DNA of 64,000 nt, taken from positions 86,304,001 through 86,368,000 of the forward strand of contig CM059437.1 in the NCBI GenBank assembly GCA_030390025.1, read 5' to 3'. Both the position numbers and the translations under genes were made by a program. The notes under the pieces were generated by a model. The model saw nothing but the letters and a program-made list of their open reading frames with translations. It made no database searches and had not been told where the DNA came from. Below are positions 1 to 64,000 of this stretch, piece by piece (within the stretch, counting starts at the first letter, position 1; every line of letters starts with the position of its first letter). The stretch comes from Squalus acanthias (Eukaryota).

Positions 1-1119
1 GCGACAAAAGTCTAGGGAGAAAATAACACCTGGTTGTCCTGTCAGTTAGCATAGCACTGAAAAAAGAATCCTACTCATCGAACAGCGTTTAAAAGTATTT
101 TCTACCCACCATAGCGAAGGAGTTGATGTTTGAGAGCAGGCTAACATTTTAGATAATGGCAGCAAAGCAGTCTTGTTTTCCTGATGGGCACAATAGGCTG
201 TGTAAATGATACATAGCCCCATGTACAAACGGCGCACAGTTTTTGAGCATTGTGTATATTGTGACATGTATCTGCTGTCCTTTTTACACTGTACTTTGAA
301 CTGAAAAAAATAAACAGTTTACATCAGTAAATTCACTTCAAAAAGGGTATAGGCTCATAGCAAGTTCTAGCTTGCAGCTGTTGATGAGGCTTTAGATAAA
401 ATCTTTCATCAATTAGAGTTTAACTTCTGTGGCGCTCGTATGCACTGCCAAAAATACAGCAAAAAGCCATTTGTTTTTTCTCAGGCAGTTGGAGGAGGCA
501 TTTGGCCCAGAAGTTAGAGGATGATGTAATCCTCTTGCAAAATGTCTGGTCAGCATGATCATTGTCAGTGTGTTCTGTCTAGAGAAGTTGAGAAAGGTGA
601 CTAAAGATATCTTTTTAGGATCATGACTGAGTATTTGCTGTAGCGCCTATTGTCTCTGAGGCGCTACTTGTTTGTGGCAATGTCTTGTAACCAAGATTCT
701 CTGTAGGCAGAAATGCATTCATATAGGCACCTGGCTGACTTATCTATGATTCCCACAAGGAAGAGTTTATTTAAAAATAGACTTAAATATTTTGACTGAC
801 TTGGGCTAAAAGTATTATTTAATTAACAGCCCCCCGCCAACCCTTTTAGTACTAATACAAAGTTGGACTGTAAACATGGCAGGAGATAGAGACTTACCTG
901 GCAGGATGGAGATGGTAAGCTTGCAAAATAGAAAATTGTTTAATGTCAAGTCTTCAGGACGTTGCACAACTTATACTCTTTATGGCATACTTCAGGCCCT
1001 GACTTGGAGATCTGGAAATCTGCTTCATTATAAATCCAGTACTGACCCATAAATTGGAGAGACTTCCAAGTCTTTTTTAAAATCCATCCAATAAATTGAT
1101 ATGTTTTTGGGTGAATAAA

Positions 1120-1495
1120 ATTGGTTTCCTTTACTTCCCTTTTCCTGTTCTCTCGCCTGCCCACACGGGCAGGGGCACAGTTCTGTGTACACCGGTGGTG
1201 TTCCAGTACCTCATTCAGGTGGCCTGTGAGGATTGGCAGGCTACACAACCAAGTGGGAATTGCTGCTGAGCCACATCCTGTCCTTGCCCAAAACCCACTT
1301 CCAGAAGTGATTGAATAGCTATGAAAAGCAGCAACCCTGGCTGATTTTCCACTCCCTACACGAGGACACTGAATTGTAGCACAACCACTGCCACCCTGGT
1401 TGACATTACCTAACTCAGCAGAGCCAGGGGACCGAACCTTGGATCTTTCTGGTCAGTGTTCTCCAGCTACTCGCTTTCTTAACCAGTTGAGCTGT
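1120..1495 (-). mobile_element. tRNA-derived SINE, abundant old family (called family A here)
   Basis: Shares core motifs (gtacctca..aagtggcc, cctggctgattttc, ctaactcagca..ccaggg..cgaacct) with about 15 other copies in the window. A tRNA B-box-like head lies on the minus strand. Confidence 0.7.
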
Positions 1496-1955
1496 TGGAA
1501 AATGATTTCTTTTTCACTGATGCAACTACGATCTGTGCTCAGGGCTAAATTAGTCTGATGAAAGTGGGTCATTTTGCAAATGGATTGCTTTTCAGAATCA
1601 ACAGTGGTCCTGCACGTTTATCAACAATAATATCAACACAGTCCTCAATGGGACTGGGGTTACCAGCTTTTGACTTTACGCCAAATCACTGGAGGCATAC
1701 TGACAAATCATTTAGATGAATGCTAATCTACTTGTAGGGAAGTGCAAGACTTTAAGCAGACTGCATTTAATGCCACATAGAGTTTGAAGGATTGCTAATT
1801 TGGCTATGGCAGATTATGGGTGATGTAATGCTTCTCCTTAACCTGCAGATGTGATGCATCTCAATATCCATCTTTTGGGTATTTTTCTTACATTTAATTT
1901 CTTTGATTCACTAGTAGATCTTGCAGAGTTGCTCACAGGCTGAGGAGGCCCATAA

Positions 1956-2320
1956 AAAGAAAGAACTGGCATCTATGTAATACTTTTCACATCCTCCTGG
2001 TGTCCTAAAGCATTTCACAGGCAACTAATTCCTTTTGAAGTGTAATCACTCTTATTCTGTAGGGAAATGAAACTTCCACACAACAAGTTCCCACATACAG
2101 AAACAAAAGTTACTAGTTAATCTCTTTCAGTGGTGGTGGTTAGGGGAACAGCCAGGCAGGGTCTCAGTTTAACATCTCATCTGAAAGACAGCACCACCGA
2201 CAATGCGGCACTTTATTGGTACCTGAACAGGCAGATTGTGCCTCGGTTTAATGCACCTCCAAAAGATAGCACCTCTGACAGTGCGGCACTCTTTTAGTAC
2301 TGCACTGAAGTGTCAGCCTA
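1956..2320 (-). mobile_element. Deu-domain SINE, partial, with an internally duplicated Deu segment
   Basis: catctcatctgaaagacagcacc..gacaatgcggcact occurs twice (about 2173 and 2255); same family as 38608-39069. Confidence 0.7.
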
Positions 2321-2689
2321 GAAGGAGAATGTCAGCAAAGATTGAGGGTGGAAGCGTGTGTCAGGATAGAGCTGAGGCTGTGCTGGTGCTGAAAAGTTAG
2401 GGGGGTTATGTTCCAATCTTTACTTTTTGTATATCTGCTGGGTTGACTACAGATTGAAGCAGGAACCTGTCATGATGGTTGAAAGAGAGTTAAACCTTTT
2501 GTTCCTACTATATAGTTTTTCGCAGTAGAAACACCAAACGAGTCACATAATAAGAAAAACAACTGTGTCCTGTTTCATATTAGAAAAACTGAACCTAACA
2601 GAAGCAGGAGGAGATTTTGCTTCTTCCCGCCCCCCCCCCCCTCCCCCTATTATGTCGGTGGTTGTTTTACACTTGCAAATAGCTGAAAA

Positions 2690-2942
2690 TGGGGCCAGTC
2701 TTCACATGTATACTGATGACACCCAACTGTTGCTGTGCTGTACAACATTAAGTCGTTGATGAGCCAGAAATTTTTACAGCTCAACATTGGTAAGACCAAA
2801 GCCAACTGTTCAGCTCCTGCCAGAAACTCAGTATCTTTTGTACTAATTTCCCTCTAACCCCTGCTCAGATCTAGCCTCCAGTTGTGAAGTGTGTTGGGAC
2901 ATTCTGTGGGACTTAAAGTGTTTATATAAATGTAAGTTGTTG
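2690..2942 (+). mobile_element. L2-like LINE fragment (RT motif plus 3' tail)
   Basis: Encodes SLHMYTDDTQL (YxDD motif) and ends in tatataaatgtaagttgttg. Confidence 0.65.
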
Positions 2943-2989
2943 AGCTAATCACAAAACTGGGACATAAGGTAACATACACTTAAATATTT

Positions 2990-3370
2990 ACTCCCTCCAC
3001 CACTGGCACAACGTGGCTGCAGTGTGTACATTCTACAAGATGCACTGCAGCAACTTGCCAAGGCTTCTTCAACAGCACCTCCCAAACCCGCGACTTCTAC
3101 CACCTAGAAGGACAAGGGCAGCAGGTGCATGGGAACGCCACCACCTCCAAGTTCCCGTCCAAGTCGCACACCATCCTGATGTGGAAATATATCACCGTTC
3201 CTTCGTCGTTGGGTCAAAATCCTGGAAATTCCTACCTAACAGCACTGTGGGAGTACCTTCACCACACGGACTGTGGCGGCTCACCACTACCTTCTCGAGG
3301 GCAATTAGGGATGAGCAATAAATGCTGGCCTCGCCAGCGACACCCACATCCCGTGAATGAATATAAAAAA
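2990..3370 (+). mobile_element. LINE 3' fragment (ORF2 C-terminus and 3' UTR)
   Basis: LINE-like ORF end (AAVCTFYKMHCSNLPRLLQQHLP...SKSHTILMWKYI...KSWKFLPN). Its 3' tail ggcaattagggat..caataaatgctggcc..ccacatcc..aaaa is shared with the SINE at 19205. Confidence 0.75.
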
Positions 3371-5840
3371 TACACAGGAAAATGTTATACATAAATAGGG
3401 ATCGCAGGAGGGTGACACTGAAACGGAGGCCCGTGGCTTGCTTGTGCCACTCTCCCCTGTTTACCTCGGTTGGTACTGCCACTCCAAATCAAGGTCTCTT
3501 GGAGGCTGGTTTTTCAAAATGGACCTACACTTTGTGTACATGCACAAACAGGCCAGAATCTCCAGAGATAAACAGCCTGCATTTGAGCGTTTTAATCTGC
3601 ATACCTTAAATCTGCCAGTTTACAGATTGATAGAAGGAAAATTAGAGGGAGAATTGTAGGTGGGGTTATTTCCACTCCAGTGCTACTAGCCAGTTGTACA
3701 GTTCCTTTGGTACAGACACGGGACGGGCTCTAGTGCCTATATTCTTGCCTTAGGGCTAAGGAGTGGGGTAGAATGAATAGAGAAAGGGAAGAAAGAAAGA
3801 AATGCATTCTTAAACTATTTTAAATCTCTCATGTTATTAATAGATAATCGGAGAGCGGGTTACGTAATGGGACACGAAGGGGAGCGGAGCAGATCAGTCA
3901 GGTTGGGAATGCAACACAAGACCAGGGAGTAGCACAGTTGGGCAAAGTGGGAACTCCAGCAGGGAAGGCGTGGGACATGGAGCCTGAGTTGAAGCAGGGG
4001 TGGAGCGGAGTTGGTTATCTGGGAGAAGAGGTTTTCCTGAGGCTGTGGGTGAGAATGGTGGGTGGAGGAGTGTTGGAGCTGTAGCGCACATAGTATGATT
4101 GCACTCTGATTGTATTACAGACTCCTACATATAATTAGTTCATTGTTTTTCCTCAGTTCATGCTCTGACTTGTTCTTTTATGCAACAACAAAAGCCACTT
4201 GTGACTACGTTTCAAAAGTAATTAATTTATAGTGAAATGCTTTACGACGCCCTGAGGATGTGAAAGGCGCTATATAAATGCAAGTTATTTGTTTTCTTCC
4301 TTTACTATGTACTTTGAGTCCTGACAGAACAATATTACAACTGAAACAAAAACAATTTGAACGATTTCATTTGTTTCCCCTTCTCCTTGCTAGCTTTTTT
4401 GTTGGTAGCTGTTTACTGATGGCTGAGTTTTGATTTTTGCACTTGCTTGATATTTGTTCAATGGTAAGTTTACTACCTGTTCAGTTGTGATTTGTTTTTA
4501 TGAATGATATTTTAATCGGGTATTCGTCTGTCATACATTCCTTGTGTGACACTTTCAAGTGCGTCACTTTTGAGTTGTGACGAACATACGATAGGCAAGC
4601 GTTTTAATTATATAGTGTCCTCAGTCAGATTCTGTCTCGTTAGGGTGATTGTGCACTTGATTACAAAATGTGTTTAATTTAGGTCTCCTAGTGGCAAGTG
4701 GGGTATACAAGCACCTAGGAGAGTCTTACTACCACTTACAATTGCAAATGATTTGGAAAACCTGATTACAGTCTGGAGGGTTTGAAGAGGTGAAGCTGAT
4801 GAAACAAGTTGTTGTTGTGAGCACACAGGAACAGGTTAGTCAGTGCTTAGAAAGGCAGTAATGGCCTAGTTGGCTGATCAGACATCATCAATTAAATTTT
4901 AGTTGGGTTGGTGATTGTTTTCCTCTATTTTCCCATTCCTCTTCAGTTTAAAATTTGCGGCCTAGGATAGTTGTAGTTGTGACTAGACAAATGTAGAACT
5001 TTTTTTCTATTTTAAGATGAATAACTAAATGTCACTTCTTTCATGAATCTGTTTCCTTTTTGATTGTTGATTGATGTTTGCTGCTTTCCAAAGGCATAAA
5101 AGACATAATTTTATATTTAAGGGTGCTTTTATCCTGCAACCATAGTATTGTGAAATGGTTTCCAGCTTGCAGCAATGCTAAAGTTATATTACAACTACAG
5201 AGAAGTGGTGTAACGTGTCATTCCCACCCTCAGCAGCAGGTAGTCTCATGCAGTTTGGGTTTAACCTCACATGAAGAATGACTCAAGTGCAGTGTCAAAA
5301 TGCTCAAGGAATTTCTTGGCCCTCACAGAGCACTTTTCATACTCACCTGCGTTTTAAATGTTTAGAAAGGGCAGGCAGCCCCTCCCGTGTTCTCTAATCA
5401 TTTAAATTTTTGGCTGCAGTATAAAAGATGTGCTGCACATGTGTAAACATGCATACGATGAGCTCTGTCTTGGGCAGGAGAAGTGCAGTTGGATTTAGCC
5501 AGTATAAATAAGGAACCGTCCTGCTAGAACTGATAGTTGCTAACAGATGCACCACAAAAACCTATGTCTGGATTCTATAGTTCAGCTCCCCTAAAATGTA
5601 ATTATATTCAAATAAGTTTCAGCCAAAAGACAACTGTAAACCTTGAATTATTCAATTCAATTAATAGTAAATGCTTTTATTATATAATATAAAGAAACGG
5701 TTTCCTTTGGATGCAGTAGTTCCTGTTTTACCATTTTTGTTTGTTTAACCAACTCCTCATTGCAGACAGACGTTCAGAATAAAAGTCAACACCAAGAAAT
5801 CGGCAATTTTTTTGCACTTGTATTAAGAATAATCTTGGGC

Positions 5841-6160
5841 AACAACAACTTGCATTTATATAGTGCCTTTACCATAGTAAAATGTATCAAGGCACTTCAC
5901 AGGAGCGTTATCAAACAGAATTTGACTCCGAGCCACATAAGAGGAGATTAGGACAGGTTGGACAAGTAGGTAGGTTTTAAGAAGCGACTTAAAGGAGGAT
6001 AGAGAGGCGGAGAGGTTTAGGGGTTGAATTCCAGAGCTTGGGGTCTAGGCAGCTGAAGGTACCGATGATGGAGCGATTAAAATCAGGGCTGTACAAGAGG
6101 CCATGCAGAGATCTCGGCGGCTTGTGGGGCTGGAGGATGTTAGAGATATGGAGGGGCAGT
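5841..6160 (-). mobile_element. L2-like LINE 3' fragment
   Basis: Begins with the reverse-complement tail aacaacaacttgcatttatatagtgccttt. Similar copies lie at about 21151-21340 and 51045-51370. Confidence 0.7.
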
Positions 6161-6239
6161 GAAGTGATGCAGCACCTTAGAGTGCCATGAAAGGCCTAAT
6201 ATTTGGTTCAATCGCCAGTCTGCTCAGTTCCTAGTGTAG

Positions 6240-6866
6240 GGTTGATACTGCAGTGCCTCCCAGACAGGAGGGAACAAAACTGCTCACAGTACTCTAGGAG
6301 TTGTCTAACCAGGGTTTTGTATAGCTGCAGCATGACTTCCACCCCCTTATATTCTAGTCCTCTGGAGAAAAAGGCCAGCATTCCAATAGCCTTTTTGATT
6401 ATTTTCTTTACCTGTCCATGACATTTTAATACTCTATGTACATGAACCCCGAAGTCTCTTTCGACCTCCACTGTTTTTAGCTTTTCACCATTTAGAAAGT
6501 ACCCTGCTCTGTCCTTTTTTAGGTCCACAGTGGATGATCTCGCACTTGCCCACATTGAAATCCATTTACCACGGTTTTGCCCATTCACTTAATCTATTAA
6601 GATCTCTTTGTAATTTTAGGCTTCCATCTACACTGCTTACAAAGCCACCTATCTTTGTATCAATGGCAAACTTGGATATGTGGGTTTCTATCCCATCATT
6701 TAAGTCGTTAATGAACACCGTGAATAGTTGAGGCCTCAACACAGATGCCTGTGGGACGCCACTAGTCACATCCTGCCAATTAGAGTTCCTGCCCATTATG
6801 CCAACTCTCTGTCTCCTGCTGTTCAGCCAATTTCCTAACCAGGTCAATAATTTGCCTTCAATTTCA
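6240..6866 (-). mobile_element. CR1-clade LINE RT fragment
   Basis: Frameshifted minus-strand ORFs with RRQRVGI...VTSGVPQASVL.PQLFTVFINDL...SKFAIDTK and LQLYKTLVR.LEYC.QF. Confidence 0.92.
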
Positions 6867-8802
6867 TGAGGGGGTAGAAAACTGGAGGGGAGGCAAAAGC
6901 CTGGGCAGGAATCCACACCATTTAGCTATCAAATAAAGGGGTATTTGCAGAAATTCAGGAACAGGCCAACTGGCCCCCACCCCCGTCCTCTTAGCAGCAG
7001 AAGCATAAAACTCAGGTAAATTGAGGAACCAGGGAATAATTTAAAATGACAAATTTACATAAAAATAAAACTGTTTTAATATTTTCATTAACTCTCTTTG
7101 CATTCCCCAACTTTTTCTATGCAGTGTTTATAGTGAGCAACTTTGTAAATTAAATTATTTGCATTTCCTCTCTTCCCCTGTCCCCACCCAACCCGACATT
7201 AAACAGAATAGTGGATATAGCGAGCACTCGGTGTTTTGCGTAACTAGTGATTTTGGTTTGTAGCACAAATTGAAAAAAATATATATATATTTTTAAATCT
7301 TGTGTATGCGTGCAGTTCCTGTTGTCACAATTTTTGCTCACGCTTTTATGTTAACATTTTTAATAGGAGTGGCAGAAAACGTCTGGAGTAGGAATGGGTG
7401 TTTTTTTTAAATTGTCTTACTATCTCTTGTCTCAGTCCACTGCAAAAGGCTGACCGTGCCAATTCTGGTAACCAAGTTCCAATTTGTAATAAATTGGGCA
7501 GGGAGAGGTGAAGGAGCTGAGCACATTTGTTGTGGAAAAAGGGCAAAACAAAACCTTCACCTGTAGCCTCCAACTGCAAATTTTCCAATTGTTTTGATCA
7601 TTGTCATAAATTGAGCACCCAGTGTAAAATCCAGGCTGCGTCTTGTGCAACAATTACTGCTGCCTGTGGTAAAATCTGAGGTACCCTTCTCCCCACCCAC
7701 TTCTTACTCTGGTTAACATGACAAAAAAAGGTGGGACCTATTCATGGTACTTGATTTTTATTTGTATAATACGTGCCTCGTTGTTCAGCAGTGTCAAAAT
7801 CTGCAGATCTTTTTTTCAAAAATAATTAAAAACTAAAGATGACATGGTTTCGACACATAGGTCCTGCTTGTTTTTTACTCTTGGAATTGTGGGTTTGTTT
7901 TTGAGGTTGTATCGAATCATTCCTCACTAAATTTGGCTTGACCAGCTTCCGCCTTCACTATCACCCGCGTCTGCTTCTCCCTCACCCTCATTGCCAGTGA
8001 TGTGCTGAACTTTCTCTCTGTCAGAGGTGCCATACTGTAAAAGTTCTTGTAATGACACATGTATTTGGTGGGGACAGTGGTGAGATCAGCAATGTCATAG
8101 ATAACAGGGAAATCAATGTAATTTGGGGGAAAAAAAGTTTTTTTTTTTTAGATGGATTTCCCTGCCTCCTCCATTGTGTTAATACGATGATACACACATT
8201 TATTCTGTGGACCATTATTAACATTTTGCTTGGGATTGAGAAGCAATGTAGCCAAACAATTTTTTTTAAACAATGCAAGTTTATGGTAACCAGCAAATGG
8301 ACAGTTTGAGCCCTTTCCCTAGTACCCTAGTCTCATCACATCTGTAAGAAAACATATTTTATCAACTAAATTCAAAAGCAGAACTTGATTTAATTCCTGT
8401 TCTTAGGATGATTGGTGCTTATGTTAGTTCTGTTTTTGTGCACTGACTGACTGCTAAGTTTTGGCAAATTTGTGCTGTGGGATTGTGTCCTCTAGGGACT
8501 GGATTAAGACTTGTTTCCAGCACCCAGCGTCAACGTCAGATACTTCTCGATCAGGTATACCATGGGCAAGATGCAGAGTAAAGCTCCCTCTACTATGGTG
8601 ACCTATTTGGGCAGCTCACTATTGCAGTGAAATCGTGTAACGGCCCCTCTAAAGAATATAATGGTTAAACAGTAAACTTGAGAATCTGGATTGAGGTATA
8701 GGAGGGCAATGATATGACTGCCCTCCTGTCACTCCATTCCAAAAAATCTAAACAATATTAAAGCTTTTAAGAACTGGAGTTTTACAAAATATTAGATATG
8801 TC

Positions 8803-9409
8803 GGGCTGGATTTTCATTGACCCATGGAGGTGGGTTTGGAGGCGTGTGGGGGGTTAAAATTGCGAAAACTGGTGGGCGGGCACAAGCCCGCCTCCACGTA
8901 ATTTTCATTAAATCGTGTCTGCTGGTCTCGACTCGTCCCGCCTCCAAGCACTAAATTGCCTCTATAATGCCATTTTGAAAGGCCTTTGTGATTTTAACCC
9001 TTTTTCTACGTGAAGCACGCCTGTTCTAAACCACGAATGTGAAACCTGGCGGGAGCACATTTGGATAGCTGTGGATAGCTGACTATCAGCTGCAGGTCCA
9101 CTATTACAACGGAGATGCTGTAGTAGGAGGAGGAGGAGACATATCTGGGAGCTCATTTTGCATCCATGTCCTCTCACAGCAAAGGCCAGGCAGTCTTTGC
9201 AGACCTTCAATGCAGCAGCAATGATGACATCATCACAGGCGACTTTCAGACTGAAAACACTAATTGGTTCATGGGTTCCCACATGCTGGAACTCAATTGC
9301 CCAATTAGGTGAAAATCGCATTAATCTCCCACATCCGATTGCAGTCGGGTGGATAACACGAAAAGTGGATGACACGACCCCAACCCGCCCCAGTATCAAA
9401 ATCCAGCCC
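8803..9409. mobile_element. PIF/Harbinger-type MITE
   Basis: Perfect 12-bp TIRs GGGCTGGATTTT / AAAATCCAGCCC; 3-bp TSD GTC on both sides (8800-8802, 9410-9412); no coding capacity. Confidence 0.85.
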
Positions 9410-9694
9410 GTCATCTTTTTTGTGAATATCTAACTACTCCAGATATGAGCAATAATATATCTTTGTTTACAAACACAGATAAAGGTTACATTTGGTTTTC
9501 TGTTGCTTTCAAGCTATATGTAGTCTGTCAGAATCAGGACTTCATGTTTGTAATACCAGCAGTTTTGGCTGACATGGAAAACGTGCTCATTTATGTTGAC
9601 ATTGGAGCCTTTTGCTGTTTCGAAGCATGGACAGAGCATTTGGAAATTAGTGTGGCATTTTAAAATGTGTATATATAAATTGTTTCTGTTCCAG

Positions 9695-9828
9695 ACCCTC
9701 GCTGGGCATCAATAAACAGGGGTGTTCTGACCTGTGATGACTGCTGCAGTGTACACCGCAGTCTGGGCCGGCATATCTCTCAGGTACGACACCTGACGCA
9801 CACACCCTGGCCTCCCACGCTGCTACAG
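9695..9828 (+). CDS. GIT2: GIT2 exon 2 (ArfGAP domain, second Cys pair and arginine finger)
   Basis: ttccag| ... |gtaagg; 134 nt; translates (D)PRWASINRGVLTCDDCCSVHRSLGRHISQVRHLTHTPWPPTLLQ, matching the GIT-family ArfGAP. Confidence 0.97.
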
Positions 9829-9879
9829 GTAAGGAATACTTTGTTTTGTAATCATAGCCTCTTAATGAGTGCAGATTTG

Positions 9880-10172
9880 CTGCAAGAGTTCATTAGGGAG
9901 CTGGACGAGTTCCTGCCTAAGACTGATATCACTGTGTACAAAATGTAGGTGGAATGTTGGGGTGATGTGGTCTCCTGGAACTCATCCTTTGGGGATCAAA
10001 GAGGAATTTCCCAGAATTGGCTGTGTTTTTTAAATTGCGCCTCTCGGGAGATTACATGGCTGCTAATGGATGCAGAGCATCGAGGGTCATAATGCTTAGT
10101 TGCAACATGACTGTGGGACAGGCTCGATGGACCAATTGGTCTTTTTCTGCCCATGAGTTTTGTGTTCTCGTA
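9880..10172 (+). mobile_element. Old CR1-like 3' end
   Basis: Ends in gggacaggctcgatggaccaattggtctttttctgcc..tgtgttctcgta, a CR1-type 3' stem-loop and tail. Confidence 0.5.
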
Positions 10173-10499
10173 TAACTGGAAGAATGCATATTCCTCAATC
10201 TCCAATCTTCCATGATTTAATTTACTGCTTCCTTGGTGTATCTGGTCCTTTTTTTGAAACCAATTGGATCTATTAGCTATCCAACTGGTGCAGTCAGTAA
10301 CAAAGATCTATTTTATTTAATTCTTAGAATTTTTTTTGCAGTTGAAGTTCAAGAACACACTTTTGGCTAGTGAAAAATTAATTAAGTGAATATTTTTCAA
10401 GTGTGCAGTCACTTGACATAGTAAGTAGGTGCTCTAACCACTTAAATAATGGTAAGATGTGTGTCTATGGCCATAGTTATCTATTTGCTAAATATCTGA

Positions 10500-10577
10500 T
10501 CCATTTCCATTGTAAAGCTGTTGAGCGGCCTGTGCAGGACCTCCAGTCCGCGGCTGCGCAGCTTAACTGGAACATTG
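10500..10577. mobile_element. hAT-type MITE, one-end fragment
   Basis: Matches the right half of 30401-30563 and ends gcttaactggaacattg. Confidence 0.6.
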
Positions 10578-11526
10578 GTCACATGTCTTCAAAGGACTGG
10601 CAATCCCAGACTGCTCAGTTCTATTTGTGTTTATATTTCCATTTTTGACCTGTTTGAATTTTGTAGGCCTGACCTCGTTGGTGGATAAACCCTTAACCAG
10701 TAACTTGAGATGTCTGAAAATTAATGGGAACATGATGTAAACGTTATATGTGGCTCCTGTGGCATCACAGCATGTATCTTTGTAGTCCAAAGAGAAAAGT
10801 GAGTCAGGAAAGCGGATAGGAGAAAAGAACCTAAAAGAAGGAATCTTCTTCATGAAAAATAAATAGATCCTAATTAGAGCAGCAGTAGCTACTACTGCTG
10901 TTTTACTGCTGCTTTCCTAATCTTTAGTGTGCTAGGATCATTTGACACTTTATGGAGTGCTAAAAATGGACACTCCTTACTGATGACGGGCCTTTTTCAA
11001 TTCATGCTCCGTCTGAGGATGACTAATAGTAACATTTTTACCCCGTGTGTGAGCACTTTTCAGCAATCGTGTGAGGGTTCTGAGGTCACTAGTCTGCTGG
11101 ATCACTTTAATCATGCTTTGTAAAAATCCATGGGGTCTTAAGCAGATTACTTCAACACAACTGTTGTGGTTCTTGATCAAGATTATTGTGCTTAACCTAC
11201 ATTGTACTATTATTCTGTATTACAAGGGTTCTTTCACTAAAGACAGTCATTTCTATAAGTCTAATTGTGGATCTGCCAGTTGTTAAGATATCTGATAATG
11301 TGCTATTGCATATTCCATACCCCAACACTTCCCTCCAGCTTGAGATATTTTAGGTCCTGCTTATCCACTGTTTTCTTCAAACAATCTAACTGAGGAAAGC
11401 ATTGAGTCTCCAGATGAGAAGAAAATGTCCAGGGTAGAAGCCCACATCATTTTGTAAAAGTGTTAATAGGAAAAATGTGAACATTGTATTCCAGCCCAGT
11501 CTTTTTAAAAATATTTTTCATTTCAG

Positions 11527-11639
11527 ATGGTACAAACCCTTGTTAGCAATGGTGCCAATTCAATCTGGGAGCACTCCTTGCTGGATCCTACGTCTGTAAT
11601 GAGTGGGAAGCGCAAGGCCAGCCCGCAAGACAAAGTACA
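11527..11639 (+). CDS. GIT2: GIT2 exon 3 (ArfGAP domain)
   Basis: tttcag| ... |gtgagt; 113 nt; MVQTLVSNGANSIWEHSLLDPTSVMSGKRKASPQDKV(H). Confidence 0.97.
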
Positions 11640-13225
11640 GTGAGTATATCTGATCCTGCTTAGTGTGTATATTTCATACACAGTTCATATTAGCACGACG
11701 AGTAGATTTAGCAGTTTAGGTGTGATTGGTCCAACTAATCAGTAAAGGCATCTCGAGCAGGTAACTTTTTGTGCATGCTTTTACAAGTTGCCTCCAACAA
11801 ATTTCTGCACATGTACGACATTGTTTATTGGCTTTTGGTTCTGCAGTCTTAACTTTGAGCCTTGTATCCTCATCTGAAGACTGAAAAATGTTTCCAGTCT
11901 GTTTCTTTGTTATCAATTTACACAATGCCTGATAATGGTCAGATGCAGCAGAAAGCTTGTCTTAGACCACCCCAAGTTATAAGTCTTATTCCCTCTTGAT
12001 ACTCTAACATTTCAATGTCCCATAATTATTCTTATGGTCTCTTCATGGTGCCAGTCAGTATTCCAATAGAGGGGACCTCCTGGTTGAACCTCGACTAAAA
12101 CTGTTTATTCTTTGAGGTAAAAACTCAGTTAAAGTTGAGACTCGTTCTGTCTCCATTACAAATTTTCCTGGTGTAATAGAAATTAAATTGAGCTGTAAAA
12201 CGATTAAACTACCTTTTTTGTTGTCTGAATATTAACAATTTGCAGGGGTTAAACATTCCATTGCCTGAGCTATACATATATGTTCCCCCCAACCCCCAAC
12301 TTTCCCTTGGAATTGGGAGGATGTTTCTGGAGCCACATACAGGCTTGTGAAAACCAGACTTGCAAAAAGTGAGTAATACTGCATTAGTCATTTATGAAAC
12401 GAGCATTAACAGTTGAAAACTTGCTTTTCAAAATCTCTGGTTGCAGAAACCTAGTACTGCAACAATATTACAGTGAGCAACCCTGTATACTTGGGCCCAG
12501 GATCAGAATGTTTGCAGAATGTTACATAGCTCTTAGTCAGTATCTCCACTTCTTTAAAAGAAAAATCGGAGAAACTGGGTGATGTTACAGGTTAGACACT
12601 GGTCTTTCAGCTGTGGGAGCTCGCGTCAATTTTAGCCCAGTCTTACGGTTTACACGTTTCCTCTGTCTGCTTGCTGTAAAGGTCCCATGTGAATAAAATA
12701 GATACTTGCATTTATACAGCATCTTGTCATATTGTTGCAATGTCCCAAAGCACTTGTGTGAACACAGTGAAATGAGTTTGGACAGTCTCAATCCAGTTTC
12801 TGGAGGGCATCAGCCCACAGCACAAAGCTGCTGCCAATTCAGCACTTGTGAACATTATATTCACTCCAGTGCCACAGAATGGCTGGTGTGGGGCAATAGG
12901 AAAAATGTTACATTGGTACTGTCATGTGTTCTGTTAAGAAGTTGCACCTTTGGCACATTACGGGGACAGTTGAGACAATTAAGACAGAGTGGAGAGTGCA
13001 TTATTTTTGTGTCTGTATCTTGGGATGCCTGAAATAGGGAAGTGTTCCATTTCCCAGTGCTAACACCCCTCACTGTGATGAGCGCAAATTTCGCATAAGG
13101 CTGTTCTTCCCCCCCCCTGCAAATCAACTATTTTATTTGGTGTTCCAAATGTATACGTATGTATATATGTTTAAAAACATGCTTGCTTTGTCAAACAAAT
13201 TGGTCACTTTTTTTTAATCTTTCAG

Positions 13226-13331
13226 CCCTAATAAATCAGAGTTTATCAGAGCCAAATATTCGATGTTAGCATTCGTCCATCGCTTGCCGTGTCGTGAGGA
13301 TGACAGTGTTGCAGCCAAAGACCTGAGCAAA
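13226..13331 (+). CDS. GIT2: GIT2 exon 4
   Basis: tttcag| ... |gtaagc; 106 nt; PNKSEFIRAKYSMLAFVHRLPCREDDSVAAKDLSK. Confidence 0.97.
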
Positions 13332-13605
13332 GTAAGCATCTTAACAGAAAGCATCAGTTAAATGAAAACTTCAGAACATTTCCTTGGAAGAAAGGATGCG
13401 AAAGTTGTCTGAGCTCCTCCAGTGCATGTGGCTGAGTTTAAATTTGCTTTGTAGTAGTGTATTACAATAGAAGTGTTTAATGTAGCTATTGCGTCAAAGA
13501 GAGCGTTTTGAGTTAAGCATGAGTTTAGTTATTGTGAATGCACATTTCCATTCTGTTTGGGAATGCTGCTGTTAATCGGGTGCACTATTTTTCACTGACT
13601 TTGTC

Positions 13606-15624
13606 AACATAAGAACATAAATAGGAGCAGGAGTAGGCCATTCAATAAGATCATGGCTGATCTGATCTTGGCCTCAGCGCCACTTTCCTGCCTGTTCCCC
13701 ATAACCCTTGACTCCCCTGTAGTTCAAAAAGCTGTCTATCTCAACCTTGAATATATTCACTGACTCAGCCTCCACAGCACTCTGGGGTAGAGAATTCCAG
13801 AGATTCACGACCCTCTGAGAGAAGAAATTCCTCCTCATCTCCATCTTAAATGGGTGACCCCTTATCCTGAAACTATGCCCACGAGTTCTAGATTCCCCCA
13901 TGAGGGGAAACATCCTCTCGGCATCTACCCTGTCAAGCTCCATCAGAATCTTATGTTTCAATAAGATCACCTCTCATTCTTCTAAACTCCAATGAGTATA
14001 GGCCCAACCTGCTCAACCTTTCCTCATAAGACAACCCTTTCATCTCAGGAATCAACCTAGTTAAACCTTCTTTGAACTGCCTCCAATGCAAGTATATCCC
14101 TCCTTAAATAAGGAGACCAAAACTGTATGCAGTACTCCAGGTGTGGTCTCATCAATGCCCTGTACAGTTGTAGCAAGACTTCTCTACTTTTATACTCCAT
14201 CCCCCTTGCAATAAAGACCAACATTCCATTTGCCTTCCTAATTACTTGCTGTACCTGCGTGCTAACTTTTTGTGTTTCATGTACGAGGACACCCAGATTC
14301 TTCTGCACCGCAGCATTCTGTAGTCTCTCTCCATTTAAATTATATTTTGTTTTTCTATTCTTCCTACCAAAGTGGATAACCTTACATTTTCCCACATTAT
14401 ACTCCATCAGCCAAATATTTGCCCACTCACTTAACCTAGCTATATCCCTTTGCAGACTCTTTGTGTCCTCCTCACAACATGCTCCCACCTATCTTTGTAT
14501 CGTCAGCAAATCTGGCTACAGTTCACTCGGTCCCTTCATCCAACTGATTAATATAGATTGTAAATAGTTGAGGCCCCAGCACTGATCCCTGTGGCACCCC
14601 ACTAGTTACAGTTTGCCAACCTGAAAATTACCCATTTATCCCGACTCTGTTTTCTGTTAGTTAGCCAATCCTCTATCCATGCTAATATATTACCCCCAAC
14701 ACCGTGAGCTCTTATCTTGTGCAGTAACCTTTTATGTGGCACCTTATCAAATGCCTTTTGGAAATCCAAATACACTACATCTACTGGTTCCCCTTTATCC
14801 ACCCTGCTCGTTACACCCTCTAAGAACTCTAATAAATTTGTCAAACACGATTTCCCTTTCATACAATCAAGCAGAGTCCAAATAGTTTTATGATGATTTT
14901 CTAAATGTCCTGCTACTACTCAGTTAATAATGGATTCCAGCATTTTCCCAATGACAGATGTTAGGCTAACTGGCCTATATTTTCCTGCTTTCTGTCTCCT
15001 TCCTTTCTTGAATATGGGCATTGCATTTGCGGTTTTCCAATCCGCTGGGACCTTTACAGAATCTAGGGAATTTTGGAAGATTACAATCAATGCATCCACT
15101 ATCTCTGCAGCCACTTCTTTTAAGACCCTAGGATGCAGGCCATCAGGCCTAGGGGACCTGTCAGCCTTTAGCCCAATTAGTTTGCCTAGAACTTATTCTC
15201 TTGTGATAGTGATTGTTTTAAGTTCCTCCCTCCCTTTTGCCCCTTGATTATCTATTGTTGGGATGCTTTTAGTGTCTTCTACGATGAAGACAGATACAAA
15301 ATATTTGTTCAAAGTCTCTACCATTTCCTTGTTTCCCATTATTAATTCCCCAGTCTCAACCTCTAAGGGAACAACATTTACTTCAGCTACTCTCTTCCTT
15401 TTTATATACCTGTAGAAGCTCTTACTGTCTGTTTTTATATTTCTTGCTAGTTTACTCTCTCAATCTATTTACTCCTTTCTAATTTTTTTAGTCATCCTTT
15501 GCTGGTTTTTAAAAATTTCCCAATCTTCTGGCCTACCACTAATTTTTGTAACATTGTAAGCCTTTTCTTTCAATTTGATACCATCCTTAACTTCCTTAGT
15601 AAGTTCATCCTTTCTCGTAGAGTC
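13606..15624 (-). mobile_element. CR1-clade LINE, 5'-truncated, about 2 kb
   Basis: Minus-strand ORF pieces: WKTANAMPIFKKG..YRPVSLTS, KSCLTNLLEF..VYLDFQKAFDKVPH, LYRALMRPHLEYC, RRNFFSQRVVNLWNSLP. The 3' tail reads aacataagaacataa on plus at 13606. Confidence 0.95.
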
Positions 15625-17012
15625 ATACTAAAATTATGACTGTAATTTAGGAGCAATAGCTCTGTTCAAAGTGTCTCCTGCTCCTCCACTAGTCTGATAT
15701 TTAGAAAGTGATAACTCATAAGAGGTGGCTTATTATTTATCATTGAATTTGCTGATTCCGCCTCCTGACGGCTTTGATGACCTCAGTTACAGGCAAGGAT
15801 TGCCAGGGTCCTGTAGTGGCAATGAGGAGACAGCACTTTGGTCGTCTAGGAACTGTGCATTCCAGGGAATTCCTTTACCCAGATGAGTGTGCAGCAGTAC
15901 TGCCTGATTGTATGTTTTTTCTGGGATTGGGTCGTTCCAGTTAAGCTCCTACGCTGATCCAAAGAGCCAGTCCTTGTCACAATGAACGGAGTTGCTTTGA
16001 GACACGAGGAACCCACCCCATAACTTACGATGTGGGTCTCAGTGAGGCAGTAAATTTGATATTTTGGAAGGAATGGCATATCATTTTAAGACTGAGGTTG
16101 GGGGAAAATTTGAACCAAAAGTATGACCCCTGGATTTTTAACCATGAAGCGTAATGGGGATTACTCTCTACATTTTTGAAGATGAGGTGAAGGAGCTGCT
16201 ATACAAATACTGTGGTGACTGGGAATTTGGATTTTTTTGTGTGCTGCTTCTATACACAAATTCTAAATGTTCTCATTGTGTTGCTCTGAAGCTTAACTAG
16301 ATAATGCTGTTGGGAATATATCAAATCAACAAATGTGCCTACATCTATACTTGTTCTGACAAGCAAGTAGACAGATGTTACACCAGAATAGAATTCCTAT
16401 TGAGATGTGAATTTTTGACATAAAGCCACACCACCCACTAAGAGTGCACTAGAGAGAAATCATTTATAACTTTGAAGATCTTGGTTCTGTCTTTCTTGTG
16501 GGATTCGTAAATTATATATTTTTTTCTCCATTTGTAAGTAGCATGGCATTGGAGTTGATTTATTACAAAGGCAAATTTGTACCAAAATGGCGCAATAATT
16601 TCTCCCCCACCCCCCCCCCCCCCAACCCCCACTGAGGTTGGGCAAAAGACACATGCTCAGGACTGAATTCCCACATACATATTTCTTGAACAATAGTCTG
16701 TATTCCAAACTGATACGTCTGAACAGAAGGAGAGGAAATTCTAATATAATCACCATTACCAGTTGCATTGGATAAGGGTTGAGATTGGACTGCTTACTCA
16801 TCAACCTTGATCGGGGCATGATGTGCTTGGGAGGCAAGGAGTAGGTTTATGTGGCGAGCCAAAGAGGGAGTAAAATAACTTTCTTATGTCTCCGTGAGCC
16901 ACATACTTTCTTTAGTTGTGACGATCCTGGACACTTGCTTTGAGATCTCTGGCAATGGTGCTCAATAGCCAGCTGCAAGAAAGTGCTCGAGAGCAACTAA
17001 GGTGATTGGGTT

Positions 17013-17158
17013 CAACGTCCCCCGTAAGCTGCACTGCTCCATGCATGCCAATGCGTGGCCCATTGAAATTTTTGCGCATGCACGGTATCTACAATGTAAA
17101 AGCCAGTGAGCAGCCTGCGCGGGACCGTGCAGATGATTCCGCAGCCGCGCAAACATTG
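17013..17158. mobile_element. hAT-type MITE
   Basis: Ends caacgtcccc / aaacattg; 8-bp TSD attgggtt / actgggtt (7/8); internal similarity to 30401-30563. Confidence 0.7.
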
Positions 17159-17329
17159 ACTGGGTTCCTATCCAACTCCCCTTCATGTGGAAGTACCTTT
17201 TCTCTGCTTGGTGCTTTACTCCACAGTTTCATGGTCAAAATTCTCCAACCCTTCCTTCTCTGGCATGGTATTTTGGAGCTTCAGCATGCTGGGTGGCCAT
17301 ATCGCCACAAGAGGATTTTTTTTAAATAA

Positions 17330-17780
17330 AAAGCTTTTTCCCCTCTAATTTACTCTGCTTCTCCTGAAAATACCATCTCATGCTGGGTTATGGTTCTACC
17401 AGTGCTATACACTCTGGTACTTCACCCAAGTATTCATTCTCATGTGAGAGCTTAAATACGGAGTGCCACCAGCATATTTGATTATTGAGGAAATTGCAGC
17501 AGAGTCTGATCCTGTCTAACCTGACAGACCGACACAGACACGCACACTCCAACAGAGGACAGTTGTCAAGAGTGGAAACAATGGCTCATTTTTTTTACTT
17601 TTTAAATGTTTTTTTCTTTCCCCATCTAATTCAGGAGACTAGGGATATTTGAAACACCCTTAATTGCTGCCTCGGTTGAAATGAGCCAACTCAGGATAGA
17701 CAAGAGATCAAAGCTGAGCCATTCCTGCTCTGTATGGCTTAGTTACACGTTGCCCTTACCAACTAAGCTATTGGGAGAGC
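17330..17780 (-). mobile_element. SINE family A copy
   Basis: ggtacttcacccaagt..cattctcatgtg..gatcctgtc..gagccaactcag..ctgtatggct core motifs. Confidence 0.7.
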
Positions 17781-18659
17781 TGGATATATGTTTAACATTT
17801 TTATTGAATAAAAATATACTGTTACTGGGACAAAGGGGTGAAAGGGAAGTAAATATTTGAGCTCTAATTTTGTGCAACAAGTTGTTTAGTGTATAGAGTC
17901 GCCTTGTGTGCTGTTCAAGTTTCCAAAACTAGAATACAGTACTGTGTGTAAATAATATTTATAACAGGGTCTAATTGTGTCTAAATGTTTGCATGCTTTA
18001 CACAAATTACTGTTGAACTGCAGTGACTGTTGTAATGTAAGGAAGTGCAACAGCCAGTGTGTGCCAGGAATGTGTCTCAAATAGCGAAGAGATGAATGTT
18101 TCCTTTGTCCTACAATGTAAAAAGAATTTAAAAAAACAGGTAATAATAGCAAGCACTGAAGCAGTTTTATGTGTAAGGTTTCATAGGGTGTTATAGAAAA
18201 CTGTCATCTGTTTGTCAGCATTGCAACCATTATATGTCCAAACTTGTGCGAGCGATTTGTATTAAAGAATCAAAAAAAAAAGCTTGCTTTTCTTGACCAG
18301 TTCCCCTGTAATGAGGAAGTTCCATAACTTCTGCTTGGCAGCTAGCTGTAGTGAATTAAAAGAAAACTACAATAAACTGTAACTGGGAATCTGAGATGGT
18401 CTTCTACAAAATGGTTATGTCGTTTAAAGTAGCTTTTAATTACATTGAACAGACAGCTCGTCATAAAGCAGACTGATGTCAGCCTTTTGGTTCCAGGGAT
18501 TGAATTACAGAAGTAACCAAACAAATAATTAGCTGTATAATACATTTTTCTTTTAAGTTTCCTTTTCATGCATAGCTCTTTTAAAGATTAAATGGTTCAT
18601 GCGCTCCCAGCTGTGTTGCCTGGTGCTCGAGTGTCGTTTGTTTTTTTTTGTTGTTTCAG

Positions 18660-18746
18660 CAATTGCACTCAAGTGTGCGGACGGGGAACTTGGAGACCTG
18701 CCTGCGACTGCTCTCGTTAGGGGCCCAAGCAAATTTCTTCCACCCT
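18660..18746 (+). CDS. GIT2: GIT2 exon 5 (ankyrin repeat)
   Basis: tttcag| ... |gtaagt; 87 nt; QLHSSVRTGNLETCLRLLSLGAQANFFHP. Confidence 0.97.
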
Positions 18747-19204
18747 GTAAGTCTTCAACGTAACCATTTTTGGTGCGGAGTTTCCTCTGCAGTTTTTATG
18801 TTGCCACTGCTGCTCTCTCTATTTAATGCAGGTTAACTTAGCATATGATGTTGAATGCTTGCCAAACTGCAAAGTACTGGGAAAAGTAATTAAGCAAATA
18901 ACCATGCAAAATAGTGTAAAGTCATCTTTTCCTGTTCATACTGTACTCTTGCAAACTCATTGTTTTAAAAAAAAATGCGAATATATACAAAAATCTATAT
19001 TCTCACACAATGCTTGGCTTTTAAAGGCCATGATCTAATGAGTGCCCATGTCCTTGTCCATGCATCCCAGCAGCTGGAATTACCAGAGGTCTTGAAATAG
19101 GCCATTGGTCAACTGTTGGCTTGGAAAGTGAAAAGGGAGAGAATACCTTTTTTTAAAAAAAAACAAAGATAATCTATCTTGTTCTTGTCAACTGCCATGT
19201 ATTT

Positions 19205-19600
19205 TGAGGATATGGTTATGGTGCTGTACTAGCAATCCAGAGGTTGTGAATTCAAATCCCACCGTTAATATTGTGAAATTCAATAAATGTGCTAATTTGT
19301 GGGCTGGCACCAGGAAAAAGTTGCAAACTGCCAGATTGTCATTTAAAAGCCCAACTGGTACACTAATGTCTGCCAAAGAAGGGAAAGAGCTACCCCCTAC
19401 CCCTATTTTTGAACTGTGAATCTAGTCCCACATTGCGTGGTTGGCTCTTCATATCCTCCTGAAGTGGCCTAACAAGCCACACCATTGTAAAGACAATCAC
19501 CTAGAAGAAAGCCTACTTCAATCATCTTGGGATAACTAGCGGTGCGCAATAAATGTGGCTTTGCCAGCATTGCCCACAGCCCAAGAACAAATAACAAAAA
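19205..19600 (+). mobile_element. tRNA-derived SINE with a LINE-derived 3' tail
   Basis: Head tggttatggtgctgtactagcaatccagagg..gaattcaaatccc (A/B-box-like); tail caataaatgtggctttgccagcattgcccacagccc..aaaa matches the LINE tail at about 3300-3370. Confidence 0.7.
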
Positions 19601-19719
19601 TGTATTTTGTAGAAGTTTGCCTTTCCTGGGAGGCTGTACTTTTTTGTTGCATATAAATAGTTACTTTGTGTAAAACTGAAACTGCTTCAGTGCCTGTTTT
19701 AATTCCTTTTACATTATAG

Positions 19720-19850
19720 GAGAAAGGAAACACTCCTCTTCATGTAGCAAGCAAAGGAGGACAGATTCTACAGGCTGAGCTGTTGGCAGTATACGGTGCT
19801 GATCCCGGTGCCCCTGATGCCAGTGGCAAGACTCCATGTGACAATGCAAG
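19720..19850 (+). CDS. GIT2: GIT2 exon 6 (ankyrin repeat)
   Basis: ttatag| ... |gttaga; 131 nt; EKGNTPLHVASKGGQILQAELLAVYGADPGAPDASGKTPCDNA(R). Confidence 0.96.
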
Positions 19851-21885
19851 GTTAGATAACTGAAAAGGCCATAGAGATACCTCTCTCTATATCTTTAGTA
19901 CCGAGAAGAATATAAATGTTAATGCAACAATGACTTATTTACTGCAATGGCAAATGAATCAGTATATAATTGTGAAAAGATGAAGCATTTTTGTCACAGA
20001 TTTAGTACGGTATAGGCTTCTTGATCTTTGTTATGAAACATAAGGAATTAAAAACCAACTTCATTCAATTTAAAATGTGCCCTAGTTATTTTAAAACAAG
20101 TGTAACAGATTTTAGTTGTTTCTAAGCCAAGTGTCTGAAGGAGAAGCCAAGCCATTCAGTTCACGTACAGATATCTGGTAGGATGTGTTTTGTCAGCTCT
20201 TTTTGAATTTAACAGACTGTTGTTTAAATTTTCCTGGGCCTGGTTGTTTTCTGAAAAGTATTTCTTAGCCTGGCTGGTTCAAATCGAGAGTCTGCCTGAA
20301 GTCCTAAGAGAAAAATAGTCAGATTAGCTCGTGGACAGTGCAGGGAAAATAGAACTGTGACGGAAGAATACATTCTAGTTTAGCACAGTCGTTATGAATA
20401 CTGCTTTCCACTTAAGCGTAATAACTAGCACAATCTATGTTGCCGTTGCTATTGTGCACTTTTTGCTAATTATTAATTTGTTTGGCAGTTGAAGCCTAGC
20501 ATGTTACTCTGCCACCTTTTTGAAGGAAGATCTCATGAGGGCACTTGATAAAACCAGTAAGCCAAAATAAAGTGATGAGTTCTCTGTTTGTTTGATCACT
20601 GGGCATATTAGTCATTTTTGCACATATCTGGTTAAACAAAAATATCCTCTGGAGCATAGGGAGCAAAAGCTCACCCATGAGAGTGGTTTGCGACACTAAA
20701 CCCAAAAAGCATCTGGAGTAAAACAACTCTGAAAAATGTATTAACATTTTCCTCGTAAGTCATTCTTGACAGCTGAGAACCAGAGAATATGTACACAGAA
20801 GTTTGCCTCCAAAAATCGGGTACTGTCCATGATGAGGTAGATTGCCCATGGTCTGCAGAAGGAACATGCTTCATGCCTTGAAAAGCCTTTTCTCATTCCA
20901 TGCTTGCTTATGTTCTTGCATTGCAAATGCATGCTCATTTGAATGACTGTTACCAGCGTACAAGTCTACAGTACCATGGAACCGGGAATAGTTTTACACC
21001 AGCATCAACACAGTAACAGTCATTCTGAACGGCTACACTGCATGACAAAGGTTTGACTGTGGTCCAGTTTTGACACCAATGTATCTTTTAAATTGAAGTA
21101 TAACCAGGGTATGTTACTGTAGATACTGACCCTGTGAAAATGAGAAGTATACAACAGCGTGCATTTATATAACACTTTTAATATAAATGCCCCAAGGCAC
21201 TTCAGAGAAATGGCAAATATGCTGACCAGTAGTAGAAGCTTTAGGGAAAGTGACCAAAGACCTGGTGACCAAAGAGGTAGGTTTTGAGGAGTTTTGTGAA
21301 GTTGGGGTGAGAGGTAGCAAGGCAGAGTGCTTTAGGGGTGTCGGGATATATTACGAGGAATTTTGATGCTGTACAGAGTGAAAATCAAGCAGTTCATGTT
21401 GTCAGCAGAAGTTCAATTTGTTATGAGTATCAGCTATCCTTTTTGTAATCTACAGAAACAACCCAAGTATGCCAGATTATGTTGTATTCTTCCCGATCTT
21501 TTGACCTTTTTAATGCACTGTAAATATCTCCAGTCTGGTGAATCTGTAAAATGCTTTGGTGCTACCCATTTATGTGGGTTTCTTTCTTTATTTTGATGTG
21601 GTCAAAGGGGGGAGACTGATTCGCTGGCAAAAGGAGTTAGAACAGTTCACTGGGAGGGCTGGCAGCAGCTGTGGGTTTTTTCTCCACCTCTGTAAATTCA
21701 GCTGCAAACTCCATGTTTACTCTGATGGAAACATAAGCTTTAAAGGATTCAAAAATAATCTTTTGCTGAAATTTCTCATTCTGTAGAGTACAAGGAAAAA
21801 AGCAAGGAAATGTGATTAAAGTAGGCAGTTCTGATATGGATCTATTGGCACATCCTCCTGTATTTACATTTCTATGATTTTTGTC

Positions 21886-22240
21886 GAATCATATAGATCC
21901 AGAAGGAGGCCATTCAGCCCATCGTGCCTGTGCCGGCTCTTTAAAAGAGCTATCCAATTGGTCCCACTACCCTGATCTTTCCCTATAGCCCTGCAATTTT
22001 TTCCCCTTCAAGTATAGATCCAATTCCCTTTTGAAAGTTACTATAAATCTGCTTCCACCACACTTTCACACCGTGCATTCCACATCATCATAACTCGCTG
22101 CGTAAAAGAATTTCTCCCCATCCCCCCCTTTTTTGCTTCTTTTGCCAATTAATTTAAAACTGTGTCCTCCTCCCAGTGGAAACAGTTTCCCCCATAGCTA
22201 CCAAAATCACTCATCATTTTGAACACCTCTATTAAATCTT
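21886..22240 (-). mobile_element. CR1 3' end fragment
   Basis: agaaggaggccattcagcccatcgtgcctgtgccggctctt..., near-identical to the copies at 46672-46900 and 55017-55150. Confidence 0.8.
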
Positions 22241-22522
22241 TAATTAAATAATTTGGGTTCTGTTTGCAATAGTGGAAGTTCATGCAAGAATCAGAGCTGA
22301 ACCACCTGTTTTGGTGGCTATAAACAAGGTATATAACTACCATCGTTTTTGTCATCATAACCTCACTAGTTGGTGCTGGGGTTGCTAAATATGTACAGTA
22401 CTTTTTCCATTTTTTAGCTTCGAGTTCATGTCTTGTAATGTGTGGAGAGCCAAAAAATCTTTTCTTTTTCTCCTTTTTCAGTGCAGGTACTCTGACATTA
22501 AAATGTTACCTTTGTTTTGTAG

Positions 22523-22617
22523 GCAAGCAGGACACCATGAACTAGCAGACCGTTTAGTAGAGATTCAGTATGAACTCACTGATAGACTAGCCTTCTTTCT
22601 CTGTGGAAGGAAACCAG
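22523..22617 (+). CDS. GIT2: GIT2 exon 7 (ankyrin repeat)
   Basis: ttgtag| ... |gtgggt; 95 nt; QAGHHELADRLVEIQYELTDRLAFFLCGRKP. Confidence 0.97.
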
Positions 22618-24749
22618 GTGGGTGTGAAAGAACAGCACTGGAGAATTTAGATTAGTAGTGTTGCTCGCTAATGTTTTATTGAGATGTGCAATTCTAACCA
22701 ATAGTTTCCTCGAGGACTGCTCTAAGGAATGCAACTTGATGCACCATGGAATGTGGGATGCAAGTCTGCACCTGTGATTCCAGCGCTCTGAACTTCTGTT
22801 TTCATTCACGACACTATGGGCAGCTGCCAAATGGAGGCCATGCATTTCCCCCACAGGAAGAAAGGGGCAAAGTAAAGGACCAATTCTTCTATTAAATAAT
22901 TCTACCTCATTTCTATAATGCTGCTCAAGTACAGAGCTTTACAGGGCGGTGGGCAGTGAGTCAATACCATGGAGGAGGAAGAAGGGGAAGACTGAGGTTA
23001 GGAAGGGGAATTAACTACACGAAAGAGTTGAAGAAAAGGGTGTTTAGGAATTGTTTCAAGGCCAGAAGGGGGCGGACGAGGTGCACTTGCGGGCCTTACA
23101 CTCTTATGTATTGAAGTTGTGATAGCCCCACCTCCTGATATCATTGCCTTGTCACCTTTTGCTAGACGAAGAAAAGAAAGGCAACAACACTTAATTCCAG
23201 CTTGGTCAACATCCCACAGTTGAGCAGAAAATAGATGTAGACCCAGAAGTGCATGGGATTGTAAGTCTGCTGATGGTTGCAAGTGAAGGAGAGGCAAACC
23301 ATGTTAACGAGTGCCACTGAGAGAGAACTAATTATTCGGCTTCAAAGTTCGAAACTGTACAAATTGTGAGAAAAATGAGTAATCCACCTCAACTTCAATG
23401 CTTTGTGGAAGAGAGACTTCCTGTTTTAAATGTTCTGATGAAAGGTCATCGACCTGAAACGTCAACTCTCTTTCTCTCTCCACGGATGCTGCCTGGCCTG
23501 CTGAGTTTTTCCAGCGTTTTCTGTTGTTATTCCTGTTTTAAATGTTTTGGTGAAAGACACACTAGGGGATGAATTTCATGAATATGAAGGCCTTGCTTGT
23601 TAGATACATACAATGCAACATCCCCTCCTCCACAGGAGAGGCCAAATACTATGTACAATTTAAGGGATCCTCTGTGAACTCTCCATTTACACAATAGTCA
23701 ATATGCTGCATGGATATTAGCCAATGAGAGAGTCTTACTGCCTCCCATTCCTACATTACAACAGTGACTACACTTCAAAAAGTACTTCATTGGCTGTAAA
23801 GCGCTTTGAGACACCCAGTAGTCGTGAAAGGTGCTATATAAATGCAAGTCTTTCTTTATTCATGCTAATATGTTTTCTCTGTATTTGAATATTCATTAAT
23901 TTATTTTTTCTGTGCTCACCCTTTGCAGAATGTTTATATATTTGCAGGCGCTGAACAGGTTGTGTGTAACTGGTTTTAACCAACATGACACACAAATTCA
24001 TAATGGGTTTGGAATTTTCATTGCAATTGTGGTTTTGGGAGTAGCTTGACTCGTGCTTATGAGTGTAGTAACTTTAAATAAGCTAAGGTTCCTCTTTATG
24101 TGCTGCTTGTATGTCATGTCCAATGGTGTCTGCTAGGTAGGGGTGTCCATTACATTGTTTTACTGATTCTGGTTCTGACCTCCCTGGACACACAGATAAC
24201 TGTAAAGACCAATGCAAGATTGGCAGGTTCTCCCATAGATTGCCCATTTAAAACAGCCACCAAATCCGAACCTTCCTGAATGTGTTGCATGCACTACTCT
24301 TTCGACTCACTTTTCACTATTTGACATTCATCTTTCAAAGCATTGTGATCCTTGAAATGTTGCAATGCGCAACATTAATTGAGTGCCAACTCTTCAAACT
24401 TGTCTATCCAATGATGTACTTCTCAAGGTTCAGTTTTAAGGTATCCTTGAAGTATTTATATTACGCTCAATGGGATAACTTCACTTCCTCAATTAGAGTA
24501 GAGTACCTTCTTCGTTAGCAATTCCAGATCATAGATGGTAATGATGGATGTGTGCTGCGGGACATGTCCCCCAATCCAGACTAGTTGTAAAATCTGTGAG
24601 GGTGTACCGCATACTGGTGAGATTGACAGCATCTGATTTGGTTACTTGGTTATTGCTTTTCATAATTTTGCATTTGTGCTCAAATTTATTATGCCGGCTG
24701 TACATTTGTTTAAACTGTACTGCAACTCAACTGTCTCCTTCCATTCCAG

Positions 24750-24795
24750 ATCACAAGAATGGGCAGCACTTCATAATTCCCCAGATGGCTGATAG
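24750..24795 (+). CDS. GIT2: GIT2 exon 8
   Basis: ttccag| ... |gtgagg; 46 nt; (D)HKNGQHFIIPQMAD(S). Confidence 0.96.
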
Positions 24796-25164
24796 GTGAG
24801 GCGGAGAGATTTTTGTTTATTGTGACAAAGTCCAAATTGGTACTTGGCTGCTAGAGCGAGTGTGTGCCTTTGTTCATTGCTCTCAGCTCTCCGTTTGCGA
24901 GGATGGTCTTGGTGCCTCTAAAAGGTGATGCACCAGCCAATGCTTATAGCAGGCTAATCGCGTTAACACCAGCACGCCCACTATAAGTGGTGGGAACTGT
25001 AGCTTAAGGGTTACAGCTGGTTGGGCATAGAGTAAAGCCTTGCAACAAATAGTAAAGCTATGAGATCACAATATTTAATTTAAAAATCTGACGTCTCTAT
25101 GTGCACTCTAAGTTTTCTTATTATTAATTCCTATGTCTACATTTAAACTTGTCAGGCTGTAATT

Positions 25165-25510
25165 ACACCCTCCTGTTGCCACTTATAGCTCCTCTAGACC
25201 CATCTTTTGTTTCTTGTCCCATTACCACTGCCTGTTGACTTGCACCATCATCCCTTTTGTTATTTAATAAGTCCTGCCCTATCACAGACCTTCCCTTTTC
25301 TTCTTCTTTCCTCCCCTCCACCCCCCCTTTCCCCTGTCTGTGTACTTGCTTATAAGCTGTTAAATCTCTTAACTTCTTCCAGTTCAGATGAAACGTCATC
25401 GACCTGAAACGTTAAGCTTGTTTCTCTCTCCACAGATGCTGCCTGACCTACTGAGTATTTCCAGCATTTTCTGTTTTTTGTTTCCGATTTCCAGCATCTA
25501 CAGTATTTTG
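25165..25510 (+). mobile_element. Retroelement terminal fragment (Penelope-like; class tentative)
   Basis: tcatcgacctgaaacgttaa..tctctctccacagatgctgcctgacct..tttccagcattttctgttt. Further copies lie at 23430-23530 (+), 26746-27060 (-), 27277-27322 (-) and 35674-35860. Confidence 0.65.
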
Positions 25511-25740
25511 TGATTGCACCCTCCCCTGTAGAGGCGCTCCAGCGCCACTACTTGGTAGGATGATGTAATTACACCATGACAAGTGAATATGCAGTTGCCA
25601 TTATAAATGCAGAGATTGGAATTTAATGGCAATATAAAATTAAGGACAAAATATTTGCCTTCAAAATGGAGACTGAATTATGTCTACACACCCTGATCCA
25701 AATATTCCCTGGCCTCTAACACCCACATTATTTAAACACT

Positions 25741-26730
25741 ACTATTTACAATCAATATTAATGACTTGGATGAAGGGACCGAGTGTACTGTAGCCAAATT
25801 TGCTGCTGATACAAAGATAGGTGGGAAAGCAAGTTGTGAGGAGGACACAAAAGAGTCTGCAAAGGGATATAGATAGGTTAAGTGAGTGGCCAAAAATTTG
25901 GCAGATGGAGTATAATGTGGGGAAAATGTGAGGTTATCCACTTTGGTACGAAGAATAAAAAAGCAAATTATTATTTAAATGGAGACAGACTACAAATGCT
26001 GCGGTACAGAGGGATCTGGGTGTCCTCGTACATGAAATACAAAAAGTTAGCATGCAGGTACAGCAAGTAATTAGGAAGGCAAATGGAATGTTGGCCTTTA
26101 TTGCAAGGGGTGTGGAGTATAAAAGTAGGGAAATCTTGCTACAACTGTACAGGGCGCTGGTGAAAACACATCTGGAGTACTGCGTGCAGTTTCGGTCTCC
26201 TTATTTAAGGATGGATATACTTGCATTGGAGGCAGTTCAGAGAAGGTTCACGAGGTTGATTCCTGAGATGAAGGGGTTATCTTATGAAGAAAAGTTGAGC
26301 AGGTTGGGCCTATACTCATTGAAGTTTAGAAGAATGAGAGGGGATCTTATTGAAACATATAAGATTCTGATGGGGCTTGACAGGGTCGATGCAGAGAGGA
26401 TGTTTCCCCTCGTGGGGGAATCTAGAACTAGTGGGCATAGTTTCAGAATAAGGGGTCGCCCATTTAAAACAGAGATGAGGAGGAATTTCTTCTGAGGGTT
26501 GTGAATCTTTGGAATTCTCTACCCCAGAGAGCTGTGGAGGTGGAGTCATTGAATATATTCAAGGCGGAGAAAGACAGATATTTGAGCAACAGGGGAGTCG
26601 AGGGTTATGGGGAACGGGCGGGAAAGTTGAGTTGAGGCCAAGATCAGATCAGCCATGATCTTATTGAATGGCGGAGCAGGCTCGAGGGGCCAAATGGCCC
26701 ACTCCTGCTCCTATTTCTTATGTTCTTATA
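25741..26730 (+). mobile_element. CR1-clade LINE, 5'-truncated, about 1 kb
   Basis: LFTININDL..KFAADTK; ORF 26052-26495 (QLYRALVKTHLEYC...RRMRGDLIETYKI); tail atttcttatgttcttat. Confidence 0.95.
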
Positions 26731-26745
26731 CACTTGGTCTTGATT

Positions 26746-27060
26746 CAAAAGCAAAATACTGCAGATGCTGGAAATCTAATGAAAACAAAGAATGCTGGTA
26801 AACCCTCAGCAGGTGTGGAGAGAGAAACAGAGTTAACATTTCAGGTTGATGACCTTTCGTCAGAACTGGAAGACGTTGGAGATTAACAGTTGTCAAGCAA
26901 ATAGAGATGGGGGGAGGGCAGGGAAAAAAGAAATGGGGAAGGTCTGTGATGGGGTGGAGGGCAGGAGTGATTGGTGCAACCAAAAGGGGGTGACAATGGG
27001 ACAAGTAACAAAAGATGGATGCAGAGGAGGTGTAAATGGTTACAGTAGAATAGCCGAGGG
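26746..27060 (-). mobile_element. Retroelement terminal fragment (same family as 25165-25510, inverted)
   Basis: gcaaaatactgcagatgctggaaatc..tgtggagagagaaacagagttaacatttcaggttgatgacc is the reverse complement of the 25380-25510 motif. Confidence 0.7.
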
Positions 27061-27679
27061 GAGGGAAGAGTGGAAAATCTGGCAAAGTGGGGATGACTCC
27101 CGTGGCCCAGGAACTTGATCTTGATTCCCCGAATTTAGTGTCACAGAAGAGCAACTAGTATGAGTCAAATTTACTGGTGGAGTTGTACGTTTTATTCTTT
27201 TGAATTGATGAGTCACTCTTAGATATGTGGAAGGTGTTTGATTTTGTGCAGTCGAAGATCATGCTTTGAATGGGAAATAAAAACAGAAAATGCTGTTTCA
27301 GGTCGATGACCTTTCTTCAGAATGCTTTGGATGGGAATATGCTTGTATTTTTTTTAAACTATAGCTGTGGTGCACTTGCGCTGTACTGACACTGTGGGAA
27401 TTTAAATATTTGTGGCTCCGTTTCATTGTGTTGACCATTTGTTCAATATAGTTTTACTTTGAATTGTAAGCCGTATATTCCATTTCAACTTCAGGTTGTT
27501 TCGCACTGTATATTATTGCTTTTATTCTGATACCCTTACCCCTGAAAACAATGTTGGTTCTGTTCTTTCATTGAACTAATGATACACCAGTGGTTGCCAC
27601 CTGCTGGATTATTGAGTTCCTACAGCTGAATTACAAAGCTGAGAAAGAAACGGCCAAGTACGCTAGTTGTAGATGTTTC

Positions 27680-29400
27680 ATTATTTTCCTTTCTTCTAGT
27701 TTTCTTCCTTCCTCTCCCGAAGGCAATGATTCCTTGCTGAGGTCAGTCACTGCCTGATATCTCAGCCAAATGGCCATTTGTCAAGCATGAATCTAGACAG
27801 TGATGGGAAGTTGTTCAGCAGTTGTGTCCTCACTAAGTCCACATACGTGCACTTCCAGTGAGTGTAGTTGGATAGCGCTCATGAGAGTGACCTTTATATT
27901 TTATATGCTCTAAGCACAATTTAGCACGTTACTTATTGAAGGAGCAAAACAATATTCTTTGGGGAAGTATTTATAATAAAGTACTTACCCCACTATGTAT
28001 TAGCTTTTGTTAGAAAAATCTTCTAAACACGAGAAGTTAGTCACTGGCACTGCAGTACCTATATCATTGGGCCCAGGTAATAGCAATACTTAGTATTGCA
28101 TTAGTTAATGGCTTACACTTTGGATCAGCAGGCTGACTGCATCTGTTGCTGATGTCAGCTGAGCACGTGTGAGGATCACAACCTGATCAAAAATGTCCGT
28201 CAGTCTTGTGCTACCAATATCTCTCAACATTTATGGTCTTCACCCCTATTTTTCTTGATCCTCAAATTACTGGCACTGGTTGGCAGCCCTCCACCACCTC
28301 GCCCATGTGGTTATTCTTTATATGTGAGCTTTGATTACATTTGCCAGCAGACTGTTCAACTGTGGGATATGCACCAGTGAAACCAATTCTGTTCTCTCCC
28401 AACGTCTCTGCAGAAACATTTTCTAGAAGAAATCACGAGATCAGAAGTGGGGAAACTTGTATGGATTTCTCCACCTGCTCCTCGGCATTGAGGTGCTGAG
28501 ACCATTTGCTGCCCTCACTGAGATTAGCTAACTCAACCCAGCCCAGAAACCCAACTTGAGACATCCTGGTTTATATGGCTTAGTGCTACACCAGGACTTG
28601 CATTTGCAGTGCTTTTAATAAAAAGGTACCTTGTACATTAAGTGAGAAGAAAAATCAGTAGTATTTTGGGTAAAGGGCAGCTGAGATACTCCAAGATACC
28701 TGTTGCATTATCTTTAGGGTAAATGCATATTGAAATTATACAGAAGATATCGAAAGAAACTCATTCAACATGAATAGTGAGGCCTTCCTGACAAAAATCC
28801 TATAATTGTGGAACATATCATGTGTACACTGTTATCTGAACCCTTGCTTTGGATACATTCTGAGGTTTTGCATAGTTTTTTTTCAGATAAGCTCTCCCAC
28901 TGGAACGGTACCATCCAAATTTATACACTCTGTACTATTGACGCCAGCCGACAGGAAGGAAGGGAGGGAGGGTTTTAATGAGAACTGTTATTAAGTGTCA
29001 CACTCCTGTCTTTATGTATGTATATATACTCAACTGTCTTCTCTCTTCCTTCTTCCTCCTTCACCAGATTTCTGCTGGGGTACAGTATCGCACACATCAG
29101 CAATTCTCTGGTACCTCAGCAAGTGGCCATTCTTCATCTATGAGCTCAGACATTTTATGTTAACGGACTATTTGGCCGCTGAAAGCACCACAGGCAGCCT
29201 TGAGCTTGTCTTCACCCACTCTCCAGCAGGTGTCACTGGATAGCAGCTGGGAGTGGGGACCCTGGTTAATTTCTCTCCCCTCGCCCCCCCCCCCCCCCCC
29301 GCTCCCAAGGCTTTGCGGCCATTTGCAACATGCCACCCTGGTTGAGATCAGATAGTTTTACACAGACTTATGATCAAAGGTCGACTTCCTTAGTCAGTAT
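27680..29400 (-). mobile_element. Cluster of three SINE family A copies (about 27680-27890, 28240-28600, 29040-29400)
   Basis: Recurrent cctca/g.ccaagtggccatt, gtcactggatagc and gagat.agctaactca motifs. Confidence 0.65.
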
Positions 29401-29669
29401 TGCTCAACATCCTTAAGTCAGTATTGCTCAATTCCATGCTACATCTTGTACTTACCAGCTGAATATTGGGGCCAAATGACATTTTTATGGTGAAATGTGT
29501 CTACAAAGTATGCAGGAGTTATTCAAAATAAATCGGAGATCAGCATATAAGTTTGATTTCATGCCGTTGGTGCTTCAGCCATGTTATTAAGTGTTTGTAA
29601 TCTTATTGTATAGACTAATCAATAAATATCTTTGCACTTCTTTCTTGAATGCAACTCTTGGGATAAAAG

Positions 29670-29675
29670 GCACCT
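29670..29675 (+). CDS. GIT2: Candidate 6-nt GIT2 microexon (GCACCT)
   Basis: Branch-point-like ctaat at 29615, then an AG-free pyrimidine/TGC stretch, first AG at 29668-69, then GCACCT|gtaagt. It is frame-preserving in the phase-2 intron (ADSSLDL becomes ADRHLSLDL). There is no transcript evidence here. Confidence 0.6.
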
Positions 29676-30400
29676 GTAAGTAATGCATAACAAAATAGCT
29701 CCTTCTCGGCCTGATAGTTGAAGATCAGTGTTATATGTGCTAGGATACTTCTTTTAAAACTGAAATGTCATTGTTACAGTACGGTATGTTGTGAGCCTGA
29801 TGTTTAACCTGAGCCTATGACCCTAACCTCAAATTTTGTCATTGTGGTGATTGAACTTTCTTGAGTTGGATTAAAGATCAGGCATCTCAGCCTAATGAGA
29901 ATGTGATGATCTGTTTAGCCACTGACTGTCTGCTTTGCACTGATGATATCAGACATTGTTTTGAAGGTTGCTGATACGCAGCACTTTTATATTAAGAACC
30001 AAATGAGCACGCAGCACACTAAAGTATTCACTTAAAATTCTGAACTAGTATAGTATCATATGCTAGATCAGTGTTGCCATATTGACGCACGTATAGCCCA
30101 CCTCTGCATATTAGCTGCACCCCAAACTGGATCCCCCCCTTGCCACCAGGAAAAGTTATTACGATATACACAACCCACACCTCTAAATTTAGACTTTTTT
30201 TAAAATATGGCCTTACAGTAATTTTTTTTGTCACAGGCCACATCGCAAGCACTTGATGGCCATTCTCAGCAATGCTCCAACACATGACACCATGGAGGGA
30301 TAGGCTGGCCCTTCGATTTCCCTTAAGTTGAGCTCCTGGGGCAATGCTTGGAGCAGCAGCTCTGTTGACTGCCACAGTGACAGATGAGATGGGTCACAAG

Positions 30401-30563
30401 CAATGTTCCCTTTAATTTTTTTTTTGGGTGTGTGGCCCTTTTAACAGGCTGCATGGCCCATTCAAATTTCCGCGGATGTGCGGTTTTTCCATTCAAAAGC
30501 CGGTGACCGGCCTGCGCGGAACCTCCAGAGTGCTGGCAGCCACGCAGCTTAATGGCAACATTG
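30401..30563. mobile_element. hAT-type MITE
   Basis: TIRs CAATGTTCCCTTTAA / TTAATGGCAACATTG (13/15); 8-bp TSD gtcacaag / gccacaag (7/8). Confidence 0.8.
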
Positions 30564-31155
30564 GCCACAAGTACTGCCTCCAGCAGCCCATATTATGAGT
30601 AACACTGTCCTGGATGAGCTTGTGACTTCATGGGATCTCTGGTTGTCATAGCAATCAAGACACCAAATCACAGCATTGAAGACCATCAAATATAACTCAG
30701 CAATAATATAAAATATTGCATCCTTGTGATATTGTTGCATTTGATTTGGGAGGAAGAATTGGGTCTGTACCACAGGACTGTTGTCCCTTTGAGGACACCG
30801 GAATCACACTGGGGTACAATTCCAAGAGTGTAGCACTCCACAGTTGCTCCAGCTGAGATAAGCTAATAGATCAGAAAATCAGAGATCTAACCTGGGATGT
30901 TCCTCGCCTATATGGTTCTGTACCAAACCAGGCTGTGAACTTGTACACTGAGCCGTCTGGGAGTATCACCTTACTTTTTCTTGAACAATGCCCACTTCAT
31001 AGCTTTAAATGGCTTCATGACTTAACCAAGTTTGCCAAAACCTGCTGGCTGCACTGGTTTGGAAATCACTATCACAGAAAACCGTTTAAAATATCATGCT
31101 GCTCATTGTTTATGTTACTTCATTAATAATGGTGTTCTTTATCCTCTGTCTTCAG

Positions 31156-31207
31156 CAGTTTAGATTTGTCAGAACTCGCGAAGGCAGCAAAGAAAAAGCT
31201 TCAGTCA
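31156..31207 (+). CDS. GIT2: GIT2 exon 9 (NAGNAG acceptor)
   Basis: ttcag|cag ... |gtaagt; 52 nt; (S)SLDLSELAKAAKKKLQS. Confidence 0.96.
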
Positions 31208-31854
31208 GTAAGTTTTCTTGGCCTAACTGATGTGTCTTGTGGCAGAATATAAAACTGGCATACCAAGAGCCTGAATTTGAATCCTAGCCTCAAAAATATT
31301 ATACTAACGGGCCTATTGCACGTATGTTTGGGAAGATTTGGTTTCCTGTGCACGTTCCTCATCAAGAACTACGTATCCTCATTCACACTGCACTCCGTAT
31401 CCTGCAGATCAGGTTCCCAGTGAATGCAAATGGATCCTCGAGAAGCTGGTTGAAAATGTTTAATTACTTCGCACATTGCGCAGCGAGAACTAGAAGTGCC
31501 TGGTGCTCGGTAATATGTGCAATTTTAGTGCTGCATTTACCATTTGGCCTGATCAGTTTTCCTGCTGATGGTGTCACAGTGATCATATTTAGATCGTTAC
31601 ATATTTTCTCTTTCACTTTGTGGTGCATAATGTGAAGACCTTGATAAGTACTGGATAGAAGGGATTTCAACTTCTACCAGACATAATTCCAAACAGGATA
31701 TGTATGTCGAACAACGTATTTAAAAGTAACTCCACCATCCGCCTCTCCCTCCCTTCTTCCACAGAACCATCGAGATCTCGCCGTGGGTGGAAATAGAAGT
31801 AGTCATAATTCCACCTTCCCATAGCCAGTTCCTCAGGACTGGTCCAGTAGTCAT

Positions 31855-32180
31855 GAATACTGATGTAGTGCTTTTCTTTCACATTCATCAGGTGCTCATT
31901 GATGCCTTTTTGGCAGGTTATTTAATTTCACGAATCTGATTGCACAAGTCCTGCGCCAGTAGTGACAGTGCCTCATCTGCCTGGCTGTACCAGAAGAATG
32001 TGTAGCTGGCATCATGTCCACAGTTACTTCTCTCTAGCCCAGCTGGTCTCACTCTGTGCAGGAATGTTAGTGTCATGGTGAGCCAGTTCTTGTGTCACCA
32101 AGGCAGTTTTCCACTCTGGCCCTTTCTGTATCATCTTTCATCAAGAAGCGTTATGATATTCCAGGAAACCAGAGTCATGA
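31855..32180 (-). mobile_element. RTE-clade LINE remnant (N-terminal AP endonuclease)
   Basis: Manual translation across frameshifts gives MTLVSWNIITLLD / PEWKTALVTQELAHHDTNIPAQSET / DASYTFFW / NLPK-GINEHLM. This follows the RTE endonuclease pattern WNVRTLLD..PERRTALVARELARY.IDIAALSET..YTFFW..LP.GINDRLM. Confidence 0.75.
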
Positions 32181-33213
32181 TTTTTTTATTGCATGCTTTA
32201 TGACCAAAGTGTAAAAAGTGGCCTATATCCATAGTTAGATGGTCTGGCTTGACTGTCAAGAGGCCGGAATTGTTGCCACCTTTTCTAGCCTATTCCCTGT
32301 GTGGGGTGATGAGTGCAAACGTTAAAGAAGATCGCTTAGTCATTTGGGATGTGCCCCAGGCAACCAATCACTTGCATTCAGGTTTGCAGGTATGGCTCCA
32401 ACATCACCACGTCTGTTAGTTCACCACTCGGATAGCATTGTCGGGCCTCTATCTCCTCCTCCAGTAAAAAAAAAAGAAAATGGGTTTTAGTGAAATTAGT
32501 TTGCACTGAGCCATTAGTACACTCATCCCTCAGTTTGTGCTGCCAAGACAGGGAGGTTGACAAACTTTAAATGCAGTCTGTGAGGTTTGACACAGAATCT
32601 CTAAGCCCACTTCACCTTGTGGTATAGCAGTAGGCGCTGTTGTAGCTGGGGTCTGCGGATTCTCTATTTCCGTAGCCTTAAATTTCAGCCCCGATGCAGG
32701 ATGGTCAGATTGTGCATGGGTGGTGACCAATTTCTCCCAACCATTTCTGCTGTTTAACATGCCTCTTACCATTTGACCTTCCCAGCATGGATGATGTCAT
32801 TGGCAGCAAGGCTACCATTGGTATTGCTCTTCAAGTTAGGAGGCACACAAACTCCTTCCCTACACTTAGATTGCAGTCAAAAAGGTGAGGGAGGGAACGA
32901 TATGGAGATTTTGCTGGAAGCCAACCAGGAAGATTTCTTGCCAATTTCTTTTTTCGTAAGTCTTGGGAAAGATGAACTTGGAAGGAGTTAAACCAATCGT
33001 GATCTTTTAACTTAATATGTCTAGGTTCTTTTATTCAGTTCACAATTCCTTTTCATACTTCAAGCCTTTTTCAAACTGCCTCTCTGTAGTTTAATGTAGA
33101 ATGTATATTAAGTAGCATCTTAAACATTCTCAAAGCACTGTGAATGGTTTATGTAGTTGCACCTTAGTTACATTTTATCTCTGGAGTAGTAACATGTTCT
33201 TTCTGCTTTCTAG

Positions 33214-33286
33214 TTAAGTAATCACTTATTTGAGGAACTAGCTATGGATGTATATGATGAAGTAGATCGAAGGGAGACTGATGCAG
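33214..33286 (+). CDS. GIT2: GIT2 exon 10 (Spa2-homology domain repeat 1)
   Basis: ttctag| ... |gtgagg; 73 nt; LSNHLFEELAMDVYDEVDRRETDA. Confidence 0.97.
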
Positions 33287-35462
33287 GTGAGGATTGAGCT
33301 GTTAAGTGTAATCCAATATTGTGATACTTTAGCAATCTTGCTTGCTGTTCTGAAAAGGGAGTTCTGTTTTAGATAATCTATGCAAAATTCCCCTTGGCTC
33401 TTTTTAAAAAAAAAAGTTCACAGGTCTTTCTCATAGCCTGCTTGTTTTCTCAGAGCACAGCACGTCAAAGTTGTGGGGGAAGCAACCCAGTAGAAATGAT
33501 ACCAGAGCATCGGCGCCTCAACTTAGAACCTCCAATTTTTAGCTAACCTTTACTCCGAGCCTAAATCTTGTTCCTGGAGGATGAGTTTGCTGGTTTTAGC
33601 TGGGTCCGATGGGATAGGGCACCAGTTTTGGCTAAGGGGTCTTCTTTGTACTAACTGATCATGTCCCCTTGCAGGACAAACTAAAAATAAATTGACCTCT
33701 GTGGAAGAATGAAAAAAGTGCATTTATATTCTGCATAATTATTTCTCTTGCAAATGTGTCGAAGCATTTTGCATGCAGTGAATTTGTTTGTAATAAGGTG
33801 CCTGTGGCTATCTAAGCAACTGTAGCAGCCATTTTACGCAATAAACCACAATAAGATGAATGATCGTTTAACCTGGTTTTGTTGGTTGAGGGAGGAATGC
33901 TGGGCCAAGTCCCCAGGTTGGGATGTGTGAGTGAGCGAGAATATCTCCAATTTGATTGCTCACAGTAAGTCAGTGTAAACAGTCTTAGTTTGTAGTGTTG
34001 TCAGGTTCTCTCTGTGTGCCTGTCCTGTTTTGCCATTTGTCAATTCCCTATTCCACTCATTGCCACATCATGTAATAGAGTAATTAAAGTTGGTGCCCAG
34101 CAGTAAGTTGGAAACCATAATTATAAAGTGATCTGGAGTCTGAGATGCATTGAACCTGTGTCTACTAATGCTGTGTACATCTTCGTGCTCTATGCTGCCC
34201 ATTTCTGCATGACCACGTTATCCCAGCCATCTATGTATTGCCAAGACTTTGTGCTTCCCCACACCCTACAGCATTTATCTCTCCACTGACCATAGTATGG
34301 TAAGTAAGCTGGTTCCCAACACTAAGTTGAGAACCAGTAACTTATTTTTAAAGTGCTTATAATGCCAAAAACAATTCATTCGTTTCCAACTTAGTGAGGA
34401 AGTGAGATGGAGGGCCAGAGGTAAAGTTGCGAAGATGGTTAGTAGGAGCAGTGGAGGCTGGAGTCATGGGCAGCAGCTATCCAGAAGAGCGTGGTTGGCT
34501 CCAGCAAGAAGAGTGGGATCAGTAAAGTGGGGTGGAGGGGGGCCAGCAGCAATGTCAAAGTTACAGGCTGGTTGGGGCCTCTATCACTGTGTGCACATGG
34601 AGATGGCACTTTCAGGATAAGCTGGGTGGGGGCGCGGGGGATAGAGACTTAATTTGGAACAGTAGCATGGTTTGGGATGGCTGTCGGAGCATCAAGAGGA
34701 CACTTCCCCCTTTTTGAGGTGGAGAGAATGTACAGGTGGGAGAGCGTGGGCCTTGTAGAGATTCAGGTGGAGGGGAGCTGATGTATGGAGGAACTCCCAG
34801 TAGAGTTCGGGATCACTCAACTATTGCAACAGTAGAGCTGGGTGACTTGTGCAACAAGTGTTGGGAGGACTAAATACAAGCATTAGTGTTGCCTATTATA
34901 ATCCTGTTACACTAGGTATTATCAATGTTACAAAAGCATTACTATATTCTGACAACAGGAAATAGGTGTGACAGAGGAAAATTTAGGAATTTATATATTT
35001 ATTTATATTATTTAAGTAGCTTTCTAGATAACATGCATTTTCATGGATGTGAAGACACCTTCTTCATTCTGGTATAATGGGCACATAGTTGCACAAGGGA
35101 CCACAACAATAGTATCTTAAGTCACAAGTAAGCTGATTTATTAGTCGCTTTAATTTCTGTGACATGATCAGAACTCAAATCACATTAAATCTTGCAAGAG
35201 ATGGGTTAAAAATTAATTTATAATTTCCAATATAGTTAACATCCCTTTGCATTGATAGTGCTGGAGTGAGAGAAAGGAAAGCATGGTTTTATAGATCAGC
35301 TACTTTACAATTACGGAATCTACTTGGAATAGTCTCTGGATTTGGTTTTTGTACACTGAGATGCAATGATAAATATAGGCCAGAGTGGTTGCCTTGAGTT
35401 TCTATATTTTTTGCACACAACTGGATAAAAGTGTTCGAGTTAACTGATTTTTCTATGCACAG

Positions 35463-35560
35463 TTTGGCTGACAACTCAAAACCACAGCACCCTGGTAACT
35501 GAGACAACAGTCATTCCCTTCCTTCCTGTGAATCCAGAGTATTCGTCAACTAGGAATCAG
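35463..35560 (+). CDS. GIT2: GIT2 exon 11 (ends at a GC donor)
   Basis: gcacag| ... CAG|gcaagt; 98 nt; (V)WLTTQNHSTLVTETTVIPFLPVNPEYSSTRNQ. Confidence 0.95.
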
Positions 35561-35909
35561 GCAAGTTTTCAATAAATGCTTTGTTGCTGCAAGCACTGTA
35601 AAAGGGAGGAACTAGTCGGACAAATTGTCACATCATCTAGTTGATGTTATCTGTATGCTTACTTGTATCATTAAAAATAGAAAGTGTTAATGCAGCGCAA
35701 GTAAATCAGCTTGTGAAAGAGAAGAAATAGGTTAGCATTTAGAGTGGAGACCCTTTGTCAGTTCTACGAAAAGTCTCCACCTGTAATGTTAACCTGTCTT
35801 TCCAGATATTGCTGGATCTGCTGTGCATTACCAGCATTTTCTGTTTTAGATTTTCAGTATTAAGTGTTCCTTTTATCTCTAGTCTTCTGTTGCTAGGTTT
35901 TATACTTTT

Positions 35910-35981
35910 AAATTGTTGTCTGGAGGTAAATTGTTGTCTGGAGGTAAATTGTTGTCTGGAGGTAAATTGTTGTCTGGAGGT
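35910..35981 (+). repeat. Minisatellite, 4 x 18 bp (aaattgttgtctggaggt)
   Basis: Four perfect head-to-tail units with no spacers. Confidence 0.97.
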
Positions 35982-36067
35982 AATCTGGAAGCTAACATTT
36001 ACTTATCCATGATGTAAAGTCATGAAGTTCAGTTCTGGGGATTTGATTATCATAGAACTACTGTCTT

Positions 36068-37516
36068 CCTGCAGATTGGAGGGTGGCAAATGTAACCCCA
36101 CTATTTAAAAAAGGAGGGAGAGAGAAAACAAGGAACTACAGACCGGTTAGCCTAACACTACAATGCTAGAGTCTATTATAAAGGATGTGATAACGGGACA
36201 CTTAGAAAATATTAACGGGATTAAACAAAGTCAACATGGATTTATGAAAGGGAAATCGTGTTTGACAAACCTACTGGAGTTTTTTGAGGATGTAACTGGT
36301 AGAATAGATAAGGGAGAACCAGTGGATGTGGTGTATTTGGATTTTCAAGAAGGCCTTTGATAAAGTCCCACATAAGAGGTTAGTGTGCAAAATTAAAGCA
36401 CATGGAATTGGGGGTAATATACTGGCATGGATTGAAAATTGGTTAACAGACAAGAAACAGAGAGTAGGAATAAATGGGTCTTTTCGGGGTGACAGGTGGT
36501 GACTAGTGAGGTACCGCAGGGATCAGTGCTTGGGCCCCAGCTATTCACAATATATATCAATGATTTGGATGAGGGAACCAAATGTAATATTTCCAAGTTT
36601 GCTGACGACATGAAACTAGGTGGGATTGTGAGTTGTGAGGAGGATGCAAAGAGGCTTCAAGGCGATTTAGACAAGTTGAGTGAGTGGGCAAATACATGGC
36701 AGATGCAGTATAACGTGGATAAATGTGAAGTTATCCACTTCGGTAGGAAAAACAGAAAGGCAGAGTATTATTTAAATGGTGATAGATTGGGAAATGTTGA
36801 TGTACAAAGGGACCTGGGTGTCCTTGTACACCAGTCACTGAAAGCAAACATGCAGGTGCAGCAAGCAGTTAGGAAGGCAAATGGTATGTTGGCCCTCATT
36901 GCAAGAGGATTTGAGTACAGGAGCAAGGATGTCTTACTACAGTTATACAGGGCCTTGGTGAGACCACACCTGGAGTACTGTGCAGTTTTGGTCTCCTTAC
37001 CTAAGAAAGGATATACTTGCCATAGAGGGAGTGCAGCGAAGGTTCACCAGACTGATTCCTGGGATGGCAGGACTGTCGTATGAGGAGAGATTGGGTCGAC
37101 TAGGCCTGTATTCACTAGAGTTTAGAAGAATGAGAGGGGATCTCATTGAAACATATAAAATTCTGACAGGGCTAGACAGACTGGATGCAGGGAGGATGTT
37201 TCCCCTGGCTGGGGGGTCTAGAACCAGGGGTCACAGTCTCAGGATACGTGGTAGGACATTTAGGACTGAGATGAGGAGAAATTTCTTCACTGAGGGTGGT
37301 GAACCTGTGGAATTCTCTACCACAGAAGGCTGTGGCGGCCAAGTCACTGAATATATTTAAGAAGGAAATATAGATTTCTAGACACAAAAGGCATCAAGGG
37401 GTATGGGGAGAGAGCGGGAATCTGGTATTAAGATAGAGGATCAGCCATGATCATATTGAATGGCGGCGCAGGCTCGAAGGGCTGAATGGCCTACTCCTGC
37501 TCCTATTTTTCTATGT
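36068..37516 (+). mobile_element. CR1-clade LINE, 5'-truncated, about 1.45 kb
   Basis: ORF pieces [64 protein letters not shown]; CR1 3' tail ggcctactcctgctcctatt. Confidence 0.96.
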
Positions 37517-37598
37517 CTTCATTCATAACGTCACTGCTACTAAGATGTTGTACACATTCAGACTCTTATCTGTATTTTCCTTTTATTGTAAATTACAG

Positions 37599-37710
37599 GG
37601 AAGACAGAAGCTGGCCCGGTTTAACGCTCATGAGTTTGCCACTCTGGTCATTGATATTTTAAGTGATGCCAAACGGAGACAACTGGGGAATCCTGTCACT
37701 AGTCCTAAAG
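37599..37710 (+). CDS. GIT2: GIT2 exon 12 (Spa2-homology domain repeat 2)
   Basis: ttacag| ... |gtatgt; 112 nt; GRQKLARFNAHEFATLVIDILSDAKRRQLGNPVTSPK. Confidence 0.97.
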
Positions 37711-38607
37711 GTATGTGTGCTTTTACTCATTTAAAATATATCGGCTTTCAAAATGCATTGCAGTTATTACAGTGGAGTCTGGATTAAAATGCAGAATCCT
37801 AATGTACTATTCCCATTCACTGTCACTGTGTCGAGGTCTTCCTCATGCAAACATAATCTTTGGCAAGTTCATTGTGTTCATCAGGACTCAACTGTATCAC
37901 TGAAGTGAAAGGAGACAGGGGAGTGCCACATCTGTGCACTTATCATAAATCTATACCAACAGATCATTTTCCAAAGATCAGTTGTTGGTTATCAGTTAAT
38001 AAAATTAGAAGAGTTTAATCCTTCATTTAGTGTGGATCATTGCACACTGACACTGAGTGTACTGGCTGGCCATTCTGTAACAGCTGTTCCTACAAAAAAA
38101 AGTCCCATAAACCTGTGAAATGTGTATGTTAAAAAAACAGGCACACTGAAGTTTAAGAAAGGTGTAATCTACTCTGAATTTCAGATGACTGTTGAAACAT
38201 CTGTATCAGTGAGATTTCTGCCTTGCGATCATCCCCAGTTATCTATAGCTCTCAGTTTAGAGTTTAACTTGTTTTGTTCATATTTATAATAAAGCTTAAA
38301 CAGATAAGATATTTTGAACCATTTATGTAGCAGTTTAAACTTTATTCAATAATTTGCTGTCTGAATTCTTGCCATACCATGCTGTATTTTATTTTATTCA
38401 ACGTGCTGCTATATTTGTTAGTTCTTCACATGGTAATGCTGTATGCTTTGTCTGAGCATCACGAATATTTTCTAAATGTTTCATATACCCTTCAAAAACA
38501 ATTCTAGTTACCATTTATTATTCCTTACCTATTTAATTGGAAAATTCTAGGTGAAGGTCCAAGGCTTATAGTGCAGGATAGCACTAAAGTTGAAAAAGTT
38601 AGGGAGG

Positions 38608-39069
38608 AAAGAAAGAAAGACTTGCATTTACATAGCGCCTTTTTTATGACCTGAGGACATCCCAAAGCGCTTTACAGCCAATGAAATACTTTTTTTTGAA
38701 GTGTAGTGACTGTTGTAATATAGGAAACGGCAGTCAATTTGCACACAGCAAAACCCCACAAACAGCAGTGTGATAATGACCAGATAATCTGTTTTAGTGA
38801 TGTTGGTTGAGGGATAAGTATTGGCCAGGACACTGGGGAGAACTGACCTGCTTTTCAAAATAGTCCCATGAGATCTTTTGCGTCCATCTGAAAGGGCAGA
38901 CGGGGTCTTGGTTTTAACATCTCATCCAAAAGACGGCACCTTCGACAGTGCAGCACTGTCCGCACTGGAGTGTTAGCCTAGATTTTGTGCTCAAGTCTCT
39001 GGAGTAGGACTTAAACCCACGACCTTCTGACTCAGAGGTGAGAGTGCTAAAACTGAGCCACAGCTGACC
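38608..39069 (-). mobile_element. Full-length Deu-domain SINE (SacSINE1/AmnSINE1-like)
   Basis: On minus: tRNA-like head (gtggctcag..ggtcgtgggtttaagtcc), Deu core gtgctgcactgtcgaaggtgccgtcttttggatgagatgttaaa, and L2-type tail aaaggcgctatgtaaatgcaagtctttc. Confidence 0.88.
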
Positions 39070-40219
39070 CCTAAGAAGACAGAGCAAATCAAGAAATAGT
39101 GATTGGATGATGCTAATCTTGAATTTTAAAAGCTTGTATATTGTAGGAGGAAAAGAAGACTTGGAGAAGTAAGGACTTAAAAAATTTAAGGTTCTAGGGA
39201 AGAATGAGTTACACAAACCATGTGATAAATCTTGATTTCAACACAATGAGGATGCAGGGCGATAAGTACATGTAGGATACTGCATTAGGAGCAACAGGAA
39301 AAGGTTCAGAGGAGCAATGACTATAGCGTGCTGATTTTAAAATAGAGGTGAGCATTAGAATCAGAACTACACAAGTCAGTCAGTATCTGTAAAGAAAAAA
39401 GACTAATGACATTTTGGGTGTGTACATACAGGATGTGAAGGGTTAAGATGGAAAGAGAGTGGTTGGAAGTGCGAGAATGAGGATCACTTATATGAATTTT
39501 TTCTTGTATTGTGTCTGAGTGAGTAAGAAGTGTGAGAAGAGCCTCCCCATATATGGGAGCAGCACTGAAATCTTGGAGAGTCTTGACCAAGACACACACA
39601 GTTAAGAAGTTAGTGTTTTGTACAACAGAGGAAAATAGGCCTCTTGGGACATCTTTAGCAATAGTACTAGGAAAAGACTATCTCTTGATCCAAGTTATAG
39701 TGAGCTGCAGGAGGAGCAGTTCACTTCAGTTTGTGGACATTGTATATTGGGATGTCGCACTGCTGTGATATCCCGATCTATTTTTACAAGTTGTTGGTGT
39801 TCGTATCCATTTTATTGACCAAGCAGTCTACTTAAGAACTGCATGTTCATCCATGTGGAAAATTGCACATTTTTATTTAGAAGCAATTAACTAAAACATG
39901 TTTGGACGCTGTCATCTTTAACTCTTAATTTTTTTCGATGTTTCTATTATGTATTTATTTCCCTAATTTCAATGAAAAGTGTAAAAAAAAAAAATCCAAA
40001 TTTGGTGAGTTTTCTTGATTGTCCCTTTCCATTGATGCCAGATGTCAATCGAGAAAAATGTTGAACTGCAGCAAACACACCAGCTGAAACTGAATATAGA
40101 AGTAGTAGTAATGATGTGTAGTCTTCAGCCGATACAAGGCACCCTTTTACTGAAGGAGTAAGTGTACAGATGAAATAATCTTGTGCATACACTTCCTGGT
40201 GTGATACTAAGTCATACAA

Positions 40220-40720
40220 TCCAGGAAAGACCAGATTTCATCTCTGGTTTGCTCTGGTCTGATGCAGTGGTTACAGTGATAGACTTGCCCTCAGCGCTCT
40301 TAAGTAGGGAGGAGAAAACAAGTCAGAGGTACATTCTAGAAAGTGAACATTGAGTGAGGATGGGATCAGCTTCAACTGAATCTATTTTGCCGTAAGGAAC
40401 CTGCCAGCACTTAGCCTAGGCTCTCGCGTGAAGAATGGTCACTTGGATATGGTACTAGAGGGTGCACGTTGCCCGTGGAACAGTATCGCAGCCGGAGTCA
40501 GCACCTTCAGGAGAGATGGGGAGAAAATTAGCAGAAAGAAAAAAAAAAATGTGGACATTAAGGGAAATCCGGCTCGGCTGTGATTTCCTTGCCTCCACCC
40601 CCCACCCCTAGACTCGCACATGAAGAATGGTCACTTGAGTGCTGTATCAGAGTGTAGCCAGCACCCGTGGAACTCTGCCCCAGAACCTTCTGGAAAAGGA
40701 GAAAAAAAACTACAAGGGGA
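40220..40720 (+). mobile_element. SINE family A copy with a duplicated 3' half
   Basis: tgaagaatggtcacttg...gtggaac occurs twice (about 40429 and 40621). Confidence 0.65.
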
Positions 40721-41559
40721 GAGAAGAAAGCCTGATAACAACAGTCAACAATTGCATGGTTGACTTAAAAGCTTGCTTTGCTGAAAATTGAGATTGTTGG
40801 TCATTACTGACTGAAAGAGGTACTTACAAACCGAGAGACAAGTGGAGGAGAGAAGCAAACCAAAGTCCTTAGTTCAGTGACCATGATTTCATGGATTTTT
40901 TTTTTTAATAGTCTACATGGTTAGGAATACAAGAGAAAAGCTGTATCTCTTATTTACATTTTGTGCTTTAAAACAAAAACAAGTCTAATTCTTAAGAGTA
41001 GCAACTTATGGTTGGATGAAACCAAAATTATTATTTTTCCATTCAGATGAAAAGGTGCACACATGGAGGTGAACACGTGAAGCTTTCACTGAAAAATGTC
41101 CTGTCCTACCCACGAAGCATGGAAGTGGTAGAGTTGTGACGGTGCTTAGCAAGAATTGATATAAGGGAAATGACATTCATTTGAGGGCACTATGGATGGC
41201 TTTAACTACAGAGATTTTTGGATACTATGGTTCTATGTTGAAGATTGGACAAAGGTCTCTACAGAAACTTGTGCCAATTACTCTTCGACAGTGGTCACAA
41301 GACTACAGGCTGAATTCAAACTAAAGGATCTCTTACCAAGCACAGTCAAGACTTTTGGTGTCCAATATCTTTCTGGTTATATTTTTTAACCAAAAATTGT
41401 CTTTAATATATAGTAAAATTGATTTTTTTAAATTGGAAATTGACGCTTGCATAAAGTTTGAAGAGTGTTAATCTGTTACATGTATTTAAAAACATTTTAA
41501 GCTTAAGCTTTTGTGTCCAAGAATAAAATTCCATCAATTTTTTTTTTCCTCATCGCCCA

Positions 41560-41870
41560 TCAGTTTTTTTTCCGCTCTTCTATAGACCATGACCACTGGA
41601 GAATGGTTACCATGTGTGGTGGCAGCCCTCTGGTACCTCGTCCAGATGACCATTCTTCATGTATGAGCCTAGATGCTGAGTGTCAACGGACTATTTGACT
41701 GGAGGCATTACAGCAAAGCCCAATCTCTTCCTTCGATCTTGGGAGTTGTGAGGCACATTATTGCATCCTGCTGCCCCACCTACTTAGGTTCATCTAACTT
41801 AGCAAAGCCCAGTCATTGAACCTCAGACCTTCTGGGTCTGAATTAGTTGCACTACCAATTGTGCCATAAG
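41560..41870 (-). mobile_element. SINE family A copy
   Basis: ctctggtacctcgtccagatgaccattcttcatgtatgagcctag core. Confidence 0.65.
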
Positions 41871-43129
41871 GAGAACTGCAGAATTCAGTGAACTTCATCC
41901 GTCTTCCTCTCCCACTCTAAAAGAGGGTAGCACCTTCCAGCTTACGATATGTTCTTGTTTGAATCCTGCTAGGAGGTATGCTTGAGCATTGGATGAAGAT
42001 TGTTTTCCCTCCCTCCCCACAGATTAACTTGTAGAACTCTCTCATTGAGCTGCGATCATCAGTAGCCATGAATTTATGGTACGATCTAAATAGATACTGG
42101 CACATACTAGTTAAACAGGTGGAATTTTCAGGTGTATATGCTCACTTTTTTTACTCAGCCAAAAAAAACATTTTTTTCTGTACCTGCATATGCCTTTAAA
42201 ATGGGGAAATTGATTTATCCTGAAATCAAGTGTGGGGGTTTGGACGTGATTCAGATTGAGACTTGTATATAGCCTGGTATTTCTTTGTAAAATGCATTAA
42301 ATACCCTAGGTGTGTTGGGCAGTTTTTGAACCAGTTTATAATGGCATCTCTGCATGATGCAACATATTTACTGAAAAATGTGTGATTGGACCACGAGTAT
42401 GAATTTTGCGATATATTTTTGAAACACTTCTGCATACTAGAATTATCAATAACCTAGACTTTTTTTTTAACTATTTACTGCATATAACAATGACTTAAAT
42501 GTTGTATTTTTATACAGAAGTTCTGTGAACAAGTTTTTTACCTCTTTCTCTTCTCTTTCCCCCCCCCCCCCCCGCCCCCCCATGCTGTTGAATAAAAATG
42601 GCCTGCATTATAATACCTGTTGCGGTTTATTAGCTTTTCTCCCCTCTTTCTCCTCCACCCCACTATGTTGTTGAATAAATGACAACCTTTACCATAATGC
42701 CTGTTTTCCAAACTATTAATAAAGGTCTTGTGAAAAGAAATACAGTATGTCATGGGGAAGTGATACAGTTGAGTCCAGATAAACATATACTTGGTCAAAG
42801 GACAAAGTAGAGTACTGATCTGACTAAGCATATTGTGGCAAACTAGCTATGTGATGCGCAGTTATAACTGTCCAGATACATTTGTCTTGTTTTTAAAACT
42901 CATCCTGTCACCGCACACACCTATATGCTTGACAACCTCCAGTTAACAGGTCAGAGAGAAGAAATGCCTGATATTTTAACTGTATCTTTCCTGCTTTGCA
43001 GCCCCTCAAATAAGTAGCAGCAAATAAAAGTCCAGCAACACATGTGCTTTTAAAACAGTATATTTAGAATGTGTGTATGTTCCCAGTTCATTGTGTTATC
43101 AGTTGTATTTTTGAAGAGTTCTGTGTGTT

Positions 43130-43510
43130 GACTTTTTTTCTCTCCGTCCTTCTCTTCTGAAGGCATTGACTTATGTTTGGGTATGGCCTCCAATGCTGCT
43201 CTCCAGTATCTCACCCAAGTGGCTCATTTTTACGTCTGACCCCGTTGATGACCGTTGACTGGCTACTTGAATATGTGGCTTCATGGCCTAAAAACTTGTC
43301 CTCGCCCAACATCCATACGCATGCGCTTTTCAGTAGGAGCTATTAAGGCCGATTAGAGCGGGAACCTTGGTATTTATCTCTTCACCCCCAACCCAGAGAC
43401 GTTCAGGCGAATTACTACCACAACTGGGATTAGCATGGACAAGGGGTTTGAAATGGACTTTCCTAGCCTAATGGCTGAATCTCACACTGGCTCCTGAATT
43501 TACTGAACTA
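43130..43510 (-). mobile_element. SINE family A copy
   Basis: cagtatctcacccaagtggc...gcgggaaccttgg core. Confidence 0.6.
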
Positions 43511-43789
43511 TTGGGGCAGTTGTCTATTGACTGTCAATGTTGCTGGGACTTCGCCCCCTTTTTATTGTATTTATCTAACATTGTGAAATTTAACGCAGTA
43601 GAGCAGCTTCTAGGGCAGTCTTCCAGTAGTTTAATAGGGGATCAAATATATCATATTGGTTTATTAGGGTAGTATAAGCTGTGTGCTGTAATAGAGGTAT
43701 CTTGTGTTCTTCACTGCAGGTCCCATCATCCTGTAGTTAACACTAATGGAGCTAATACTTATTGTATGGAAGAGTCAATGGGGTGTAAA

Positions 43790-44170
43790 AGGAAAAGGGT
43801 ACATTAAAGAGCAACAAGAATGATCCCAGGTCTTAAGAGATGAGCTCCAATGAAAAATTCGAGCAGCTCAAGCTCTACAGTCTGGAGAATGAGGTTAAGG
43901 GTGGGTCAGATCAAAGTATTAAATGGTATTGATGAGGTAAATCTGAATATAATTTCAGAGTTAGCTAGTAGAACCAGGGGATAACAATTTCAATCAGTGA
44001 AAAGTACTTTTTTTATCTCATAAATGTTTGTAATAACTTAACAGACAGGGTACTAGAGGCAAGGATATTGGGACATTCAAAATACAATTGGATGCCAGGC
44101 TGGGATAGTTGGGGTGCTGGAAGGATGGGCTTGCTTGGCTGAATGCCCATTGCTCATCCATGACCATTTT
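43790..44170 (+). mobile_element. Old CR1 3' fragment
   Basis: Decayed agagcaacaagaatgatcccagg..ctctacagtctggag..agaaccaggggata..ggacattcaaaatacaattggat motifs of the CR1 ORF2 end. Confidence 0.6.
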
Positions 44171-44565
44171 AAGAATGATCACATATCTTCGCTTCCCCCA
44201 TTCCTTGCAAAGAAATGTGCCACACTCTACAGTCATCCTCTTTCTGAGTCAGATTTGGGTCGGTGGTTGTTGTCAGAGGTTCCATTTCAATTGAACCGTG
44301 GACAAAACTGATCTGAAAAGGTGATCGTTGCTTTGTTGAGATGCAGTTGTTAGTCATTTGCCAATACATAATATAATCGCAGGCACTCTGGCATACTCTT
44401 TCTCGGACCTTTCATACCAGAGGTTACTTTTGTCTGTAGGTGTGTGAAGACTGTTTCAATGAGTAAGTTCTCTTCTATTTTGTTCAGTTTCTTCATTTTT
44501 GGACCATTCTAATGTTATAAATAAATCAGTTTGGCAACTGCTCAGTTTTTTTCTTGTTAACATAG

Positions 44566-44705
44566 ATAATGTGGAACTTGTACTGAAGAGCGTTAATGAT
44601 CGCCATGGCAGTGAGAGCCATGACAACGATCAGCCAGATTATGACAGTGTTGCTTCAGATGAAGATACGGACCAGGAACCAGCAGTTAAAGCAATCAGAG
44701 CAAAG
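44566..44705 (+). CDS. GIT2: GIT2 exon 13
   Basis: acatag| ... |gtacct; 140 nt; (D)NVELVLKSVNDRHGSESHDNDQPDYDSVASDEDTDQEPAVKAIRAK. Confidence 0.94.
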
Positions 44706-45754
44706 GTACCTCTACCGTGTCATTTTAATGAAGCTCAAGTTAGGTGGTGGCCTGATACTAACTCCTGAATCACGTCCAAAATTAACATTGAATGTTAAGT
44801 TCCAGTCCATTTCTAAAGAAGTGTATTTTACTATGCATATCAGTGTTTAGGAAAAGTTGCACTTACAGAAGGAAGGAGAGCTGGGTGAGTGCTTTAAATT
44901 CAGATTACTCCCCTTTCAAGTCTTCCAGGATACCTTTTTTGTTAAAACACAAATTTTGTCATCATGCGCAAAGTAGAGTTTTCATCCCTGCTAGGCGACT
45001 CCAGTGGTATCGGTTGCTGGGAATGACCTATCACTTCCAGTTGCAGCTCTATTGCAGGCAGCAAAGGGTGGGCCAGAATCACCCAACCGCAAGAAGCCAC
45101 ACTTGGTGTTGCTTTTCCAGGCTGTGCACATGTACTGCTCAGTGACATGTTGACGACTCGCTCTCCGGCTCTCATCGAACTTTAGCAAAGTGCCAACATT
45201 TTCAGTGGCATGCATGATCCAGCAAAAAGCCTTATTTGAATTTGTTTTTTCTTTCTGTATAGCTTTGTCCATTATTATAAACCCAACCATTTTGTTTGTG
45301 TGCAGTGCCATGGAGGAATCAACCGATGTACTGTTTTGCGATTGATAAGTGGGAGTGATTATAAGGCAGTAATCACAAACCGGTTCACATTACTGTGGTA
45401 AAACCTCAGATTGCCTTGTCACAGTTTGCTCTAAACCCATTCAATGCGATTACTATCAGTTATAATTCAGCCATTGTTTAAAAGCTTACAAAATCCAGAT
45501 GCTAACTCGCATTTGAATCTGATCATTCTGTCCTGTAACATTTACCGTCATGGTCCCAGTGGCATTTTGGCACCTGCCTAGCCATTCTAACAGTGGAGTT
45601 CAGCAGTGAAGGATTGTTATAGCTATATGAGTAAAAAAGGATTTTGGAAAGAGGGGAAAAACACTGCAGCTTTAGCCTCCAAAAATTTGATAGTTTTATA
45701 ACCGTCTCTACAAAAAAAGAGAATTTTGTTCATCAGATGTACTTCTTGTTGTAG

Positions 45755-45904
45755 AGCATGGACTCTGATCTGTCAGACGGACCAATTACATTACAGGAAT
45801 ACATGGAGGTGAAAAATGCACTCAGCGCTTCCGAGGCAAAGATACAGCAGCTGATGAAAGTGAACAGCAACCTGAGCGATGAGCTGCGTTTGATGCAGAA
45901 AAAA
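45755..45904 (+). CDS. GIT2: GIT2 exon 14 (coiled coil)
   Basis: ttgtag| ... |gtaaga; 150 nt, phase 0-0; SMDSDLSDGPITLQEYMEVKNALSASEAKIQQLMKVNSNLSDELRLMQKK. Confidence 0.97.
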
Positions 45905-46671
45905 GTAAGAATGACTTTTTCAGACACTTCTTGAAGAGTTCAATGTGCTTTGTAGCCAAGGGTCAAGGATAACTTTCCTGAGTTAGAGAACTGGGATCCC
46001 AATGATGTTTCTTGGAGCTTTGTGGATTACTTAAATATGCATTCCATATTCCTTTGCCTCTATCTATTTTTTTGTGGGGGGGAGGGTGTTTGCGGATTTT
46101 TATCCTAAATGCAACACCAAATATTAAAACTCTGAACTGTACCTCACTACACTTCAGATTTCTCTCATTTCTTTTTCATATTTCATTTTTGTTTCTGTTT
46201 TCTTGTTGATTTGGAGCTGAACTGGTATCGGTAACATTTTTGGCCATCTTTATACCTTTTGCAAAAGAGATAAAAATGCGATGCTCTTTTGCTTCTCCCC
46301 CTCTCCCCCAATATCGCCATTTTTTTTTCTGTACCACACATGGCTTGAGGGTGGCTGGCTTAGTGAAAATTAGGTTAGTTATAGTCATATTTTAAGGCTC
46401 CAACTACAGTACTTGAATATTATTTTGTGTCTGAAACCATCTAGTACTTCAATTGCAGAGGACAATTGCAATGGCTTTTGCTGGCTATCTTCATAGTGCA
46501 ACACACTCAAGCTGGAATCATTGTTGTTTTCCATCTCTGCACCTTTTCCAGTCACATTGTCCTTTCTGAGGTGGGTGGGGGACCAAAACTGAACATGTTA
46601 CTCCAAATTAGATCTTAGAAACGTCTTGTATAACCCTATTACAGTATTGTGGTCCTAGTTTTGTATTGAAT

Positions 46672-46900
46672 GGTAGAATCAGACAGCACAGAAGGAGGCC
46701 ATTCCGCCCATCGTGCTGTGCCGGCTCTTTGAAAGAGCTATCCAATTAGTCCCACTCCCCTGCTCTTTCCCCATAGCCCTGCAATTTTTTCCTTTTCAAA
46801 TACATTTCCAAATCCCCTTTGTTACTATTCAATCTGCTTACGCCTCCCTTTTGTTACTATTCAGTCTGCTTGCGCCACCCTTTTAGGCAGTGCATTCCAG
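46672..46900 (-). mobile_element. CR1 3' end fragment with a small internal tandem duplication
   Basis: Same tail as 21886 and 55017; cccttt(t)gttactattca(a/g)tctgctt is duplicated at about 46815-46875. Confidence 0.8.
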
Positions 46901-49300
46901 CCCCGGACCCTGTTTTCCTTGGCCACAGCCTCCTGACACAGCGCTTGTGCTTTGAGAGAATGGTCACCGATCACTTGCCAGTCTTTCTTCCTGTCAGTTG
47001 TCTAAAACCGACAACCATGCTGTATTCTATTTCCTTTATTTTCATCTGTATGCATAATTGCATGTTTTTCTGTATTAAAGACATATATGTTGGGTCCACT
47101 TCCCCAACATATCTAAATCCACTTGCAGCAACATGGTGCTTCCATCAACCATTTATAACCAACTTTCTCTCAACTCTTCTAAGTTATTGTCTTCATTACA
47201 CAATTTGGTGTTATCTGAAAATGTAATTAGTGTGTTGTACATCCTCCTCTGTGTCATATTGAACATAATGTTCAGAAGAGAACATAACACGGAACCTGGG
47301 GCGATCTACTTGCGACTGGACCCCTGTGAGAAGCTACCTCCTTTAAAACTACCCTTTATTTATGATCCCTGTCCTAAAATAATGTAGAAAAGAAATTGAT
47401 TCTTTAAATTGTGAAAGGTCCTTTTTCACTTTTACAAATCCTATTTTTCAACACTTCCTCAGAGGGAGGGGTGTTCATAGGACATACTTGTTTTCTTCCC
47501 TTTACCATAGACTGAATTATAGCAAGTGGTTTTGCATTTCTGCCTAGTCCATTCCTGGTTTTACCCTCCGGATTTGTTTTCACCATTTTTTTTGCACAAA
47601 GAGTTTGGAAAAGAGTTAACATTGAAATGTTGGCTTTTTAAAGCAAAGTGCTTTCACACAAGAGTGAAAACAAAAGCCATTTTTTTTAGACTGTTTCAGT
47701 AATCATCCCTCATCTGTTATGTTGGAAGGTCCCTGGTCCTGGATGCTCAGCAGCGGATCATCTGTCATAGGGCCCTCCCTTTGAGTTGTGAGCACAGGAA
47801 GATAAAAACAGACAAAATCACACACTGGCAAGTTTTTTTTAAAGGAAGAGCTGTGAGGGCAAGCATTCGCCAACTCTGAAGCTTAGAATGCAGGAGATAG
47901 ATGGAAGTTATTTTGTTTAAGTTGAGAAAGATGACTCACCAATGTGGGGAGGTGTAGCATGTTCATTATTTTGGATTATTATGCAAAGACAAATTGTACT
48001 GATTAAACTGAGTGAGTTTGATCATAATTATTGCTCTGTATGTTCACTTGCTGTGAAATAATACAGCTTAAGGATGTGTTTTCTCTGTTCGGCTTTGAAA
48101 AAATTGGAGAAGAGCACGTCTGGGCATGTGCAAAAGACACAAATATTCCGTTCAGCTGATGAGGATGTGCTGTTGGTACATTCCTAGGCTATGCTATTGT
48201 ATAGTTACATATTGAGCAGTAAAGGAATACACCTGAATGTAAAACACTCGGACTGCTTACATGAGTGAGTAGCACTGCTGTACCTGAGAACATTAAAAAG
48301 GCAGGACCCAAATGTGCAATGGCTCGCAATCCCACTCTTGCAATCCCCAAAAAGAAATGAGCAGCATTCTTTGACATGCTTATTGTAGAATAGGAAGCTG
48401 TTTTAATAATCGCAAGCAGGCTGATCAGAAAGTGAAATCACAGTAGTGATAATTTCAATGAGTGGTGTTTAAAAATTAATCATGGTCTGTTCAGAGGCTT
48501 GAAGCTCAGTGGAGGAGGAAATTCAATAGCCATTTTACAATAGCTGTCAGACAGTAGCAAGATCTGAAATTACAGTATGCGCGGTTGAGAGACGTAACGG
48601 AAGCTGTTGACGATCTCTGAAGGAGAAGGGCGAGAAACCTGAGCAATTCAGCTCAGTGATTCGTGAAAATGTCCGAGCAGTTTTACAAGGAATAGAATGA
48701 CATTTCCAATACGATCTGTGTTTTTAACAAAAAAAATTGGATGTGCATGCAACACTTGACCTTCCTTTTCGCTTTCTTTTCCCTTGTACAGATGGGTTGT
48801 CGTAATTTCATATTCAATTGTATTGGTAGTCAAAAATTAAACACAGCCAGAATTCTCCCCGAACTGAAACTTTATCTGCCTTATTCTGGCTCATTAACAA
48901 ACTAATGGGCTGGATAACAAACTAATGGGCTGGAACTGACAGATCATTTAACCCTTCGTAAAAGTTTTAAAAATGTGCAGTTTTCTATTAGAGTGAACAG
49001 CCCACGTGGTTCTTTCCAAGTAAAAACAAATGTTTTAAGGCCTGAAATGATTGCCAGATAATGTTTTTTAATTGGACCAAGATTCCCTATCCCAACACGA
49101 CCTCTATCCAACACAAAAGCTGCTTTGTTCATTGTAGCCATTAATAGATAAAAACAATGTGGCACACATTATCGAAATTGAAATAGTCGCCCCTAGAAAG
49201 TAAATATAGAAAAACCCAGGAAGTCCCAGGTTTGATTGGTCTCTGCTGGGTTAGTTGGGTGGCAGTAGAGAATCTACAATTTTCCAAAATACCACTAGTG

Positions 49301-49713
49301 AAAGAAAGAACTTGCATTTATATAGTGCCTTTTATCCCCTTAGGATGTCCCAAAACACTTCACAAAATGCATTCACTGTTCTGTAGGTAAATGCAGCAGC
49401 CAATTTGAGTAGCAAGTCCCAGAAATAGCAACTGCGATGAATGACCAGCTAATCTGCTCTTGGAATGTTGGTTGAAGGATGTATTTTGACCTGGACACTG
49501 GAAGAACTCCCTCTTCTTCTTTAAATAGTGCCATGGGCTCTTTTTCATCACCCGAACAGGAAAATGTGGCCTAGATTTAATGAGTCATCTATGCAGCACT
49601 CCTTCAGCAACACTGAAGTGTCAGCTTTAACTGTGTGTTCAAGTCCTCAAGCGGGGCTTGTACCCACAAGAAGTGAATTGGACAAGAGTGTTACCAGCTG
49701 AGCCAAACTGACC
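49301..49713 (-). mobile_element. Deu-domain SINE nested within a family A SINE
   Basis: Tail aaagaaagaacttgcatttatatagtgcc and head ctgagccaaactgacc. A family A head lies to the left (about 49215-49290) and its body resumes to the right (about 49720-49980). Confidence 0.75.
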
Positions 49714-50379
49714 CTTTAAGGCAATTAAAATTATCTCTGGTTCCTGCTTCTAATTGTTTCCCAATGACTCCCGTTAGAAAGTGCACATATGCAGATGTTT
49801 GGTGTGCTACAGGATTAAGCTCATCTGTAATGCCCCCAACGCTACAATGGAATAGCTAGTGCTCGTTCTCCAGCCTCACAAATGAAGAATAGCAATGTGG
49901 GTGAAATGCAGCAAGGTGACCGGCACTTATGGAACCACACTGCATCACGAGTCAGCAGCCACTTCAGGAGAACAGGGAGGAAAAAGTGTGTGTGTATATA
50001 TACATACAACGCCCAGAGACTGCAATTTTCCTAGACCCTCCAGCAGTCTTAAGATTAAATCAGTAAGTTAAATGGAAACTGTATTTATAATGCTGAACTA
50101 GTTCTTCCTTGCATTGGTTTAATGGCCCGCCTTTTTAAAACTTTTAACTGGTTGTAATAAGTAGCTTTATTTCACAAAGAATAATTACAATATAATGTGT
50201 GTATGAATTGTTTTCCCACTTATAAATCTTCGCTATTGTGACTTATGGGACATGAAAAATTTATGACCAAAATGTAATTTTTCCACTCTTTTGTACAGTG
50301 CAGGATCTTGACTTTTCTTGATAAGTCTTTAATGTAGCTCCATTAGAGAGCTACATTGAGATAGTGGGCCATTCTCGCC

Positions 50380-50634
50380 TTCATGTAAAGGATCCCATTG
50401 TGCTATTCGAAGAGGAGCAAGGGAGTTCTCTTGATGCCCTGTTTATCGCTCAGCCTACACCAACAAAAGACATTAACTAGTCATTTATCTCATTGATATT
50501 TGTGGGACCGTGCAGTGTGAGAACTGGTTGCCACATTTGTCTACAAAACAAGTGACTACACTTCAGAAAGTAATTCTTTAGCTGCATAGCACTTTGTGTC
50601 CTCCTAAGGATGTGAAAGGTGCTGTATAAATGCA
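50380..50634 (+). mobile_element. Deu-domain SINE 3' half
   Basis: gtaaaggatcccattgtgctattcgaagaggagca...gtgactacacttc...gtgaaaggtgctgtataaatgca. Confidence 0.75.
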
Positions 50635-51676
50635 GATGTGTTCAGTGAGTTCAAATTTGTAGCAGGACTTGCATTGCTTTGTGATACTTGACTTCCTGTT
50701 GAGTGCTAAGATTCCAATGACATGGTATTCTGCGCATGTTCATTTGATCTGGGACTGTTCTTTTGCAGCATTTTTTTTTTGGTTGAGTGTTACAATCTCA
50801 AAATTGTTTAGCTCAACTGCATGCTCCAATGCTCTACACTAGAGTGGGACCACAAGTCTGCACCTGTGATTCACATGGTGAGCACCTCACTGTAGTCAAT
50901 TGCCAGGAAGGTGGAGGAAAACTATAGAACCAGTGGTTCTGTTAAATAATTCTATCTCTTATAGCCCTTTCACCTACTTAATTGAAGCTGGGATTACTCT
51001 GCCTTCTTTTGGCACTTTCTGCTGAAGATCAAGGAAAGGCAAAGCAACAACAACTTGCATTTATGTAGCATCTTTAAAGTAGAAAATGTTCCAATGCAGC
51101 TGTAGGCTCTGCCACCGATGGTGGGGCGAAATCAGGGGGAATGCACAAAGAGACAGTCAGAGGACCAAAGCATGTGGGAGGGAACATAGGCTGAAGGAGG
51201 TTGCAAGTCTGTGAAGAGATTTTGAAGAGGAGGACAAGGATTTTAAATTCGGTGCATTTATGGACAGGGAACCAATATAGGTTAGTGAGGATGGGGATTG
51301 ATAGGCGAGCAGGACCTAGTGCAAGACATAATATGGGAGGTTGAGTTTCAGACAAGTTGGACGGCAAGGAGAGACGGCATTGAATCCCTGCTCAGACAGA
51401 ATCCTACAAATGGAGCCCCAGAGACATGGAGCAGAAAGTCTGCCAAGGATTGTAGGAGCAGGAGAAGCTGGTGTTAATGATCACTAAGGCTATATGATGA
51501 ATATCGGTGTTTTCTGTTGCAATAAATGTTGCAAAACTCCTATGGCTTCATATTACACTATCCTTTTTTTTGTTCTGTGTAATCAAAGCACTGAGGGGAT
51601 CCTCTTCGTGTTTTGTCATTGAAATCCTTTTTTACATGTTTGAATGACTGAAGATAGAATACCTCAAAAGCTAGTA

Positions 51677-52113
51677 CAGTGAAACCTGTAAATTAGACAC
51701 CTTGGGGACTGGCATCAGCTGTTCTTTTTTTGCAGATGTCCTTATTTTCAAAATGATCATTGTATATACTGTATAAAAACAAAATTCAGGAGAATGGGTA
51801 GTTCTTTACACAGCATCCATAGCGGCAGAGAAACCGCTCTATCCATGGGGTAGAGCCTTGCAAGCTTTTAATCCCAGAGATAGAGAAGTTTCTCTGCCAC
51901 TTTGGATGCTGGGTAAAGAGTTCCCCATTCCACAAAAGCCGTTGCTTTCACAAAACCCACTACCACCTCGTGTTTTAAGTTGTAAAAGGTCTTGGTGCGT
52001 TGAAGGTAGTTCGTAATTTGCGAGTGTCAGTGGTTTCAGAGTGCCTCTTGTATCTTTTAACCACGCAGGTTATTGGGGGTCTCAATAAATGTCCGTTTAT
52101 ACAGGTTTCTCTA
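51677..52113. mobile_element. Tc1/mariner (Tigger-like) MITE with an internal hairpin
   Basis: TA|CAGTGAAACCTGTAAATTAGACA ... TGTCCGTTTATACAGGTTTCTCTA|TA: imperfect TIRs with TA flanks; internal inverted repeat at 51792-51930. Confidence 0.7.
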
Positions 52114-52644
52114 TACTTTTATATGTTCAAATTGATAGTTTAGAGGCTTGAGATGTGTTAAGAGCAAAGAAAAGGATACTGTAAAGAGGTGTGCATGCAG
52201 ACAGCTTTTTAAATGTGTTGGTTCTCATGTTACAAACATTGTTTACCCAGACATTAATTTTTTAATGTAAACCACCATAAAAATGCTGCAATTAGTGGGC
52301 TTAAAGCTACAACATCACATTTATGAATGTCTGTAAATTATTCATCTTTGACCTGGGCTCTTCAATGTGACCAAATTCTTTTTAAAACTCTACAATGTGA
52401 AATTTTTGTTGCTGAACCTCCAGATGGAATTTATGGTGATTTATGCATAATTTAGTCCACGCTTCAGCTGCTCCTACTGAATTGTTCATTTGTTCATTTT
52501 CTCTGTCTGTCTCTCTGACTTTACTTGTTATAGCAACATTTCATTTATAATGTGCACGAACCACTTTGCCGAAATCGCCAAAAATTTGTCCAGCTTTACT
52601 TGGTGCAAGAAAAGATTATTGGTTTAAAAAAAAATTTCTTTCAG

Positions 52645-52893
52645 CTCCAAACACTGCAGAGTGAAAACACCAGCCTCAGGCGGCAGGTCACTACGAATAT
52701 CTATCAAGTTCCCACCAGTTCAGAATACCCAGGTCCCTCCAATCCTTCGTCCTTAAAACGGCGCCCGTCTGCACGTGGCAGCCGGCCTATGTCCATGTAC
52801 GAGACTGGTTCTGGTCAGAAACCCTATCTCCCAATGGGGGACGTCACGTACCCAGAGGACAGTATTGCAGGACTTCAGCCCTTCCCTCAACAC
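52645..52893 (+). CDS. GIT2: GIT2 exon 15
   Basis: tttcag| ... |gtaagt; 249 nt, phase 0-0; LQTLQSENTSLRRQVTTNIYQV...SSLKRRPSARGSRPMSMYETGSGQKPYLPMG...LQPFPQH. This sequence is diagnostic of GIT2 rather than GIT1. Confidence 0.96.
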
Positions 52894-53525
52894 GTAAGTA
52901 AATCGCCGTCAGCTCTGGTAAGCAACTTGTGCTTTTTTTTTCTCCTTTCCCTCTTTGTCCTAAATTCTGATTTTCTTTTCCAACTTACAAAACATTGTCT
53001 TGTGGTTTCTGTTCCTTTCTTCTATTACTCTTGCTTTTTATTACAAAACTAAGATTTAAAACAAACTTATTGAAAAATGCCTAATTGAATAAAAATGACA
53101 CCTAGAGCATGTTAACCTTTTGCCCGTAAACCTTGTTCCTTTTAAATGTTATTATTCCAAGACTGTTGTGCTAACATCATCATCACATTTGAATTGCAAG
53201 GGAATAAGGCCTAATAGACCTTCACCTAAACTTTTTAACTTGATTCAACCAAATGTCAATAGAGGAAGAAAGAAAATGCCTGCTTGAAGCACTAGATGGC
53301 ATACAAGTATTGTACATTGAGTTGAAATCATGAAGGTCTTATTAATCGTGTCCTTGAAACAAGCAGGTTATTTTGGCAGGTCAAAGTTAAGCTTCCCCAT
53401 GATGGTTCAGTTTGCATATGCACCACAAGGGGTGGTATTGAGCCAAAAGACCAGAAATATCTCCAATTCTATGCCTGGTCTGTGCCAAGTTAGCTGATCT
53501 CGGCCAAGTCATCAGTTGGAGTGGT

Positions 53526-53891
53526 GAACATAGGAATAGGAGTAGGCCATTTAGCCTCTAGAGCCTGTTGCCGCCATTCAATAAGATCATGGCTGATCTG
53601 CGACCTAACTCCATATACCCACCTTTGCCCCATATCCCCTTAATACCTTTGGTTAACAAAAATCTATCAATCTCAGATTTAAAATTAACAATTGATCTAG
53701 CATCAGTTGCCGTTTGCGAAAGAGTTCCAAACTTCTACCACCCTTTGTGTGTAGAAGTTTCCTAACTTCACTCCTGAAAGGTCTAGGCTCTAATTTTTAG
53801 ACACTGCCCCCTAGTCCTAGAATCCCCAGCCAGCGGAAATAGTTTCTCTCTCTATCTACCCGATCAGTTCCCCTTAATATCTTGAAAACTT
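53526..53891 (-). mobile_element. CR1 3' fragment nested in a family A SINE
   Basis: Tail gaacataggaataggagtaggccatt. A SINE head lies at about 53440-53525 and the SINE body resumes at about 53900-54110. Confidence 0.85.
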
Positions 53892-55016
53892 AGATTGGTG
53901 GATTTCAACTATCCCTTGGCTGGAAAGGTTCGCTACTCCTGACCAATGTTGGGTGACCACGGCGGAAACTCAGTTCACTGGTTATTAGGTGAGGACCGAA
54001 TTGGCCTTGGCTGTGGTGCGCTTTGTGGTTGAATAATTGATACATGGACGATGCTTTTTTGGGCAAGGTTCTAGAATCTGTGCCTGCCGGAGGAAAGGGA
54101 GAAAGCTGGAGAGGAAAAAAGTCAAATTTGCACAGCTTTATTTTTAACAATTGAATATCTTTGAAATTAAACACCCTTCTAAAATAAACTCTCCTATATT
54201 GAATTACCTTGTTAAATAACCTGATGACACTTCATTATCTTTGACTGTTTAGTTTCCCCTATTTACATAAACCATCGGTGCAAAGCCTCATTTAATCATT
54301 GTAAGCTAAATATGCAAATATTTTTCCAGTTCTGCCAGGTAATTGAACCATTATGAAAAGGATAGTATTTAAAGGTTTAAGGTCCTCTAGGTGTTGGTTT
54401 TATTGACACTTCTTCTATTCGTTCTGCTAATGCTGCAGGTTGGATCCCTATGTTCTGTTAAACTCACTACATCATTGTGCAAACAAGGAAAGCAATATAG
54501 TTATTGGTGATTTTAGTCTTTTTGCATGGTATAAATAAATTCTCCATTTTTGAATCTTTGAACATTAAGTTTTAAAAATGAATTCCACTAGTCGGATTTT
54601 AAGTCTGCATTTAGATGGAGGGTGGGGTTGGGGGAAGTATAAAATCTGCCCTGTTTTTTATACAGGCTATGTGTTGGGGAATGCTGGAATACAGTTTATC
54701 CCTTTTGATGAGGAAGAACTTGTACAACACCAGTGATGAGTTATAAAGTGAGAGAAATTGTTACTCTAATTGGATTTATGCTAAAATCTGGATTATGCCT
54801 AATTTGGCTGTTTTATTCGCCATTCAGACTGGGTTTGAGTTTGGAATACAAACCCATCCCATACTTTTCCAAATTTCTTTTCCACAGGCTTTGTATAGGA
54901 ATGATGGTGTTGCACTAAACTTCAACAAGCTACACTTCGTAAAGTTATTTGAGTTTAAATGCAGAACAACCCAGCGTTTAGCAACATTAGAATTTTTACT
55001 TTGTGAAATACTGTAC

Positions 55017-55150
55017 AGAATCATAGAGTCCTCCAGCGCAGGAGGAGGCCATTCGGCCCATCGTATCTGTGCCAGCTCTTTGAAAGAGCTATCCAATTAG
55101 TCCCACCTCCCTGCTCTTTCCCCATAGCCCTGCAAATTTTTCCTTTTCAT
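55017..55150 (-). mobile_element. CR1 3' tail fragment
   Basis: agaatcatagag..ggaggaggccattcggcccatcg..gaaagagctatccaattagtccca. Confidence 0.8.
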
Positions 55151-56699
55151 ATGTGGATTGGGGTAAAATTATTTTTGTTTCATTTAAAAAAAAAAATACA
55201 GCTTTATGCTTTGTATTTAATTGCCTTTAAGTTCGTAAAATCAAGTGTTTCATTGGTAGCCCAGTGTAAAACTTGGTTACCACAGCAATTTGTTCCAAAC
55301 CACCACTGAAGTCCTATTGTTTGAATTGAACCAGACTGAACTGGAGGTAAATGGGCCTCATTGACTAAATACATCCTTCTGATTTTTACTTAAAAAAAAA
55401 AAAAAAAATCCTTGCTGGTTTATTAAATAAGCATTATTATAAATCACCAAAATGTGTCTCATTCTTAGTCATTAACTTAATTTTAAGAGTTGCATGCAGA
55501 ATTTTTTTTCAGTGAAGTCTTGTTGCTTTTAAATGTCGACTTGTTGACTTATTTTGTTTGTAGGTATGCCAAGTAACAACCTTAACACCTGAAATGTACT
55601 AAATTTGATTCTTGAATCTGAACTTGTTGAAAGAATTGTGCCTTGTAAAATAGTCATTTTTCCATCATCTATCCTTCAAATCTGCTAATTAACATCAAGA
55701 CATTATGTTACACATCATAGTTTGAATTTCCTTGCTTCGTTAATGTGTCAGTAGAGGTAGCAGGTGCTTTTGTGAAATCATGAGCATTATTGCAGGAATG
55801 GGAAGTGTGCCCTCCTTGGGTTTGTTGTGCTCAGTACTCCTGTGATTTTTTTAGATGCTGTAGTATTTCTTAAAAGTAGAAATAGATGAACTAGCATTTA
55901 AAAAAATTAATCTCAACATGATGAGGTCATTTTTAAATAAACCATTTATTCATTTTTTGCTATTCCAAAAAGTACAAATTAAGTGCAGTCAGACCAGTCT
56001 ATCTACTACGTCCAGGTTGTCTCGGTGTGCAGGTGGTTTTTAAAGGAGACGTTTGCATCAGAATTCCTACAGCTTCTGATTCTTTCATTGGTTTCCATTT
56101 TGTTCTTTGAAACCACTGGTCAGGAATAAACATTTTGTATATTGTCCTGTCTTCAGTTGCAGCATAACTTTTCCCATCAGTGACATTATAGAGCCAATCA
56201 TGATGATACCAAAGAGAGGATTACACACAAAATGTGTGTTCCCATCATGTTTCTAACCAAACAGAAAAACAAGGAAGAGATTGATAGATGCCAGGAAACG
56301 GGGCTACATGTGTCTTTAAGAGCTTTGAGTTAATTCAGAGGAATATACTTCACTTTTTAGTAAGTGCATTTGATGGGCAGAACTTTGGATGGATGAGAGA
56401 AACCAATTTGTACTGTTTTAATTGGCAAATTGTTCATATCGTCTTTGCAATATTATCAATTCTACTGGTAACCATACCAAGTACGGCAACCTATTCAGTT
56501 AAACTGAGGTTTGTTCACTATGTTTTGAAATCTGTTTGCAATTTAGTTTTTTTTAAACCCAGTAAAAACTTTTATCAGATAAAGTCCTGACATATAAACT
56601 TGGCATACCTATATGTTTACAGTTTGTGGGGTCATTCTCTCCTGTTGTGTTTTACTTATGTTTAATTTTTGCCCGAGTGTTTCTTCTTTCCCCTTTCAG

Positions 56700-56789
56700 A
56701 TTGGGAGGAGTGCCTTTGTGACCTCCTCTTCATCTTTACCTTCCTTCCCTTCCACGCTTTCCTGGTCCCGGGATGAGAACACCCGAAGG
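56700..56789 (+). CDS. GIT2: GIT2 exon 16
   Basis: tttcag| ... |gttaag; 90 nt, phase 0-0; IGRSAFVTSSSSLPSFPSTLSWSRDENTRR. Confidence 0.95.
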
Positions 56790-57139
56790 GTTAAGTACCT
56801 TCTCAGTTGGTCTGTGCGTAGGAGGAGGTGGTGACCATCTGCAGTGCCTGTTGCCGCCTCTTTCCCTCCTCTTTGCCCTTCTCCCTTCCCTCCATCTCTG
56901 CATGAATAGTCACTTTCACTGGAGTTTCTTTCACCCACTGTTTGCATATTCCTGATCATTCTTCTCTGCCTTTCACTTTTTATTCAGTTTATTAATCCTG
57001 CTTGCTCCCAAACCACAGGTCACATTGCACACCTAACTTAATTAGCCTTACAGCCATCAAAGCTTGACCCTTTGCTACAGCACAGGTACTAGATCTCCAT
57101 TCAAAAGATACCATCAAGCTGCCCTGATGATTAGTGGGT

Positions 57140-57500
57140 GAATTCACTGCCCAGTGTTGTATTGAGCCATATAGAGCAGGCACGTTCCAAGTTCAATCTC
57201 TGGTCCCTTGCTGTGTTAGCTGATTTCAGCTACAGTACAACTGGCCTCGGCACCCCTGGGATAGGGAGTGGAAATAATCAGCCTGAACTCCTGGTTGTTA
57301 TCTGACATATATATATTTTGGGGGGGGGGGGGGGCGGGGGTGAGGAATGTTGGGTGATGACTGGATTTAAGCTCAGCTGTGATGCACTCAGCAAGCAAAT
57401 TGCCTGCAAACACTCTGCCTGAGCTCGTGTGTGAAGAATGGCCACTTGGGCAAGGTACTGCAGGGCCCGTGGAGCCATACACCAGCACATTCAAGAAGGG
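57140..57500 (+). mobile_element. SINE family A copy (plus strand)
   Basis: gagccatatagagcagg..gttcaatctctggtc..gttagctgatttcagc..tgaagaatggccacttgggcaaggtac. Confidence 0.75.
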
Positions 57501-57549
57501 ATGCGGAAAAATTTGGAAAAGAAACTTTCAGTATAAATATAGTGGCTAT

Positions 57550-57950
57550 AATTATTTTTCTTCCCAATTTTCTCCCCTCCCCGCTCCTGCAGGCACTGAT
57601 TCCATGATGTCGTATGGTTCCATGAGCACTGGTCGCTTTTTAGTACCTCATATGGCCATTATGCATGTGTAATCCTTGACGTTGAACATTGGCGAGCATC
57701 GCAGCCAAACCAATCCTGTCATTGCCCAAAGTCCACACTTCAAACATGGATCGCTGGATATTGATCAGAAGCAAGAACCTTAGCTGGTATCAGATCCAGG
57801 CACGGAGGACATTTAAAGCACCCAACCTCCCTGCTGGCTGAGATCAGCTAAATCATAAATCATAGATCAGAGATCGAATTGGCATGATCTTCGTCTATAT
57901 GCCTCAGCTACGCACTGGATTAACACACACAGCCATCAGAGGAGCTCAGC
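57550..57950 (-). mobile_element. SINE family A copy (minus strand), tail-to-tail with the previous copy
   Basis: gtacctcatatggccatt..caatcctgtc..gctgagatcagcta..gatcgaa..ctcagctac. Confidence 0.7.
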
Positions 57951-60026
57951 AGTAATGGCTTACTCTTGCACAGAATGATGCAAAGGGGGAAATAACATTG
58001 AGCCATTTATACCAAATATGCTAATTGCTAATTCAGCAATTGATGGCTGAGTTCAGAAGGATAATGTGTGTTTTAAAAAGTAAAGAATATGTTCCTGGTG
58101 GCATACATGCGACACTTCTGAAATTAACAATTAAAGCGTATTGTCTAAAACGAATGCAGGGTACAGGTTTTCAGTGTTTAACATTCCTTTTCCACCCCCC
58201 ACAATCTAACTTGGAAATCCGATGTGCCTTTTCACTGGGTTAAAATTAGAAAAATGTTCCATTTTCTATTGCAATGCTATGTAGTGTATGCATATATGTG
58301 AATCGGGATCTTCATGCAACTTGGTTGCTGTACCATGAGGTGAAAGCTTTCAGAAGAAGATCACAGTTGACTTCAAAAGCTTGCTCCATTTTCTAATGTT
58401 GCTTCCATTACTAAGATTTTTTTGGACTTTAGTAATGCTTTAAATGAACTGTGACTGGCTGCTGGTTGAACAGAAGGGGTCCTTGAAAGAGCTCCCATGT
58501 AGCCTGGATCTGAAATACTGCCAATCATTTATCCACTAAAGATCTCATGGCCCAGTAGCCTAGTGGTGGTGATAGTGGCATCTTAAATCAGATGGGTAAC
58601 CATTGTCCGTGCCGGGCTTGTTTGATGCTTCATTCCAATAGTTGGGAGGAGTCTTGTGGTAATTGAGTCGTCATTGGCTATTGGGGTCCACTCTCATCTC
58701 CATGCAGATCCCTGGATGAGCTAATACACAATTTTTTTTTTGTTGAAAAATGTAATCCATCTGGAAAATCATTCTTGGGCAGACTATTGCTGTAAAGATG
58801 GTACCAGCCACCAGGTAGCACAGTGTCATTAGCATCCTGCCTAGAGCATGGTCTGACTTCTCTCACATTGTAGCATGTACTCACTTTTAAGTCTACTGGT
58901 TTTAAAACAAAAAAAAACGTTCTTCTTCCAAAGTCAGATTGTACGTTTTTAAAAATGAATTACTTGAAGGGAAAGCTGATTTGTGTTGAATGTTTTTCTT
59001 TGTCATGGTGCCAGAACAACGTCTTGATGAAGAACTGCTAATTTGGTTGAATTTCTTGACTGAGTTCCAAATAAAATTTTGCTGAATATGAACTTTGAGA
59101 AACATGAATGCACTAAGTCACGGGCAGCCCAGCTGCAAATATGTGCCTCCCTTTAACCCTGTCTTTCTCATCAAAATGTTTGCTCAAAGAATGTTTTACT
59201 TCCAATAAAATGAGAAGATTGCTTGAATTTATAAAAAAGCTGATTTTTTGTAAATAGTAAAATGCCTTTTATCATAACTAACAGGGGTGTCTCAAAATCT
59301 CAATTAATTGTACCAATATAAATTGAGTGTTATGAGGAGGCTTTGTTCTTAAAATTGGCCCTCTTCTCACGAGGACAATGTAAACTCCGAGCTGAGCATT
59401 TTTTAAACTTCAGATGCAAAGCTGCATTTTTGGCCTTCACTGTCTTATAAGAACATCCGAATCTGCTTTCACTGGGGATAATTTGTGCTTTGTAGCTGTA
59501 AGGTTTAATCTTTATCCAGAATTTTTCGATTGAGAAATATACCACTGTTTATAAACATGTTTTTGATGATGTGGAGTACAAGATAGCCCATGGAGTGCAA
59601 TGCAAAATCACTGTAGGCAGGAGAAGCAAAGACTCACTCCCTTTTACCACACCACATCCCTTCTTTCTCCCCACCCCTCCCCCGCCCCCTTCCAATCTAA
59701 TTATGTTAAAATTGTAACACAGCAAAACTTGGTCCAAAAGTCATGCAAATAACTTTGTTTCAAATTTATAATTGTAGAGTGAAAAATGGAGAAGGTTCTG
59801 CTTTTTAAGCATTAAATAAATGCATTTGTTTAATAGTTTAGTATTTTTAATTCAAAGCAGCATTTTTTTTTGTTACTGGTTTCAAACAGTATGCACGTAT
59901 CATTTTTAGTTCCTGTCTGAATCTGGATTGTATGTCACCTAATAATTGTCAGCCTATGTGAACACTTGATTCTATATCCATGTTACTATACTGTTTGTAT
60001 CTTGGGGTTTGTTTTAACTTCTTTAG

Positions 60027-60109
60027 GCGTCAAAACTCGAGAAACAAAACAGCATGCCAGACAGTGACTACGACAATGCAGCAAACGACTTGGAGCAGGA
60101 TGAGGCTGG
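60027..60109 (+). CDS. GIT2: GIT2 exon 17
   Basis: ctttag| ... |gtatgg; 83 nt; ASKLEKQNSMPDSDYDNAANDLEQDEA(G). Confidence 0.95.
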
Positions 60110-61035
60110 GTATGGATTAAGTATAGCACAATAAGGCACAGAGAAGTTTCGCACGATTACCTTTTATAGAATTAGTCGAGTTCAAAATGGCTTAGAAATA
60201 ATATCCGAACCCCATGCATTACTGCTTTGAAATTCACCCCAAAATAATCTTTGTAATTTAATAGCTATGGTAAAGGAGTTGAAGGACAACTTCTTGGGAT
60301 GTGAGTGGGGTGGAGGGAAATGAATGCATTTATGAAGTTACCATAGAAATCATATTGCAATAATGTGAACTTTCTACAGTTAGCCTAGTGGGAAATTCCA
60401 TTGAGCCACTAATATCACTTCCCACAAGTTTTTTCAGCTCGCTCTTGGTTTAATTATAATTTAAAAAAATAGAATATATGGTATCCACAAAGTGACATAG
60501 CATTAAAATGTGAGTGGAGTTCCGGTGACAAGAGTAAAAATACACAGTAACTTGAGCTACTAAATGTCAAATGTGAGAAGTAATGGTGGGTACCCATTTT
60601 TATCTTGTGATCTCAAGGTTTCCCTCTATCTCCCTTTTATGTATTTTTAAATGTTATGATTTTAGTGCAGTATGTTGTATCAGTGCCATGGGCTATCAGT
60701 TCACATACATTTATCAGCAAATAAAGTTCTAGATTGTGACCAGAGAGCAGTAATTGGAGACTGGGCTCTTTTTCCCATTGGAAAAGGAGCAAGAATCTGA
60801 GGAAGTGGTATCCCGCGAAGGCTATTCTTGTGTGCCTCTTCGAAATTGGTTAGAGTGGTATTGATTGAAGCCTGAGGGATCACCAGGCCGCCTTCCAGAT
60901 TAGATGGGAACAGAGTAGAAAATCCTCCCTTTGTCTTTATGCAGAGAGCACAAGCATCTGGATATTTTCACTCAACAGTGACGAAACAATATTTTCGGGC
61001 AGGCTATTGCCTCAGTGATGGTGGTTAAATATTAT

Positions 61036-61090
61036 GATGCGGAGATGCCGGTGTTGGACTGGGGTGGACAAAATTGAGAGGTCGCACAAC
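61036..61090. mobile_element. 55-bp retroposed fragment with a 13-bp target-site duplication
   Basis: GGTTAAATATTAT flanks both sides perfectly (61023-61035 and 61091-61103). Confidence 0.8.
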
Positions 61091-61859
61091 GGTTAAATAT
61101 TATCCAGGGTTGGTTTGATTTTTCAGCGCTAGAATGCTTTCAAGAAAAAAAGAGAAATTACAACATTTTGGAAATAAAGAATATTAAATTTATCTTTAAT
61201 GTATTTAGTGTTAAGATACAAGTAGAAAGTCACTCATGGAGATGTTAGAAGTTAAGCCCATTTTTGAAAGATGGAAAAGGCTGTTAGTACCTAATGGATT
61301 GATCCTCAGCCTGGATATACATTTCAAAGAGCTGTTGCACCCTATATACAGTAGTAGCTATTATCTTTGGAAGTAGCCCCACAATATAAATGACCCAGTC
61401 TACATGCATCTATAGCAGGAAACACCCTCCCAGGATGTGTATTTTTGCTGCCTCTGGGAGAGACACAGCAGCATTGCTGGCAATGGTAAATGTCTCAGCC
61501 AGTGGTGACTGTTATCTCCGGTTTAACATGGGAGGCCTGTATGGACCACCGTCTAACATCTAAGAAAGGTCCCGGCCCAGCGTGGGAAGTTGCAGTATAA
61601 AAAGGACCGATTTGGCACCATAAGAACAGGATCATACTATGCATAATATAAATGGAATATTACTCTCCTTTTGAAGCAAGAAAGTGTTCTCTCACTTTTC
61701 ACCGGACAATTCTGCCACTATAAATTGTAGACAAGGGTATTTGTGAATAATTTATACATTGAAAAGTGATCAGTCTGTTTGAGTTGCTACCTGTAAGAGG
61801 AGAGTATAATCCTCAATTAAAATAAATGACCTGTTTTGTTTCTTTTTGCCTAATGTAAG

Positions 61860-62048
61860 CTCTTGCCGAAAGAGTAAGCCAAAAAGTATAGGACGGCATG
61901 GAGAGAACCCTATACTGGAGCTGGACAATCCAGATGCAGAACCAGATTCCACACTCCCCAGCACAGAGGATGTAATTCGAAAAACAGAACAAATTACCAA
62001 AAATATTCAGGAGCTGCTGCGAGCTGCACAGGAAAACAAGCATGACAG
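61860..62048 (+). CDS. GIT2: GIT2 exon 18 (start of the paxillin-binding/FAT-like domain)
   Basis: tgtaag| ... |gtaaaa; 189 nt; SCRKSKPKSIGRHGENPILELDNPDAEPDSTLPSTEDVIRKTEQITKNIQELLRAAQENKHD(S). Confidence 0.94.
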
Positions 62049-62154
62049 GTAAAACTATGATTTTTTTTTTTTGTTTGTTTTGTGTGTGTTTTTTATACAC
62101 AAGTAGCACGTGAGGTTAACCAGCTCAGGAGTTGAGAGAGATGGTAGAGATATA

Positions 62155-62912
62155 GGGGTAGAAATTAGGTCGCGCCCCATTTGGGGCGCTAACCTCGCCG
62201 GGGCGCGACTTTTAGCGCCCCGAAAAAATTAGCAGCCCCGCGCCGGAACTTCAGTGGTTGCGCCGCAAGAGGGAAGCGGGGCGCCACTGGAAGCACCCCG
62301 CATCCCTCTTGGGGCGCTGCGAGCGAATATCCTGGCGCTACGCGCTGCGGCACGTCGCGCCGCGGTATTGCAGGCCTTCTTCCCCTTCTTAAAGGGGAGG
62401 GACCCTGCGCAGCGCGAACCGGGGCCCAGCTGGGCTCCCAGGGATCGGGAGTGCCGGCAAAAGAGCCCGGCACTCAAGAGAAGTGCCGGGCTCTTGGAGC
62501 GCAGCCGGCACTTCACGGTGGGGGGGCTTCACGGGGGCCGGGGACAGCAACGGGGGCAGGTGCTGGCAGGCGGCCAGCAACAAAAATGGCCGCCTGCCAC
62601 CTCCCCTTTAAATATCGCCGCCCCGGCCGCACGTACGCCTCCCTGAACCCGTCGGACATAGCGTCTGGCGGTAAGTCAGGGGGCGCGACTGAAGATCACG
62701 GCCGGGGCGCGAGCGGGGTGCTGCGCACAGCGATGACGTCATCGCCGGCGGCGCAGCGCCACAGGGCGCTACCGGCTGCCGCCGCCGCTAACCTCCCACT
62801 AAATTTTTCGGGAGGCGTGGGCGGCGCTGCGCCCAGGCGTTAGCTGCTTTACGCCCCATTAGCGCCCTCTTAAGGCGCTAACGGGAGGCGCAAGCAGCTG
62901 AATTTTTCCCCC
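62155..62912. mobile_element. GC/CpG-rich PIF/Harbinger-type MITE
   Basis: TIRs GGGGTAGAAATT / AATTTTTCCCCC (10/12); 3-bp TSD ATA (62152-54, 62913-15); abrupt rise in GC and CpG at both ends. Confidence 0.85.
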
Positions 62913-63395
62913 ATAGAGTTGGCTGTCGTCAATGTACATGTGGAAGCTGACGCCATGCCTGCAGCTGATGTTGATGAGGAAGTGGAGGGGACCAAGGATG
63001 TCCTTGGGGGGACTCTGGATGTGACTGTGCGAGAGTGGAAAGAGCCATACTGGGGATGCTCTGACTGCGATCAAATAGGTAAGAGTTGGACCAAGCGAGG
63101 GCAGTCCCACCGAACTGGACAGCAGAGGTGTTGGAGGACAATGTGTGTGGTTAACCCTGTTAAAGGCTGCTGAGGTGTCGAGGCGGGAGAATGCACCACA
63201 GTCACAGAGGATGTTATCTGTGACTTTGGTTGGGTCCATTTCGATGCTGTGGCAGTGTGGAAACCTGATTGGAGAGATTCAAATGGAGTTACGGGAAAGA
63301 TGGGCATGGATTTGGGAGGCAACAACACATTCAAGGACTTTGGAGAGGAACGAGAGGTTGGAGATGGGGCAGTAATTTGCAAGGACAGAGGGGTC
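62913..63395 (-). mobile_element. L2-like LINE RT fragment, split by the MITE and continuing at about 62125-62154
   Basis: Minus-strand pieces SNLPFLSKVLE, FESLQSGF, LDTSAAF, GTALAW, ILGPLHFLI and HGVSFHMYIDDSQLY. Confidence 0.85.
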
Positions 63396-63539
63396 ATGGG
63401 CAATGTTCCCTCTAATTTTTTTTGGCACCGTGCGGCCCCTTTAAGGTACTTCATCCAAATGACCATTCTTTGTGCATTGTTTTTTCAACCTCGGTGTTGT
63501 CCTGGGCTGTGGGCCTTGATCTTTCACCTAGGTCTTTCA

Positions 63540-63990
63540 ATATTTTTTTTAAATAAAATCTTCACTTATGAGCCTAAAGATCAATTTGATTATGGAGGGG
63601 CATCACAGCTGAGCCTAATGCTGACATCCACATGCAATTCTAGCACAGGCCTGTTTACTATTCTTGCTTTTTTCTTGAAAGTGATGGTTCCTTGCTGAGG
63701 TGTGCTTCCACAGGCCTCTTCTATTACCTCACCCAAGTGACCATTATTCATATATCAGTCTTGAAAGTGAAAATTGGTGGGAAATTTGGCCACTAAAGCC
63801 AAGCCCGATGCTGTCCACAGGTGCGCACACTCCAGCGGCGATCACTGGATATTTATCAGGAAGGGGAATTTCCCCTCCCTAAGGATTAAACTTGGGACCT
63901 TCTTGGACTCTGACTCACCTGGTCACGAGATAATCTTGCTGAGCTATTAGGCAAGCCCTATAGCTAATTTTTCTCTTATGCTCTTTCCAG
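63540..63990 (-). mobile_element. SINE family A copies
   Basis: tacctcacccaagtgaccattattca, atcactggata and aacttgggaccttcttgg motifs. Confidence 0.65.
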
Positions 63991-64000
63991 CCCAGGAATG

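What the first reader, a model, noticed from the sequence alone, without database searches (positions are those of the whole stretch)
29610..29690. Candidate 6-nt neural-type microexon between exons 8 and 9
Seen: gactaatc (branch-point-like, 29613-20), then about 48 nt without any AG that contain pyrimidine runs and two TGC motifs (about 29633 and 29650), then aaag|GCACCT|gtaagt with a consensus donor. Inclusion keeps the frame and converts ...MADSSLDL to ...MADRHLSLDL, just upstream of the Spa2-homology (PIX-binding) domain. Known: SRRM3/4-dependent neural microexons have UGC motifs shortly upstream of the 3' splice site and strong donors. The paralogue GIT1 has a 27-nt (9-aa) alternative microexon at this junction. 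Inference: an ancient regulated microexon that gene predictors would probably miss.
Basis: partly seen in the sequence, partly recalled or inferred. Interest (0 to 1): 0.75.

Follow-up and report, generated by a model that had tools for sequence, protein, structure and literature searches.

The report
Known six-base GIT2 neural microexon
This six-base stretch in a shark GIT2 gene matches a two-residue insertion found in GIT2 proteins from sharks to mammals, and its human, mouse and zebrafish counterparts are already published as nerve-cell exons controlled by the splicing factors SRRM3/4, so it is likely the same known exon and not a new discovery.

Summary
The 6-nt exon (29670-29675) lies in intron 8 of a shark GIT2, keeps the frame and turns MADSSLDL into MADRHLSLDL. 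Annotated GIT2 isoforms carry a +2 insertion at this junction in sharks and a skate (RHL, RLL), gar (RHV), teleosts (RNI), and turtles, birds and mammals (RRL, RWL). Published tables list a 6-nt GIT2 exon as brain-specific in human (PMC4317164), Srrm3/4-dependent in mouse (MmuEX0020453, PMC8797185), and neural and srrm3/4-dependent in zebrafish (DreEX0034907; PSI 88 neural, 51 endocrine pancreas, 0-10 elsewhere; human orthologue HsaEX0027514; PMC12626424). Inclusion in this shark was not shown: the read-laying run was swamped by repeats. The insertion falls in the ANK-SHD loop, away from the PIX interface; its effect on the protein is untested in what I searched. This genome's GIT1 has its 27-nt counterpart at the same junction. 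The scan's index holds no GIT2 finding, but has the same outcome for other genes.

The parts
24750..24795 (+). GIT2 exon 8 (46 nt), ends in phase 2 (..AG) after the codons for MAD
   Evidence: tblastn of shark GIT2 proteins, 100% identity over residues 239-254; boundaries
29615..29619 (+). Branch-point-like CURAY motif, predicted branch A at 29618 (-52)
   Evidence: sequence; use as branch point is inferred
29614..29667 (+). AG-free zone of 54 nt with a pyrimidine run set back from the acceptor (only 8 of the 20 nt before the AG are pyrimidines)
29633..29635 (+). UGC motif at -37
   Evidence: function untested
29650..29652 (+). UGC motif at -20, likely the SRRM3/4-responsive one (lies between pyrimidine run and AG; GIT1's sits at -19)
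   Evidence: function inferred
29670..29675 (+). 6-nt microexon; inclusion replaces Ser255 by Arg-His-Leu
   Evidence: same RHL insertion in annotated bamboo shark and thorny skate isoforms
29676..29681 (+). Consensus donor gtaagt
31156..31207 (+). GIT2 exon 9 with tandem (NAGNAG) acceptors at 31156 and 31159, adding or omitting one Ser
   Evidence: both forms are in annotated proteins and in the mouse VastDB coordinates

Best explanation
[quoted passage not shown] Shown by sequence: distant branch-point motif, long AG-free zone, UGC motifs, weak AAG acceptor, consensus donor, frame kept. Shown in other species (published tables): neural inclusion and SRRM3/4 dependence. Inferred for this shark: the weak acceptor is skipped by default; SRRM3/4 recruited at the UGC near -20 promotes early spliceosome assembly; the exon is joined to either tandem acceptor of exon 9. 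Inferred for the protein (about 35-40%): the longer loop fine-tunes the closed/open, paxillin-binding switch of GIT2 or a loop-binding partner, not PIX binding itself, as suggested by the neighbouring aromatic residue that holds GIT1 closed and by the effect of the GIT1 microexon on focal-adhesion stability.
For: Junction forms among stored proteins: 138 of 342 carry a +2 or +1 insertion beginning with Arg (RRL 108, RHL 15, RNI 6, RLL 5, RWL 3, RHV 1). This count is enriched by design: one search ranked 5594 hits by score to an insertion-bearing query and all 120 listed carry it; in the unbiased-for-this-junction search 7 of 120 do. [quoted passage not shown] Mouse: MmuEX0020453, 6 nt, group eMICdep, with two downstream acceptors 3 nt apart as here (PMC8797185 Table S2; definition). 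Zebrafish: git2a DreEX0034907, 6 nt, PSI neural 88.2, endocrine pancreas 50.8, nine other tissues with values 0-9.9; rises from 0 in eggs to 76-79 at 5-7 days; dPSI -62 on srrm3/4 loss; human orthologue HsaEX0027514 dPSI neural 73, on eMIC expression 96 (PMC12626424 supplements; column meaning taken from the figure legend). Cis-features match those described for the class, and shark orthologues of such exons respond to SRRM4 in human cells as a class. Loop position: S255/S256 lie between ANK and SHD, away from the PIX interface (bioRxiv 2019.12.18.881771; 6JMT carries Ala-Ala there). GIT1 Y246, between ankyrin repeats and SHD, is needed for the closed state and not for PIX binding (PMC3974724); the matching Phe247 here is 8 residues before the insertion (equivalence judged).
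Against: No RNA evidence of inclusion in this species was obtained. 20 of 23 cartilaginous-fish species, the chimaera among them, show no insertion in the models listed. The middle residue varies (H, L, N, R, W), and the Arg follows from the phase-2 junction whenever the exon starts with a purine, so sequence constraint on the peptide is weak. DNA-level conservation of the intron across species could not be tested. That the published human, mouse and zebrafish 6-nt exons lie at this junction is inferred from the protein insertions and the tandem acceptor, not from a DNA alignment. Most single-microexon deletions in zebrafish gave no phenotype (PMC12626424 passage; git2a does not occur in that main text).
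Confidence: 0.9

Rival explanations
1. The exon is real but in this shark is not neural or not SRRM3/4-dependent (constitutively low, or driven by other factors).
For: No tissue data for this species (searches give none). UGC is neither necessary nor sufficient for the response. In zebrafish the paralogous git1 exon is neural yet barely changed on srrm3/4 loss (dPSI -0.73), so regulation of a conserved exon can differ by lineage.
Against: The git2 exon is neural and eMIC-dependent in the three species with data, and this copy has the full cis-signature.
Confidence: 0.07
2. A chance look-alike or a decayed, unused exon.
For: The strict signature arises about 0.2 times per 64-kb strand by chance; the acceptor is weak; most listed shark models lack the insertion.
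Against: It encodes exactly the RHL insertion annotated in bamboo shark and thorny skate and is the only such candidate in the intron; all signals are intact.
Confidence: 0.03
3. Protein-level rival: the insertion works by creating a basophilic kinase site (Arg at -3 to the retained Ser, R-x-hydrophobic-S-L), switched further by the tandem acceptor that adds or omits that Ser.
For: 134 of 138 insertion-bearing proteins keep the Ser three residues after the Arg; the residue before it is always L, V or I; mammals, birds and turtles have RRLS, which resembles a PKA consensus (recalled, not tested).
Against: The Arg is a by-product of the junction; the second basic residue is missing in sharks, gar, teleosts and toothed whales; no phosphorylation data were found or tested.
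Confidence: 0.2
4. Protein-level rival: the two residues have little measurable effect on GIT2 function.
For: Surface loop that tolerates an Ala-Ala substitution; variable middle residue; Git2-null mice learn normally (bioRxiv 538223 abstract and passages); most microexon deletions in zebrafish are mild.
Against: Length, frame and neural regulation have been kept across jawed vertebrates; the GIT1 microexon at the same junction changes focal-adhesion stability (PMC6317919).
Confidence: 0.3

Closest known systems
VastDB GIT2 6-nt microexon: human HsaEX0027514, mouse MmuEX0020453, zebrafish git2a DreEX0034907
   Same: Same gene, 6 nt, in frame; tandem downstream acceptor as in mouse; +2 residues at the MAD|S junction in annotated proteins
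   Different: Peptide RHL here against RRL (mammals) and RNI (teleost models seen); flanking introns 4874 and 1480 nt here against about 125 and 820 nt in mouse and about 1150 and 130 nt in zebrafish (from the coordinates); regulation not measured in this shark
RefSeq GIT2a isoforms of Chiloscyllium plagiosum (e.g. X1, XP_043571437.1) and Amblyraja radiata (e.g. X10, XP_032899653.1)
   Same: Identical RHL insertion at the same junction
   Different: Other species; these are predicted models with no tissue information
GIT1 27-nt (9-aa) SRRM4-regulated microexon (GIT1-A; HsaEX0027507, MmuEX0020446)
   Same: Same junction and phase, similar cis-layout in this genome (branch motif -44, TGC -19, AG-free 55 nt, tandem downstream acceptor)
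   Different: 27 nt against 6 nt, non-consensus donor in the shark copy, and a functional study exists for GIT1 (PMC6317919) but none was found for GIT2

Membership tests
SRRM3/4 (eMIC)-dependent neural microexon | Length 3-27 nt, usually frame-preserving | tested here: met
   6 nt, no stop, frame kept
SRRM3/4 (eMIC)-dependent neural microexon | UGC between branch point and AG | tested here: met
   TGC at -37 and -20; feature described
SRRM3/4 (eMIC)-dependent neural microexon | Distant branch point, long AG-free zone, pyrimidine tract set back from a weak acceptor | tested here: met
   CURAY at -52 (median 45-47 nt for neural microexons, 34 for the comparison class, PMC12871342); AG-free 54 nt; 8 of last 20 nt pyrimidines. 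Motif match only, no branch-point model run
SRRM3/4 (eMIC)-dependent neural microexon | Strong 5' splice site | tested here: met
   gtaagt matches the intronic consensus at +1 to +6; exon side ends in CCT. No MaxEnt score computed
SRRM3/4 (eMIC)-dependent neural microexon | Neural-enriched inclusion in this species | tested here: inconclusive
   Four runs laid as contigs, tissues not on record, joint table dominated by repeats and cut. Met for the orthologues in published tables
SRRM3/4 (eMIC)-dependent neural microexon | Inclusion depends on SRRM3/4 | not testable with these tools
   Needs perturbation; listed as dependent in mouse, zebrafish and human
Orthologue of the VastDB GIT2 6-nt exon | Same gene, same junction, same length and phase | tested here: met
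   Gene identity 93-100% to shark GIT2a exons; same +2 insertion across vertebrates; tandem acceptor as in the mouse event
Orthologue of the VastDB GIT2 6-nt exon | Conserved flanking intron sequence across species | not testable with these tools
   No other vertebrate genome is held for this window

The most novel reading that the evidence does not exclude
The GIT1 27-nt and GIT2 6-nt exons descend from one neural microexon older than the GIT1/GIT2 duplication, and in GIT2 the exon acts with the tandem acceptor as a two-step switch that builds a neuron-specific Arg-x-hydrophobic-Ser phosphorylation site in the loop that governs the closed/open state of the scaffold.
Probability: 0.12. Interest if true: 0.45.

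Novelty: already known. Interest (0 to 1): 0.14.

Why it matters
It does not change what is known: the exon, its neural inclusion and its SRRM3/4 dependence are catalogued in human, mouse and zebrafish. The open point is what two residues in the ANK-SHD loop do to GIT2; I found no study of it (searches; main-text or supplement look-ups).

Tried and rejected
RNA evidence: one search listed 13 runs, none on record as RNA (no RNA holder listed; no evidence either way). Four of them laid on 22400-35700 showed a spliced exon 10-11 joint in all four, so spliced GIT2 RNA is in them, but repeats in intron 8 filled the tables (175 joints not shown) and no exon 8-9 joint of either kind was displayed; one 338-nt unspliced contig spans the microexon without differences. 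Inconclusive. Structure prediction: the model of the included form had pLDDT under 50 over residues 226-426, so it was not used; the model of the skipped form had not finished at my last try. RNA structure: 29600-29700 folds less well than shuffles (z +1.24, 183 of 200 fold at least as well), so no structural element is claimed. Common origin of the GIT1 and GIT2 microexons from their acceptor sequences: they share a TGCA-n3-CTTGG layout, and 145 of 5000 shuffles reached the local alignment score of 24, but the 8 pairs of constitutive paralogous acceptors scored 17-30 on the same measure; suggestive at best. A search for lamprey or invertebrate GIT relatives was not run, so the age of the exon beyond jawed vertebrates is open; fly and mouse share only four eMIC exons and Git is not among those named. 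RBFOX motif: the only TGCATG in the intron is 775 nt downstream; not claimed. Supplement look-ups with no hit: PMC7821500 (8 files, gene names), PMC12868881 (1 file); main text of PMC13759335 and PMC6724607 hold nothing on this exon.

Full report
What is there. The window lies in a 3.7-Gb genome (G000:C13) and holds, on the + strand, most coding exons of a GIT2 gene whose closest listed relatives are shark GIT2a proteins (99% identity over an 83-residue exon; exon map by tblastn). Exon 8 ends in phase 2 and exon 9 has two acceptors 3 nt apart, so four junctions are possible: MADSSLDL, MADSLDL, MADRHLSLDL and MADRHLLDL.

Chance. In the 6.36-kb intron it is the only in-frame, stop-free candidate with an AG-free zone of 25 nt or more. 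A stricter signature, defined after seeing the feature, hits only this site in the window's two strands, against 0.2 per 64-kb strand in 100 simulations, 17 of which had a hit. The looser scan gave 11 candidates in the longer GIT1 stretch and missed the true exon there. The signature is therefore a fair lead, not proof.

Conservation. Annotated proteins settle the matter. In the first search, made with an unrelated exon, 7 of 120 proteins carry an insertion at this junction: RHL in Chiloscyllium plagiosum and Amblyraja radiata, RLL in Scyliorhinus canicula. A search with the insertion-bearing region ranked 5594 hits; all 120 listed carry a +2 insertion: RRL in mammals, birds and turtles, RWL in three toothed whales, RNI in six teleosts, RHV in gar, RHL in shark and skate. 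That list is selected for the insertion and gives range, not frequency. Of 84 further cluster members 5 carry it. In all 138 of 342 stored proteins have it, 134 with the following Ser and 4 without. Among cartilaginous fish only 3 of 23 species show it in the models listed (hand count; lists were cut), and none of the 16 chimaera entries shows the two-residue form, so many annotations do miss it, or lacked neural RNA.

What is published. Human: a 6-nt GIT2 exon is in Supplemental File 2 of PMC4317164 (row seen; file list), which the text describes as the 145 brain-specific micro-exons (passages). Mouse: MmuEX0020453, 6 nt, with two downstream acceptors 3 nt apart, is classed eMIC-dependent from Srrm3/4 knock-down and Srrm4 knock-out data (PMC8797185, supplement row; passages; section 13). 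Zebrafish: git2a DreEX0034907, 6 nt, PSI 88 in neural tissue, 51 in endocrine pancreas, 0-10 in the nine other tissues with values, rising through development, dPSI -62 on srrm3/4 loss; human orthologue HsaEX0027514, dPSI 73 neural and 96 on eMIC expression (PMC12626424, supplement rows; passages). That these exons lie at the same junction as ours is inferred from the protein insertions and the tandem acceptor. The cis-features agree with the class as described in PMC12871342 (passages), PMC8797185 and bioRxiv 2024.09.17.613571 (passages and section 10; its supplements are closed and may include this exon).

RNA from this animal. No listed run is on record as RNA. Four runs laid as contigs show a spliced exon 10-11 joint, but repeats crowded out the tables and no exon 8-9 joint was displayed. 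Inclusion in this species is thus inferred only.

The paralogue. The genome's GIT1 (G000:C25) has a 27-nt exon at 14129095-14129069 (-) at the same junction and phase, with a branch motif at -44, TGC at -19, 55 nt without AG and a tandem downstream acceptor. The human GIT1 9-aa microexon is SRRM4-regulated and its inclusion stabilises focal adhesions in prostate cancer cells (PMC6317919, passages). A shared ancestor of the two exons is plausible, but their acceptor similarity does not exceed that of constitutive paralogous acceptors.

How it most likely works. Splicing (about 0.9): the weak acceptor is skipped by default, SRRM3/4 acting through the UGC near -20 promotes inclusion in neurons and islet-type cells; shown for orthologues, inferred here. 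Protein: the insertion replaces Ser255 by three residues. [quoted passage not shown] A direct effect on PIX binding is therefore unlikely. The aromatic residue 8 positions upstream corresponds to GIT1 Y246, needed for the closed, paxillin-binding-incompetent state and not for PIX binding (PMC3974724, passages). My best guess (35-40%) is a fine-tuning of that switch or of a loop-binding partner; little effect (30%) and a new basophilic phosphorylation site (20%; consensus recalled) are the rivals. The structure prediction was too poor in this region to help. A study of brain GIT2 splicing looked at downstream regions and, in the passages seen, not at this exon (bioRxiv 538223).

Verdict. Observation confirmed, interpretation supported, novelty none: this is the shark copy of a catalogued SRRM3/4-dependent microexon. 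The scan's own index has no GIT2 entry but reached the same kind of verdict for microexons in other genes; nothing was noted nearby. Interest 0.14.

Noticed in passing
G000:C25:14129095-14129069 (-), within L006: 27-nt GIT1 microexon of this genome, same junction and phase as the GIT2 one, with TGC at -19 and a branch motif at -44 but a non-consensus donor (gtattt); its exon 9 also has tandem acceptors.
   Followed up: partly
window 31153-31158: Tandem NAGNAG acceptor of exon 9 adds or omits one Ser; both forms are in annotated proteins of many species and in the mouse event, and the arrangement is shared with GIT1.
   Followed up: yes
window 52894-52917: A second donor 24 nt downstream extends this exon by eight residues (VSKSPSAL); the same extension is in three annotated great white shark isoforms and a similar one in four bamboo shark isoforms.
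   Followed up: partly
window 45755-45910: Exon with two starts in the tblastn map (about 45755 and 45794), matching annotated isoforms with and without 13-14 residues.
   Followed up: no
window 25959-26730 (also about 13674-15192 and 36493-37360): Fragments of a high-copy repeat with reverse-transcriptase-like reading frames (CR1/LINE type; label recalled, not tested); they drew nearly all laid contigs.
   Followed up: no
PMC12626424 supplement, git1 DreEX0034900: The zebrafish git1 microexon is neural but nearly unchanged on srrm3/4 loss (dPSI -0.73) and is included in muscle and immune samples (PSI about 45), unlike git2a.
   Followed up: no
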